A stretch of 63,522 nt of DNA, counting the filler, from Rhabdomonas costata (Eukaryota), in NCBI GenBank assembly GCA_019059605.1. It is 52 parts of 52 records of this genome, joined end to end, with 100 filler letters (N's around TTAATTAATTAA, not from the genome) between each part and the next. Parts side by side here need not be neighbours in the genome. Positions count along the whole stretch, not along the records: positions 3,678 to 4,802 come from JAHMHO010027385.1; 51 more parts are not named here. One strand, written 5' to 3'. Position numbers and translations under genes: made by a program. Numbering within the stretch: the stretch's first letter is position 1; every line of letters begins with the position of its first letter. The notes beneath the pieces are model-generated. The model worked only from the letters and a program-made list of their open reading frames with translations. It was not told where the DNA came from and made no database searches. This document shows positions 1 to 63,522 of this stretch, in pieces.

Positions 1-108
1 GGTGGAATAAGGCAACGACGACCCGGCCCAGAAGTGACTTCCAGAACTGGAAGGGGGACGACTTTTTCCGTTCTTGCTGGGGCCGGGTCGTCGTTGCCTT
101 ATTCCACC
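1..108. repeat. Contig-terminal inverted repeat (29-bp arms 1-29 / 80-108), probable amplification fold-back
   Basis: GGTGGAATAAGGCAACGACGACCCGGCCC and its exact reverse complement; the first arm starts at contig base 1. Confidence 0.8.
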
Positions 109-1125
109 GCTGCCGGGCTCCGAAGGCCGTCTGCCTTGGACCATGCCCTCCGCTTTGGTCATCATCGTGCAAAGGATGCTGCGAGTGCTTCTCGGCCCAA
201 GTCTGCTGCTGTGTAAGGACTCGTATTGAAGTGGGAAGAAGTGCCTTGTAAATACAGTGCCGTCCCTTGTGTGCATGTACTCGTGCTGTTTGTTGCTTGT
301 CAGAATGAACTTTGAGGTTGTGACTGCGCGCTTGATTTCGACCGATTGACTATGAGGGACGCTGCATATTTCTTACGGGGTTCTGTATCGCTGGCGCCCG
401 GCAACGGGCCAGGTGGAAACAGATCCCTTCGCCTTTATTGGGTCCATCGTCTATGAGTCTCAAGAATGACCTGCAGTTGTGGAAGTATCGGCTTACCCAA
501 AGGCTGGGCGGGGGTTGACACGGCTCAACGAATAATAGTGATCGTGAAGTCTCTCGGCTCCATGCCTTTCACCAGGGTCGGGTTTCTGTGGGGAGGGGGC
601 GTTAAACGGTATACCGCTGTAATAGGATAAAGGACGGAACTAAGCCGTGGGGGCCCGGCCCATCCTGCCACTAGTGTTCGCACTTCGGTTTGACGTGTAT
701 CGTTACGTGGCATGTCGCGAACCGGCCTCGTTCCGGCCATCGGGGTCCATTGACCCCCTTGAGTCGGACCAAGGCTGGTGGCGACGGGGTGCCCGTTGCC
801 TCCGGTGCCGTCGGTCTTAGACAGGTGGTACGCCAAGGAGAAGCCAAGGCGAAATCAAAGGGACAAGGACAGTTCCCTTGGTCCCTGCGGCCGCCTCCGC
901 GATCACGACGACGGCCTCGAAAAGAAGGCCGCCGGACCACGAAGCCCACGAAGCCCGAAGCCGAGGGGCTTACGACCCCAAAGGTTCAACGGGCAATGTT
1001 TTAGTTTCTGCATGCGCATGCCCTCGCCCAGATGCCGTGGACATTGTGTTACAGATTCTTATTGTTTCTCTCTCATTTTCCGATCCCGGGCGGAAAGGGG
1101 GTCCGAAGGGAAATCTAACACACAA

Positions 1126-1225
1126 NNNNNNNNNNNNNNNNNNNNNNNNNNNNNNNNNNNNNNNNNNNNTTAATTAATTAANNNNNNNNNNNNNNNNNNN
1201 NNNNNNNNNNNNNNNNNNNNNNNNN
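1126..1225. other. Artificial contig linker (first of 51): N-run + TTAATTAATTAA + N-run
   Basis: The same 100-nt spacer recurs about every 1224 nt. TTAATTAATTAA puts stops in all six frames. ORFs in the track that end in X...LIN or X...N are linker read-throughs. Confidence 0.99.
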
Positions 1226-2345
1226 CGTAGGCCTGGTAGGATTACCCAGCATGCTCCTGGCTTGTTGGGGCCTGAGCTTATATTAACGTCTTCCCTGGGT
1301 TTTCTAAGAGCTGCGTCTTCTCTTCTGGCCTCAAGCGGGTCCATTCCAAAACGCTTTGCCAGGCTGATCATCCGGTACAGCCCAAACTCCCCTGGATGTT
1401 CTGGACGCACCGGTTCGGATTCCGGTCGCAGCTCGGACTTCTCCACACTTCAGGCTGACTCCAGCATTTGATCATAGGCCTTCCGTGCCTGCGCGTCTAA
1501 TAAGGTCTCGTATGCCCGTTGCAGGCGATTGCCTTCGTGGTCTCCAGCGGGAATTTATCTGGGTGGCACTCCAATGCCAATCTCCTGTACGCTGCTCTAA
1601 TTGCCGTGGATGCTGCACCCCCAGCCCCTGGCAGTGCGACTTGCTCAACGGTTCCTCCAGCTCCTGCAATTTTTCTCTTTCTCTCTGGATTTGCGCTTCC
1701 CTTCGGAGCAATGCAACTCGCTCTTGGTTTTGTTGTGCACGCTGCTTCAGCTTTGTGACCTCGTCCCGCCATCGATCCATGAGATTCAATCTCTCCTCTC
1801 CTTCAAGCTGTTCTAATTTTCGAACATTCCTGCCTGCTGGGAGGGACTGAACTCGTTCCTTTCCTCCGAGATGGGGGCGTCGAGTTGAGGCTTCTTCACC
1901 ATTCCTTGGTAACCTCCGTGCTGCTCTCCCTGCTAACGCTGTGCTCTCTTCGAAAACGTGGCGTTCCATCAGCTCATCAACTTCCAGCTCCATCCTTTTA
2001 TCTTGCTCCATGCCGCACAGGCTGCGCCAGGTCACATCGTGTAGAGGCCCGCACTTTCTTTTCACCATCGCTTGGAGCTTCTGCCTCTCTCTGGATGCTT
2101 CAAATGTCATGGCGAATCTGGCTGTTGCCTCTTGTGCTGCTAAGTTCTCATCCCACCGCTCAGTGGGCTCGCGCTCCCCCCGCCGACTGCGTCCCGCTCT
2201 CATTTGTTCCCGTCGTCTTTCTCGAGGCTTCACGCTGGGGCAACCATAGCCTGCGGGGTCTTTCGCGGTTCCCTTTGCTCATACACGAGCAGAGCTGCCT
2301 CCTCTGCCCTGTACGACTCCGATGGTCGCACATTTTCATCATCAA
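1226..2345 (-). pseudogene. Decayed copy of the USP-coiled coil-J-domain ORF at 62399-63520
   Basis: Nearly identical to 62399-63390 but with a 70-nt deletion (equivalent to 63220-63289), 10-nt and 13-nt deletions in the J-domain region, and CGA>TGA at 1452-1450. It retains the HPD motif and extends about 75 codons beyond the point where the intact copy is truncated. Confidence 0.9.
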
Positions 2346-3677
2346 AAAAAAANNNNNNNNNNNNNNNNNNNNNNNNNNNNNNNNNNNNNNNNNNNNTTAA
2401 TTAATTAANNNNNNNNNNNNNNNNNNNNNNNNNNNNNNNNNNNNNNNNNNNNGGTGTTGTGTGTGGGTCTGGCTTTGAGCCCTCCACTTTGGAGAATTCC
2501 CACAGGGTATGTAAGGTACCAGGTGCACAGCGTCAACTTCCATCGTTGAGTTGAGAGTCGGGTCATGGTGGGTGATTCAACGCTACTCCATCGCTGTGTG
2601 TGTTGACATGTTGCAAATGACCTCCACATCTTTTATAACAACGGTGGTTCTGTATTCTAGGGTTATTCGAGTTGGATTACGGTAAATCTACGCACATAGT
2701 TGTACTATATTTGTAGTACGAATCCCCACCTATACATGTAGCTGGCAGCCTCAACTGAGTACTTTAGATGTTGGCATCACGCTAACGTTACAGTTTGGGT
2801 AAAAATTCACTGATTTTTCCACTCACGCTATGAGCGGTTGCGTCATAACTCAGTATCCGTATGTGGTTGTAGGACGTTATGATGGTTTTAATCACGACTC
2901 CCTCACAAGACTACCTGTGGTTCCGATATTCAGCCGTGTAGCGGTTGTCTAAGATTAAGGAATGTACTAGTGGACTACCCACTAGCGTAACCATACACGA
3001 GAGACCAGCACTACCCAACTTTGTGGCTATTATAGCTTTCAGGATTATGCGACGGATGTAGCTATAGAGCGGCTTCTGAATGGTTAACACCTCTTGTGTA
3101 GGAAGAAATAACACCGGGAAAACTAAGTGAGCAGCACCTGAGGATCACACCGGAGTCATACATAATTCAACAGAACCACAAAAGGAAACCTGAACCACTA
3201 CCCATGAATGGAGTAATAGCCAACAGCAAGTACGCGAGAAGAGAACCCAATGCCCAAACCCATATGCCTGAACGAAATGCCTGAACACGAGACACTAACG
3301 CCAAACCCAAAGCACCACGCAAAAACCCACATCAAATCCACCTCACGATCATCCAAACACTACCACCAACGCCCACACAACACCACCACGTACACACACA
3401 CCAACAGACCCAACCTCCCACGCAGACACCACAGTACCACCAACCACACATCCAACGCCAACACTTACGCGCTACCACACTCTACTACACACTACAACTC
3501 AACCACACTACAACAACAAAACAATAGCACGGACACCAACCCAACCATCACAACCATACCATACTACAACTTACCACNNNNNNNNNNNNNNNNNNNNNNN
3601 NNNNNNNNNNNNNNNNNNNNNTTAATTAATTAANNNNNNNNNNNNNNNNNNNNNNNNNNNNNNNNNNNNNNNNNNNN

Positions 3678-3773
3678 CTGACCATCTGTTGGAGCGATTA
3701 TTTGACAATCTTTTAGTTTTTGTAAATATGTTATTGACTCCTCACTATCAGTTTTATCTGTAATAAAGCCCAT
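3678..3773 (-). CDS. 5' end of a divergently transcribed viral ORF (MGFITDKTDSEESITYLQKLKDCQIIAPTDGQ..., partial)
   Basis: 32 open codons run to the contig edge. The ATG is preceded by TATTATATAA, the same motif as the PLA2 gene. Too short for the ORF track. Confidence 0.6.
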
Positions 3774-3817
3774 TTATATAATACAGTCATAAAAAAATAT
3801 CTGATTATAATATATAC

Positions 3818-4606
3818 ATGATATCTTTATTTGTTTCAAATTCAGATAGTTCAAACGTCTCTAAAAACGGTTCACAGGTGCAGTTAAGTTTAAATCCAGC
3901 TATTTCATTAGACCCAGAAAAGAGATATTATTGCAGCTGTGTAGAATGTGATATTGTTTATTGTTTCGCAAATATTTTCACAGGAAAAAATGACAGATTT
4001 AATTACACAGTAGGAGCAACAACATATACACATTATTTTAGTCAAGGTCTTTACACTATTCAAGCTATGCAAAACAAAATAAATAGATTTACACAAGATG
4101 ATGTTCAGATCACTGGTCTTTTTATACTAGAACCAGACCTGAGTACATCTCATTGTTTTGTTCATTTCATGAGCACTACATGCAGTATTAATATTCAAGG
4201 AACAGATAATGTAATGCAGATATTAGGATATGTGGCAGATGCAACAACTACTAAAATAGGACCAGTTACACATGTAAATGATTATGCAGAAGGAAATAAT
4301 GCCCAATTAAACAATATTCAAAATGTATTAATTCTTGCATCATTTGTTAATGGATCATATTATAATAGACAAGCCAAAAATGTATTATGCAGTATTACAC
4401 CAGACGTAAAACCATATTCTGTAATAATGTACAGGCCTCAGAAGAGTGTTTATGTTCCTGTTATACAACATATTTTAGATATAATTACTTTTCAGTTGGT
4501 TGATCAGGACGGTCACGAATTGAATCTAGGTGTAAATCAAACCGGGGAATTATACGAACGATGGTCAGCCCGAATAATTATAGTTGATGCTGATCATGTA
4601 TTTTAA
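3818..4606 (+). CDS. Polinton/adintovirus-type minor capsid protein (penton, single jelly-roll), 262 aa
   Basis: Motif order typical of Maverick pentons: NPAISL, FANIFTGKNDRFNY, GLYTI..INR, ILGY, NIQNVLILASFVNGSYYN, VLCSITPDVKP..IMYRP..VYVPV, ITFQLVDQDG. Length fits. Confidence 0.8.
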   Translation: MISLFVSNSDSSNVSKNGSQVQLSLNPAISLDPEKRYYCSCVECDIVYCFANIFTGKNDRFNYTVGATTYTHYFSQGLYTIQAMQNKINRFTQDDVQITGLFILEPDLSTSHCFVHFMSTTCSINIQGTDNVMQILGYVADATTTKIGPVTHVNDYAEGNNAQLNNIQNVLILASFVNGSYYNRQAKNVLCSITPDVKPYSVIMYRPQKSVYVPVIQHILDIITFQLVDQDGHELNLGVNQTGELYERWSARIIIVDADHVF

Positions 4607-4626
4607 TTTCTCCGCTTATTATATAA

Positions 4627-4802
4627 ATGACAACATACAAAAACGGTTTATATTCTGGTGGTGGTTTTGATGATATATTAAAGAAGTTCACTTATGAAAA
4701 ATACCCAAATGAGCGTCACTTTCCATTTTATAATTATCTAGGTCCTCATACCAGATTAGACATAAGGCTAGATTCTAACGGAAAACCAAGAGCTGGGGAA
4801 GA
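4627..4802 (+). CDS. Parvovirus-type phospholipase A2 (PLA2X-like) protein, 5' part
   Basis: HFPFYNYLGPHTRLDIRL Ca-loop motif; near-identical to 42876-43262, which carries the HD catalytic helix. Confidence 0.85.
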
Positions 4803-7800
4803 NNNNNNNNNNNNNNNNNNNNNNNNNNNNNNNNNNNNNNNNNNNNTTAATTAATTAANNNNNNNNNNNNNNNNNNNNNNNNNNNNNNNNNNNNNNNNNN
4901 NNGGGGTTTTGTATATACAGCAGGCCTGCTTCGGCTTAGCCCTCTTTTCTCTCTTTAAGCCTTACACCTTTGAATATTCTCGGGATAAGAAAGCTCACAC
5001 AAATACCATCGCCCTTCTAAGTTCATATTTACGGTGGATTCACAACTCGCTGACCTTGTGCGTAAAGGATCAAGCCTTCACCCTTTTCCCAGGTCCTTAT
5101 TTTGCGACCACTTGCTGGATAAACCATCATTTGTTCCTTGTGTTCGTTCAGACAACCAGAAAGCGTGACGGTGAGGGTTGACTGCGGACTGAAGGCATCT
5201 GCATCCGCGGGACAGCAGTCATCCCAGCTGTGGCTGCGATCCAAAGAACTCCCTGGTCGCCGTTGTGGCGGTTCGGCAGCGAAAGTGCAGCAGGGTGGGC
5301 CAGGGTTCAGCTTGGACGAAGTGTCGGCCGGGCTCAAAACGAGGACCCTGCGACCACTGAAGTGGCCACCTTGCTGGCCACAACATCCTCAAGGCTGGCG
5401 CACTCCAGCTCCGTGTCAGAAACGTTGTAGACCTATAGGGGGCATGGGAGACTCAGTGTTTGTGAGGGCGCAAGCGGGAATAAACGCACACCGAGCTGAA
5501 GGGCAGGCAGGGAGAGGAGGGAACGAGACCGTCTTCGTGAAAGTGAGTCACAACGTGAACTCGTTCAAAAGCAGAGCCCGTAGAAATCACACGCTCGCGT
5601 ACTGACCATGGCCCAAGATCCAAAACCTGCCCTCGATTTGTAATAACTAACGGAAAACTCCCAAGACCTATATGAGTGCTTCCAACAAAACACCTTCGAG
5701 TAAATGGTCGTTATTTGGATTGGTGTGATCCAAAATATGCTTCGCGGAAGCGAACAACAGAGCAAAGAGCTGATGACCATTTTCCACTGAAAAGCCCCTT
5801 CCTTCCCAAGTTGGATATGGGTACTACTGGTTTGCGATGCTTGGGCACACCTTTCGTACACGGCCGATACCCACAACCTTCGCAAATTCCGCCGTCTCCC
5901 AGGCCACTTTTCGGCCCTCAACCAGTGTTTCAACGGCGCGAAGCTGTGATTTCGCAGAAAAATGCAAACTATCATGCCCAAACAGACAATCGATCGCCCT
6001 GGTTCCCTCCGTCACCCCCCCACACANNNNNNNNNNNNNNNNNNNNNNNNNNNNNNNNNNNNNNNNNNNNTTAATTAATTAANNNNNNNNNNNNNNNNNN
6101 NNNNNNNNNNNNNNNNNNNNNNNNNNCTGTGTGTCGTTGGGAAGTGGAGGCCTGGGCAGGCTCAGTATTCACCCATCACCGGTTGTGAGCATTGCCTCCG
6201 AAGCCACATCATACAGAATAGGGGCGGGTTCAAGACCGCTGCAAAGGTTTCGTTTAGGAATCGTTTCTGTTTTGTGTCGGACTGTTTTGTGACTCCGTGT
6301 GGGTGGGGTGAGGGTTACAACATGTGGGTTGGCCGCAGCCGACAAGACAGCGTTGTGAACAGCTAAGTATGTTGATAATGGTTTTGTTCGATTTTTACCT
6401 ATACTTGCACGGCCGCTCATCAATTAGTCTGCCGTAGAGTTTTTTGTTGCTTTGATTGCGCAGTGGAATGGGTTCCTGCCGTACTACGCCCGCTGCGGAG
6501 GCCACACGGTGTTCATGTTCATCGCCGGTCTGCCCCTCTCCCCTCCCCAAATAGTGCCTTGCTCTTGCGAGTGCGAGTGGATTCCCAATGAATGAGTTCC
6601 CAATGAATAGATTAACGCAGTCACCAATTGCAGCACGGGGCATCTGTGCGTGTCAGCTTGGGGGGGGGGTGATGCCGGGTGTATGTCCACCGTTAATAAG
6701 ACCTCTGGTTGTCCGCCAGGCAGCGTGTTTCAGTTCACTCCGGATTTTGCTATGCTTGCTTTAGTTCGTGGCCACCGCTAAACACCACTATACTATCCTA
6801 GTTATGGTAAAGAAATGGGGGGGTTCCGTAATGGCTATGCCATTTGTGCCTCCGGTCAGCACACTGGAGAGAACGGACAGAAATCTTGACTGGGTTTTTG
6901 GATGACGAAATCGTGTGGCTTCTCAAGAGGATGTCGGGATCGTGGGTGGTATACGGGCGATGTAATGGTCACGCGCACCGAGGCGACGACATCCTTGATA
7001 ATGCAGAGCAGCCAAATGGGGCCAAAAGACAAGCATTTTGGCAGGGGCCCATCGAGCGGATAGAAAAGCCCCGAGCTGCGTTATAACTATGATCCATCTT
7101 CATGGGTATGTTTGCTCCATTCGCGTCATGAGTATCATGGCACTTTTTGGCATTTGAGTCTTTATCCGTTTTTTTTTCGGAGTCCCCGTCTTTACCTCGT
7201 TACGGTCGGGGGGCCTGCTGGCTTGTCATTCCTCTGTTGTCACACACACANNNNNNNNNNNNNNNNNNNNNNNNNNNNNNNNNNNNNNNNNNNNTTAATT
7301 AATTAANNNNNNNNNNNNNNNNNNNNNNNNNNNNNNNNNNNNNNNNNNNNGTGGTTGGGTCTTTCGTCTGAATGCGGTAAAAGCAGATGAATGCTGACTC
7401 GAGAACCCTCTCAGGTTATGATCGAAGCCCGAGGGGGCCACATTTGCGCCAGCAGGTTGCCGTACACGTGGTTCTTGAAAGCTGGGTACCACCGAAGCAA
7501 AACCTGCTGCTGAGCTTCCCAGTGGGCACGATTTTTCTGGGCTGCAACCAAGAAGGCCACTAGGTCACCGCGAAGCTTCACAATTGGGCAGGGCTGTCGA
7601 AAAAGAACATGACAACAAAGAACATGCCCCTGAGCCTAACTTACTAGCCAGGACCTTACTTCAAAGTGCAAAACTTGTAAAATAAGAATGCTGTTTTGAA
7701 GCAAAGCTTCCGGAAGTGGCTGGCCTTGAATACCGAAGCGATGAGCACCAGCAGAAGGGCCTGGCAGCCCAGCGGTGACAATTCCATCAATGCACAACAA

Positions 7801-8850
7801 TCCGCAAACGTCGAAACTGTTCGCCACTGCTCAACGTTTAACCGTTTGTTTGTTCCCTGACATACTTCAACCAATATATATACTACTACTATATAATGTT
7901 ACTATATATAATGTACCACAGATTCTTGTGCGCACTTTGTGTGTATGCATTTGAGTATACACCACATATGTTAGAATTCCATACCTTTTTGGGGCCGCGG
8001 CAGTTGTAACAGTGTGCGCTTCCTGGATTCCAACATAATTATTCAGCGGTTTTTTTGAGACGGCATCCCCCCCTTTCTCTGCAATTTCAAGCTGGATCGT
8101 CATAAAAGCTGAAATGCACCCAAGAGAGATTATTATCCGGTTGAAGAGAAATAATCGCCATGCCCCGCATATTATGGAATGAGTCCTCTCAATATGTCCC
8201 AAGGACAATTCAAAAAGGCTGCAGCAGTCATGAAAGAATGGCACTCACTAACTGTAATTCCTCTTTGAGGTTTTCCTGAGAGTCGATAACGAAGTGAGCA
8301 GTGCATGTGAAATGGGTGGTTCGCCCTTCCAAACCCCAACCAAGTCCCACTTAGTCACCATTGCAGCTACGATATGCGCAATACCGAAGTTATTTGTCTG
8401 TTAAAAGCGACGCGATATTTTAAGATTCATTAGCTAAACCACACCACACCACACCGCGCCTGCGAACACAAAGANNNNNNNNNNNNNNNNNNNNNNNNNN
8501 NNNNNNNNNNNNNNNNNNTTAATTAATTAANNNNNNNNNNNNNNNNNNNNNNNNNNNNNNNNNNNNNNNNNNNNCCTCTGTATTATTGTGCTCTGGAAGA
8601 ATTTTGCTCTCAGGTGCGCCCCCATGTCCGTTTGGATTTTTTCGCTCTTGCACCCACCTCCAGATCCGTTCTGGTGTGCAACGCATGTGCGGGGTGGGGG
8701 GGAGTCATCGCTGTTGGCAATGAGACTTTTAGCCCCCACATCACAGGGACTTGAGTTTTGAGATCTCAAGAACAGCCGCCAACACTTCAGAGCCCGTCTT
8801 CCAGTCAAACTTGGTGCTAGGTGTTCATTAGTTGCTGTTGTAAAAAAAAG

Positions 8851-9021
8851 GTTTTCCCGGAGGTCAAGGCTGGGCTAGAGGGCCATGCGGAGGAGCTGGC
8901 CAAGGACACGGACAAGATCCGCAAGCGCGAGCAGAGCCTCAGCCAGAGCTTCGAGTCGTGGGTGGAGCAGTACAAAGCCGTTAAGAAAGAGGTCGGGCTG
9001 GCCACCGACAACTACAACAAG
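8851..9021 (+). CDS. IFT57: Intraflagellar transport protein 57, coiled-coil exon
   Basis: VFPEVKAGLEGHAEELAKDTDKIRKREQSLSQSFESWVEQYK matches the IFT57 KI..RE..L..QF motif. AG acceptor; the donor is GC (AAG|GCACAG). Confidence 0.75.
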
Positions 9022-9506
9022 GCACAGCGCAATCCCACTCCCTCGGCTTATCCTCTTCTCTATCTCTCGCTTCCCCTTCTCTTGTTTCCGCCTCTCCCGT
9101 TGCTTTTGTGCTCTTCTGTCGTTTGTGCCCCTCGTTGCACGCCGGGACGTCACACTGGTGGGGTTGGAATTACCCCTTACTTGTTTTTTGTTGCGATGTT
9201 TAGCTGTTGAGGGGTAACTGCCTGCTTGCAGCAGCCTATCCAGTTGATGTCTGAAAGTCCGAAAGACAAAATGTTAAGTGGTTCAGATAGTGTCTTCAAG
9301 CTTCGGCTTGCTACTGGGTTGTTTTTTCAAATTAACTTGCAATGAGTCGCCGTTTTGCCCCTCGAGGTGGAAGTGGAGCGGACAGAAGGACGCAGCAGGA
9401 GTACCATTATTTGACCTTAGCTGTGTGTATGTGTGTTGTTTGTGAGTAATTCCCAGCCGTCATCCAAAAGTTTCGTCACGGAACAAGACTCCAGCTGCTC
9501 ACTCAC

Positions 9507-9548
9507 CGCGTTCAGCTCTGTGCTGAGCGCATTGACCTGCTCCATCAC
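9507..9548 (-). CDS. IFT57: Probable next IFT57 exon (VMEQVNALSTELNA), in inverted orientation
   Basis: Pyrimidine tract-CAG acceptor and GTGAGT donor; 42 nt, phase 0. The peptide continues the IFT57 V..LS.ELN.VSE motif. Confidence 0.6.
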
Positions 9549-9800
9549 CTGTGAAAGGGAAAACTACGGTACAGAAACTTTCAGGCACCGAAGTCGACTC
9601 GAATCCACATCACGCTCCAACACGCTGGTCTCGATTAGCTCGATTAAGGCTGAAGGCAACTCTGGCCCCACCCCACAGCCCAGGCTACCCACAACAACNN
9701 NNNNNNNNNNNNNNNNNNNNNNNNNNNNNNNNNNNNNNNNNNTTAATTAATTAANNNNNNNNNNNNNNNNNNNNNNNNNNNNNNNNNNNNNNNNNNNNAA

Positions 9801-10310
9801 GAGGATATGTATGGAGAGGTAATGTTGCGTCCCATTGCTGGGAATGCTGTACGTCCAGATTTTGGGCCGGAAGAGGAAGTGAAGTTAGAACCTACGATAT
9901 TCATAGCAATGTGCTACAATTTTTTAGTGACTCCTTGTATCGATTTGTTTGCGTCGGCAGAGCACCATCAGCTGCCGCGGTATTTTACAGTTGACGAGAG
10001 GGATGGGGAGGCGATGGGCTGCAATGCGTTTGCCTACAGATGGAGCCCAGATGTGTGTCTGTACGCCAACCCTCCCTGGAGCCTCATTCCACATGTTTTG
10101 GCAAAGGTCTGTCGAGAAAGATCTCGGCTGCTTTTGGTGACACCAGAGTGGGTTGAAGCCCCATGGTATCCTTTGCTGAAAAAGCTGACGATCAGATTCC
10201 AGAGGTGGAGTGGGAGATTGTATTTAGTATCCGCAGGAAATCTTCGACCAAGGACGCTGTGTGCCACGGTGTTTTCCTACGTGGTTGGAAAAGAGATTGG
10301 TGGAGTTTAG
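9801..10310 (+). CDS. Retroelement-type (DIRS-like) DNA N6-adenine methyltransferase domain, C-terminal part of a 5'-truncated ORF
   Basis: IDLFAS..HHQLPRYF (SAM-binding), NAF..W..LYANPPWSLIP (catalytic NPPW), LLVTPEW..PWYPLL. Intronless and open from the contig start. Confidence 0.85.
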   Translation, partial: EDMYGEVMLRPIAGNAVRPDFGPEEEVKLEPTIFIAMCYNFLVTPCIDLFASAEHHQLPRYFTVDERDGEAMGCNAFAYRWSPDVCLYANPPWSLIPHVLAKVCRERSRLLLVTPEWVEAPWYPLLKKLTIRFQRWSGRLYLVSAGNLRPRTLCATVFSYVVGKEIGGV

Positions 10311-11240
10311 AGTGTAGTCATTGGGTTATACACATAGGAGGTTAGAGTGGGTTATCCACAAGTGTGAACTGGAGTAGAGCGTGTTATCAGATGGGCAGGA
10401 GACGAGCTTTTGATGCTTTGTCCTGTGTGTTTGTACCTTTGTTTTCCATTTCAGGCGCAAGGAACAACTCACCTAAGAAAGAAGAGGAGGGGGAGAAGTT
10501 CCTCCCCTCGAGCTACTTCCACAGAAAGACCCCGGTACTGCGCCCGTGGTGTGCCAAATCCACAGCTGAGAGAGAGCCAACCCTCCTGAGAAGCAGTGAG
10601 AGAAAGTGGGTGAGGGGTGAGGCTCCAAAGCGTTGGTGGGTTGAGAGGGGAGAATCCACAGCGTGCGTGGGTTGTGTGCAGAGCTCTGACAAAGCCACTG
10701 AGTGCTTTTGAGTTTCTCTTTGAGAGGCTTGAATGAGTGCTGAAGTACTTCCCAAAAAAGCACACGCAACCACGGACTCTCTTCTCGACACCAATCTCCC
10801 AACGCTACAAGAGGCGGCTAACGACACACGGACACACGGATACCCATAAGTTCTTTTCTGAAGAACCAGAACACGAACACAAACACAAAACTCAATTTTT
10901 GTTCCCCAAAACCCCGGATATGTNNNNNNNNNNNNNNNNNNNNNNNNNNNNNNNNNNNNNNNNNNNNTTAATTAATTAANNNNNNNNNNNNNNNNNNNNN
11001 NNNNNNNNNNNNNNNNNNNNNNNGGGGTTTGGGACGGACTGCGACGGTGGGACCCTGGAGCAGGTTGACATCCCTCTTTTAACGTGCTATGTGGACACTT
11101 GCTGTGCCGTCATCCACGTCAGGGTTGCTGTGTTTCATCGGGTGTGAGAGCGTTGCTCATACTTAGCTGTGTGATGGTGCTGGAATGGTGTCGGTGGCGG
11201 AGACATTCATGATGCGTGTATGGGTTTCAATTTTTTTCAG

Positions 11241-12129
11241 GTTCCTCCTGCGGATCTCCACAGCGCTTCGGTGGACGATATCTTCTCCATGGTAAAGGTG
11301 CGGTGTGGACGCCTTTCTTTCTTATGGTTTCCCCTGTCTGAACGTTTCTGTCCTTTTATTCGCTTTTTGATTGCGTTTTTTCTGATTTCTTCCATACGGT
11401 GCGTTGGGCTCACCGGATTCACCACAGGCCAAGTTCGGCGCGTGGCTGGGGGTGCAGCCTGGTTTGCTGAGCATCACGGTGAGCGGCGACCCGTACTACT
11501 GCGCGATGATGCCCATCGCGCAGTCCAATATCAGGTCCGGGCGACCTTTTCACCCACCAATCACTGCACTCTCGCCCGGTGTGAATCCCCCCTGGTGTTC
11601 CTTTCGTTATGGATTTGCCGGAAAAAACATCTCGTGGCGGTTTCTCACAACCTGCCCATGTGTGAGTCCTCCAGCGATCTTGTGGAACGGTTGCAACCGA
11701 GAGATAATATTGGATTTCTAGCGAAGCCGTGGACGTGTTTACGGGCCACCTCTGAATCCCTGACTCCAAGGTGGACTGCCGTTTTGTTGTTGGAGCAGAA
11801 CGTCCTCTTGGCGCCCATCTACGCAAAGACCAAAGTAGTGCTGGGCACGGTGTTTGGTATCACCGGGGGCTTTGTGGTGATCTCTTTGCTGTTCGCGGTT
11901 GCCCTGGCGAAGCCGCTGAGTGCTCTAGCGGAACAGATGGGGATGCTATCGTCGCTCGATTCCGGGGCGCTAGCACAGGTCGAGCACCTTCAGTGGCATT
12001 TCTTTTGGCATCGCGGTGGCCTTACGCAAATGGATGTCCCTCTGCCTGCCTTTTTCTCCAGGCGCACTTCCCGCACTCGATTCTGACGGAGGTGAGCACG
12101 CTGACCCAGACTTTCGTTGTGCTGACGAA
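11241..12129 (+). CDS. Membrane receptor fragment with TM helix and HAMP-like linker, probably a receptor-type nucleotide cyclase; exons 11241-11291, 11428-11534, 11771-11978, 12062-12129
   Basis: GT-AG exons join in frame. WTAVLLL..LLAPI, a hydrophobic span, then LAKPLSALAEQM..L and SILTEVSTLTQTF. Confidence 0.55.
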
Positions 12130-12915
12130 GTGCGCCTGGAGAAAAAANNNNNNNNNNNNNNNNNNNNNNNNNNNNNNNNNNNNNNNNNNNNTTAATTAAT
12201 TAANNNNNNNNNNNNNNNNNNNNNNNNNNNNNNNNNNNNNNNNNNNNGACTTGCCCGGCATTGCTGTCATTGCAATTCCTCGGCCCAGCGTTGTATAGCT
12301 TCCCGTCGACTGCATCAACTCCCCGGAGCGAATGCTGAGAGAGAGAGATCCAGTATATCTATTTGGCACTCCTACCGCAGTGAACCTTTTTTCCCTTTAT
12401 GTCTCCTTCTTGAGGATGATCACTATTTATGATGTCTTGGAGCTCTGCAGTCATGATTTGAAGCTTCGGGAGTGGCTAAGTGATGGCTCAGTTATGGTAT
12501 TCTTTTGTTTCCTCTCGCAGGAGGCTATGTACGATGTACGTGTACCCTGGGACATGATAATTTGTCTCGCATGGGGTTAGGGAGCGATGCAGCTGTCCCC
12601 GAAAAAAAGGTTCACTGCGGTAGGTATGCCATCTATCCTACCCCACGAATGCGCTTAGCGATGCCTTTGCAAAAGCAAGCTGGCATATCAAAAAAACGGG
12701 ATTGAAATCGGACTTGGGTTTGAATGAAGAAAATGATACGGAAAACTTCCCCTTGCAATTCTGTTTAGTTTCAATTTATTTGATTGCGTTCTGGGGTGCT
12801 TAGTTGGATCAGAGGGACGCTTTTTCAGTTTTATGCTGGGAAACCGATTCGCCCTGTGCGGTGTGACCCCATGAGAATACGCTCTCCATGGGACGCATCA
12901 CAGATACACACCCAC

Positions 12916-13074
12916 TTTGGCCTCCATCTTCTGGATCCACTTCAGGGCCTGGCCCTGGGGGTCGATCATCAGCGGCCACCGCCGAGACTTGTTCGACGTC
13001 GACGTAGTGACCATAATCGCGTTCTGCGTGCTGACGTTGTCCGTCGGCAGGGTCATGATGCTCCACTCCCGGAC
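12916..13074 (-). CDS. Axonemal dynein heavy chain exon (stalk end / AAA5)
   Basis: VREWSIMTLPTDNVSTQNAIMV...RRWPLMIDPQGQALKWIQKME; CAG acceptor and GT donor. Confidence 0.93.
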
Positions 13075-13189
13075 CTGGGTGAGTTGTTGCAAATTTTTAT
13101 TCAGCAAAGGACACTCCGCAAATAAAAACAAACGCATCAAAGCATACCGGTTAGAGACTTTTCCAAACTATGCTGAAAGAACAAGGAGA

Positions 13190-13370
13190 GTTTGTGCTAT
13201 TTCCGTTCGGCAGAAGGGGATGCAGACGTACATTAGTAGAGGATCAAAGGTCAGTTCTGGAGGATCAAAGGTCAAGCCTGATATGCTTGCTTTGATCCTC
13301 CAGAACTGACCTTTGATCCTCTACTAATGTACGTCTGCATCCCCTTCTGCCGAACGGAAATAACACAAAC
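13190..13370. repeat. Contig-terminal inverted repeat (81-bp arms 13190-13270 / 13290-13370), probable fold-back chimera
   Basis: Reverse-complement arms with one mismatch, a 19-nt loop, ending at the contig edge. Confidence 0.85.
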
Positions 13371-13568
13371 CNNNNNNNNNNNNNNNNNNNNNNNNNNNNN
13401 NNNNNNNNNNNNNNNTTAATTAATTAANNNNNNNNNNNNNNNNNNNNNNNNNNNNNNNNNNNNNNNNNNNNTCTCATTTCCCCCCGAACGTTTCGTGGTT
13501 TCGTGGGATTTTCTCTGCTTCCGTGCTTCCATGAGGGTTACCTTCTGATTTTTCGCGCAGAATTGCAG

Positions 13569-14179
13569 GAGAAGCCCTGGTCCTGCCGCGTCCTGACCTC
13601 CGACGAGTGGAACGCATCGTCTTTGCCCACTGGTCCTGCTGCCACTTCTCGCAACCGATTCGAAGACCCCATACACACAAGCATATGCCGCCTCGCATCT
13701 ATCGTTATACCCTTATATGTAGTGTGGCCTGCCCATGTAGCCTGCATTGAGCTGGTGCTCAAGTGGCCCCATCTTGCCCAGCTGTTGATTTGGTTTTGGT
13801 TGTATCGCCCCCTGTGTCGTCTGCGTGTGTCTTCTCTCTCAGGGCGGCTCTTTGTCAACCGTGGCCTGCTCCGCGCTACGAAGTCAGATGCTGAGCTCGC
13901 GTTCATCTTGGCCCATGAAATGGGGTGCGTTCTGTCGGACTCCACAGACACCTCGGAAAGCCTCGAAAAATAGCTTGATATTGGCTAGCATCGCCCGACC
14001 CCCCCGAAAAATTGCTTTACACCTAATTTATTGCGTGGCTTTTGGAGTCAAAATGTGTTTTTGTCGTTTTACTTTTTTCCTCCCGTTTCTGGGTATGCTT
14101 TTTCTCAACAGGCATGTGCTGGCGCGACATTTGTACGAGCAGAGCTTCCTGGCGAACGTTGTGACGGTCGCGGCCAATG
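13569..14179 (+). CDS. M48 zinc metalloprotease (Oma1-like); exons 13569-13632, 13843-13924, 14112-~14179
   Basis: Spliced peptide WNASSLPTGRLFVNRGLL..SDAELAFILAHEMGHVLARH contains the HExxH motif across an intron. Confidence 0.88.
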
Positions 14180-17143
14180 GTGTATTCTGGACTGTCGCCC
14201 TGGGTTTTCCAGGCATGTGCAAGTGATTGTGGAAATATATATTGTTAGGTCTGTTCTCAGGGCTTCTTAGGGCAGATTTTGGGTTTCTTTCTGCTTGGAG
14301 AGGAGGGGGGTCATACGGGGATGCGCGGCTACCGTTTGGCACTTTTACTGCGCATCTCGGCCCGTGTGAGTCACCCAACAGCAGCCCGAATGCCGGCTCC
14401 TTTAATGGTTGAGGAAACAACAAAGGCAAAAGAGAGCTAAAGCAGCACCATGAACGGCGGAAAGGTCGACTGAAGAATTCCCCGAGTTTGACCCTTCTCA
14501 GTAGCCCTCCAAAGTTTCGCCACGGAACGAGACGCTGGCCAATGAAGCGCACCGAGGCAACTTATGTCCCCAACCAGCCACCTGCCCCCCACCCCNNNNN
14601 NNNNNNNNNNNNNNNNNNNNNNNNNNNNNNNNNNNNNNNTTAATTAATTAANNNNNNNNNNNNNNNNNNNNNNNNNNNNNNNNNNNNNNNNNNNNTTTTT
14701 GTGGGGGAAGAAGAGAAGGAAGTGACGGATGGATGGGGTGGTAGCAATGAGTTCAAGCAAGCAGAGAGCCGGAAGGCAAAGAAGCAATGAAGTGTCAGGT
14801 GCTTTGATCGCTTAATATATGACAGAAGGTGCAGGATAGTGCAAGGACACAGTGTGCGATACAGGGGATGGTTGCACAAAAACGAGCGTTCGCAAGGCCA
14901 CCTTGGAGAACCCCACCGTAAACCAGTACTATGGGAACGGCCGTTCCCATGAAAAAAGCAAATGATATGTTGGAACGCATGGCGCGCTCGGATGTGAGTG
15001 GTGGGGCCTGAGATAACTCTGACGATGAACTATCAGAAGCAGCTCCTTCCGCACATCACACTCTTCTCTGGCCACCCGCCGGCTTGCACGACGTGTGCTA
15101 TTGTCGTATTGTCGGTTGTCGTTGTGGGGGTGAGGACGCGGGCGCACCTAGAGACCCCCGCAGTGTCATCTGCCCCGGGTGGGGCAGCGGCCGCCACCCC
15201 GAAGAGTGCCTCGGGTCGGAGAGCTTCAGCGACAACATCTGTGCAACCCCGCAAAACCATCGTGCTAAACAAAAAGCCGCACTCAGCGAGGGGGTTTGAG
15301 CACCACTCATCATGGAAAGGCCCCGGAAAACATTTCCCCCAAATCCCTTCCAGTGTGTCAGGTTGTGTCAGGTTGACGGATACCACCTCCTTTGAAACAG
15401 GCACTTCATTTGAACTAACACAATTTGTGGTGACATTGGTGGTGACGTACCTTACCATAGATTTCAGGCTAATACTTTGAAGTACCGAATTCACAGGCAA
15501 TTGCACGATCGCACTTGGACGTAAATATAGGCATGAGCCCCAGGACTCTCTCTCTCTCTCTCTTTCTCTTGTTTAAGCAAGAAAGGCTATCAGTGCACAT
15601 ACTTACCCGGAAGTAAGGGACAAAATAGGAAGACAAAGAAGAAGGGGTAGGTGTGCAACACCACGTCGCTGTCCCTCACGAAAACGACGATGCAGAGCTG
15701 AAAGCCCTCCATGTCCGCTCGCCACTGCGTGAGGGTGTGCGTCGTGCCCCCAACCCATTGCTCAGCCTGGGGAGAGGTCCACTGGTGGGTCCCCACCCGC
15801 CGCGCTTGGCACCACAACANNNNNNNNNNNNNNNNNNNNNNNNNNNNNNNNNNNNNNNNNNNNTTAATTAATTAANNNNNNNNNNNNNNNNNNNNNNNNN
15901 NNNNNNNNNNNNNNNNNNNGGGGGGTTGGGTGACTTTTTTCTGTGGTGCCTAGTTTAGGCCAAGTTGTACGAGACTCCGTGCAGTCCCTGAGGACACTCT
16001 TGCAGCGCATCCGCACCGCTGTGCGGGTAGTGCTGCAGGCGAGCCTGAAGGCTGCAGCATGGAAACGCTTGCTCTCCGAAAGCCTTAAACCAAAGCCACC
16101 AGCAAAATGGGGCCCGTGTTCTTCATATTCAAAATTCATATTCATCTTTTTAAATGCAGCACCGTGCATGTGACTGCTTACGTTTATCGTCAAGGGTCAC
16201 CAAGCTATCACTTTTCACAATTTGATGGCATTAAATTTTACTGGTAATAGCTGTAACAGAAAATAATACGATGTTTCAGAATATTCAGCATGTTAAAGTT
16301 CCCAAAGACGATCAGAGACATCTGGCTGCGGTAGGTCGATTTATTCGCACACTGAAAAGCAAAATCGAAAAATATCAAGTGATGTTCAATACAACCAAGT
16401 AAATTGATGTTTTGCCAAAACTGCTTGACAGTTACAATGCTGGGTATCATTCAATATTCCCGAAGAAGTGGGTGACACAGACCGAAATATTGATCAAATG
16501 CTAATGGCAAAGTACCAAAAAGCAAATGAATGTTCTCACCCTATGGGAATTTGCAAATGAAGTGAGGAGTTCAAACAACCTGAAATAAACCTATGGAAGC
16601 AAATTAACATCACCTGTTTGAGATGTTATTGAACTTGGTTTGATTTATCCCATACGTTGAACCGCATTACAAAATGTGGTTTTTTCTGTGCGTGTGGGGG
16701 TGAATTTTACGATCCTTCACCTTTAGCCGTTTTCTTTTTTCTAAGACCTCTGAGGCCTCCTCCAATTTCTGTGGCATGGTCGTATGCCTGCTGCACCAGT
16801 GCGAGGTGGGCTTCGTCGATTGCCAGGGGGAAGAGCGCAGCGAGCGCAAGAAGATAAGGGGCAGTCAACGGGGGCGTCCGTGGGTCAGTGGCCAGGTTTG
16901 ATAGTGCCTGGGCGGAGGCATCCTTCGGGTAGGCCACCGCGGGAGGAGGATGCGAGGAAGACAGGCTCAGAGCTTCCACTCGCTGGCTAAGGTGGCGGAC
17001 CTGTTCAGAGAGCTCCAGGGCCCACTTTGGGGGGGCTTCCTCGNNNNNNNNNNNNNNNNNNNNNNNNNNNNNNNNNNNNNNNNNNNNTTAATTAATTAAN
17101 NNNNNNNNNNNNNNNNNNNNNNNNNNNNNNNNNNNNNNNNNNN

Positions 17144-17751
17144 GGGTGAGCCCTGGCATAAGTCAGAAGAGCGCGCAGAGTTGGGTGCTCGTATTCCTCA
17201 AGGTTCCCTCGATGTACAACCTCGGTACCAGGGGGCAGCCGCGGCACCAGGGTCTGTTCGCCACTAATTCCGACGTGGAGCTTAGCATGACGCAAAAGCC
17301 CGGAGACCTTCAAAGCTTCCAGGATTTCCTTTGTGACGCGGGTGCTTTTGTAGCTCTTTAAGCCAATGTGAAGGAAGACCGCTATGCTGCGCCCTGGACG
17401 CATGGCCTGGCGAAACTGGCCTTCCCACAGGTTTTCGTCGGGCTTAAGAGGTTGGTTCTCGCGCTCGAGACACCCAAAGAAGAAGGAAAGATCAAGCTCC
17501 CTCTGCATCTCGCGGACCCCACGTGCAGTGTTGACCGCGCGAAGAAGGTCACTAAAGTGACAGCGACGGGGCGCGTCTGAGTACCTATTTGCAAACTGAA
17601 GCAACGGCACCCGAGGGGAAGCATCAGGCATTGCCGCTGAAAGGTGAGGCAAGGGGTGGCGCAACCAAAACAACACCAATGTACTGGGCAAAAAGAGGAA
17701 GACCAAAGGCCTCGCGCAGCGCCAAAAAGCCGCGGTTTGAGGATGAGTCAT
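17144..17751 (-). CDS. Type II membrane protein, putative glycosyltransferase-like (3'-truncated, no intron in about 200 codons)
   Basis: Short N-tail, TM segment (PLVFLFLPSTLVLFWL), stem, then IAVFLHI..EILEALKVSGLL..YEHPTLRAL. A pyrimidine tract-CAG lies just upstream of the ATG. Confidence 0.5.
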
Positions 17752-18562
17752 TGTTGGGAAAACAGCTGGGGAGAGAAAAAGAAGCGGTTGTGCGAAACAC
17801 GGAGGCACGGAGGTGAGTCCACGTCGGTCTGCGTGCATCCATGTGCGGTGTATGATGAGCTGACACTCTTTTGAGGAGGCCGTTGAGACGGCTGAGTACT
17901 GGGCGAGACGCGAAATAGTGGCACCAGATAAGGGGTGCCGGGATAAGCAGTGGCAGCCTCAGTGTGGGGAACTGCTGGCCCTTGGTGGCAAGAGAAGCCT
18001 CGAGACGCCACTGAAAGAAAACATGACCTTCGGGTGTAAGCAGCTTGTGGCCGATGTGGGATCAGGCTTGCTTGCCATTCACTGGTGTGAGCGGTGAGTG
18101 GGGTATGGAATTTCCCTTCAGCCAACAAGGTAGTGACAGCCAGTATTCTCAGGTAGCCTAGAGTATAGCTGAGAGGCATGACTACATGCATATTAGAGGT
18201 TCTGGCTCACTCGACTGTCTGGGAGCATTTCACATCTCAACCAGAAAAAATCACTGAAAAACCAAAANNNNNNNNNNNNNNNNNNNNNNNNNNNNNNNNN
18301 NNNNNNNNNNNTTAATTAATTAANNNNNNNNNNNNNNNNNNNNNNNNNNNNNNNNNNNNNNNNNNNNGGGCTGGGTATGGTGTGTGTATGTGTTAATCTT
18401 GTGTGTTTCTCAGCCATCATCTAAGTTTTGCGGGTTCGAGATTCCGATCAGTCAGGGTCCTGGTAGGTGTGGGATCGGACAGTATCCGCACCAGTGTTTA
18501 CGCCTCCCACATAGCTCAGTGTGTGTGGGTCGATTTGTTCTGGGGTGGGGATTCTCGCGCAG

Positions 18563-19491
18563 GTTCTGCTGAAATGGGTGGCGATGGGAGTGGTACTTCA
18601 CCGCCGCAGCTACTTCCGCTCGGGGTGGAACATCCTGGACTTCATCATCGCCGTTCTTGGGTTTATCGGGATCTTCCTCAATAGCGGGGGCGCTCAAGTG
18701 GTGCGAGTCCTGAGGCTGTTTCGGAGCGTCCGGGGAATGACGTTTGTTCGAGGCTTCAGGTCTGTTTGTGCAAGTTTGTGCGTGTGGAACCACAAGAAGC
18801 GAAACAATCGAAATCATGGCAATGCTGAGGTTGCCCCCTCATCCCTCATGGGGGCAGGGCCATAGTGAGACTGCCACAGCCAGCAGGCGGACGCTCCAAA
18901 AGCCGCCCTTTGAATCACAGCTTCGGCATGAGCTGGGTCTCGCTGACGATATGCTGGGGCAAGAACCCGAGCAGTGAAGTCGGGACGATTGGATTTTAGA
19001 GCGGGAGAAGCAGGGAGGGGGGGGTGGACCGAAAGGAAGAGGTGAGCTAAACCCAGGAATGGCTTCGAATGTGTTGTGTGGGAGATTGAACCGGGTTTGT
19101 TCGAGTGCAATTCTCAGAGCGCGGGCCGCGTTGATGTGGCGAAAAAGGTGCCCCTGAGGAATTGCGAGTGGGTGGCGAGACGGGACAGGAGCAGCTCGGT
19201 ACAGCACCTTAGAAGAGAAAAATGGCGCGAAAAGCGGATGCCCGAGAGAGTGGGAGACAAGTCGACGACAAAACGTTGTGTGCTGATGTCAATACAATAC
19301 TTTTTGCTTGGTTTGGACAAATGGCATTCTTCTGCACACTTTCGCCTTCCTTGGGATAGGACTCTGATCACCACGGTGCTTGTCAGCATCTCTGGGCTAT
19401 GCAGTGTTCTCCTCTTGGTGAGCTTCCTGCTGGTGCTGTTCACTTTGCTGGGAATGCAGTTGTGGAGCGGGTCCTTCGACGCCCGTTGCTA
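18563..19491 (+). CDS. Voltage-gated Ca2+/Na+ channel alpha subunit, S2-S5 region; exons 18563-18759 and 19360-19491
   Basis: SYFRSGWNILDFII, S4 VRVLRLFRSVR, FTLLGMQLWSGSF..RC; in-frame GT-AG join. Confidence 0.92.
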
Positions 19492-20560
19492 NNNNNNNNN
19501 NNNNNNNNNNNNNNNNNNNNNNNNNNNNNNNNNNNTTAATTAATTAANNNNNNNNNNNNNNNNNNNNNNNNNNNNNNNNNNNNNNNNNNNNGGGGTTCTT
19601 TGTGTTGTTGTCTTTTCGCGGTGCAGGCGGGAGACGCGGGGCGGGCACGCGAGGAGGAGGCCGACTCTGTGAGTGGGGGCAGTGGCAGCAGCGCCTCGGA
19701 GAGCTCCGACGTGCCCCTCTCCGATGAAGAGGATGAGGACGCCGACCTGGAGAAGCTTGCGGCTCTGTGAGTGTGGACTTCCAGGAGCCCGAGCCGAGAG
19801 TGAAAGGGAGACTGAGGTCACTGGGTCACATTTTGCCTCCTAACCGTTTTGCTGTTTGCAGGAGCGGGTGATGTTATTCACCGAAGCTTCGCTTTAACAG
19901 AGGATCTCTTCGCTTTTTGACCTCCTGGAGTCTCAAACTTCAATGTATTTATTTTCCGGCAGCTATTTGTGGAGGTTTGCGGTGATTATGACGGTTTGCC
20001 AGGTGTTTAGATGTTAATAAGAATGACGGGCGTTGTCATTGCCTGCGATAACAGCAATGGGAAGGACCCACCCCACCGGAGCTGCGTGCTCTGTGTGCGA
20101 AGGCAACACTCATAAGTCTAGGCTTAAAAGGGCTGTCGTGTTTCATCTGGTTTTGGGCTCCGATCCGTGTGGTGTGATGCTTATTATCCTCCGGCGGGTT
20201 TTTCTCTCAGCCTGTGAAGCCGAGTAAATCACGATCGCCCAACCCAATCAATGTTCCCTTTGTCAAACCGGAGTTTCCGGTGCATCCCAATAAAGGCACC
20301 CCACCGACAGAGGTGGAGGCTTCCGCAATTCCACCCAACGCAGATGACAGATGCTGCACGGCGTCGTATTTGCAGTGATATATGTCGTCCTCCGATCTTC
20401 TTTCTGGTCATCGTGGGAAACCCTTGAAAGCAAATAGCAATAAATAGCATTAAGGAATTTTATGCCCAAGTCGACCGATTGCGCTGTTCGAACCCGACCC
20501 TCCGGTGTATGATCGTTGGCCTTTGACGGGTCAGTGGTGGGCTGTGTTTCGCTGGTCGAT

Positions 20561-20707
20561 GGATTTGGATTCGACCCTCGGTTGCCCAGTGGGCACCTTC
20601 ATTCGCACTACTTTCCCATTGGGATTTTTTCAAGGAGCAAAATTCCCAATGGGAAAGTAGTGCGAATGAAGGTGCCCACTGGGCAACCGAGGGTCGAATC
20701 CAAATCC
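20561..20707. repeat. Contig-terminal inverted repeat (64-bp arms 20561-20624 / 20644-20707), probable fold-back chimera
   Basis: Perfect reverse-complement arms ending within a few bases of the contig edge. Confidence 0.85.
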
Positions 20708-23700
20708 CACAACAANNNNNNNNNNNNNNNNNNNNNNNNNNNNNNNNNNNNNNNNNNNNTTAATTAATTAANNNNNNNNNNNNNNNNNNNNNNNNNNNNN
20801 NNNNNNNNNNNNNNNTGTTGTTGTTTGCGGGACCCATATATGTGCGGGATCCGCGATTTCTTATCCCTCTTGCCCCCTCAACTGTTCGACTGCAGTCTGG
20901 TGCGGATGATGCATGTATAGCTGTGGTGCGAGTAACACCTTCATTTCAGGAGAGTGCGTAGCTGGAATCACTGAAGCCTGTTTCTCAGCTATGACGCAAA
21001 AGCAGTCTTTGAGCATGAACTGTTGAGCACAGTTGCACACATGAAAAACGATTTTGACTTTGACTTTTTTGTCCTTCTTTTGACCCTGTGTCGGTAGTCG
21101 TCAGGCTGGAATCACCAGAACTATATTCGTCATCTGCCCCATTGGGCTTGGACCCCAAGGGAACCGTCTTTGGACCAAGCCCCGCCGCAAAACGTCCACG
21201 GCCATCTAAAACCAATGCCTTTCCCATTCATCTATGGTGTCGGGGTCAAAGGCGCCGCAAACTGTATCTTGGGGCAAGGGGCCCCGTGAAATCCGCGTAT
21301 TAAAACCTGGAATGAACCTTCAATAGCCCGATGTTTCCTTCCACGCCCGCGTCAGTTGTCAATTGATAAAACTTCCACTCTTCAACTGACTTGGCCGTTC
21401 CGCTTGCTGTTAGATGTCAAACGAGAAAAAAGAACTACAATGGCTGGTCTCAGAGGTCACCCCTTCAAAAAACGAGCCCCATGTAAGGTCTAATAAAAGC
21501 GGCAGGAAAGGAGGCCTTGGGTGGCATGGACAACCGCATTCTGCAAAATTGCATTCATCCATTCACAAACAAGAACTAATTGGAAACGGAAGCAACTCTA
21601 TCTATTTTTTACGGTGAACACTCTTCTCCAGCTTTCGGAACACTTCCAGATGTAGCCAATTTGGGTTTCTTACCAAAAACGTCTCTTTTTTCAAACGCTT
21701 TCCCTAATATTCTTTCGGCGTACCTGGAACCGCCTTCTTTGCCAATGCCTTGGCCGGCTGCGGACCCGCGGGTGTGCTGGAGCCCTGCCAAGGGTCAAAG
21801 AAGCGAAACGCTCCCGATCAACTTCCGGTAGACCTGAGACGGGTCGCAGATCGACCCCAGTGGCCTACCAGGCAACCGGCCGTCGATTGAAGAATTGATC
21901 GCCGCAGTCCCGGCAAACTGTCCCATACACCCACAACCCNNNNNNNNNNNNNNNNNNNNNNNNNNNNNNNNNNNNNNNNNNNNTTAATTAATTAANNNNN
22001 NNNNNNNNNNNNNNNNNNNNNNNNNNNNNNNNNNNNNNNTGGTTCTGCTTACTTTGTTTTGGAGAGACCACCATCAGTGTGCTTGTCAGAAAACGTGTAT
22101 CTGTGTGCGGCTTGGCTGCTGGGCGTGCCCCTTTCCTCCTGTGGCTTCCAGATTGGCACCCAGGCCTACACCACCGTCACCAGCCTGGCCGGGATCCGCG
22201 CACAGTATGCCCGCTCCACTGCTCCGGCCCGGTCCTGGGCCAGCGCAGGAGCAGCGTCAGCCTCCCAGAGCCCTACCCACAGCCCTACCCACAGCCCCTG
22301 CCACAGCTCCTGAGAGGGGCTCTGGGGCGGTGGCAGCGCGGAGGGCGCCGAGGGGGCGGAGTGGCTGCTGGAGGAGGACGGGGGGTTTGCGGAGATCCCG
22401 TTCTCGGTGTACTGCGACTTCAGCCCAGAGCGGCGGCGGATGCTGGCGCACCTCAAGAAGGGGCTATCAATCAGTCAGATGATTCGCACGGACAACGCTG
22501 AGCAGAGGTTTGTGTGGGGTTGCCTGTGGGTGGTTGGGGAGCGAGCGGGAGTTCCCCTCTCACACTAATTGCCATGCTCCGCTGCATCCAACACCCCGTC
22601 TTTACCCTGAGCTAGGCAAGGGTGACTGCCCACAGCGTGGCTTTCATCCGCTTCTTCTCATCCCCACTGCATCCCACCCATTTTTCCCTTCTTGCAATTC
22701 GAAGCCATACGCTACTACGTCCTTCACTTCCCAGCTGAACCATGGCGGCGCCTGTGGGTGCTGTGCTGTTCAGTGGTTAGTGACGAAACCTTTGAGCATA
22801 TGGCCGACCCCACAGTGTGTTATGCATGTGGGGGATAGGGAAGGGGGCGTGCTCCAAAATGAGGTGGGGCTTTCACAGAAGGGTGGGCAACAAGCTTCTG
22901 GGCAGAGACCCGTCCAGCGTGAGGGATCCACGGCCTCTCAGCCAGCAGTTCACTGAGATGAGCCCGGACCAACTGTCCTACAAAGTGCTTCAGCTAGGTG
23001 ACGCAATGCACACGTGTCAACATTAATTTCCACGCTTACACGCACACTCGCAACTTCTTGCCCTTTTCCTCTGAGGAAGTGAGAACCATTCTCGAAAGAC
23101 GGAAGAGCCTCCCCCGTCAACACGGGACATTGAGTGATTTCTGAAATGGAGGTACCCAACAACNNNNNNNNNNNNNNNNNNNNNNNNNNNNNNNNNNNNN
23201 NNNNNNNTTAATTAATTAANNNNNNNNNNNNNNNNNNNNNNNNNNNNNNNNNNNNNNNNNNNNTGTTGTTTTTCAGGAACATGCCGGCGCAGTGGCTGGT
23301 CTTCAGTGACAGCATGAAATTTGGGCGCTACAACTGCCTGGAGAATACTCTGGTATTTGTCCATGGGTATCCATGGATGGGTGTTTGTGGGCGCGCGGTT
23401 AGTTGCAGGAGATTTCCGCACGACCTCTGTGAGAAGATGGGAGGTGGGGTATTGCTCTCTTTAGCAGCAACCATGGCAGTGGAGAAGAGTAGATCAAAAA
23501 CCCGTCAGAGGACACCTCCTCACCGAACCCGAACCCCATCCTCTTGTGCAAACCCGTACCTGTGTGTGCCCCGATGTGCGTGTGCGTGAGTGTGCGTGTG
23601 GCACCGGAAGGATATTCGGTTGGGAGCAAGAAAGACCTCCACCATAGCATAGTCATGTGCGCCAAGCAAGTGTCCGTAGGCGGTCGACTCGGGAGGGTAC

Positions 23701-24839
23701 TGCGTCATTCGAATAGCGGCATTTTGAAGGGTAACTGAGCTTGAACATAAACAAAGCTATTCCGAAAAGTTGTGCTGAGGAGTTTTGCTGTGTGTTATCA
23801 TGTGCGGGATGGGGAAATGACTCACTCACCGGACTGGGTGCCTACGCATGTAAACTTGCGACCGCTGAGCTTGGAAGGGTTCCGCTTCATTCCTCCTGTG
23901 AAGTTGAAAAGCCAAGCCCTGCGGTGGCGGGGATGATTTGGAAGGCAACGGGGGTGAGTGGGTGTTTGCAGGTGCACACGGGGTACCCCCTGCTGTTCTG
24001 CACCTCTCTGTACTGGCACTTGTCGGAGGTGTGGATGGATTACTGGGCGGGCGCGGTGCCCGTGGGGCTGTCCTCGGCGAAGGTCTTCGAGCTGAGGCAG
24101 GACCTCCACCGCTACCTCCTGGTCGCTCTCCCTGCCTCTTGCTCTCTCTGTGGTGCGGGTATAAGGTGTTTGTTGTTTGTTGCACACAAAGTCTTTTAGC
24201 TTCTCCGTCACCAGAACTCCTCTTACCCTCCCGAAGGCGAGGCTTACCCTCAGGTTATTATTGTGGTGTTACCCCCCACACACACACACACTAATCCGCG
24301 TGCCTTGTATTCTGCTTCTTTTTTCATCACTTTTGGCATAATGTGGCCCAAAACAAACCCGTTTTCACCCTGATGAGTGCCCCACCCNNNNNNNNNNNNN
24401 NNNNNNNNNNNNNNNNNNNNNNNNNNNNNNNTTAATTAATTAANNNNNNNNNNNNNNNNNNNNNNNNNNNNNNNNNNNNNNNNNNNNGTTGTCTTTGCGC
24501 CTGTCTCGGTCCTTGTCCTTGTCCTTGTCCTTGTCCTTGTCCTTGTCCTACACCTTATACGGATTCAGCCCTGTGCACGTGTGTTTTTATAATTTCTTAT
24601 CTTTTTCGTAGGTGTTTACCTTTTGGGATTTTCTGCTTTTTTTTTTTGCTTTTACCGTTTTTTTTTTAGGTATGCGCCAATTTTGGCGGTGCGAAACCCA
24701 GACATTCATAATACTGGGCTTAATCAGGAGTTAAGAGTGACTTTCTTCTTCCTTCGGAGTTGAACGTGACCGGCTTTTTAGGCAGTTAGGCTGGTGCAGG
24801 CCTACTTTCGCCAGACCGCTTTTACTGCCTCGCCCGCAG

Positions 24840-25217
24840 CCGGCCTCCCATCCGTATCCGGGGTCTCACCCCACCCCATCCCCGCGGCTGTTCCGGACTC
24901 CGAGGAGAAGGGCCTCTTTCAGCCGAAGGAGGCTGGAGGAAAGAGGCGGAGGGAGGACAGTTCGCCGGCCCGTAGTGGGGCCAAGGACCGGGACGAGGGC
25001 GTGAGCAAGGCGCTGGAGGGGCCTCCTCGGGAGAAAGCCCTGGACAGGGAGCGCGACCGAGACCAGGACCGGACCCGAGATCTGAACAAGGACAGGGAAA
25101 GGGAAAGGGACAAGGACAAAGGACAAGGACAAGGACAAGGACAAGGACAAGGACAAGGACAAGGACAAGGACAAGGACAAGGAAAGGGAACGCAAAGAAA
25201 AGGCGAAGCCCAAGAAG
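24840..25217 (+). CDS. Exon of a low-complexity D/K/R/E-rich protein containing a (GGACAA)n coding microsatellite
   Basis: CAG acceptor and GT donor; DRERDRDQDR..DKDK. An extra A near 25120 turns the DK repeat into the apparent GQ repeat. Ten perfect units at 25121-25180; six more inverted at 24510-24545. Confidence 0.65.
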
Positions 25218-28200
25218 GTACACTGGCGAGAGCCCAGTTATTTTTTTCCCGTGTGCCTAACTTCCCCAGTACCTCTGAGTCTCATGTGCGCTATTGCTTC
25301 GCCCTTGGAATTCTGGAATCTGCAGAACATGCGACAAAGTCAGTATTGTGTCAAAGATTCACCCGAACAGAAAAAAAAGAAGAGGACCTTTTGGAAGGAA
25401 ATTTTGCCAAGGAGAGATCCTGCAGGTGGGTGCATCCTCACTACACTACGGGTCTCCGCGAGTCCCACGGTTTCCAAGCGTACACGCGTGAAAATATGCT
25501 CTTTTTAAGGTCTGAAAGCCTAGTTTGGTAAGCCCTGACACATATAGGTAGTGTTGTGCGGCGAATGCTGTGCTGCCACCTGAGCGATGAGACTGACCCA
25601 CAACCNNNNNNNNNNNNNNNNNNNNNNNNNNNNNNNNNNNNNNNNNNNNTTAATTAATTAANNNNNNNNNNNNNNNNNNNNNNNNNNNNNNNNNNNNNNN
25701 NNNNNGGGTTTTTGTTCCTCCGCGAAGGCTTCTCCCTTGAATTCTCTTTTTTTGTTTTTTTTTTGGCCGCTCGTTCTATTGACCTTTCTTTCTTCATCAA
25801 CGAACGTGTTTTGCTTTTAGCCCGACTTGAACCCGTCCTGAACCCAACCCGCGTCCTCTATGCTGCTCACACTGCATGGTCAGGGGACTGTGTGGAAAAT
25901 GGGAGTGTGGCATGAGGTCAGCGGATGCTGTGTGCCTGGGTGTGAGGTTTTTTGGAAGGGCGGTGGGCGATGTGGGCCAATGGAACATAAGGGGCCAGCG
26001 CCTCCCCCCCCCCCCGGTTCGCAGAGGGAGTGCCGTGAAATGCATGCGGACAAGAGGAGACACTTAGATTGATACGGATGAAGCTGCAAGTGTTGGGTTA
26101 AACGTTTTGTGAGTTTTTTTTTCGCCTTTTCGTCCCATGATAATGTGAGGTTTACCAGCCCCCATTTCCGGGCATGTAAACCCGCAGTGCGTTCCCGATT
26201 AGAGGGGTTGTTTTTGACGCAAAGAGACAGGCACCTCGACGGACGAGAGCTATCCGTAAACTTAACTCAAGAACCTTGTGAACACTGTCACTTCGAACGA
26301 ATGAACTCTCCGCGTTGGAGCATTCTCAACTCCTCTGAGGGAAGCTCTTGTGGGTGCTGGCTGTTGAAGCGGTTGGCTGCTCCGCCTGTTACTTCGCTTC
26401 AACAAAAAAGAAGGGAAACCACTGCACCCATCCATCATCTCGATGGGTTCGCAAACGGAAACAGCCTCAGCCCTATCACTTTTAAGCAATACCGACAGAA
26501 AACGTCATTATCAAGTCCCAAACTTCAAGTTCAAGATGTTTTATTTATGGAACAAGCATTCCCACGTCCATTGTGGTGAAGCGGGCATTGTATTCGTGAT
26601 CACCATTCCAACAAGGTTGGTTACTAGTTGGTCATACCCCATCCCCATAGTAACAGTACGTATCGTTTCCACGCGAGTTTTCAGTCTACTGCAAAAGAGG
26701 AACAGGACTTTTAGTTCTGCGTGAAAAACGCTGGAGGTGTACCTCGATCCGCGGCAGTCCCTTCCGCACCCCTGCGCGTTGCTGTTGCTGGGAGCTGTCC
26801 GGAGAGTGCCGCCTCGTCCCCAACACAAANNNNNNNNNNNNNNNNNNNNNNNNNNNNNNNNNNNNNNNNNNNNTTAATTAATTAANNNNNNNNNNNNNNN
26901 NNNNNNNNNNNNNNNNNNNNNNNNNNNNNGGTGGGTTGGTGGCGAAATTTAGGGAGGGTTCCTTTTGCCTGTTGCCTCGTGCCTGGTCTTTCAAGTGTTC
27001 ATGACGAGGGGCCGCTGCCTGTTCACCCATACTTCCAGCTTCTGTACGGTTGAGGCACAGAAGGCTAAAATTGTGTTCAGGTCAAGAGGAGGACAGGAGA
27101 TGTGCATTCTCGTAACTCCAAGTCTTATCGCCGGTCGATGGACGCGGTGACGTGCAGAACACGCACGTATCTTCCCGTGCCGAGGTTTGCTCTAGGCAGG
27201 CACGGCTCAGCATCGAAAGAAACATAATAGCCTGGGTGCTGTGGAATATCGTGAGGTGGAATTCTGCGCGGAAACTCGACTCTCTGTCACATGACCTGCG
27301 TTGTCGCGGTGCCCGCGCTCGACCCCGCTTGGCCAATTTTAAGCACGTTCTCCAGCACCTTGCTGGCCATACTTGTCGTCAGCGGCGCGCTTTCCTGCAC
27401 CCACCCAACACGGGAAGAAATATTTACACTTTTGCATCTCCCCTCCCTCCCGTGTAAGATAATTTTTTTCAGGGATGTCGCTTTCCCTTGTGCGCAGAAC
27501 CAGAACATCTGTTGCCACTTTCTTGTAATCAAAAACTTCAACATCGTAGTGATAATTTTCCATTCAAAAACCGCATGGAGCATGAAGCGGCCCATGGATG
27601 CATTTGACGCTGCCAGGGACACGTCGGAGCTCCGATGTCACCTGTACCTTATGCTGCGTGGATATTCCTAGCACACCCGTTTCCACCCAGAACAGCCTGG
27701 GTCATAAGGGGGTCATTCATAACGTGTGGTAAGACACCACGGCCAAATGCACACACACACGGATACTTTCACTGGCATCAGAAAGAGTGTCGCGAATCTC
27801 AGGTGAGGAGCCCTCGCGGCGCGCGGAGAGGATGCTAAGCGGCCGTGGTCGGCACACTGCAGCGACCAACTCCTGAGTAATCCCCCCCTCACCCAATGAG
27901 CATACCCACGTCCCCATCCGTCCGAGACACGGGAGAGAAAGACGTAAACATCTGGAAAACAGAAGATATTATGGGGACAGAAAACAGAAAAGCAAAGAAA
28001 AACAGTGATAGATAGAAGTGATAGATAGAAGAGATAAAAGAAAAACCCCACACNNNNNNNNNNNNNNNNNNNNNNNNNNNNNNNNNNNNNNNNNNNNTTA
28101 ATTAATTAANNNNNNNNNNNNNNNNNNNNNNNNNNNNNNNNNNNNNNNNNNNNTTTGAGCTCGAAAAAAGGGCAAAATTGGAAAAAGGGAAGAAGACGCT

Positions 28201-28689
28201 TCGAATGACAGGAAGGATGACAAAGGAGCCTCCTGCAAAAGTTCTTCTCGTATTACTATCCTGGCGGAAACCATCACGATCGCTGAAAGCAAGCGGAACG
28301 GACAACATGCAACTACGTTACTGGCTCGATTTCAGGTCATTGGTCCCAGCCAGTCTGGGGGCTTGCGTACTTTAGCTTTCAGGCTTTCGAATTGGACAGC
28401 TCGGAGTGTCCGACTTTGAGGGCTTGGGGAATTGGAGGGTTCCTCACAAAGCTCCATATTCAAAGCGATGTTCTGAATTGTGACACTTTCGACACTTGGC
28501 CAGTAGTGCCACCGTTGGTGAGGATAGCCATGCGGAGGCGGAGAGGCGGAGTGTGTGGTGAAACCACCATGATGAAAGGATGCAAGGATAGGCAACACGG
28601 ATTTCTGCAACTTAGGGGAGGCCAGTGACGACGTGACGAGGGTTGCGAGCTGACCTGCTCTGTCGCCAATTGTCGCAAAGTATATTACC

Positions 28690-29251
28690 CTTTTCCGACT
28701 TACAAATTTCCCTGCTCCGCCAAACCCGCAAACCAGGTCCACCACAGTCTGAAACAAAAACCCTGTGACATGACCAACGGTACGGGCTCAACAAAGCAAC
28801 CAAAAGGAAACAAAAGGAGTGCAGCCATCACAACAAACAAAATACACCACAGAAAACCAAAAGCCGCCGCGTTAAGCAACACAGCGGTGCACGGAATGAA
28901 GCCCAATACCAGAACGGGCAGCACATCATCTCGCACACACCTCTGCGCCTGGGAACCGCAGAGGTGCATTGACTGTGCAACAACTCTATATCTTACATTG
29001 CCTGCATCGATGTCATGAGTCAGAGGCCAGAAACCACGGCAGCCCCCCGAGTCTTCTCCGAGGGCGGCACCACCTGCGGGCCAAGAATCCACTGCACCGT
29101 CTCGGAAAGCCACGCAAAGTTGTGGTAGGCCGCAATCGCCTGAAAGGTCTTCATCCTAAGTGGAAGGAGCACAAGCTCAACCAAAACCTCTTTTCCGACT
29201 TACAAATTTCTCTCCTCCGACAAACCCGCAAACCAGGTCCACCACAGTCTG
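28690..29251 (-). repeat. Direct repeat of about 62 bp at exactly 500-nt spacing (28690-28751, 29190-29251), each copy framing a 45-nt exon-like unit
   Basis: Both copies read CAG|ACTGTGGTGGACCTGGTTTGCGGGTTTG..GAAATTT|GTAAGT and differ at 3 internal positions. Confidence 0.75.
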
Positions 29252-30919
29252 TAACCAAACCCNNNNNNNNNNNNNNNNNNNNNNNNNNNNNNNNNNNNNN
29301 NNNNNNTTAATTAATTAANNNNNNNNNNNNNNNNNNNNNNNNNNNNNNNNNNNNNNNNNNNNTGTGGGTTTTGAAGAAGATTACATTGAGTGTAATCTTC
29401 AAGACTTTTTACACTGAGTTGACGAATCAAAAGGGGCTTTGGATGTGTTTTGTGGCTTTTTGACCTGACGTGTTGGAGTAGGAGTTTGGTGATTGCGTAA
29501 TGCAATGGGTTGAGGTTTGGTGTGTTTAATTTCCTCTTTCTTGCATTTGCTTGGGGTTTTGGTTGTAGGGGTTGAGTTCTTAGGGTGCAGCGCAAGCGGT
29601 TTTGTGAAGGTTTGGGCGGTGGAGCTGTGTATCGTAAGTCGTGCGGTGTTTGGCTGGACTTGTCTTGTTCGAACTGTTTGGCTGTTGCTGTGATCACCTT
29701 GCTTCTACGCACAAGCCGGGAATAGGGGAAAGCTGTGAAAGGCCAAAGGGCACACTCACACCTCCTGAAGTGCGCGTGTTAGTTAGAAGGGGCGAAGCCA
29801 AAGCACACCACAGGCATCCGGCAGTCGAAAGCACACCCTCCACGCGGAAGGGCAGCCCACTCGCAGGCAGTTTGCCAAGAGGTTTGGGTTTTGGAGTTGA
29901 AGCTTGCGCGCCCTCGCACACTCGTAGCCCCCGCCACCCCAGCAGGAAGAGAAAGCACCACAACCGTCAGGTCACTGAAGAAAAGCGGGAGTCGCGAAGG
30001 ACCCCGCCGCGCCGCGAAAGGCGGCTGAGTGTAATCAAAGCCAGGTACTTGGTGTAATCCCCGGCTGCGCCCAACGCGCGTCACAGACGTCCGGGAAGCG
30101 GTGAGCCCGAAGCCGGGTCCGCAGTCCTGTGAACCCACCGGGACAGGTAAGTGGCCAGGCAGAAGGCTGGGACGTCACAAGTACCCAAAGATATAGTCCA
30201 CGCCGTGGCAAGAGACCGCGGCGCTCAAAGGGAGCCAGACTGATAAACTCAGCCTCGGACAGGGATCGCCCGTGGAAACCACGGCGACGCCCACGTAGGG
30301 CAAGCGAAGTTGGGATACAGGCCGTAATAAGTGGCCACAACCACCCGCAAGAGGTACGAGGCACGCAGGAGGCTCGGCGGATATACGGGGTGGGACATGT
30401 TCGGTACAAAGTCACTGCGCTGAGCTGAACCTTAACGAACTGAACTTGTCTTTTTTTTTTTTTCAAAACGACGGAGCTTTACCAGCCCACNNNNNNNNNN
30501 NNNNNNNNNNNNNNNNNNNNNNNNNNNNNNNNNNTTAATTAATTAANNNNNNNNNNNNNNNNNNNNNNNNNNNNNNNNNNNNNNNNNNNNGGTGTGTTGT
30601 TTTTGCAGAAAGATATCGTTTCTGAAGTGGCGAATTGTTTTATATTTTATCCTTCGTTCATACATGCTGCTTGCTGCTGCCACTCGAGTTGTTAAAGACA
30701 TTGCCCGTATCAGAAAATTGTATTGATTGTGATGGAAGAAGTTTCTGAAAAGCTTCTTTGCGATGATCTGCAGTGGACCGCGAGCACCATCAAGAGATCA
30801 AGAACGTGAGGAGGTGGTGTGCAATGGCAGTGCAAACTCCCAGCTCCCTTTCCGTCGCACTCACCACCGCTGAATAAATAGCTCAAGAAACGGACCACCC
30901 AGCAAACATAGAGATAAAC

Positions 30920-31012
30920 CTTCGTGCAGCACGCAATGCAGTGGCTCATGCTAATGTCTTTGCCAATCGGCACCACCGAGAGATCCACAATTACCTCCTT
31001 CAGGGCGGACAT
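30920..31012 (-). CDS. First exon of a UPF0045/MTH1187 (thiamine-binding, Ecm15/YqgV-like) family protein
   Basis: MSALKEVIVDLSVVPIGKDISMSHCIACCTK fits the family N-terminus; AAG|GT donor; CAG 4 nt before the ATG. Confidence 0.7.
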
Positions 31013-31861
31013 TTTGCTGCAAATACGGAAGCAGAGGGCTGCACCCTGAAAAAGGGGAGTTCGCCAGAAGCAGCGAAACGAAACTTCTTTCGTGCTGTAA
31101 AGCACGCCATAGCAAACCTGCACTCGCTCTAATCCTCACCCACTTCTGCCTGCTGCAATCCTCTCCTGTGGGACAACCGGTCTCCACGGAATGGGAGGTG
31201 CATTTTCCCCGACCAGCAGCCACAATTTGCAAACGTCAACTTCCTGCCCAGAAACGAAAAGCTTGCGTGAATCCGATTCCAGCCGCTCACATACTGCAAA
31301 CGTCTCGGCTCAAGCAAGCCGTTTCCATTTCAATCTCGCCGGAGCGACATAGGTCGATCTGGCACACACAACACACACAACACACACACACACACACAAT
31401 GAGAGAACTTGAGGTATCCATTCCTCTGTTGCTCCATCGCAACAGCCAATGATGACCACATTAACCGGACCAGCGAGCAAGACGCGTAAATAGCAACCGC
31501 ACAAAGAAGCTTTTCAGAAATCTCTTCTATCAAGTCCAGAGAGGAAAAGCCTATGCCTTATTGCAAACATTTACTTGCATTTAAATCACACACCATGTCG
31601 TATCACACTGGGCGCACCAAGTATTGTCGAATTATCGTGGACAGAGGTTTTGGTCTTTTCGCGCACAAATTCGATCTTTTAAATTGATTTAAAGCAATGC
31701 TTGGCCCAACCCACNNNNNNNNNNNNNNNNNNNNNNNNNNNNNNNNNNNNNNNNNNNNTTAATTAATTAANNNNNNNNNNNNNNNNNNNNNNNNNNNNNN
31801 NNNNNNNNNNNNNNGTGGTGGGTGTGTGTGGGGTGTGTGGGCTCGTGGGCCACCCACCGGG

Positions 31862-32092
31862 GCAAACTCCGCAGGGAACTACCGGGAGCTAGTTCTGGTG
31901 GAGGAGGAGAGCCGGCACCGGCTGGCTTTGGTTTCCGATGCCACGGCGGTCATCCTGGCCTCAGCTGCGGGGTTCACGGGGGATGTGGTGTGCGCCAGCC
32001 AGCTGGCTTCGGTGAAGCTGCAGATTGCCAAGGCAGAGCTCGCCGCCAGGGACATTGAGCTGCAGGTCCTCCGAAGGAGGGGCGCCGCCTAG
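31862..32092 (+). CDS. Probable terminal exon of an unknown coiled-coil protein
   Basis: GC-rich third positions; helical peptide ..VKLQIAKAELAARDIELQVLRRRGAA then TAG. The 5' boundary is approximate. Confidence 0.45.
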   Translation, partial: ANSAGNYRELVLVEEESRHRLALVSDATAVILASAAGFTGDVVCASQLASVKLQIAKAELAARDIELQVLRRRGAA

Positions 32093-34069
32093 CCACCCTT
32101 CTGCCCCCTTGATTGCCGTCTGCCCGACTGACAAGGAAATTCCACCCCCACTCCAAGGATATCTGCTGTTGCATACCTGTGCCTGTGTTGTTCGCTTCCC
32201 TTTTTCCCTGTGATGGAGGCTCAATACCCCACCCAAAGGTGTTCATGTGCGCCCGCTGTACAAGTGCTGTGCCAGAGCTCAGCTTGTAAATAGTAACTGT
32301 GGATCCCACTATGTATTGCACGCAGTGAAGTGCGAGTTGTCGTTCGGGAGTGCTCTTCTGAGTGTGTTTCGCAGGGAGGTGAACTCCACCACGTTGGCAA
32401 GAAGAGAGTTGAGGGCATGCGTCGATTATCAATATCTTGGTTCCATTTCCACCCCAGTTCGTATTCCCCACGGGAGCAGGAATAGGAGATGAGATTTTAA
32501 AGGGCAATCAGGAGGTTAGCGTTGCAGGAGGAGTGCAGCTCTGTGGGTGCCTTCCCGTGCTCTAAGCTCCCCGTTTCCAACCCCTTAAGGGCATTCTGGA
32601 ATGCTGATACACCTGGTCTTGCCGCCTGGTCCCGTCATCGGTGCTTGGCCTACTTTGCCCCACATTTTTTTCTTCCGTTTTTGCATCATTCGGCCAAGCA
32701 TGGTGATGCCCAATTCGGAGGGGGGTGGGATGGCAGCACCCCTGACGGAATGGTTTTTCCGTCTTTTTTTTTCAAGCTACCACACCGCTTCTATTTTTTG
32801 AACTCACTTCCTCTGCCTGGCTCGCTCGCTCCTTGGTGCCCATCCCCTACCCCATATGGCTGCCTCGCCGCCGCCGCCCCAGAAGGACGCCCGTGTGGAG
32901 GCGTCGCAGGGCTCTCCCCGGCGGTTCACACCCCAACNNNNNNNNNNNNNNNNNNNNNNNNNNNNNNNNNNNNNNNNNNNNTTAATTAATTAANNNNNNN
33001 NNNNNNNNNNNNNNNNNNNNNNNNNNNNNNNNNNNNNGTGGGGGTGGCACCGCATGGTCCTCTCTGGGGGCGTGCTGTACGTCCACGGCGGAGTGCTGGC
33101 TTCTACGCTGGACTACCCGTCCATTCCCTTCTTTAGTATGGCAGCGAAAAGGGGCGGTGTAAGATGGTGGTGGACGTATCTTTCCTATTCTGCCACTTAC
33201 ATACTTGTCCAAAATTGCTGAAAGCCCGAAATGGGGCACCACTCACGGTCCACGCACCATTGTGGAATGTGCTAAAAAAAATGCGCATACTTTTACACAT
33301 GCTTGGTGCACTTCCACTCCATTTGAACCATTGGAACCGTCGGTGTGTGTGATGCTCGTGCACGTGCGCAGCGACGACCTATCGGCGGCCGCAGTGTTAC
33401 GCAGGCTGGGAGCAACCCGATGGCAATTACATGTGTTGGTCCTGCCCCTGGGGATATGCGAGTTATGCAGGTGTGGCGGACCCAACTTTTTTTTGCTCCT
33501 GTTGGGGGTGGACGGTGAACCATGACTGTACTAGCATTCTCATGCGATTCATGACGGGGCGGATAAGCGATTAAAACTGAGTGCTGTTAGGCTAGGTGAT
33601 GTACTCCGGTTCAATCGCCGCCTTGCCCGCTTGGGCGACCGCTCCTCATGTGTGCTCCTATGCCCCTTCTCTCGTCTCCTCACTTCTATTATATTCTCCT
33701 GGTGAGCACACCTTCCCCGCGAAAACCTGTTCCCGCACAACTGATGCAACCGAAACTCGTTGTCATCTGCTGTGGATTGGTTCTCATTTGTTTGTTGCTG
33801 TTCGATTGTGGTACTTGGGTTTCGTTTTCTGCGAACAGTTTGAGTTGACCATGTTTTTTGTTTGTTCAGCGCAGTCGATAGGCACCAGTTTGTATTCCCC
33901 GCTTTCAAATAAGCAACACAACAGGTTTTCAAGTGGTGTTCTCGAACGTGTGGCAAAGGCACAAGCAAGAGTAATCCTTGAGTGCTAGGAGGATTTTTCA
34001 GATTCCCCACTTTGGGTTTGGGGGACACATTTCGGTTTGGCCTTTGTTCGGCTTTTTGTGCATCTTCAG

Positions 34070-34153
34070 CTTCCTACTACTGCGAGGGATGCCCAGCAGG
34101 AACGTACTCCCCAGGTCCCACTGGGCAAGGAATATGCACGCCTTGTCCCGCAG
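34070..34153 (+). CDS. Cys-rich GCC2/GCC3 (ephrin-receptor-like) repeat exon
   Basis: CEGCPAGTYS..CTPCPAG; CAG acceptor and GT donor. Confidence 0.75.
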
Positions 34154-34628
34154 GTGCAGTCNNNNNNNNNNNNNNNNNNNNNNNNNNNNNNNNNNNNNNN
34201 NNNNNTTAATTAATTAANNNNNNNNNNNNNNNNNNNNNNNNNNNNNNNNNNNNNNNNNNNNTTTGTGGGTGCCTGGTGTGCACTTTTCCGATCTTTTCAG
34301 GCCTGCGTACTGAGCCTAAGCTTTCGGCCAGGGCTGCTTATAATAACTATGGCTTGAGCCCAGGAGTACTTAAGGGCCATTTTGGATGTTTTTGTGCCCA
34401 TTTTGCCTTTACACAGGCTTAGAAGGACCGTATTCTTTTTTGCGCTTGCTTTTCCTTGGGCTTGGGTTTTAAAAAAGAATGAACTGTAGGCTGGCACACC
34501 GCCCGCCTTCACGTCGGTGCGCCAGCACTGATTTTCTGGAATTATCCAAAACATGCAGAATGTCGGTCAGGTTCATCTGTTAGGTCCATCCCACCGTCGT
34601 GTTTACCCTATGCAACCCTCCACAACAC

Positions 34629-35385
34629 CCGATGGTTCCGGTGGCTGCGGCTGCGCCCATCAGCGGGGGCAGGGTCCCAACCACGGCGCCCACCCAGGTG
34701 TTCCCCCAGTGCACCCTCTTCAGAGGGGTGTATAGCAGCACGTAGATCCCCCACGTGGCCAGCCCCAGGTAGGCTGGGAACCCCAACCCACGTGGATGAC
34801 CAGAGAGAGAGAGAGCAGGCAACACATAAAGAGGGGGCGGGGGTCTGAGTCTGAGGGTCTGAGTGCATGGCGTGCAGGGGAGTGGCGAGTTTGCGGATGG
34901 GGCAGAGGATGGAGTAGTAGTGAATGCCCGAAAGCTCGCCCCCTCAGTGTAAGCAAATTCGGGGTTGGGGGTATTTCCAATAATTATCCTCAAGTATGAC
35001 GTTCAGTTTTGGAAACAGACTGTATAACAAAGTGAGAGCAAAATATAAAAGGGACGAGTAATAACCGGAGCTGCTGCAGCGCCCCTGAATCACACGTCAC
35101 AATATCAAGGGCATATCAAGGTCAGCGAACGCAAAGGCAACACCCAGCCCACAAACAGGATGTTTAGTTCGGCTGGTTTGTTTCTTGTCTTCGCGCGCGC
35201 TTGCGTGTGAGGAAACTTGAAAACAATCACATACTTCAGAAAGTTTTGCGCGCGCTTGGAAAGTGGCGAGGCTGGGGTGACGTGCCAGTAAGAGGGTTGC
35301 AGCCGTAGTTGAGGATGGCAGTGCCCAGGGCGACGCTTGTGCCCAAAAAGACCACTGTGAGGGGGACCTTCAGCACCCCCCACAC
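34629..35385 (-). CDS. COX10: Protoheme IX farnesyltransferase (heme O synthase); exons 35385-35286 and 34773-34629
   Basis: Spliced peptide [49 protein letters not shown]; the join requires a GC-AG intron. Confidence 0.9.
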
Positions 35386-35565
35386 NNNNNNNNNNNNNNN
35401 NNNNNNNNNNNNNNNNNNNNNNNNNNNNNTTAATTAATTAANNNNNNNNNNNNNNNNNNNNNNNNNNNNNNNNNNNNNNNNNNNNGTTTTGTGTTATGAG
35501 CTATGGGCGATGGAAAAGGTCCACTTTGCAGTTTTTTCACATCTCTGAAAAGGTTCCTGCTGCAG

Positions 35566-36558
35566 GCAAGCTGCTGCTCGACTGGAGTTGCAGTCAACTC
35601 GATCCTCTTTTTGTATTCCTAGGAGAAGCTTGGGCCCGCTTTCATCAAGCTGGGGCAGTGGAGCGTGACCCGGAGGGATTTGTTCCCTCCTGATGCTTGT
35701 GCCATCTTCAGCGAGCTGCACATGCAGGTGTGCTGTGCGGGATGGGGTCTCGGCGGACAAAGTACGGGGGGAGGGGGAAATTCAATGTGAAAATAAGAGG
35801 ATTCAATAGAAAATTTTACACTTGACGGAGTCGAGTGAAAGTTGATATGCGGGATATGCCCATCTTTTGTCACTCTGAACCATTGAACCATTTTCACTTC
35901 TCAAAAGAACCACCTTGGTTGCTGCACTTTGGTTCGGTCGAATAGTCGAAAGACGTTTGAATTTTGGAATGGGCTCGTGGTATGCGCCTTGCGAGCCGAG
36001 GGGAAGAAAGCACGCGAAAAGGGAGTGTTTATATCCTGTGGGTTGTGCCAGGTCAAGCCTCACCCCTTCGGATACACCCGCAAAGTGATCCGCGAGGACT
36101 TCGGGCGGGAGTTGGAGGAATGTTCGAGGAGTTCGATCACGAACCCACCGGTGCTTGGCGCGCGTGCGCGAGAATGGAAGAGAGAATAGAGGGGCCCGCG
36201 AAGGCAGATCCAACTGACGTTGGAAATACTTTTGCAATCACTAGGAACCGTCACCACGGGAATACTTGTCAACATTGGTAACCGTTTGTAGAGGTTTTGG
36301 ATGTGTTTTTTTTACCTGTCGGGGTTCGAGTTGGGCCCAAGACAGCGATGGCACTTTCTGTTGCCTTTCCTTAGGCTCTGGTTCGATCGCCCAGGTCTAC
36401 CATGCGAAGCTGAAGGGGACCCATGAGTCTGTTGCCGTTAAGGTTCACTTATTTATTTGCATTTGCATTTGTTGAACTTTGGTCAGGTAAAGCAACCATC
36501 CCACATGCGCCCTCTTTTGTTGCAGGTTCTACATCCCAACGTCAAAGAAAACATCAAG
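35566..36558 (+). CDS. ABC1/UbiB atypical kinase (ADCK2-like); exons 35623-35727, 36052-36150, 36375-36442, 36526-36558, plus probable 35566-35600
   Basis: LGPAFIKLGQW..RRDLFP, PHPF..T..I..FG, GSGSIAQVYHAKL..VAVKVLHP. One base appears to be missing near 36120. Confidence 0.9.
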
Positions 36559-37496
36559 GTAAGTGTCCCCTCCTCCCAACCTCCTGAAAGTGAGTGCCAC
36601 CCCCAACCNNNNNNNNNNNNNNNNNNNNNNNNNNNNNNNNNNNNNNNNNNNNTTAATTAATTAANNNNNNNNNNNNNNNNNNNNNNNNNNNNNNNNNNNN
36701 NNNNNNNNTTTTGGTGGTACAAAGCCAGAACCTCCTGTTTACAAACGAACAGGAACGACCACGTGTTGCTGACGTGCATATGGTGAGTTTGTTATAGCTG
36801 CTGCTCACGCCGTCGCTATCTCCGCGCGTCTGGCGTGCATATCATGAACTGCCTTCCCTGGGCAAATGGTAATGGTAAAGGGTCCATGGGGGAAAACGAT
36901 CTTACCGCATCCTGCACTCCACACCCAGCCTGGCAGTATACACTAGCGGGGTGTCCCGCACAAGATGCTCAAAAGAGCTGTTGATTTGGTCTCACATCTT
37001 GACATCACTATGATGATTTTTATAAGACAAACCACGTGTTTCAATTCGGGCGGTGAAAACTGCTGAGACCGTCACTATCTGCGAAAGCAGGGGGGCACAT
37101 GTCAATGACCCCATCCCCAACGGCAACGCTGCGAATGGCGTCTTTGCAATGCAATCCACCATTATCCATCTCCGATAATATTGCCTGCGGAATTTTAAAG
37201 TGAGTGATGTACCAAAAAAGGAGGCGACATTTGCAAAGGAAAAAAGTATGCCATGAAATTTCTGTCAAAATGTTGCATTTGAATAGCAGGGATATTGGGA
37301 ACAGGTAACTTCGCAAACGGCGCAGTGAAAAGGCGGTAGAGTGGTTTGGTTTCACGGGGTGTCTTAGGACAATAAAGAATCTTAACGAGTACATCTCTGC
37401 GGTAGCACTCACTTCTGAAATGGTCAGCGCCGCTGTCAAAGAAACACTGAAGGAAAAAAAACCAAGTGGAACCCCCTCCCCTCCTAAGTTGCGCAC

Positions 37497-37573
37497 CGTT
37501 CCAAAGATACACTTCATCGCAGACGAGGAGGAGTTCAAGAACCCATTCCCTGAAACGGTGATCTTCGTGCCGC
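37497..37573 (-). CDS. IPT/TIG domain exon
   Basis: GGTKITVSGNGF....MKCIFGT; CAG acceptor and GT donor. Confidence 0.7.
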
Positions 37574-38870
37574 CTGTGACAAGAACGGTGACGCGTCGTA
37601 ACACGAGGGAGTGGCGAGAAAAGCAAGCGAGTCCCACATTTCCATCCTGCTCTCTCTCTCTCTCTCGTTTGGGGCATGAAGAACGGCCAATTCAATGAGG
37701 GACGAAATGAGAAGACTTCCCTAATTATCACTTCATGCCGCAAAATGGGGAAAAGTTTATGGTACCTCAACTGGAGCCGTAACCTCCAGAGGACAACCTT
37801 GTTTCAGCGCCACCTCGCAAAACAAAAAAAACNNNNNNNNNNNNNNNNNNNNNNNNNNNNNNNNNNNNNNNNNNNNTTAATTAATTAANNNNNNNNNNNN
37901 NNNNNNNNNNNNNNNNNNNNNNNNNNNNNNNNAGGGAAGCCAAAGGAGGACGCACGCACATCCTCAGATTATTTCAATAAATGCGATGAAGGGGGCCAGT
38001 GTTGTGCTTGCTATAGTTTCGGGTGCGCTTTCCCTGCCGGCGAAAACGAACCAGTGCGAGATGTTTTTGCTTTTCATTTTCATGTCATAAGCAATGGCCA
38101 TCGATTCACTGTCGCATTGCGCCGCGTTTTCAACCGCCAGCCGGCATCCCGAGCGTATTAGGGCTCTCTGCGTGATGTGATGGGCTTTACTTTCAAGGAC
38201 GCTTAATTTATTGATGGCTAAGGCATTTGGAGTGCTTTGGTTGGCTGTGTACGCCGTGCGCGCCACGCCAGGTTCACAGAAAGCTCAGCCCAATTTTACA
38301 TTCTTGTGTGTGGTGAGGGATGCTCGTTTCCCGGGAGTGAGCTTACCCGTTGCCTTCGTTTCGATGCGACAACCTCAACTCCATCTTTCTAATATCACAT
38401 CATGACTCAGTGCATTTTTTCTCCACCATGTTTCAGTTTCTTTTTGGTCTCCTCCCTCGAGTTCTCACTTTCTCCATCTCTTCCTCCCCACACCCGGGCC
38501 GCACTTTCATTTTGTCTTACCGCTCTGGCTGCAACAAAATAGCATAAGTTAAGTTTAACTGTGAGCAATTGCTGCTGTAGAATTCTATGGGTTCTGAACG
38601 GAAGGCACTCTGCAGTGGACGACGAAAAAATTACCAGGGTTTGATCTGTTTGACCTTCGGTTAACGGGACCGCGGATCCATTTGGATTCTCGACTCCTAA
38701 AATTCACCACAACACATTCGTAAGGATTTCGGGGATCTTCAGATTCCGAACGAAAAAGCGCCAGCCCGAACACACCCACAACCTTGCCACAGTGCTAATG
38801 TGAGGACCAGATGACACCAAACAGAAACAGAAACAGGTAATAAAAGTGCAACGGTGTGCAAGCGGCATAC

Positions 38871-38975
38871 GAAGGCAGCAGTCGCTCTGGTAGCAGCTCA
38901 GCGTGGCGCACACCGTGCTGGTGGCCAGCGCGGTTGTGCCGGAGGGGCACGTGAACGAGGTGCACGTCGGGTTGG
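38871..38975 (-). CDS. Symmetric phase-1 exon encoding one Cys-rich surface-protein repeat
   Basis: NPTCTSFTCPSGTTALATSTVCATLSCYQSDCCL; 105 nt; CAG acceptor and GTATGC donor. Confidence 0.65.
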
Positions 38976-40544
38976 CTGCGCAAGAGACAGGGGTGCGTCA
39001 CCATCGAAACCCTTCTGCGGGGCACATGCCCACATAGCGCAGTCAAAAAACCTCATNNNNNNNNNNNNNNNNNNNNNNNNNNNNNNNNNNNNNNNNNNNN
39101 TTAATTAATTAANNNNNNNNNNNNNNNNNNNNNNNNNNNNNNNNNNNNNNNNNNNNGGGTGGTGGTTCGTGGACTGCAGGAAGTCGACGGCTCGCCGCCC
39201 GTCAAAGGCGACGCCGCACTGCACGAACCACCGCAGACGGTGCAGCCACGTGCCCTGCCGACTCGGTGACTCCCTCGGGGTTTTCGCTGTGTGTGACGCG
39301 AGACCCGAGTGGCAGCGAACACCATTACGGGTTGCTAGGGGAGGGATGCGGTGTAAAGTAACATAAAAGGCAAATGGAAAATGAAGGAAAATGAGAGATC
39401 AGATATATCAGTAACTGTTCTGATTATTGCGTGCGAAAATGGAGACCGTTCTCGCGCGCGAGTTTTCTCTTCGCCAACATGCGGCCTGTTTCTTGGATGG
39501 TTCTTGTTGCCGTTTGTGATGCTCGTGTACTGTTTACTGGACTCGACGAGGACTCAGAAGCTGGAATGGGGTCTTTTGTAAATACCGCAGGCAAGGGACA
39601 AGGGTTTAACACACCAAGCATATTACACCCAGATTTGCACAGCTACCTCCCTTCCAAAAAAGACGAAACAGATAAGGCAGTCAATTTATCCATGCACCCC
39701 CTCCACTCATTAATACTCACTTTTCACCGAAGTTCTCTTTTCTGCTTCTTTTGTAATCTCGCTTGGATCTTCGAACCACCAGTCCTCAGTCACAGCAAGC
39801 ATACGACCATCAATGGATCCCAGAAGCACAAACAGGCAAGAGGGACCCACCCCCTAGTGCGGTCTCTAGCTCCAGTCGTTATCTCCAAGAATAAAAACAT
39901 ACATGGAGGCAAATATCAAAAACAATCCCCAATTGCTGTCTAAAACGTTGTACTGCGCATTTCCAGACAATTTGAACCCTCGCGGAGCGTCCCCTTGACA
40001 GTCCCACCATCTTCAGATTCTTTGTAGAGGGATCATACCGCTGCTGAGCGTCTCTGAGAGCTGCCCCTCGTCCAAGCAGCACAGCAGGGCGGCAATCATC
40101 GCACCACTGGAGCTACCGCACAAAACCCTTTGCGACGAGGCGAATGCAAATGCCAAGCAAAGCGACGAGCCAGAAAGCGTTGCACTTCTCCGAAAGCATC
40201 CAACTTCCAGAGTTCTCCGGCGCAAACAGAATGCTCGGAATGCAAGGGCTATAAGTTGAAATAGGCAAACAAACGTAGTGNNNNNNNNNNNNNNNNNNNN
40301 NNNNNNNNNNNNNNNNNNNNNNNNTTAATTAATTAANNNNNNNNNNNNNNNNNNNNNNNNNNNNNNNNNNNNNNNNNNNNTGTTTTTTGTTTCGGACTTT
40401 GAATGGTGAAAGATGTGTTGAGTCTCTTCTTGGACTCTTCTTACCCCGTTTTCAATGCTTGCACCCATCATTGCGCAGACATTGCACCCCACTCTAGTAT
40501 TCAACCGTGGTTTAACGGGCACCCACCCAAACACATCCACACAC

Positions 40545-41398
40545 CGGTCCAGAAGTGAGATCGCTCAATCTTGTTGCATGAAGTGAGGTAGGTCAGCATG
40601 ACGTACTCCACCACGGCCCTCCTCTCTGGGCTGGGCGGCACGCTGCGGTCGGGCGTGGACCAGCACGAGGCCTGCATGTCAATCGGTCGGGTCTGCAGCG
40701 GGACCCCACTGACCCACCCAATCATCGCGGCATCCACCACGGAGGCAGGAGGAGCACAAGGGGGCTGAGTCTTCATTCGCCGCTTGCGAACCGCCTCGCA
40801 ATATGCAATCTAGGCGGAAAGGAAATGTAAGGAAGATCATCTCTGCCCTTTCTGGACTTCGGACTATGGAAAGTAACAATGAGAAAAAGAGCACTCAGTC
40901 AGAGCATCTAAAATCGAGAGGCAATGACAAGGACTTGCCACATGCAGATACAGCAGCCAAAACGCAACTGGTGTGAAGGTGCGAGGATAGCCAAATAAAA
41001 CATCTGGATGGACTTCACTTGCTGTGCAATGTGCTTCAACAAAGAGGGAGCACGACCCCTCGAATGCTCTCCCACAACCCGAGAAAATGCATGTTAAAAC
41101 AAACGCGGTAGCCAAGATACAGCTCAGGCTGTGACTTGACAACCAAAAACAACGAACACTAAGAAGTGGAAGAAAAACTGAACTGAAAGGGCAGCAAGCG
41201 GAAAAGATTCACCCCCCCCCCCGCGAGCATTCGAATTGTTTCCCCAAGAGAGACACAAGGGGTGGGCTGGGGCGATTGGGCTGAACCAGTTTGCGCAGAG
41301 AGCCCAGCTGGTCTGGAGAGTGCTCCACGGTGCGCATAAGCCCAGTCAGGTCCAAGCGACGATGCACCACTGGTGGGGTCAGCCCGAAGCCCACCAGT
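40545..41398 (-). CDS. Possible Fam20/four-jointed-like atypical kinase; exons 41398-41287 and 40764-40545
   Basis: LVGFGLTPPVVHRRLD then VDAAMIGWVSG. The exons join in frame; the family call is by eye only. Confidence 0.35.
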
Positions 41399-42063
41399 CT
41401 GTTCAGCGAAGAGTTTGGACGAACGGCGACAGAAAAAAAACGGCCACCGCACACCGCACAACACGCAAGTTTCGCAATGTCAGAATTTTCGGCAACCCCA
41501 CACCNNNNNNNNNNNNNNNNNNNNNNNNNNNNNNNNNNNNNNNNNNNNTTAATTAATTAANNNNNNNNNNNNNNNNNNNNNNNNNNNNNNNNNNNNNNNN
41601 NNNNCTGGTGGTGTTGGCATGATGTCCCACAGAGGCAACGGTGTAACAACCCGATAAGCCCAACGTGTGGATGTTGTGTCGATGCCGCTATGAGGGGTTG
41701 CTGTGGACATGCCGTCAGGAGGCATCGGGTGGTTCAGCCCTCTGTAAGCCCTCTTGAGGACATGTACCGTAGTAGCACTGTGGTAGCGGTTGCCAAAGCC
41801 CACCGAAGTCAGACCCAACAGAGGGAATGATGCGAAGTGGAGGGCGCCGAGCCCGACATGCCACATCTACCTCTTCTATGGGTGAGTGAAACCGTGCTTA
41901 TGCCGGTGGAACGAACCATGGTGACGTAGTTGGGAGTGTAGGACTGAGCGTACCACCTTAGGGTGGGGAGCGAAGGACGTAAAGGGTGATATCCTGGTCG
42001 CATCTCGTGACCTCGATGCTCCTGTCTCTGCTGGTCGTGACTCCCGATGGTCGTCACTCCCTA

Positions 42064-42470
42064 AGTGCAGTGGTTCACTCGTTCCACCACCATAGGGTGC
42101 TTCCACTCCTTCACGAACTCAGAAGACAGAAGACAGAACTCAGACGGTCAGGATGCTCAGGCCTTCGCATCCTTCCCTCACGTGTGGTTCACTCCGCCAC
42201 CATAAGGTGCCTCCACTCACGAACTCAGAAGACAGAAGAGGAAGAGGGAAAGAGGGAACTCAAGACGTCGTCACTCCCCGGCTCACGTCGGTACGTTCCT
42301 CCTCTCCATGACGTCGTGACTCTCGGGTCCTCGAGTCCCTCCTCTGTGTGTGGTTCCCTCCACCGCCATGAGGCGCTTACGGTCACTGGGTCAAGACGTC
42401 AGGATGCTCGGTACCTCGCATCCTTCCTCTGTTCCTGGTCGCATGCTCCCCACCATAGGGATGGTACGCA
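42064..42470 (+). repeat. Degenerate direct-repeat region
   Basis: GTGGTTC(A/C)CTC..CCACCATA(G/A)G recurs (about 42070, 42184, 42350; CCACCATAGG again at 42450). CACGAACTCAGAAGACAGAAGA occurs twice. GTCAGGATGCTC..TCGCATCCTTCC occurs twice. Confidence 0.7.
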
Positions 42471-42498
42471 TGCTCTAATGAAGAGGGAAGATGAAGAC

Positions 42499-42700
42499 CG
42501 CCTACGGCGACGCTCTCACTGCGTTCGTGTCGCTACGCTCCACTCACTTCGTTCGTAATGCAGTGGTTCGCTTCGCTCCCCGCTACACGGGTCGCTAGCT
42601 CACGAAGACCAGGAAGAAGAGAAGAGGAGGCAGGAGCTGATGCGAGGGCCGACAAGGAGAGTAAAAGGGTTCTTGATGTCGGCATGCCTCGCTGCGCTCG
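42499..42700 (-). repeat. Cluster of GNA-triloop DNA mini-hairpin motifs
   Basis: Minus strand reads CGCC-GTA-GGCG (42499-42509), CGAAC-GCA-GTGAG (42515-42527), GGAGC-GTA-GCGAC (42529-42541), CGAAC-GAA-GTGAG (42543-42555), GGAGC-GAA-GCGAA (42567-42579), CGAGC-GCA-GCGAG (42688-42700). Confidence 0.7.
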
Positions 42701-42875
42701 TCATGCGCAGCGGACCGAACCACACCCCNNNNNNNNNNNNNNNNNNNNNNNNNNNNNNNNNNNNNNNNNNNNTTAATTAATTAANNNNNNNNNNNNNNNN
42801 NNNNNNNNNNNNNNNNNNNNNNNNNNNNTTTATTCTTATTTCCTAGACCTGAAAACGTATTTGAATCTAAGACTC

Positions 42876-43262
42876 CTACTTTTTCTGTTTTGCTTTTATG
42901 ATACCTGCCGAAATAGTACCTAATGGTTGAACATTACTATTTTTAGCATCTTGAATAAATGTATTATCTGCTTGATGAATTGCATTTAATGCTTTTTGTT
43001 TATTATTATCTTTTTTATATTGATCTTGAATTGCTTTATAAGATTTATCATGAGAAAGAGCTATATTATCTAATTGATTTATTGCTTCTTCACCAGCTCT
43101 TGGTTTTCCGTTAGAATCTAACCTTATATCTAATCTGGTATGAGGCCCTAGATAATTATAAAATGGAAAGTGACGTTCATTTGGATATTTTTCATAAGTG
43201 AACTTCTTTAATACATCATCAAATCCACCACCAGAATATAAACCATTTTTGTATGTCGTCAT
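42876..43262 (-). CDS. Parvovirus-type PLA2 (PLA2X-like) protein, 128 aa; probably frameshifted near the C-terminus
   Basis: YNYLGPHT, INQLDNIALSHDKSY (HD dyad), HQADNTF (second Asp). An alternative frame from 42885 continues EKVGVLDSNTFSGLGNKNK to the contig edge. Confidence 0.88.
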   Translation of the reverse strand: MTTYKNGLYSGGGFDDVLKKFTYEKYPNERHFPFYNYLGPHTRLDIRLDSNGKPRAGEEAINQLDNIALSHDKSYKAIQDQYKKDNNKQKALNAIHQADNTFIQDAKNSNVQPLGTISAGIIKAKQKK

Positions 43263-43282
43263 TTATATAATAAGTTAAGAAA

Positions 43283-43915
43283 TTAAAATACATGATCAGC
43301 ATCAACTATAATTATTCGGGCTGACCATCGTTCGTATAATTCCCCGGTTTGATTTACACCGATATTCAATTCTTTACCGTCCTGATCGACTAGCTGAAAA
43401 GTAATTGTATCTAAAATATGTTGTGTAACAGGAACATAAACACTCTTCTGAGGCCTGTACATTATGACAGAATATGGTTTTACGTCTGGTGTAATACTGC
43501 ATAATACATTTTTGCTTTGACTGTTATAATATGATCCATTCACGAATGACGCAAGAATTAATACATTTTGAATATTGTTTAATTGTGCGTTAGAACCTTC
43601 AGCATAGTCATTTACATGTGTAACTGGGCCTATTTTAGTTGTTGTCGCATCTGCCACATAGCCTAATATCTGCATTACATTATCTGTTCCTTGAATATTA
43701 ATACTGCATGTAGTACTCATAAAATGAACAAAACAATGAGATGTACTCAGGTCTGGTTCTAATATAAAAAGACCTGTAATCTGAACATCATCTTGTGTAA
43801 ATCTATTTATTTCATCTTGCATCGCCTGAATTGTGTAAAGACCTTGAGAAAAATAATGTGTATATGTTGTTGCTCCTACTGTGTAATTAAATCTATCATT
43901 TTTTCCTGTGAAAAT
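43283..43915 (-). CDS. Penton / minor capsid protein, copy 2 (5'-truncated by a fold-back at 43917-43947)
   Basis: 9 aa differences over the last 179 aa versus 3818-4606; the frame is open for 31 codons upstream of the track start. Confidence 0.8.
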   Translation of the reverse strand: MFTGKNDRFNYTVGATTYTHYFSQGLYTIQAMQDEINRFTQDDVQITGLFILEPDLSTSHCFVHFMSTTCSINIQGTDNVMQILGYVADATTTKIGPVTHVNDYAEGSNAQLNNIQNVLILASFVNGSYYNSQSKNVLCSITPDVKPYSVIMYRPQKSVYVPVTQHILDTITFQLVDQDGKELNIGVNQTGELYERWSARIIIVDADHVF

Positions 43916-44601
43916 ATGATAGATTTAATTACACAGTAGGAGCAACAAACAANNNNNNNNNNNNNNNNNNNNNNNNNNNNNNNNNNNNNNNNNNNNTTAA
44001 TTAATTAANNNNNNNNNNNNNNNNNNNNNNNNNNNNNNNNNNNNNNNNNNNNATTTCTTGCTGGTGACGTCGTCGGGCTTTGAAATGGCATCTTTTTTTT
44101 GGGGGGGGGGGGTGCGTTGAACGTTAAGCACCGCTCGACATTCACGCTTAGTGATGCCCCTTAAATTTCTGCTTTTCTCTCGGAATATTGTAAATTCTAA
44201 ATTTCAATAATTCGATCGTGCCTTTCCGTTCGAAAATGAGTTTGAACGGAAATTTTTCCATGTATACTTCGGGCTGCACTTTTTTACACTTTCCCTCATG
44301 GCACCCTTGCACTAGCAGTTGAACTGAAATCGGGTGTTTTTATGGTCAGTTGTCTTTTGCTTTGGATTTTTTCTGAACATTCTTATTATTAATCATTTTG
44401 TGGGGTGGGGTGGGGCTCTGATCGAAATTAGTTTATTTACAGCACCTAACCCCAAATAAATGAGTGGCCGACACTGTTTACATGACCCATGTTTACATAA
44501 CCTTACATAACCTTAACATCCTTAGAAGGGATTGGTGTGTTGTTCAGCAAGCCGGTGTGCCAGCGATAATCTTTGCTTTCGTTTTGCCTCTCCTCCTGCA
44601 G

Positions 44602-44668
44602 GCCCCGTCTTTCCATGACTACTGGGGAAACGTCGACAAGATCTGCTTCGGTTGGCCCGGTTCACCAG
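44602..44668 (+). CDS. Isolated exon of an unknown protein (APSFHDYWGNVDKICFGWPGSP)
   Basis: Pyrimidine tract-CAG acceptor and probable CAG|GCGAGT donor. Confidence 0.4.
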
Positions 44669-45304
44669 GCGAGTGGATGTACCCATTTGATTCTGAGGCG
44701 CCTGAGCCCTCCATGAATTTGGCTAAAACTGCTCCTGTTCCTGTTCCAGCTTGACTGCGAAAATACTCTTTTCCTTTCTTTCGGGTGTTGATTTCCGGGT
44801 CTCTGACCAACCAGGGCTTGGTCCGTTCCCTCTTTTCAAATAACGATAGTGAACGCTATCAACATTTTTCGTCGCAATCGTCTTTTTGTGACCGCTATCA
44901 CAACTGAGGTGATAGCGAACGCAATTGTCTTTTCCAGGCGTAAAAAAACACCTGCCTCAGGAACAAACCCTGGACAAAAAGAAATCATCCCTGCAGGGTA
45001 ACTAACTGGCCAACTGGCTAACAGGATAACTGCGATCTGCCATCAATCCAACAAATTTCCATGATGATGCTACCTATCATTCTCGAAGCCATTCAATACG
45101 AAGCCCCCCGAATGGGTATTCAGAAAATAAAAGTAAAACATCTCGGCAATAATTTTTATGGCTGACACCAAAAACCNNNNNNNNNNNNNNNNNNNNNNNN
45201 NNNNNNNNNNNNNNNNNNNNTTAATTAATTAANNNNNNNNNNNNNNNNNNNNNNNNNNNNNNNNNNNNNNNNNNNNGGGGGCTTTACGGGTCCATCTCAA
45301 CCGG

Positions 45305-46401
45305 TCAAGAGTCCGGCTCATCGCCGGGAAATGGTGACACCCACAGGCCCCCGGCCTGCGAATAAGCTGCCCCTAGCTGCCGAGCCACCGCTTTGCGGAG
45401 GGCGACTGCGACTCTCTGCCAGCATTGTTGTTGGAGTTGACCTGGAAACCTCGTGTCGCTATCGCTCACGAAGCGCTTCGCATACCGTGAGAAGAGCTGA
45501 GCCAGAAACCGCTCGCCCTCTTGGCCGTACGCTCCGAAAGTGTCTGCAGCCACGGGAACAAACTCGAGCCCTGACCGTCTGACTTGTTGTGCTTCGCCGC
45601 TTCTGCTTTATCAACGGCCGGGTGGCGTGTATCCCACTGGTGTGAAGGATTCAGGCTGTGTATGACGGTTGGATCAACAGCGGTATCTCGCCCGCGAGTC
45701 CAATGTGACAGCAGGAGGTCCGCCGGCCGTTCTCGACCCTGAACCTGGACTTCTGTGTCCACGAGGAGGCCGACATTATCCGCAATTTCCGCGACAGCTG
45801 CGCAAAAGCTGTTGTGTCGCTTCCACGTCCCCGCCTTTGGGCACGCGACTAGATGATCCCCAAACACGTCCTGAGGCTGACCGCAAAGATCACAGGGAGT
45901 ACCGGCCGCTGCAGCTGGGAGAAGCGGAAGTCCCAGATGAAAGTGAGTTAGCAGCAAGTACTCCCCTTTGTCAAAACGGAACCCGAGGTTGGCGTTTGGA
46001 GCCACACCCAGCCATGCACCTGCATGACGGTTGCCCAAGCTCAGAAGTCTCACCTTGTCCCGGAGAGGGGCATCTGCGAGAAGTTCCTTCTGAAGGAACA
46101 CATGTACTTTGTCAGCCCAGTAGTGCTGAGCAAACAGCTGATCCTTAACGATCTGACTCGGCTGAGGGAGGGTGCCCTGTGCAAGCCATTGCACTAGCTC
46201 CGGAGACTCTAACTGGTCGCAGAGGATGCGGGCAGAGGACCATAGGTTTGCTGTTGGAGGAGACGATTTGCTTTCTGTGGAGAACGCTCCCGAGTAGTCG
46301 GCCAAAGCCGAAGAGAAGTAGGCGGCACCGTGGGTCAGGGAAGGGCTTTGAATGCCGAACCCTCCGAGACGAATGGGAAGACAGCACTGCTTCCACGCGG
46401 C
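45305..46401 (-). mobile_element. 3' part of a CRE-like non-LTR retrotransposon (post-RT region, CCHC knuckle, restriction-like endonuclease), frameshifted near 45570
   Basis: WKQCCLPIRLGGFG, AGAWL..P, CDLC..DVFGDHLVAC, RHN, RPADLLL..AVD.TV, KHNK, then in another frame FVPVAADTFGAYG..QRVAVAL. Confidence 0.9.
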
Positions 46402-49115
46402 NNNNNNNNNNNNNNNNNNNNNNNNNNNNNNNNNNNNNNNNNNNNTTAATTAATTAANNNNNNNNNNNNNNNNNNNNNNNNNNNNNNNNNNNNNNNNNNN
46501 NTGTGGGTGTGTTCCCTTTTTCTGTTTGCCTTTTACAGCAGTGGCAAAAAGAGCCAGCAGCCACCAGGCATTCGATTTGGAACCCTTTGCAGCGAAAAAC
46601 GAGTCTATATCGCTTGATGTGCAGCGGATGCAAGGGCGGGGCGTTAAGATGAAGGGAAAAAGGAGTGAACAGGAACTTTAGGATTTTGGGGGAGCACTTG
46701 CGCACTTCGCACTGGATTGGGCATGCTTGATGCGAACATAAAACCGGTGGAATCTGCCAATAATGACAAACACACACGCTCGTTGACCCCCCCCCCACAC
46801 ACACGCCGCGAGCCTTTGTGTGTACAAGGTCTTCAGGACGATGGAGCAGTGCAGGGCAATACGAAATGGCTTGGCGAAACTTGACAACAGACAAATGCTC
46901 TCTTCATGCCAGTTTCTGCTTCGAAATCGTTTGCGTTGTGATCTGCCTCGTGCGAGGACTGAGAAAAGTTGGCGCTCAACTTCTTATTCCCATCCCAAGA
47001 AAAAGAATCAGACATTGGCACCGGAGAAGGAGGTCGAAAAAGGCAATGAGATCTCATACAAGCCTTTCCACCCCGATTCACCATACCAGAAGTAGCATGA
47101 CGACGGGAAGGATAAACCCCTGCGTTTCGGCAACAGAGTCCGGCACCAGGAGTGGGGATGCGTTCGGAATCGGAGTAGGGGAACTTGCCTCAGCCTCAGC
47201 ACGGGCACTGCCAGCGGTTTTCAGCCACGGAGTCCACACGCCGCCGTGCATCTGGACAAAACACCGGCATCCCCCCAGGAACCCTCCAGAGAATCCAGAG
47301 AATTGAGTATCGGTTGCCGCTTAGCTCGGATACGCAGCAACCTCTTCGGTAAGGCACCATATCGCACACGGGGGAGAAACCCCTTGGAGTACAAAGTCCC
47401 CGCACCCGCACGTGGTGGGCCCACGTCTCTTCGGTTCCAGGCGCGGTGAAGCCACTTTGGTTCGGGCACGTCGGCCCGAGCCAAGTCCGCCCCCTTCGGG
47501 TGCAAAGCTCCCGGTATGTGAATTGTCATTGACTGCCTCGCCAGGATCACAAGGAGACTATCTTCGTTGCTTGCTTCCGTCTCTTGCTTACCGCTACTTG
47601 CATGCCCCACTTGCCTTTATCCCCCNNNNNNNNNNNNNNNNNNNNNNNNNNNNNNNNNNNNNNNNNNNNTTAATTAATTAANNNNNNNNNNNNNNNNNNN
47701 NNNNNNNNNNNNNNNNNNNNNNNNNGGGTTGGGGGTGTTGGTTGTCCACCTCCGGAATGAGGAACACCTTGGTGACCTGGACCGTTACACGCTCCCCTGC
47801 TAGGACGGAGAACGTCCCAACAGACGGGCGACGGCCGATCACTCATGACGGTCCAGCTCTGGAAAATCACCTGTGTAAACTCTTCCTCTCGAACATCTCT
47901 GCACCAGACCTCCTTCCACTCAATTTGCATCACGCAGACAACACAAGCTCTTGAAAAACACCACATCACGCAACACGTTTTGGAAACACGCCACATACCA
48001 TCTGGAAACACCACGCAACCGCACACACATCTGGAATCACAATCCACATAGCACATCTCTGGAATCAGTCACAAAACCTGAGCTCTGATCAACACCATAT
48101 GTGGAAAGGATCTTCCATCTCTGAAACGTTTCAGAACCTCAACCAGGTGGGGGTCCAAAATATGTTAGGTTCTTGCCCAGCAGGTCTTCTCCGCTCCATG
48201 GTTTGTGTGGAATGGACATTCTCTCGTCAAGGCAAAGTGTCAGATAAACATCTGGTACCGGTCATTTGTGAAAATTACCACTCTGGAACCTTGCAAACCA
48301 TACACCGAGTAATACAAGCACTCGAACACGGCACAGTGGTCCCCCCTTATCCATCTGTTTCACCCCCACTGCCCGAACTTCTATCTACCACCTGTATATA
48401 CTTACACTCTCATCTCCACCGCGCGCCTCCACCGTTCGCACGTTTTTTGACGCTGTCACATTCGCTGACACATTCACCACCACCTCAAACGTTCCGTCAC
48501 ACGTTGACCCGCTTCATTGAAGATCTGTCATTGCGATCACTCGTTTGTCCAGCACCACACAACGAACGTGGTTTCCCATTGATGCTCTCACGTTTTACTC
48601 CCCCTCTTACCCTCACGTCTATGCCACATGACGTTTCGCATTTGTCTTCCTACTCCGCCACTAAAAAGCTGCCTCCATCATCACCGCTGACCTCGACCAA
48701 GGCTGTCTACAATTCCGCCATGCCAAGCGGTCAAGTACTCCGTACTGGAGACCCATGTCTCCACTTCTGGCCACCTGTGGAACCTTCCTCACCACCCACA
48801 AACCTGAAGAGCCCGGCACCGTTCTCAGGGTTGCCACTACCAAAACAAANNNNNNNNNNNNNNNNNNNNNNNNNNNNNNNNNNNNNNNNNNNNTTAATTA
48901 ATTAANNNNNNNNNNNNNNNNNNNNNNNNNNNNNNNNNNNNNNNNNNNNGTGGTGGGTGTGTGTGGTGTTTTGGGGATCGTAACATCTGCTTGGAAATCT
49001 TAGGCTTGAACCGCCATTCCTTGCAATAAAAAAGGGGCGAATCCAACAAGAGTGGTGGGGGTCCGCTCCTTCTCCCTTCTAACCACACCCTCCCCTCTCC
49101 TACACCGGTATCTAG

Positions 49116-49313
49116 GCTGGAGTGGGCGGGCCCGTCGGCGCGGTGGCCCGGCAGTACGCCTGCCCCGTGTATAAGACCCTCAGGAGGGCGGGCACGCTCT
49201 CCACCACGGGGCACTCCACGAACTTCATCCTGGCCCTGGAGCTGCCCTCGGACGAGCCCGAGGCCCACTGGGTGGGCCGCGGCGTTGCGGCCTTCACGGA
49301 GGTCGTGCAGTGA
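49116..49313 (+). CDS. Axonemal (inner-arm-type) dynein heavy chain, terminal exon
   Basis: [35 protein letters not shown] followed by TGA. Confidence 0.93.
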
Positions 49314-51935
49314 GGCACACAGGAGAAAGCGGTGTCCAGAAAAGGTTGCCTTCGGTTGCGGTGAACGGGAACTGAGCTGTGTTTTCTTTTGTTTTGCTTA
49401 CGTTCGAACTTAGATGACGCTACCGCAGTAATCCTGTGTGGTTTCTGCGCTGGGGACCCGGTGGCCTGCGGATGAATTCCTCCCCTGCTGCACCATCACC
49501 CTGTGTCCACTTCTGTTTGGTTTGCTTTTTTTGTGTTGCCGTTTTGTTGCGGTTTCTGTGAGTTGCGCTGTGCATGGGCTGGACTCAGTGTACAATACAT
49601 GGGACTTTGTGTCGAACAGTTGTGGTGGTATGCCTTTTCGTGGAACCCAGTGCGAACCTCAGTTCCGGAAGAGCTTTCCAATGCCACTGTGTGTGTGTGT
49701 GTGTGTGTAGGGAGGGGTATCACTCCGAACGTTTTTTGATGCGGCACAAAGACTTTCCAGGAAAATGCGCTTTGGCGTCTTTTGCACTTGACTCATTGCC
49801 CCCTTCAAAATGGCGCTGCGAAACATTCGAACAGATTTCCTGCTTAGGCCTGCCAATAGCCTGAGCAGGGGGCTTTCTTTCGCCAGGTTTAACATGCTCA
49901 AGCGTTATCCCCGGGTGTTGGTACGGTTCCCAAACCGTTCCTTTCCCGTTTCTCTCTCCTGGAAAGCAGGTGCTTGCTGTTGTTTTCCTGCATCCATATA
50001 TATCGCGGTGTTTCCCCTGTTCCACAAAATCCTGATGGAAGACGCTGCGCGGGAGTTCGACAGACACACAACCNNNNNNNNNNNNNNNNNNNNNNNNNNN
50101 NNNNNNNNNNNNNNNNNTTAATTAATTAANNNNNNNNNNNNNNNNNNNNNNNNNNNNNNNNNNNNNNNNNNNNGTTTTTGGTGGGCACTGTGCCGGTTGT
50201 GCCCATTCTGTGGGGGCCGTTGTTCTCTGCCCTCCCGCAGCCACCGAGACGGATGGCTTCCCCTGAGCTTTGGGTCCAGGCACGAAAGCCAAGATTTGCG
50301 GTGCCTGGCGACGCACCATCTTCGCAACCACCTGCAACTGTTGCAGTGGATGCGGTGAGCTCAAATTGTTCCCAGCCCGAATGTGGTTCAAGGCCGACCG
50401 ACAACGGGGATCTCGAGTTTTCTGCAGGTTTGATCTTTGCTAGCTGTGCTTCTATGCACTGAGTGCAATCAATAGTGCATGGCTCGGCTCTATTCGAGTG
50501 AACTTCTAGTCAGGTGCTTGCATTTTGTTGGTCTTGATAGCATTGAAGAGGCAACACATACCTTTTTCTGCACAAAAAACGCACGACCATGGAGAACGTT
50601 TAGAACCACCGCAAACTCCCTAAGTTCTCAAATTGTCATCATGCAAACATAATTTTGATGGCTCCCTGCTGTTGCTGTTGGAGTCGCGATGGCAGCCGCG
50701 TGAAGAAAGTACGTTCTGGCTTTCTGTTGGCTATCGTTTTGTTGTCTTTGCTCGATTTATCAGCCAATGGACAGAAATCCAGTGCTGCCGATGCTGAAGC
50801 GCCAGTGGATCCCCAAAATTCTCATGCCATTGAAGCGGCTTCCTGGCCTCTCCCTGATGCTGGGCCTTGCAGGGACTTGCGTGCCGAAGCAGCACATTGA
50901 CTAGTCATGCAACCCAAATCGTGCGCTGCAGTCCTTTCTTGATAGCCTGCAGTGTTTCGATCACCTTGAGGCAACCACCATGATTTCACCCTTGTTAATG
51001 TGGAGGTTTGACTATCTGTTTTTTTACCTGGGAGCAAAAGCGGTGTATATATCAAAAAGTCACCACCAAGCGTGCGAAATTAGCGGTTTTCTGGGTTGTA
51101 ACGGACTTGGTTCGCTGGTGCGTGGCTGCGCTTCCTGGTGTTGGAATTGAACCCCTGATTCCGCCAGCCACGTTAGTGACGAGAGCGGTGCATCGGTGGA
51201 CCGGTGGACGTGTCGGGCAACGGATTCAGAAAACCCCTCCACGTGCCAGGTGCGGTGGTTGGGAAAAGCCCCCGCTGTTTAGAGAGCTGAGTGTCAANNN
51301 NNNNNNNNNNNNNNNNNNNNNNNNNNNNNNNNNNNNNNNNNTTAATTAATTAANNNNNNNNNNNNNNNNNNNNNNNNNNNNNNNNNNNNNNNNNNNNATT
51401 CCAATCGCAATGATTGGTTCCACAATAATTACCAAACCACACGCGCAAGTCTTCACACAAAGTTCATTTAGGTCAAGCAGGGAGGTAACGACTGCGGCAA
51501 TCCAAAGTACATATAAACACACACACACACGCATACACCAACCAGCGTATCTTTTTTTTTCGGGTGTAGACTTGCGTTTCTGTTCCCCCTGAGCTTTTCA
51601 CACTTGGTGAGCGCGAGCCATCGGACCTCGCTCCTTCTAAGTCCTCACTACACCTTCCTGGCTTTGCAGAGCTGGCTTCCCCCTTCGGACCTACGGCCGA
51701 TGGTTTAACATACACACACGATCATTCAGCCAGACGTCACGCAACGTGCAAAAATACCCGCACACGCACACTGCCATTCTTGCACGCGTGCTGAGGGGAG
51801 GGGGGGCATTTTCTCCGATAAGCATACCTCATTCACAACCTCCCTTTCTTAAAACTATAATTTTCAGGCAAGGAAGAGTGCAAATGCAAACAAAGGGCCA
51901 AAGCAACTGGTGTCTAGCGAGTAAACTGGAGGCAC

Positions 51936-52085
51936 CTTCTCCAGAAAGTGGGCCCCGTCGTGGTACTTCTTCAGCCCACACATCGCGGCGCCCTTGCGGA
52001 TGTAAGCCTTGAGCAGCATGTAGATGTTCCGGGTGGTGGTCTTCAGCAGCTCATCTCGGCTGGACTTGACCCTCTCCTTCTCCTC
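51936..52085 (-). CDS. TPR-containing protein exon
   Basis: EEKERVKSSRDELLKTTTRNIYMLLKAYIRKGAAMCGLKKYHDGAHFLEK; CAG acceptor and GT donor; 150 nt. Confidence 0.6.
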
Positions 52086-53850
52086 CTGTGCAGGTCACAC
52101 GTGCTCCCAATCGAGCGCATCACAGGTTCGGCCCTTGTGCTACGAACTAAGTGGTTCATTTGAAACTGGTTTGCTTCTCTCTTTATCTTTTGGCTCAGCC
52201 CGAGCTGGTAGGGTAGCAATTCATCCGAGACCTGTGCTGTCAAAAGAGAGCAATGGTGCGCCTGTTCAGGGCCGAGTGCGGAAACCCAACAACAGCGGAG
52301 TTCTTGAACGTCAACTCACCAATCGCCGAGGATGCGGGTGGGCTGAAGGGAGGCAACACCGCCAGGTGAATGGCTAATCGCACTGAACAAACTGCACGCT
52401 GATTTGCTTTCCCGGTCCGTCGCCATTCTTTGGGCGAAGCCATCAAAGGAGGAAACAGAACTCCAAAAACCAACGGCCTTCGACCCCCCCCCCGTCACCT
52501 TATCTGCAGAGCCCACACAACNNNNNNNNNNNNNNNNNNNNNNNNNNNNNNNNNNNNNNNNNNNNTTAATTAATTAANNNNNNNNNNNNNNNNNNNNNNN
52601 NNNNNNNNNNNNNNNNNNNNNCTCAAAGGCCACCCTTGCTTTACAAGCTCAACAAGGTATAAAAATGCCGCGGCTTTAGGCGGACTTGGCGGAAAATCTG
52701 AGGAAAGCGATAGGGGCCGAGCCCTGTCCACTGCTGTCCCCTTCTTCCCCTCAATTTTGAAGGGAAGAACTCTACCAACCATCGGCTGAACGAAAGACAG
52801 GTTGTGTCCTGACTCCCCTGATGGCCGATCAGGAACTTGACAAGGAACAGGAAAACCCCGAAGCAAAGCTGCTCATCCCAATCGGAAAGTAGTAAACCCG
52901 CTTGGCGAAAGAGCAAGGCCAGGAGATCACCTTGGAGCACCCCAAGGATGGACTCGATTTATTTGAGGTGGGAAGGTAGCCCCTCCGCACACATAAATCG
53001 GACACTTTCACAACGTCGCCAATGTATCTAGCGGAAACTGCGCCACAGAAATCCTGAAAACGTTTTGCCCGGCCCCCAGCTCCCAAGAAGCCAAGGCCGC
53101 GCGGCCACGCACTGTCACAACCGGGCGCGCAGAAAGAGTCAGAAAAAGCAAAGCGTAGAGCACAGCGCACTTTAGGAAGTCAAAGACCTCAAAGGACGCC
53201 CGACAATCGACTGCGAAGTTTTGCGCTTAGGGCAACACTGGCCACGTACTCCTCCAGACCTCGAACAGCTTCCGTTTGCGCGCACAACTGGGTGACGCAA
53301 AAATCCAGGCAAAGCACCGCGGTTCGGCACTTCTTAATGTGACCGCATTTTCTCGGAAACGGAGCCATCCTCGGCGCCCGCTGCTTTTGAGAAGGGGTCG
53401 GAAGGTTCCATTCCAAGCCGCACTTCCCACCCTGTATGCTCGCAAAGCCTACGCGTCCCTTTTTGCTAACCCATTCCTTTCTTCCAAACCGAAAGTGTCG
53501 CCGCCACCAGGTCCTCTCCGAAGTACTTTTTGGACAACTTTTGTATTGACCGCGTCGCCTCAAAAAGTCACAATCGAAAAAAATGCAGGTGGTTTTGCTT
53601 CTTTTCGCCCGTTCTTTGTGTTTACCCTTACCTCTTAGTTTTGAGTTGACGCGGATTGTGTAATTTGTGTGCAATTTTTTTCTGCGGTTAAAGGGCTCTA
53701 CTCAAGTCTACTCGATCTTCTTTTCCCCTCTTGAAATATTTNNNNNNNNNNNNNNNNNNNNNNNNNNNNNNNNNNNNNNNNNNNNTTAATTAATTAANNN
53801 NNNNNNNNNNNNNNNNNNNNNNNNNNNNNNNNNNNNNNNNNTGTTTGTTG

Positions 53851-54033
53851 TGCGCTGGTTGAGGTGCTTTCCGCCCTTTTGACAGCCGGTCGCAACCTCA
53901 GCGCCCACAGAGAGCACCAGATCCAGGGAGCCCCGTGGTCGTGGGGAGGGGCTGCCCTGGCGAGGCGCGCTGGCAGAGCCGCTACTGGCTGCGACCGGCT
54001 GTCAAAAGGGCGGAAAGCACCTCAACCAGCGCA
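53851..54033. repeat. Contig-terminal inverted repeat (44-bp arms 53851-53894 / 53990-54033), probable chimera
   Basis: Perfect reverse-complement arms; the first arm begins immediately after the G/T-only contig start. Confidence 0.8.
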
Positions 54034-56288
54034 TATCAAACCCAGTATTGCACGTGCTACCACCCGCACACACGCACACCTCCACCGAAGGCTCGGGCCT
54101 TCCGGGGGAGGGGGAAAGCGTCGCCGATAGGAATACCTCTGAAGAGGCCGGAGGCTGCACCACGGTCCCGCCCCCTTGGGGCAGCAGCCCGGGGGCGGCG
54201 CTGGGTGCGGGATCGGAGAGGGGAGAGGGAACCTCCTCAATCACTGGCACAGGGAGGTCCAGCTCCCTCAGCACAACCTTGGAAAAGGGGGCATCACCGA
54301 AAGACAGTTTTCAACTTTCCTTTTTGGACTGAAGGGTGCCGCTGTTGAACCCTCTGCTGCGTGGGGCAACACAGGGTACGAAAGAGCCCCCAAGCGGCAC
54401 CAAAACCAGCTGAGGTGCGTGAAAGGTCAGGAAAATTCAATCCCCGCAACTCGCAAAGTTTCGGGAGGCCTGCTGAACATAAAACAGACCCCAGGTCAAC
54501 TTCGGATTTGTCCTCGAAAAGCGAGTTAAGATAAATCCTTTTTGAACATAAAACGGACCCCAACCCGGGTACCATATGATAGATTTGCGGGGGGTCACTC
54601 ACCCGCGCACTGCGGGGTCTACCTTACCTTTCTAAACCCTTAAGCTAACACAAAGCAAGGGCCCAACGAAGATATGTGCGTGGAGGGGGAACAAGGACTA
54701 GCGCCAGGCAAGAACAAACTGGAGCCGCTGTACAGAAATGCCATAACTGCCCCTCTCCAGCATAGGCTGATGAGCGCAGGTGATATTGTCACAGACGATA
54801 TTCAGGCAGGAATGCATATTCACGGTTAAGCACGCTCAGGATACACAACTGATAGTAAAGCAACTCAGCCCCGACCGCAAGGACTCCACCCAGTCTTTTT
54901 CCCTGTTTGCGGGGACATTAATTTATTAGGGAACATAAGGCAATCTTGAGATAACGAACCCCAAANNNNNNNNNNNNNNNNNNNNNNNNNNNNNNNNNNN
55001 NNNNNNNNNTTAATTAATTAANNNNNNNNNNNNNNNNNNNNNNNNNNNNNNNNNNNNNNNNNNNNGTTGTTGTGTTCTCGCCTTATGAATGTGCGTTTTT
55101 TTTTTACAATTTCACCGCCTGGCTGCGTTGCCAACAACCTGACGCTGACTGCTCGGTGCCAAAATTATCGCACCCACACGAGGGAAGACGCAGTCGGTTT
55201 GCTCTCGTGATGTCGTGTAGGAGGCATCTTCACTTCAAATGTGCGAAAAACAGGCAAGAGCGGTAGTGTTGCAAGGCATCCACAGGGGGCGTCCTCCTCC
55301 TCCTGTATTTTTTGCCACAGGCGGGCCTTCTCTGCGCCTTCCTTCATTGGTGGACGGACTGTTTGTGGGAAATTGCCTGCAAGTACTGTTTTCAAGTGAA
55401 GCAACGGCTTTGCATCAACCAACCTTCCTCAGAAATAGGGTGGGTCAAGGATCGAGTAGAGTGGAAAATGTAAAACGTATTGCAGTCTAGGCAGGGAACT
55501 TCTTGGAAGGGAACTTTGAGGTAATGACACCAGGATTCATCTCCGCAACTATTTCTTTTGCATCTTGAATGCCCATGTGAAGAAACGAAAAATTCAATTG
55601 GCAACACATTAGGCATCGGACGTTTAGCCTGTTTGTGTTTTGGTGATTATGGAAGGTTTTTTTATCTATTATTCGGTTTGGAATTGAATTTTTCGGTCTG
55701 CAATTGAATATACGTTGCCAGTGGCTGTCCCTGTCCCCAGTCAATGGGTTATCAACCCTGAGTGTTCAGGTATGTATTTGGGCCCAGAGTGACGAGCCCG
55801 CTCTGTCGGCACTCGCCACGTCAGCACCCTGACCCCAACACCGGAGCCCGCCCCACTATCCCCGGTATTTTTTTTCGGGGACACCACCAGAGCAGCACCC
55901 AGGACAGCACCTATCTGGTGGTTTTCATGAGCGACTTTGGCGGCCAGGACGCGGAAGAAAGCGTGTCCTGCACGGGCGAACCTTCGCTGACAACCAAACA
56001 ACCGCCCTTCGAGGCGTATACCCTCCAACAGTGCGGAGACTACCCCCAAGAAAGGCGCGCCCTGCCCCGCTCGAAGAACCTGGGCGCGTACTGTGCGGGC
56101 TCGGGACCGTGAGAGATCTAAGGCGGTTCACAACCGCCAGACTACCCAGCATATCCACCCCTGGGGCGTGTACTCCGACCACACCACANNNNNNNNNNNN
56201 NNNNNNNNNNNNNNNNNNNNNNNNNNNNNNNNTTAATTAATTAANNNNNNNNNNNNNNNNNNNNNNNNNNNNNNNNNNNNNNNNNNNN

Positions 56289-57350
56289 TGCCAGCTCCGT
56301 GGTGACCTTCGGGAACTTCGGTAGCGACACCATGAAGGTGTGCGTGAATGCTGTTTGGGAAGACATGTTTTTGCCGGAGGGGAAAGAGAAGGGAAAATTC
56401 TGGTGGGGGGGTGTTAAATGTACAAAGTCGCGAAGGTTAGTCAGTCGTTCAGTGCAACAAAACCCATTTACAGTGATGTATCGCATCAGTGTGCGTTATC
56501 GAATTTTTTCCTGTTTTCTTGGTGCTTTCTGCCCCATTCGAATTTTTGCTTGAAGAAAATGTGGTACCCCTTGCATTCCAGATTATTAAAGGCAGGTCCG
56601 ACCATCGTTAGCAGACCTTCTGATGGTGGCGTGTTTCAGCGGGAAGTTGATCCAACATCGCTGAGGGGAAGAGAAGGCTGCTTTTGATTTGCAAGGAGCG
56701 TTAAACGTTTCATAATCGGGAAACAATGACACAGCTAAATGGTCGAGAAACTCTCCATTGGCCTCTGTCAGGTTTTTAGCGTCGTGGGGGATGCTTTGGA
56801 ACATGCTGTGGCTCTGCGCGCGGGCTGCCGGGCACACGACCTGCCCCTCCTGGTCACCGATACCGTGGCGAAGCAGGTGGCAGCTCTTCTTGGAAACCTT
56901 TGCTTTCACCTGCGTTGTTCTTGAAGAGGGTGCCCTACCATGTCCTCCAAAGCTGCTCTGGGGTCAGGGGTTCCATGGCTGACTCTGCCTTCAGAATTCT
57001 TGCATCCCCTTTTATTCTCCATGGGATCCTAGGAATCGCAGCGGCAATTATATTCTCTGAATTCGTATATCACCTCTCCCAGGGTTTCAAGCAAGTTTTC
57101 CGCGGTGTTGGAAGGTCATACATCGTACCTTGTACCTTGGATTCGGTCCAGAGTCTGCTGCAGACATGACTGCAGACTATGCACCAAATCTCTCAAATCG
57201 ATCCTCTGCCCGATCGCAGGTGGAGTGTCATATGCGATGCCTGCCCTGCACCGTGGTGCGCCTGTCGTACTGCACTCCGGCGAAGGTGGTGCCGTGCCTG
57301 CAGCCCCTTGAAGAGGCCTCCGCAGGAATCTCCGAGAACCAGGACCTCGA
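56289..57350 (+). CDS. Divergent class III nucleotide cyclase-like domain, C-terminal half; exons 56289-56337, 56772-56876, 57220-~57350
   Basis: VTFGNFGSDTMK|VFSVVGDALEHAVAL...C....LLVTDTV. Confidence 0.6.
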
Positions 57351-58909
57351 GTATGGGACCCCCGCCGCGGCTCCGCTTCTTTACCTCTCTCTTTCAACCC
57401 AAAAAANNNNNNNNNNNNNNNNNNNNNNNNNNNNNNNNNNNNNNNNNNNNTTAATTAATTAANNNNNNNNNNNNNNNNNNNNNNNNNNNNNNNNNNNNNN
57501 NNNNNNTTGTTTTTTTCCGCCGTCAAAATCCTTGAGGGCGAGGACGTCCACAACAAAACAAGTCTGTGGTAGCTAACACTGGACGAGTCAGATGAACGCT
57601 CCCATGAAATGGAGAAACCACGCACACACCGGTTTTTATGGTTTTTTTTGCTCTCGTCGCAGTCATGGATGCTAGCGGTTGGTGCTTTGGGGCGGGGGCT
57701 TGCAGGTGGGCGACTGCAAACTGAGTACCCCTTCGCCCCTTCTTTCATCGCTCTCTCTCTCATCGAGATCACGAGATTCACAGAGCGTTGATTTGTGGTG
57801 TGTGCAGCTTTCTTCGGATAGGGCTTCGCAGGTGCCGTCTGGGTGTGGGCTGGACGTGCATTTTGGAAACAACGTACTAAACTGATAAGTCGCAAAGCCG
57901 TACATCCCGTGGGATGCAAGTCGACCTGGAACTCTCCTCCGACAGTTGTATCGTCTTTTTGCCTGTATCTCAACCAAACCAACTCGCGAGACCCAGACTC
58001 TTTGCCTACAGAGGATCCAAACCTACCACACACACGCGCGTTGGCTTCAGGAGTCGATTTTCACAGTCGATTTTGAAGCACACACACATACACACACCAC
58101 ACATTGCGATATAAACCCTCACTAACCAAATACTATTTCCCCAGAGAAGATTGATTACAAATTCCAACTGCCCCAACTGTGACCAACCCCTTTGGGACAA
58201 ATCAAGCCCAAACCGCATATTGACGTGAAGACCAACCGAAGAACGACCCCCCTCCGCTCCCGAGGTCTTGGGCGTGCGGCGTGAATCAGACAGAGCAAGT
58301 TTAGGACGGACAGCGGGTTTGCCATTTTGAAGGACGGCCCCGCGAGGTAACACCGGGTTTTCGGAGCGACAAACCTGAACCCTCACATCCATCCCCGTCT
58401 TTCGAATGGGTAACCGGATTTTTACATTGGCACAGCCAAAAGGTTCAATATTTACGGTTATTATTTCGCGTGGCCCCCGTTGAAGCCCGCCGCGGCCGCA
58501 GGAGTGCCCCTTTCGAAGACCGCCGCAAACATAACGGACGACAAAAAAGAATGGGGCGCAGGCCCTTCACGTCCTGGCGCGGAACCTTTTTCACACTATC
58601 TGTCTGGGGACCGACACCAACAACCCCCCNNNNNNNNNNNNNNNNNNNNNNNNNNNNNNNNNNNNNNNNNNNNTTAATTAATTAANNNNNNNNNNNNNNN
58701 NNNNNNNNNNNNNNNNNNNNNNNNNNNNNTGTTGTTGGTCAAAACTCACGGGAAGCATCAATATACAAGAGCACTGAGAAAAAACACCACATGGAGAAGG
58801 GGTACAGGGAGGGAAACCGGTGAGGAGTGAGGGTGACCTAGACACAGTTGCGGGGTACACCGGTGAGAGCCCTTTGCAAATACAATTGCCCGCACACAGA
58901 TGCACGCAC

Positions 58910-59232
58910 CTGCAGGGCGTGCGACGCGACAGCCGTGGCCGCGTTCCAGGACAGGACGAGGCGATCCCCTTGCAGCGCGGTCTGCTTCCCTTTGGTGTTC
59001 CGGCACACTTCCTCCACAAAGCTGACATACCGCGCGAAGAGCGCCAGGGCCTCCGCCTCGCGAAGATCCACGAACAGCTCGGAAACCCCTGGATCTCCGC
59101 CACGAGCACGGACACGGTCTTTCTGCGTGGACACGCCCCCCCCCCCCCCCCATGGCCTTTGGTTCGTTTGCGACAAGGAAGGAGCTCTGTGAAGCGACTC
59201 AGAGTTCGAGGCACTGGTGAAGACCTGAACCG
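58910..59232 (-). CDS. Class III nucleotide cyclase-like domain, N-terminal half (1-nt loss near 59084)
   Basis: KTVSVLVAEIQGF / SELF..YVSFVEEV..KG..LQGDRLVLSWNA..HALQ; CAG acceptor and GT donor. Confidence 0.65.
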
Positions 59233-59952
59233 CTGAGGTGGGGGAGTGAAAGCCATTGCTGCGAACAACACGACAGCCAAGAGCAACAACACAGGCAACG
59301 GTTACAATTCCCGCATCCCCATTTCCATCCACAACGAAAATCTGAAGCAGTCAACAACCCATAACACCACTGCAAGTGGTGTTATGGGTGGCAGATTGCC
59401 TGATTTCAGCCGAAAGAGCGAAGAATACGGCAGACGTGGAAAATATTTAGTGCTGAAAATTAGTGTTGAAAAATGAAATTAGTTTTAGAAAATTGGCATT
59501 GCCTGCATTGCAGCAGGGAGGATATAATCACCATAGTGCGGTGACAGACCTCATCACCCACATGTCCAGCATGGTCTTCACCTTGTAAACCATCTGGATC
59601 ATTTTGGATCGCACCCGGGACCGGCCCTCGGAGGAGGTGGTTGTTCGGCTCACCTCGGATGACGCAGCAGGTATCCCATTGCATGGCAGGGACTTACGCG
59701 GCCCGCATTCGGCGGCCTGAATGGGAACGCAGTGAGGGAGCTGCTGCGGTAAACCCGAAGTCGCAACAAGGGACCATCAATCATACAAGCAAGGGTTATA
59801 TAACAAAATCAGTCTTGACACACCGGCGTGCAGGAGGTGGTCCGACGGTGTGNNNNNNNNNNNNNNNNNNNNNNNNNNNNNNNNNNNNNNNNNNNNTTAA
59901 TTAATTAANNNNNNNNNNNNNNNNNNNNNNNNNNNNNNNNNNNNNNNNNNNN

Positions 59953-60960
59953 GGGTGGGTTAGGTGTAGCAGTTGGTGTTGTTGGTGCATAGGGTTCGTG
60001 TGTCGGAGTCAACCATGCTCTCTGTGTCTGCCAACCTTGCTTTCTCTCAACCATGCTCTCTGTTCCTGTCTGTGTTGGTGTCACTGTTGCTGTAGGGTGT
60101 CTGGTGCTGGCTGTTGCGTTGGGTGGTTGGCTGGTGTTGGTGTCGCTGCTTCTGTCGTGCTTCCTGTTGGTGCTGCCGTCCGTTACCGTAACCATGCTCT
60201 CTCTTAACCTTGCCGTATCCGTATCCGTAGCTTTACCTCTTACTCGTACTCTTACTGTATACGTGTGTGTTATGTTACTGGTTGTTGGTGCGTTGGTGTT
60301 CATGGTGTCAGTGCGTTGCTTGTTGTCATGCTCTCATGGTTTAAGGTGTCAGGCTGTCAGGGTGTCAGGATCTCATGGTCGGAGGGTGTTGGTGTTCACG
60401 ATTCCGTTGCCAGGGCTTGTGCTGTTGGTGTTTCTGTACGTCCGTCTCAACCATGCTCTCTTGCCTCTGTGTGTGTTACTTCTGCCTCCTTCGTGCTTGT
60501 TGTGTGTCATGGGTCTGTTGTTAGCGCTGTCTCCATGGCTTCACGTGTTCCGATTTCATGCTCTGTCTCCACGGCTACCTCTGTCTCGATTCCTACAACC
60601 ATGCTCCCTGTTGCTAGTGCTGTGTGAGTGCTTCCGATGTTGCCTGCTGTTCATGCCCTTTTGTTAGTGCTTCGTGTCTGTGCCGATTCCATGCTCTGTC
60701 TCCCGGTGTCGAGTTGCTGCCTCTGTACTGTGTCGTGTTGCTGCCTTCTGTGTCCTACGCTGTGTCATGGCTTCGTGATGTCCCAACTGTGTGTGTTTTA
60801 CGCCCTTGTGTCATGGCTCTGTGTGTTCCCGATGCCTTCCTGTCTCAACGCCTCCTGTCTTCGTGTCAAGTGCTGTATCATGGCTGTCGATGTGTGCATT
60901 TCCAGACGTATGTGTAAGGGCTTCGTTTTTTTTCCAGGTGTGTGTGGTTAGAGGGAGTGT
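59953..60960 (+). repeat. Strongly G/T-skewed low-complexity contig with dispersed (AA)CCATGCTCT / TCATGGCT motifs
   Basis: AACCATGCTC at about 60011, 60049, 60190, 60449 and 60597; related CATG-cored variants at about 60326, 60532, 60556, 60651, 60689, 60765, 60811 and 60878. Confidence 0.6.
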
Positions 60961-62398
60961 GGAGGGGTTCTGTAATGCATGAAGGGTGTGTAAAGGGCTG
61001 TTCATGCTTTTTTGAGAATTGATAATGGCCACCGCCATGACAAGTCCCAATTGCTCTCAAATGTACCCAAAACCCNNNNNNNNNNNNNNNNNNNNNNNNN
61101 NNNNNNNNNNNNNNNNNNNTTAATTAATTAANNNNNNNNNNNNNNNNNNNNNNNNNNNNNNNNNNNNNNNNNNNNAACTGGAGAGATGCAAATGTCGTGT
61201 GATGTTTGCGGTGGAGGATGAAGAGTATGCCGCTGTTTATGACGGAAGATGAAGTACAAAAATAGTTAAGTGACAATTGTGTGGTGTAAGAAACCCAAGA
61301 CAGGAGTCACTGTGGTTTCACCGGAGAAAAGAGCGGAGGGCATGTTTATCGTGTAACTATCATATCATAGTGTGCCAGAAGGATATAAGCAAAGATGGTG
61401 GAGCACTTGCGCGAGGCCCTGGAGAGAAACCGTTGGCTTTCACTTGGATTACGTAGGTTTTACAAGAAAGGAAATTCACATAGGTGTGTCGAGGGAAGGG
61501 TTTGGAAGTATGGCGCATTTCATAAAATAAACAAAAGGTGTGGTGTCAGCAATGGAAGGCAAATGATGCAAGCATGGAGGGCGCGGATTAAAGGGCGTAT
61601 TTTAACAAGAGGCGATGAGATCAAAAGATGTGTGTATTTTTGTGGTTGTCTCTACACGAAACCATGACCCTGGAACCAGGTAGTGCTGGAGCCCAGCCGA
61701 AAGAGGTCCACTCCATGTTCACCCCCGGCATGCCCGTTGAGATTAAGGTTCACAAATCAGCGAAAAGCTCCACATAAGCTGCCAGTTTTCCGGAGACTGG
61801 CCACTTCTCGACACCAGTGGTCCCACCAGGCACCAACCTGCCTTCGATGGACGAAGTTATATCAGACTCCTGGAAATCTATCACGTACATCACCAATGGA
61901 CACCCGCAGCAATGCGCAACCATTTTTCTGGATTGCATGCGTGAGTTTGTCATCAGTCCAGACGCACCCAACCTATACCTCACTTCGAAGCTTTTTGCTC
62001 GCCGCCCCAGTCCGCGGAGTGCATGCAAAGACATGCGCACTGTACCGCCTCCTCCGCAAGCTGTTTCTTTGATGGCATGCAGGTATCATCATAGGACTGT
62101 TGGAAGACATCGTGATGGTATGGGGGAATAAAGGCAACTGGCCCCGGGACGAAGTCACCCATGAATCCGCCACTTTCATGAAGGCAGCGCAATTGGTGGA
62201 CCAAGGCCGACGGGTAGTGGAACAGAATGCTTTGCTCCCGATGGACCTTCGACGTCCGCTGGAATCTGGACATGATCCAGGCCATCTCCCCAAAAACCNN
62301 NNNNNNNNNNNNNNNNNNNNNNNNNNNNNNNNNNNNNNNNNNTTAATTAATTAANNNNNNNNNNNNNNNNNNNNNNNNNNNNNNNNNNNNNNNNNNNN

Positions 62399-63520
62399 AC
62401 TTCGGGCTGACTCCAGCATTTGATCATAGGCCTTCCGTGCCTGCGCGTCTAATAAGGTCTCGTATGCCCGTCGCAGGGCCTGAAACAAGGCGGTTGCCTT
62501 CGTGGTCTCCAGCGGGAATTTATCTGGGTGGCACTCCAATGCCAATCTCCTGTACGCTGCTCTAATTGCCGTGGATGTTGCTTTGCAATGCACCCCCAGC
62601 CCCTCGTAGTGCGACTTGCTCAACGCTTCCTCCAGCTCGTGCAATTTTTCTCTTTCTCTCTGGACTTGCGCTTCCCTTCGGAGCAATGCAACTCGCTCTT
62701 GGGTTTGCTGTGCACGCTGCTTCAGCTTTGCGACCTCGTCCCGCCAAAGATCCATGAGATTCAATCTCTCCTCTCCTTCAAGCTGTTCTAATTCTCGACC
62801 ATTCCTGCCTGCTGGGAGGGACTGAACTCGCTCCTTTACTCCGAGATGGGGGCGTTGAGTTGAGGCTTCTTCACCATTCCCTGGTAACATCCGTGCTGCT
62901 CTCCGAGCTAACGCTGTGCTCTCTTCGACAACGTGGCGTTCCATCAGCTCATCGACTTCCAGCTCCATCCTTTTATCTTGCTCCATGCCGCACAGGCTGC
63001 GCCAGGTCACATCGTGTAGTGGCCCGCACTTTCTTTTCACCATCGCTTGGAGCTTCTGCCTCTCTCTGGATGCTTCAAATGTCATGGTGAATCTGGCTGT
63101 TGCCTCTTGTACTGCTAAGTTCTCATCCCACCGCTCAGTGGGCTCGCGCTCCCCCCGCCGACTGCGTCCCGCTCTCACTTGTTCGCGTCGTCTTTCTCGC
63201 TGCTTCACGCTGGGGCAACTCTCTGCTGACATGCGACTTCTTTGCTGCGTCCAGACTTTCGGAGCTTTACGCTGTTGAGTGGGTCGCCCCATAGCCTGCG
63301 GAGTCTTTCGCGGTTCCCTTTGCTCATACACGAGCAGCGTTGCCTCCTCTGCCCTGTACGACTCCGATGGTCGCACACTTTCATCATCAAAAAGGCACCA
63401 CATTCCGTCTCCTCTTCCCCGAATGTCCACTGTGTAGTGTCCTCCGCCTTCCCACCCCCGGTGATTGACTACGGCCACCAATTCATACATGGCCGTATTA
63501 TGGGGTTCCAGCGACACAGA
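62399..63520 (-). CDS. Intronless multi-domain ORF, open at both ends: USP/peptidase C19 His-box, charged coiled coil, DnaJ J-domain
   Basis: YELVAVVNHRG..GGHY..WCLFDDESV..LLVYE (USP catalytic His and Asp); HYEGLGV..IRAAYRRLALECHPDK..FQALRRAYETLLD..RKAYD (J-domain with HPD). Confidence 0.9.
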
Positions 63521-63522
63521 TG

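Follow-up and report, generated by a model that had tools for sequence, protein, structure and literature searches.

Fragments of a Polinton/adintovirus-like virion gene module in two AT-rich contigs of a Rhabdomonas costata assembly

Viruses of the Polinton/Maverick type connect transposons with virophages, adenoviruses and, possibly, giant viruses. The adintoviruses among them reside in animal genomes and are reported to pair a penton of the same fold as the one treated here with a parvovirus-type phospholipase A2 (PLA2) that bears a C-terminal extension; in this protein, PLA2X, the PLA2 domain is followed by a pX-like C-terminal domain, giving a two-part layout (PMC8502044). The first-pass annotation of the DNA studied here had considered such viruses best described in animals, a view that is outdated, as the Gosseviruses and the VC35 group, which carry cysteine protease and phospholipase genes, have been reported as Polintoviricetes that infect protists (bioRxiv 10.64898/2026.06.19.733378). 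The phospholipase is reported from about half of the members of these groups, their genomes measure about 15-20 kb, and links to the Maverick-Polintons have been noted (bioRxiv 10.64898/2026.06.19.733378; PMC10120064). As hosts of Gosseviruses, oomycetes and chrysophytes are reported, and for VC35 no host is reported as known. Since nearly all knowledge of the members that infect protists comes from metagenomes, hosts constitute the main gap.

Here, we analysed a stretch of 63,522 nt (the window) from the R. costata assembly GCA_019059605.1, consisting of 52 contigs of 1109-1128 bp each with N spacers between them. Only two of these are AT-rich, namely contig A (3678-4802, GC 0.314) and contig B (42829-43952, GC 0.309; module on the opposite strand relative to A), the remaining 50 having a GC content of 0.444-0.592. 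A divergent fiber-like gene, a penton gene and a PLA2 gene follow each other in the same order in both contigs; their gap-free alignment spans 828 bp and shows 93.4% identity (55 differences), and together they hold ~1.4 kb of unique viral sequence. ORFs and alignment thus bear out the earlier observation of a penton-then-PLA2 pair in two AT-rich contigs, with two amendments: contig B ends at 43952 and not at 43917, and its copy of the module is damaged, with a foldback in place of the penton 5' part and a broken PLA2 frame. Our main reading, to which we assign a probability of roughly 0.85, is that the two contigs hold pieces of a virion-gene module belonging to a small dsDNA virus of the Polinton/Maverick type, related to Polintoviricetes and present as two variants ~7% apart; the designation "Polinton/adintovirus-like virion module" is supported by the evidence below.

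The penton gene of contig A is complete (3818-4606, + strand, 262 aa), and that of contig B comprises the last ~211 codons and the stop (43283-43918, - strand), its 5' part being missing; tblastn with the penton of a metagenomic relative, L010, covers 43918-43289. Sequence searches with the 262-aa ORF returned no Pfam family, a best PHROGs match of only E 0.09 and no phmmer match among PDB sequences at E up to 10. Its AF2 model, in contrast, was confident (pLDDT 82.2) and retrieved the mavirus penton (6g42) at ranks 1-6 of a Foldseek search of the PDB (E 3.9e-10 to 3.6e-9), with the adenovirus penton base, the Sputnik penton and the PBCV-1 penton protein also among the structural matches. In BFVD, the model matched pentons of Polinton-like viruses (PLVs), adomavirus (LO5), MELD and adintoviruses, and in VIA the first 30 rows were all penton or vertex proteins (Z 8.9-12.7), the next, unrelated rows reaching at most 6.2. 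The jelly-roll fold, for which the first-pass annotation had pointed to structure prediction and Foldseek, is therefore borne out, and the ORF is supported as a predicted jelly-roll penton of the adenovirus/virophage/Polinton type. A jelly-roll base with an insertion domain is shared with the pentons of mavirus (6g42; VIA Z 10.8, 226 aligned), Sputnik (3j26_N; Z 9.7, 242 aligned) and adenovirus (1x9t; Z 9.9, 242 aligned), yet sequence identity to these three is just 9-14%, and the adenovirus penton base, at about 450-570 aa, is longer. A second relative, L026, has a penton that is detectable by sequence (25% identity, E 2e-15).

Downstream of the penton lies the PLA2 gene, of which contig A holds the first 58 codons before the contig end cuts it, the YLGP loop region included (4627-4802, + strand), and contig B 128 codons plus stop with the whole PLA2 domain (42876-43262, - strand). 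The two copies are identical in 57 of 58 residues. The Pfam family PF08398 is best known from parvoviruses; copy B scores 35.3 bits (E 1.4e-8) with it, above the cut-off of 23.9, and matches were also obtained for the L010 orthologue (E 2.1e-8) and, overall, for seven of eight homologues. The second ORF is thus supported, on sequence grounds, as a parvovirus-type PLA2, as the first-pass annotation had it. Residues H71, D72, Y75 and D99 (HD..Y plus a downstream Asp) are kept in all nine alignment rows that reach them, and these residues, like the YLGP loop, align with the VP1 unique-region PLA2 in a solved parvovirus VP1 chain, 9me0_A. Unlike this N-terminal domain of VP1, the window PLA2 is a separate small protein encoded beside a penton in a dsDNA virus. 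The calcium loop keeps Y, L, G and P in every row; at its last position, seven of 10 rows have Gly, one relative (L006) has Trp and both window copies have His, and because of this last substitution PLA2 activity is not assured.

The PLA2 frame of copy B stops after 128 codons, and homology to the C-terminal part goes on in another frame. A stop at 42878-42876 closely follows the break, and the out-of-frame continuation (42829-42890, - strand), which is homologous to the region following the PLA2 domain in relatives, encodes the conserved TFSGLG motif of the family; either a genuine mutation or an error in a homopolymer may account for this break. Full-length relatives (212-241 aa) possess a conserved C-terminal extension of Gly-Gly followed by a hydrophobic helix, absent from the window copies because A is cut by the contig end and B by the frame break. 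In these relatives, the long extension appears to resemble the two-part layout of adintovirus PLA2X; a search of the L010 PLA2 protein for Pfam Adeno_PX gave no match at E up to 0.01.

Upstream, and divergent from the penton gene, contig A starts within a fiber-like gene, of which the first 32 codons are present before the contig end cuts it (3678-3773, - strand). BLASTP relates this fragment to the N-terminus of a 1245-aa Ser/Thr/Asn-rich ORF that precedes the penton gene of L010 (17/42 identical, E 3e-7). The AT-rich region of 44 nt between the two genes (3774-3817) contains TATA-like runs immediately before both ATGs, as is likewise seen in relatives, and is a candidate bidirectional promoter. 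Contig B, at the corresponding end, has a foldback inverted repeat (43867-43948; 39-nt arms, 97% complementary, 4-nt loop) as its outermost 82 nt, standing in place of the missing 5' portion of the gene for the penton. The structure, in which one arm reads as penton coding sequence and its partner as the reverse complement of that sequence, is most likely an amplification or assembly chimera.

The copies are under purifying selection. In the penton gene, 28 synonymous and 14 non-synonymous changes separate them (dN/dS 0.12; 9 of 209 compared residues differ), and in the PLA2 gene nine synonymous changes and one non-synonymous change (dN/dS 0.02). Since the 55 differences are thus mostly synonymous, the copies diverged as functioning genes rather than by neutral decay after a genomic duplication.

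Among 155 candidates we identified 39 metagenomic homologues of the window penton (51-72% identity, E 1e-40 to 1e-122), all from metagenome or run assemblies (ENA, JGI, Logan) bar one NCBI fragment. Scans with the penton alignment gave 89 pattern matches in IMG/VR and 15 in a prokaryote genome collection, with no relative among either. Gene order was compared over 19 JGI loci that carry penton relatives, on contigs of up to 19 kb. A PLA2 follows the penton in 16 of them (13 by tblastn, L010, and two by eye), L001 being a locus with 130 nt past the penton and no recognisable PLA2 start there; a divergent fiber-like gene lies upstream in 11 (L010 and 10 of the 18 others), and an ATPase gene downstream in six. 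Given the homologues at such E-values and the purifying substitution pattern, the window ORFs are not chance frames. Chance frames or assembly artefacts would moreover have to account for a 262-codon ORF at 31% GC with a confident fold, Foldseek matches and conserved neighbours, and were rejected. The same applies to a PLA2 derived from a parvovirus-like ssDNA virus: the PLA2 alignment did find only two contigs in IMG/VR, both of 4.6-4.7 kb, but PLA2 adjoins the penton, with an ATPase nearby, in contigs of up to 19 kb. Both explanations are exceedingly improbable.

No genes for a major capsid protein (MCP) or a packaging ATPase lie within the window, and the other core genes of the virus are known solely from relatives whose pentons are 57% (L010) or 25% (L026) identical to that of the window. 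For L010 we examined 14.7 kb of a 19-kb contig, one end included, with a GC content of ~0.31. Its 550-aa protein has a predicted double-jelly-roll fold (pLDDT 79), and Foldseek matched it to capsid proteins of iridovirus, PBCV-1, Sputnik, mavirus and adenovirus (E 2.8e-14 and weaker). By sequence, this MCP matches no Pfam family, the Polinton-type PF21738 included, none of the 33 members of its alignment matches a capsid family, and its profile found a single match among PDB sequences (E 0.18). Besides, L010 encodes a 223-aa protein weakly similar to A32 ATPase (E 4e-5), a papain-type protease, an HNH endonuclease, a 149-aa protease-like ORF in which a His...Asp...Gln...Cys pattern was recognised by eye, and a protein-primed DNA polymerase (pPolB, P0048) of 1371 aa, which shows 40% identity with a PF03175 polymerase from a sea slug (P0058) across 1110 aa. 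Searches of PDB sequences with the L010 fiber, MCP and PolB N-terminus gave nothing meaningful, the full PolB had no PDB match, and an atlas search with the PolB N-terminus was uninformative (best score 0.81). An rve integrase was absent from the 10 largest ORFs in the examined 14.7 kb.

L026, a complete 16.9-kb IMG/VR contig with terminal inverted repeats of ~770 nt, encodes the whole set of classical Polinton genes, namely an integrase with rve domain and chromodomain (PF00665 E 1.5e-7, just under the cut-off), PLA2, an A32 ATPase, a PF21738 MCP and pPolB; the window contigs, by comparison, are internal fragments. Its 139-aa ORF matches Peptidase_C5 weakly (E 0.043) and is 30% identical to the 149-aa ORF of L010 (E 2e-7), and the two MCPs show no BLASTP similarity to each other (E 0.64). 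A single-sequence scan of IMG/VR with the L010 PolB found nothing, whereas an alignment of 14 polymerases led to 24 loci, L026 being one of them; among these contigs, eight carry penton homologues and 11 a PLA2.

These relatives bear on whether the module might instead come from a virophage or a non-Polinton "Polinton-like virus" of the Aquintoviricetes type. Such an origin would suit the best penton matches, mavirus virophage among solved structures and a protein of Tetraselmis viridis virus S1 in BFVD, as well as the L010 MCP, which matches Sputnik and PBCV-1 about as well as any other capsid protein and is not of the Pfam Polinton type. It would also suit a WTCT motif upstream of 13 of 16 L010 genes, which recalls the TCTA late-promoter core reported for mimivirids and mavirus. 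The polymerase, with its 40% identity to an animal Maverick-type pPolB, points the other way, as do the co-occurrence of penton and PLA2 with related polymerases in IMG/VR and the textbook Polinton architecture of L026, with its inverted repeats and integrase. Phospholipase and cysteine protease genes are, in addition, reported as marks of Polintoviricetes-related groups (bioRxiv 10.64898/2026.06.19.733378). We therefore regard a source outside the Maverick/Polinton lineage as improbable and retain the Polinton/Maverick reading.

Of the Polinton core genes that the first-pass annotation had proposed to look for, double-jelly-roll MCP, ATPase, a putative adenain-like protease and pPolB are thus found in relatives, the viral genes of the window being the penton, PLA2 and fiber-like ones. 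A penton co-encoded with a double-jelly-roll MCP and a packaging ATPase was found in L010 only, and the same holds for pPolB as a Polintoviricetes feature, the window being without it. With a jelly-roll fold present and the core genes carried by relatives, the observations that the annotation had named as speaking against its reading were not made. Modules recombine in such viruses, so that the replication genes of the window virus may differ from those of the relatives.

Compared with adintoviruses and Maverick-Polintons, the relatives of the window virus share pPolB, the A32-type ATPase and a putative adenain-like protease. They differ in origin, the adintoviruses coming from animal genomes and the relatives of the window penton from environmental assemblies, and L010 further differs in its non-Polinton-type MCP by Pfam, in showing no integrase in the 14.7 kb examined and no Adeno_PX match, and in its additional papain-type protease and HNH endonuclease. 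As its MCP has neither a Pfam match nor similarity to the Polinton-type MCP of L026, the L010 lineage is not a classical adintovirus. In gene content, the window virus appears to come nearest to the Gosseviruses or VC35, the groups that infect protists; the Gosseviruses (GKS1) and VC35 resemble the relatives in a size of ~15-20 kb, a cysteine protease, a phospholipase, links to Maverick-Polintons and an aquatic distribution, a comparison made by gene content only. The Gossevirus MCP is reported to be Sputnik-like, and Sputnik is among the top matches of the L010 MCP.

Judging from homologues, the 262-aa protein would assemble into pentamers at the vertices of an icosahedral capsid built from a double-jelly-roll MCP, and the divergent upstream gene would supply a long attachment protein of the fiber type. 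The product of the downstream gene may be a phospholipase A2 that travels in the virion and has a hydrophobic helix at its C-terminus; as parvovirus VP1u and adintovirus PLA2X suggest by analogy, this enzyme might breach the endosomal or vacuolar membrane at entry. For the relatives, their gene sets suggest replication by a protein-primed PolB, DNA packaging by an A32-type ATPase and maturation by an adenain-like protease.

Where the viral DNA sits is a separate matter. The first-pass annotation favoured endogenous, multi-copy Polinton-type elements in the nuclear genome of the protist. The two diverged copies were assembled separately, in contigs no longer than those elsewhere in the assembly, and host-like coverage with repeat-induced fragmentation would fit this pattern. 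The broken PLA2 frame of copy B and the integrase encoded by the related L026 likewise suit integration, and such integrated viruses are reported to be common in protist genomes (PMC10120064). Against this, neither contig contains a junction with host-like sequence, their GC content of 0.31 is set against 0.44-0.59 elsewhere, the differences between copies are mostly synonymous, L010 has no integrase in the part examined, and the other 50 contigs have no match to any L010 protein. Two variants are all that the window shows, and neither integration nor the many copies deduced by the annotation nor a euglenozoan host is supported by the results. We consider endogenous elements a real but not the favoured possibility, and lean slightly towards the contigs stemming from a free or episomal virus population, or from the genome of prey, a contaminant or a co-cultured eukaryote. 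A GC content 20 points away from that of every other contig argues for such a source, as do the provenance of the penton relatives from metagenome and run assemblies (bar the NCBI fragment), a gene order as in free viral contigs of up to 19 kb, the purifying selection between variants, and the foldback end, which suggests library amplification artefacts. Conversely, long contigs rather than 1.1-kb pieces would be the expected assembly product of an abundant free virus, and endogenous viruses of the Polinton kind often differ strongly from their hosts in GC.

Either way, the occurrence in a protist assembly is a lead and not a host assignment. That the flagellate is the natural host, with integrated or persistent virus, of an unnamed freshwater clade related to Polintoviricetes, marked by the fiber / penton -> PLA2X / ATPase arrangement together with a non-classical capsid protein, is a proposal that we regard as doubtful as a whole. 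If it were true and the organism is a euglenozoan, virion-forming Polinton-type viruses would be extended to a supergroup without reports in the literature consulted on the topic; euglenozoans are not mentioned in the main text of PMC10120064. It could also give a host to an orphan lake-virome group such as VC35. Two selected variants of virion genes in a protist assembly are a concrete lead to a culturable host-virus pair, and the penton-PLA2 pair, as adjacent genes in about 1.4 kb, offers a simple screening marker for the clade.

As for the window at large, an Rfam search over its whole length gave no match, and Pfam searches with the longest ORFs of 10 other contigs yielded one ORF with UCH and DnaJ domains and, beyond it, only two weak matches.

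The window is a piece of a highly fragmented assembly, made up of 52 contigs of 1109–1128 bp each with N spacers between them. GC content lies between 0.444 and 0.592 in 50 of these, the sole outliers being contig A (3678–4802; 0.314) and contig B (42829–43952, its right end corrected from that of the first-pass annotation; 0.309). The two carry part of the virion genes of a dsDNA virus related to Polintons/Mavericks, real and correctly recognised. At its left end, contig A carries the first 32 codons of a partial minus-strand ORF (3773–3678), a stub matching the N-terminus of a fiber-like gene (E 3e-7). An AT-rich spacer of 44 nt (3774–3817), a complete plus-strand ORF of 262 codons (3818–4606) and a 20-nt spacer (4607–4626) follow, and then a second plus-strand ORF (from 4627), which the contig edge truncates after 58 codons. 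Contig B also carries these two genes, on the opposite strand to A, bearing out the earlier claim that the same pair, penton then PLA2, is present on two AT-rich contigs.

The 262-aa protein has no sequence match in Pfam, PHROG or PDB, and its predicted fold identifies it as a penton, as had been proposed. AlphaFold2, supplied with an alignment of 24 homologues, returned a mainly beta structure (pLDDT 82.2, pTM 0.68), for which the top six Foldseek matches in the PDB were mavirus penton chains (E 3.9e-10 to 3.6e-9), with adenovirus penton bases and the Sputnik penton below them. Among predicted viral structures, the best matches included a Tetraselmis viridis virus S1 protein and adomavirus LO5, along with a MELD virus "putative penton", the mavirus minor capsid protein and adintovirus proteins. 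Upon VIA re-alignment, rows 1–30 were all vertex/penton proteins (Z 8.9–12.7; PBCV-1 12.7, mavirus 10.8, adenoviruses ~10, Sputnik 9.7), the first unrelated row scoring 6.2.

Profile and motif matches show that the second ORF encodes a PLA2 of the parvovirus type, again in agreement with the initial assignment. Copy B scores 35.3 bits against PF08398 (E 1.4e-8; cut-off 23.9 bits), and its YLGP loop, catalytic His-Asp...Tyr motif and a downstream Asp line up with a solved parvovirus VP1; all of these are kept across the family alignment. At the last calcium-loop position, seven of 10 rows have Gly, but the two window copies unusually have His and one row has Trp. Beyond the PLA2 domain, full-length relatives (212–241 aa) all have a conserved TFSGLG motif and a basic region, as well as a Gly-Gly that precedes a hydrophobic helix. 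Since adenain-type proteases cleave at such Gly-Gly sites, this C-terminal helix may be released during maturation. The two-part build of these relatives, PLA2 plus C-terminal extension, resembles that of adintovirus PLA2X, which Starrett et al. (PMC8502044) describe as PLA2 plus a pX-like C-terminus; the Pfam Adeno_PX model gave no report for the C-terminus of the PLA2 protein of L010, the closest long relative. The sole IMG/VR matches to the PLA2 alignment were two parvovirus-sized contigs of 4.6–4.7 kb (L020 and L021; 28–45% identity over the PLA2 core), which show how close the window-type PLA2 domain is to the parvoviral one.

A gap-free alignment of contigs A and B covers 828 bp and contains 55 differences (93.4% identity). 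In the penton gene, 28 of the differences are synonymous and 14 non-synonymous (dN/dS 0.12), compared with nine and one in the PLA2 gene (dN/dS 0.02), and the copies have therefore diverged with both genes under selection. Such a pattern is more in keeping with a pair of viral strains, or with two diverged viruses that integrated independently, than with in-place decay of copies. Copy B is also damaged. A foldback at the contig end (43867–43948, the last 82 nt, with 39-nt arms that are 97% complementary and a 4-nt loop) stands in place of the first ~50 penton codons, the contig reversing onto its own penton coding sequence. This resembles a chimera formed during amplification or assembly and suggests that chimeric reads, e.g. 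from whole-genome amplification, entered the assembly. Besides, the PLA2 frame of copy B ends after 128 codons at a stop (42878–42876, minus strand) adjoining an A-run, and homology to the next part of full-length relatives resumes in a different frame (42829–42900, minus strand), reflecting either a true frameshift or an error at a homopolymer. Penton or PLA2 also falls into two out-of-frame tblastn segments in three metagenome relatives (L016 2011–2794, L019 444–1216, L018 915–1258). Frame breaks are therefore not peculiar to copy B, and in either setting they may often be sequencing errors.

The window virus comes from an environmental clade with a conserved arrangement of fiber, penton followed by PLA2X, and ATPase genes. 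From 155 candidates in a large protein database, 39 penton homologues were retained at 51–72% identity, nearly all on contigs of 1–2 kb from ENA, JGI or Logan assemblies; PF08398 is present in seven of eight PLA2 homologues. A scan of JGI metagenome contigs yielded 19 loci with a penton relative, and PLA2 lies 3' of the penton in 16 of them (13 from tblastn, L010 itself, and two, L002 and L015, on visual inspection). Two contigs end ≤13 nt past the penton, and the sole locus with room but no PLA2, L001, extends 130 nt further (1289–1418), a stretch in which no PLA2 start is recognisable and another small ORF apparently begins. A fiber-like gene sits upstream of the penton in divergent orientation in 11 of the 19 loci, and an ATPase-like gene follows PLA2 on the opposite strand in six.

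L010 covers 14.7 kb of a 19,042-bp contig (GC ~0.31). Its genes encode, in order, a 1245-aa, fiber-like Ser/Thr/Asn-rich repeat protein, the penton, the PLA2 protein (241 aa), a P-loop protein of 223 aa, a lysine-rich protein of 328 aa, a 550-aa protein with a predicted double jelly roll, a 149-aa protein showing the pattern His...Asp...Gln...Cys, a peptidase of the papain family (PF00112, E 7e-8), an HNH endonuclease (PF13392) and the start of a long ORF corresponding to the N-terminus of the polymerase P0048 (1371 aa). The predicted structure of the 550-aa protein (pLDDT 79.3) has 232 matches at E up to 0.001 (best 2.8e-14) and resembles the MCPs of iridovirus, PBCV-1, Sputnik, mavirus, adenovirus, ASFV and faustovirus. 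P0048 shares 40% identity over 1110 aa with a sea-slug polymerase that carries PF03175, and the other relatives of P0048 that have names are Maverick-type polymerases of insects, cnidarians and molluscs. In an alignment of 14 polymerases, invariant columns with Asp occur that agree with exonuclease and polymerase motifs. A zinc-finger insert resembling endonuclease VII is carried by the protein-primed polymerases of this environmental group, lying at residues ~619–659 in P0048 (PF02945, E 1e-3), and some of these enzymes also possess an N-terminal Rho_N-like domain. The papain-family (C1) peptidase and HNH endonuclease of L010 (10379–11125 and 12273–12869) occur besides a small adenain-like protease; a second, papain-type protease is unusual in viruses of this kind.

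Upstream of its genes, L010 displays a WTCT motif (often TTTCTA) at −32 to −10 in 13 of 16 cases versus 0.21 of background windows, a statistic that is indicative only, the motif having been picked post hoc. A TATATA-like run directly 5' of the ATG is shared between L010 gene starts and the window spacers 3774–3817 and 4607–4626, and the upstream pattern of motif plus run may constitute a common promoter. The WTCT pattern of L010 recalls the TCTA late-promoter core reported for mimivirids and mavirus.

Scanning IMG/VR with the polymerase alignment identified 24 contigs whose polymerases are 34–45% identical in the best segment; L010 protein queries detected a penton in eight, PLA2 in 11, the small protease in nine, and both penton and PLA2 in seven. 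The more distant contig L026 (16.9 kb, terminal inverted repeats of ~770 nt) is seemingly a complete Polinton-type genome. It encodes an rve integrase with chromodomain, a PLA2 fused to DUF5679, an A32-type ATPase, a penton, a double-jelly-roll MCP (PF21738), a weakly pX-like protein, pPolB (9524–13408) with an endonuclease VII-like insert (PF02945, E 3.4e-7), a small protease with a weak adenain match and a discoidin (F5/8 type C) domain protein. In plain sequence comparison, its penton is 25% identical to that of the window (E 2e-15). This gene set, together with the penton and PLA2 homologues in polymerase-sharing contigs, ties the window pair to bona fide Polinton/Maverick-type viruses. 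However, the L010 MCP has no Pfam match and no detectable sequence similarity to that of L026, and no integrase was found in the 14.7 kb of L010, which sets the clade apart from classical adintoviruses. The adintovirus-like Polinton reading in the first-pass annotation stands as regards the Polinton/Maverick-related virion module.

According to a 2026 preprint (10.64898/2026.06.19.733378), Mavericks, Polintons and adintoviruses form one class, Polintoviricetes, mostly from animal genomes; the preprint adds the protist-infecting Gosseviruses and also VC35, a lake-virome cluster that encodes protease and phospholipase and lacks a known host. Compared by gene content, with the groups themselves being defined by profiles, the window relatives fit Gosseviruses or VC35 better than animal adintoviruses. 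The main text of Bellas et al. 2023 (PMC10120064) contains none of the terms "Euglenozoa", "kinetoplast" or "euglen-" and names Discoba once, for virophage genes. In a full-text literature search on Polinton-like viruses and Euglenozoa, neither of the two papers listed, out of five matches, deals with such a virus, going by title and abstract.

The two contigs show at least two variants; the "many copies", endogenous state and euglenozoan host suggested earlier are conjectures. Neither A nor B contains host-like sequence, and the other 50 window contigs have no match to L010 proteins. The remainder of the window is eukaryote-like but taxonomically uninformative; the longest ORF of the GC-rich contigs (62399–63520, minus strand; 374 codons, open at both ends) encodes the end of a UCH domain and a DnaJ domain. 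Most other contigs have short ORFs only, pointing to low coding density or interrupted genes.
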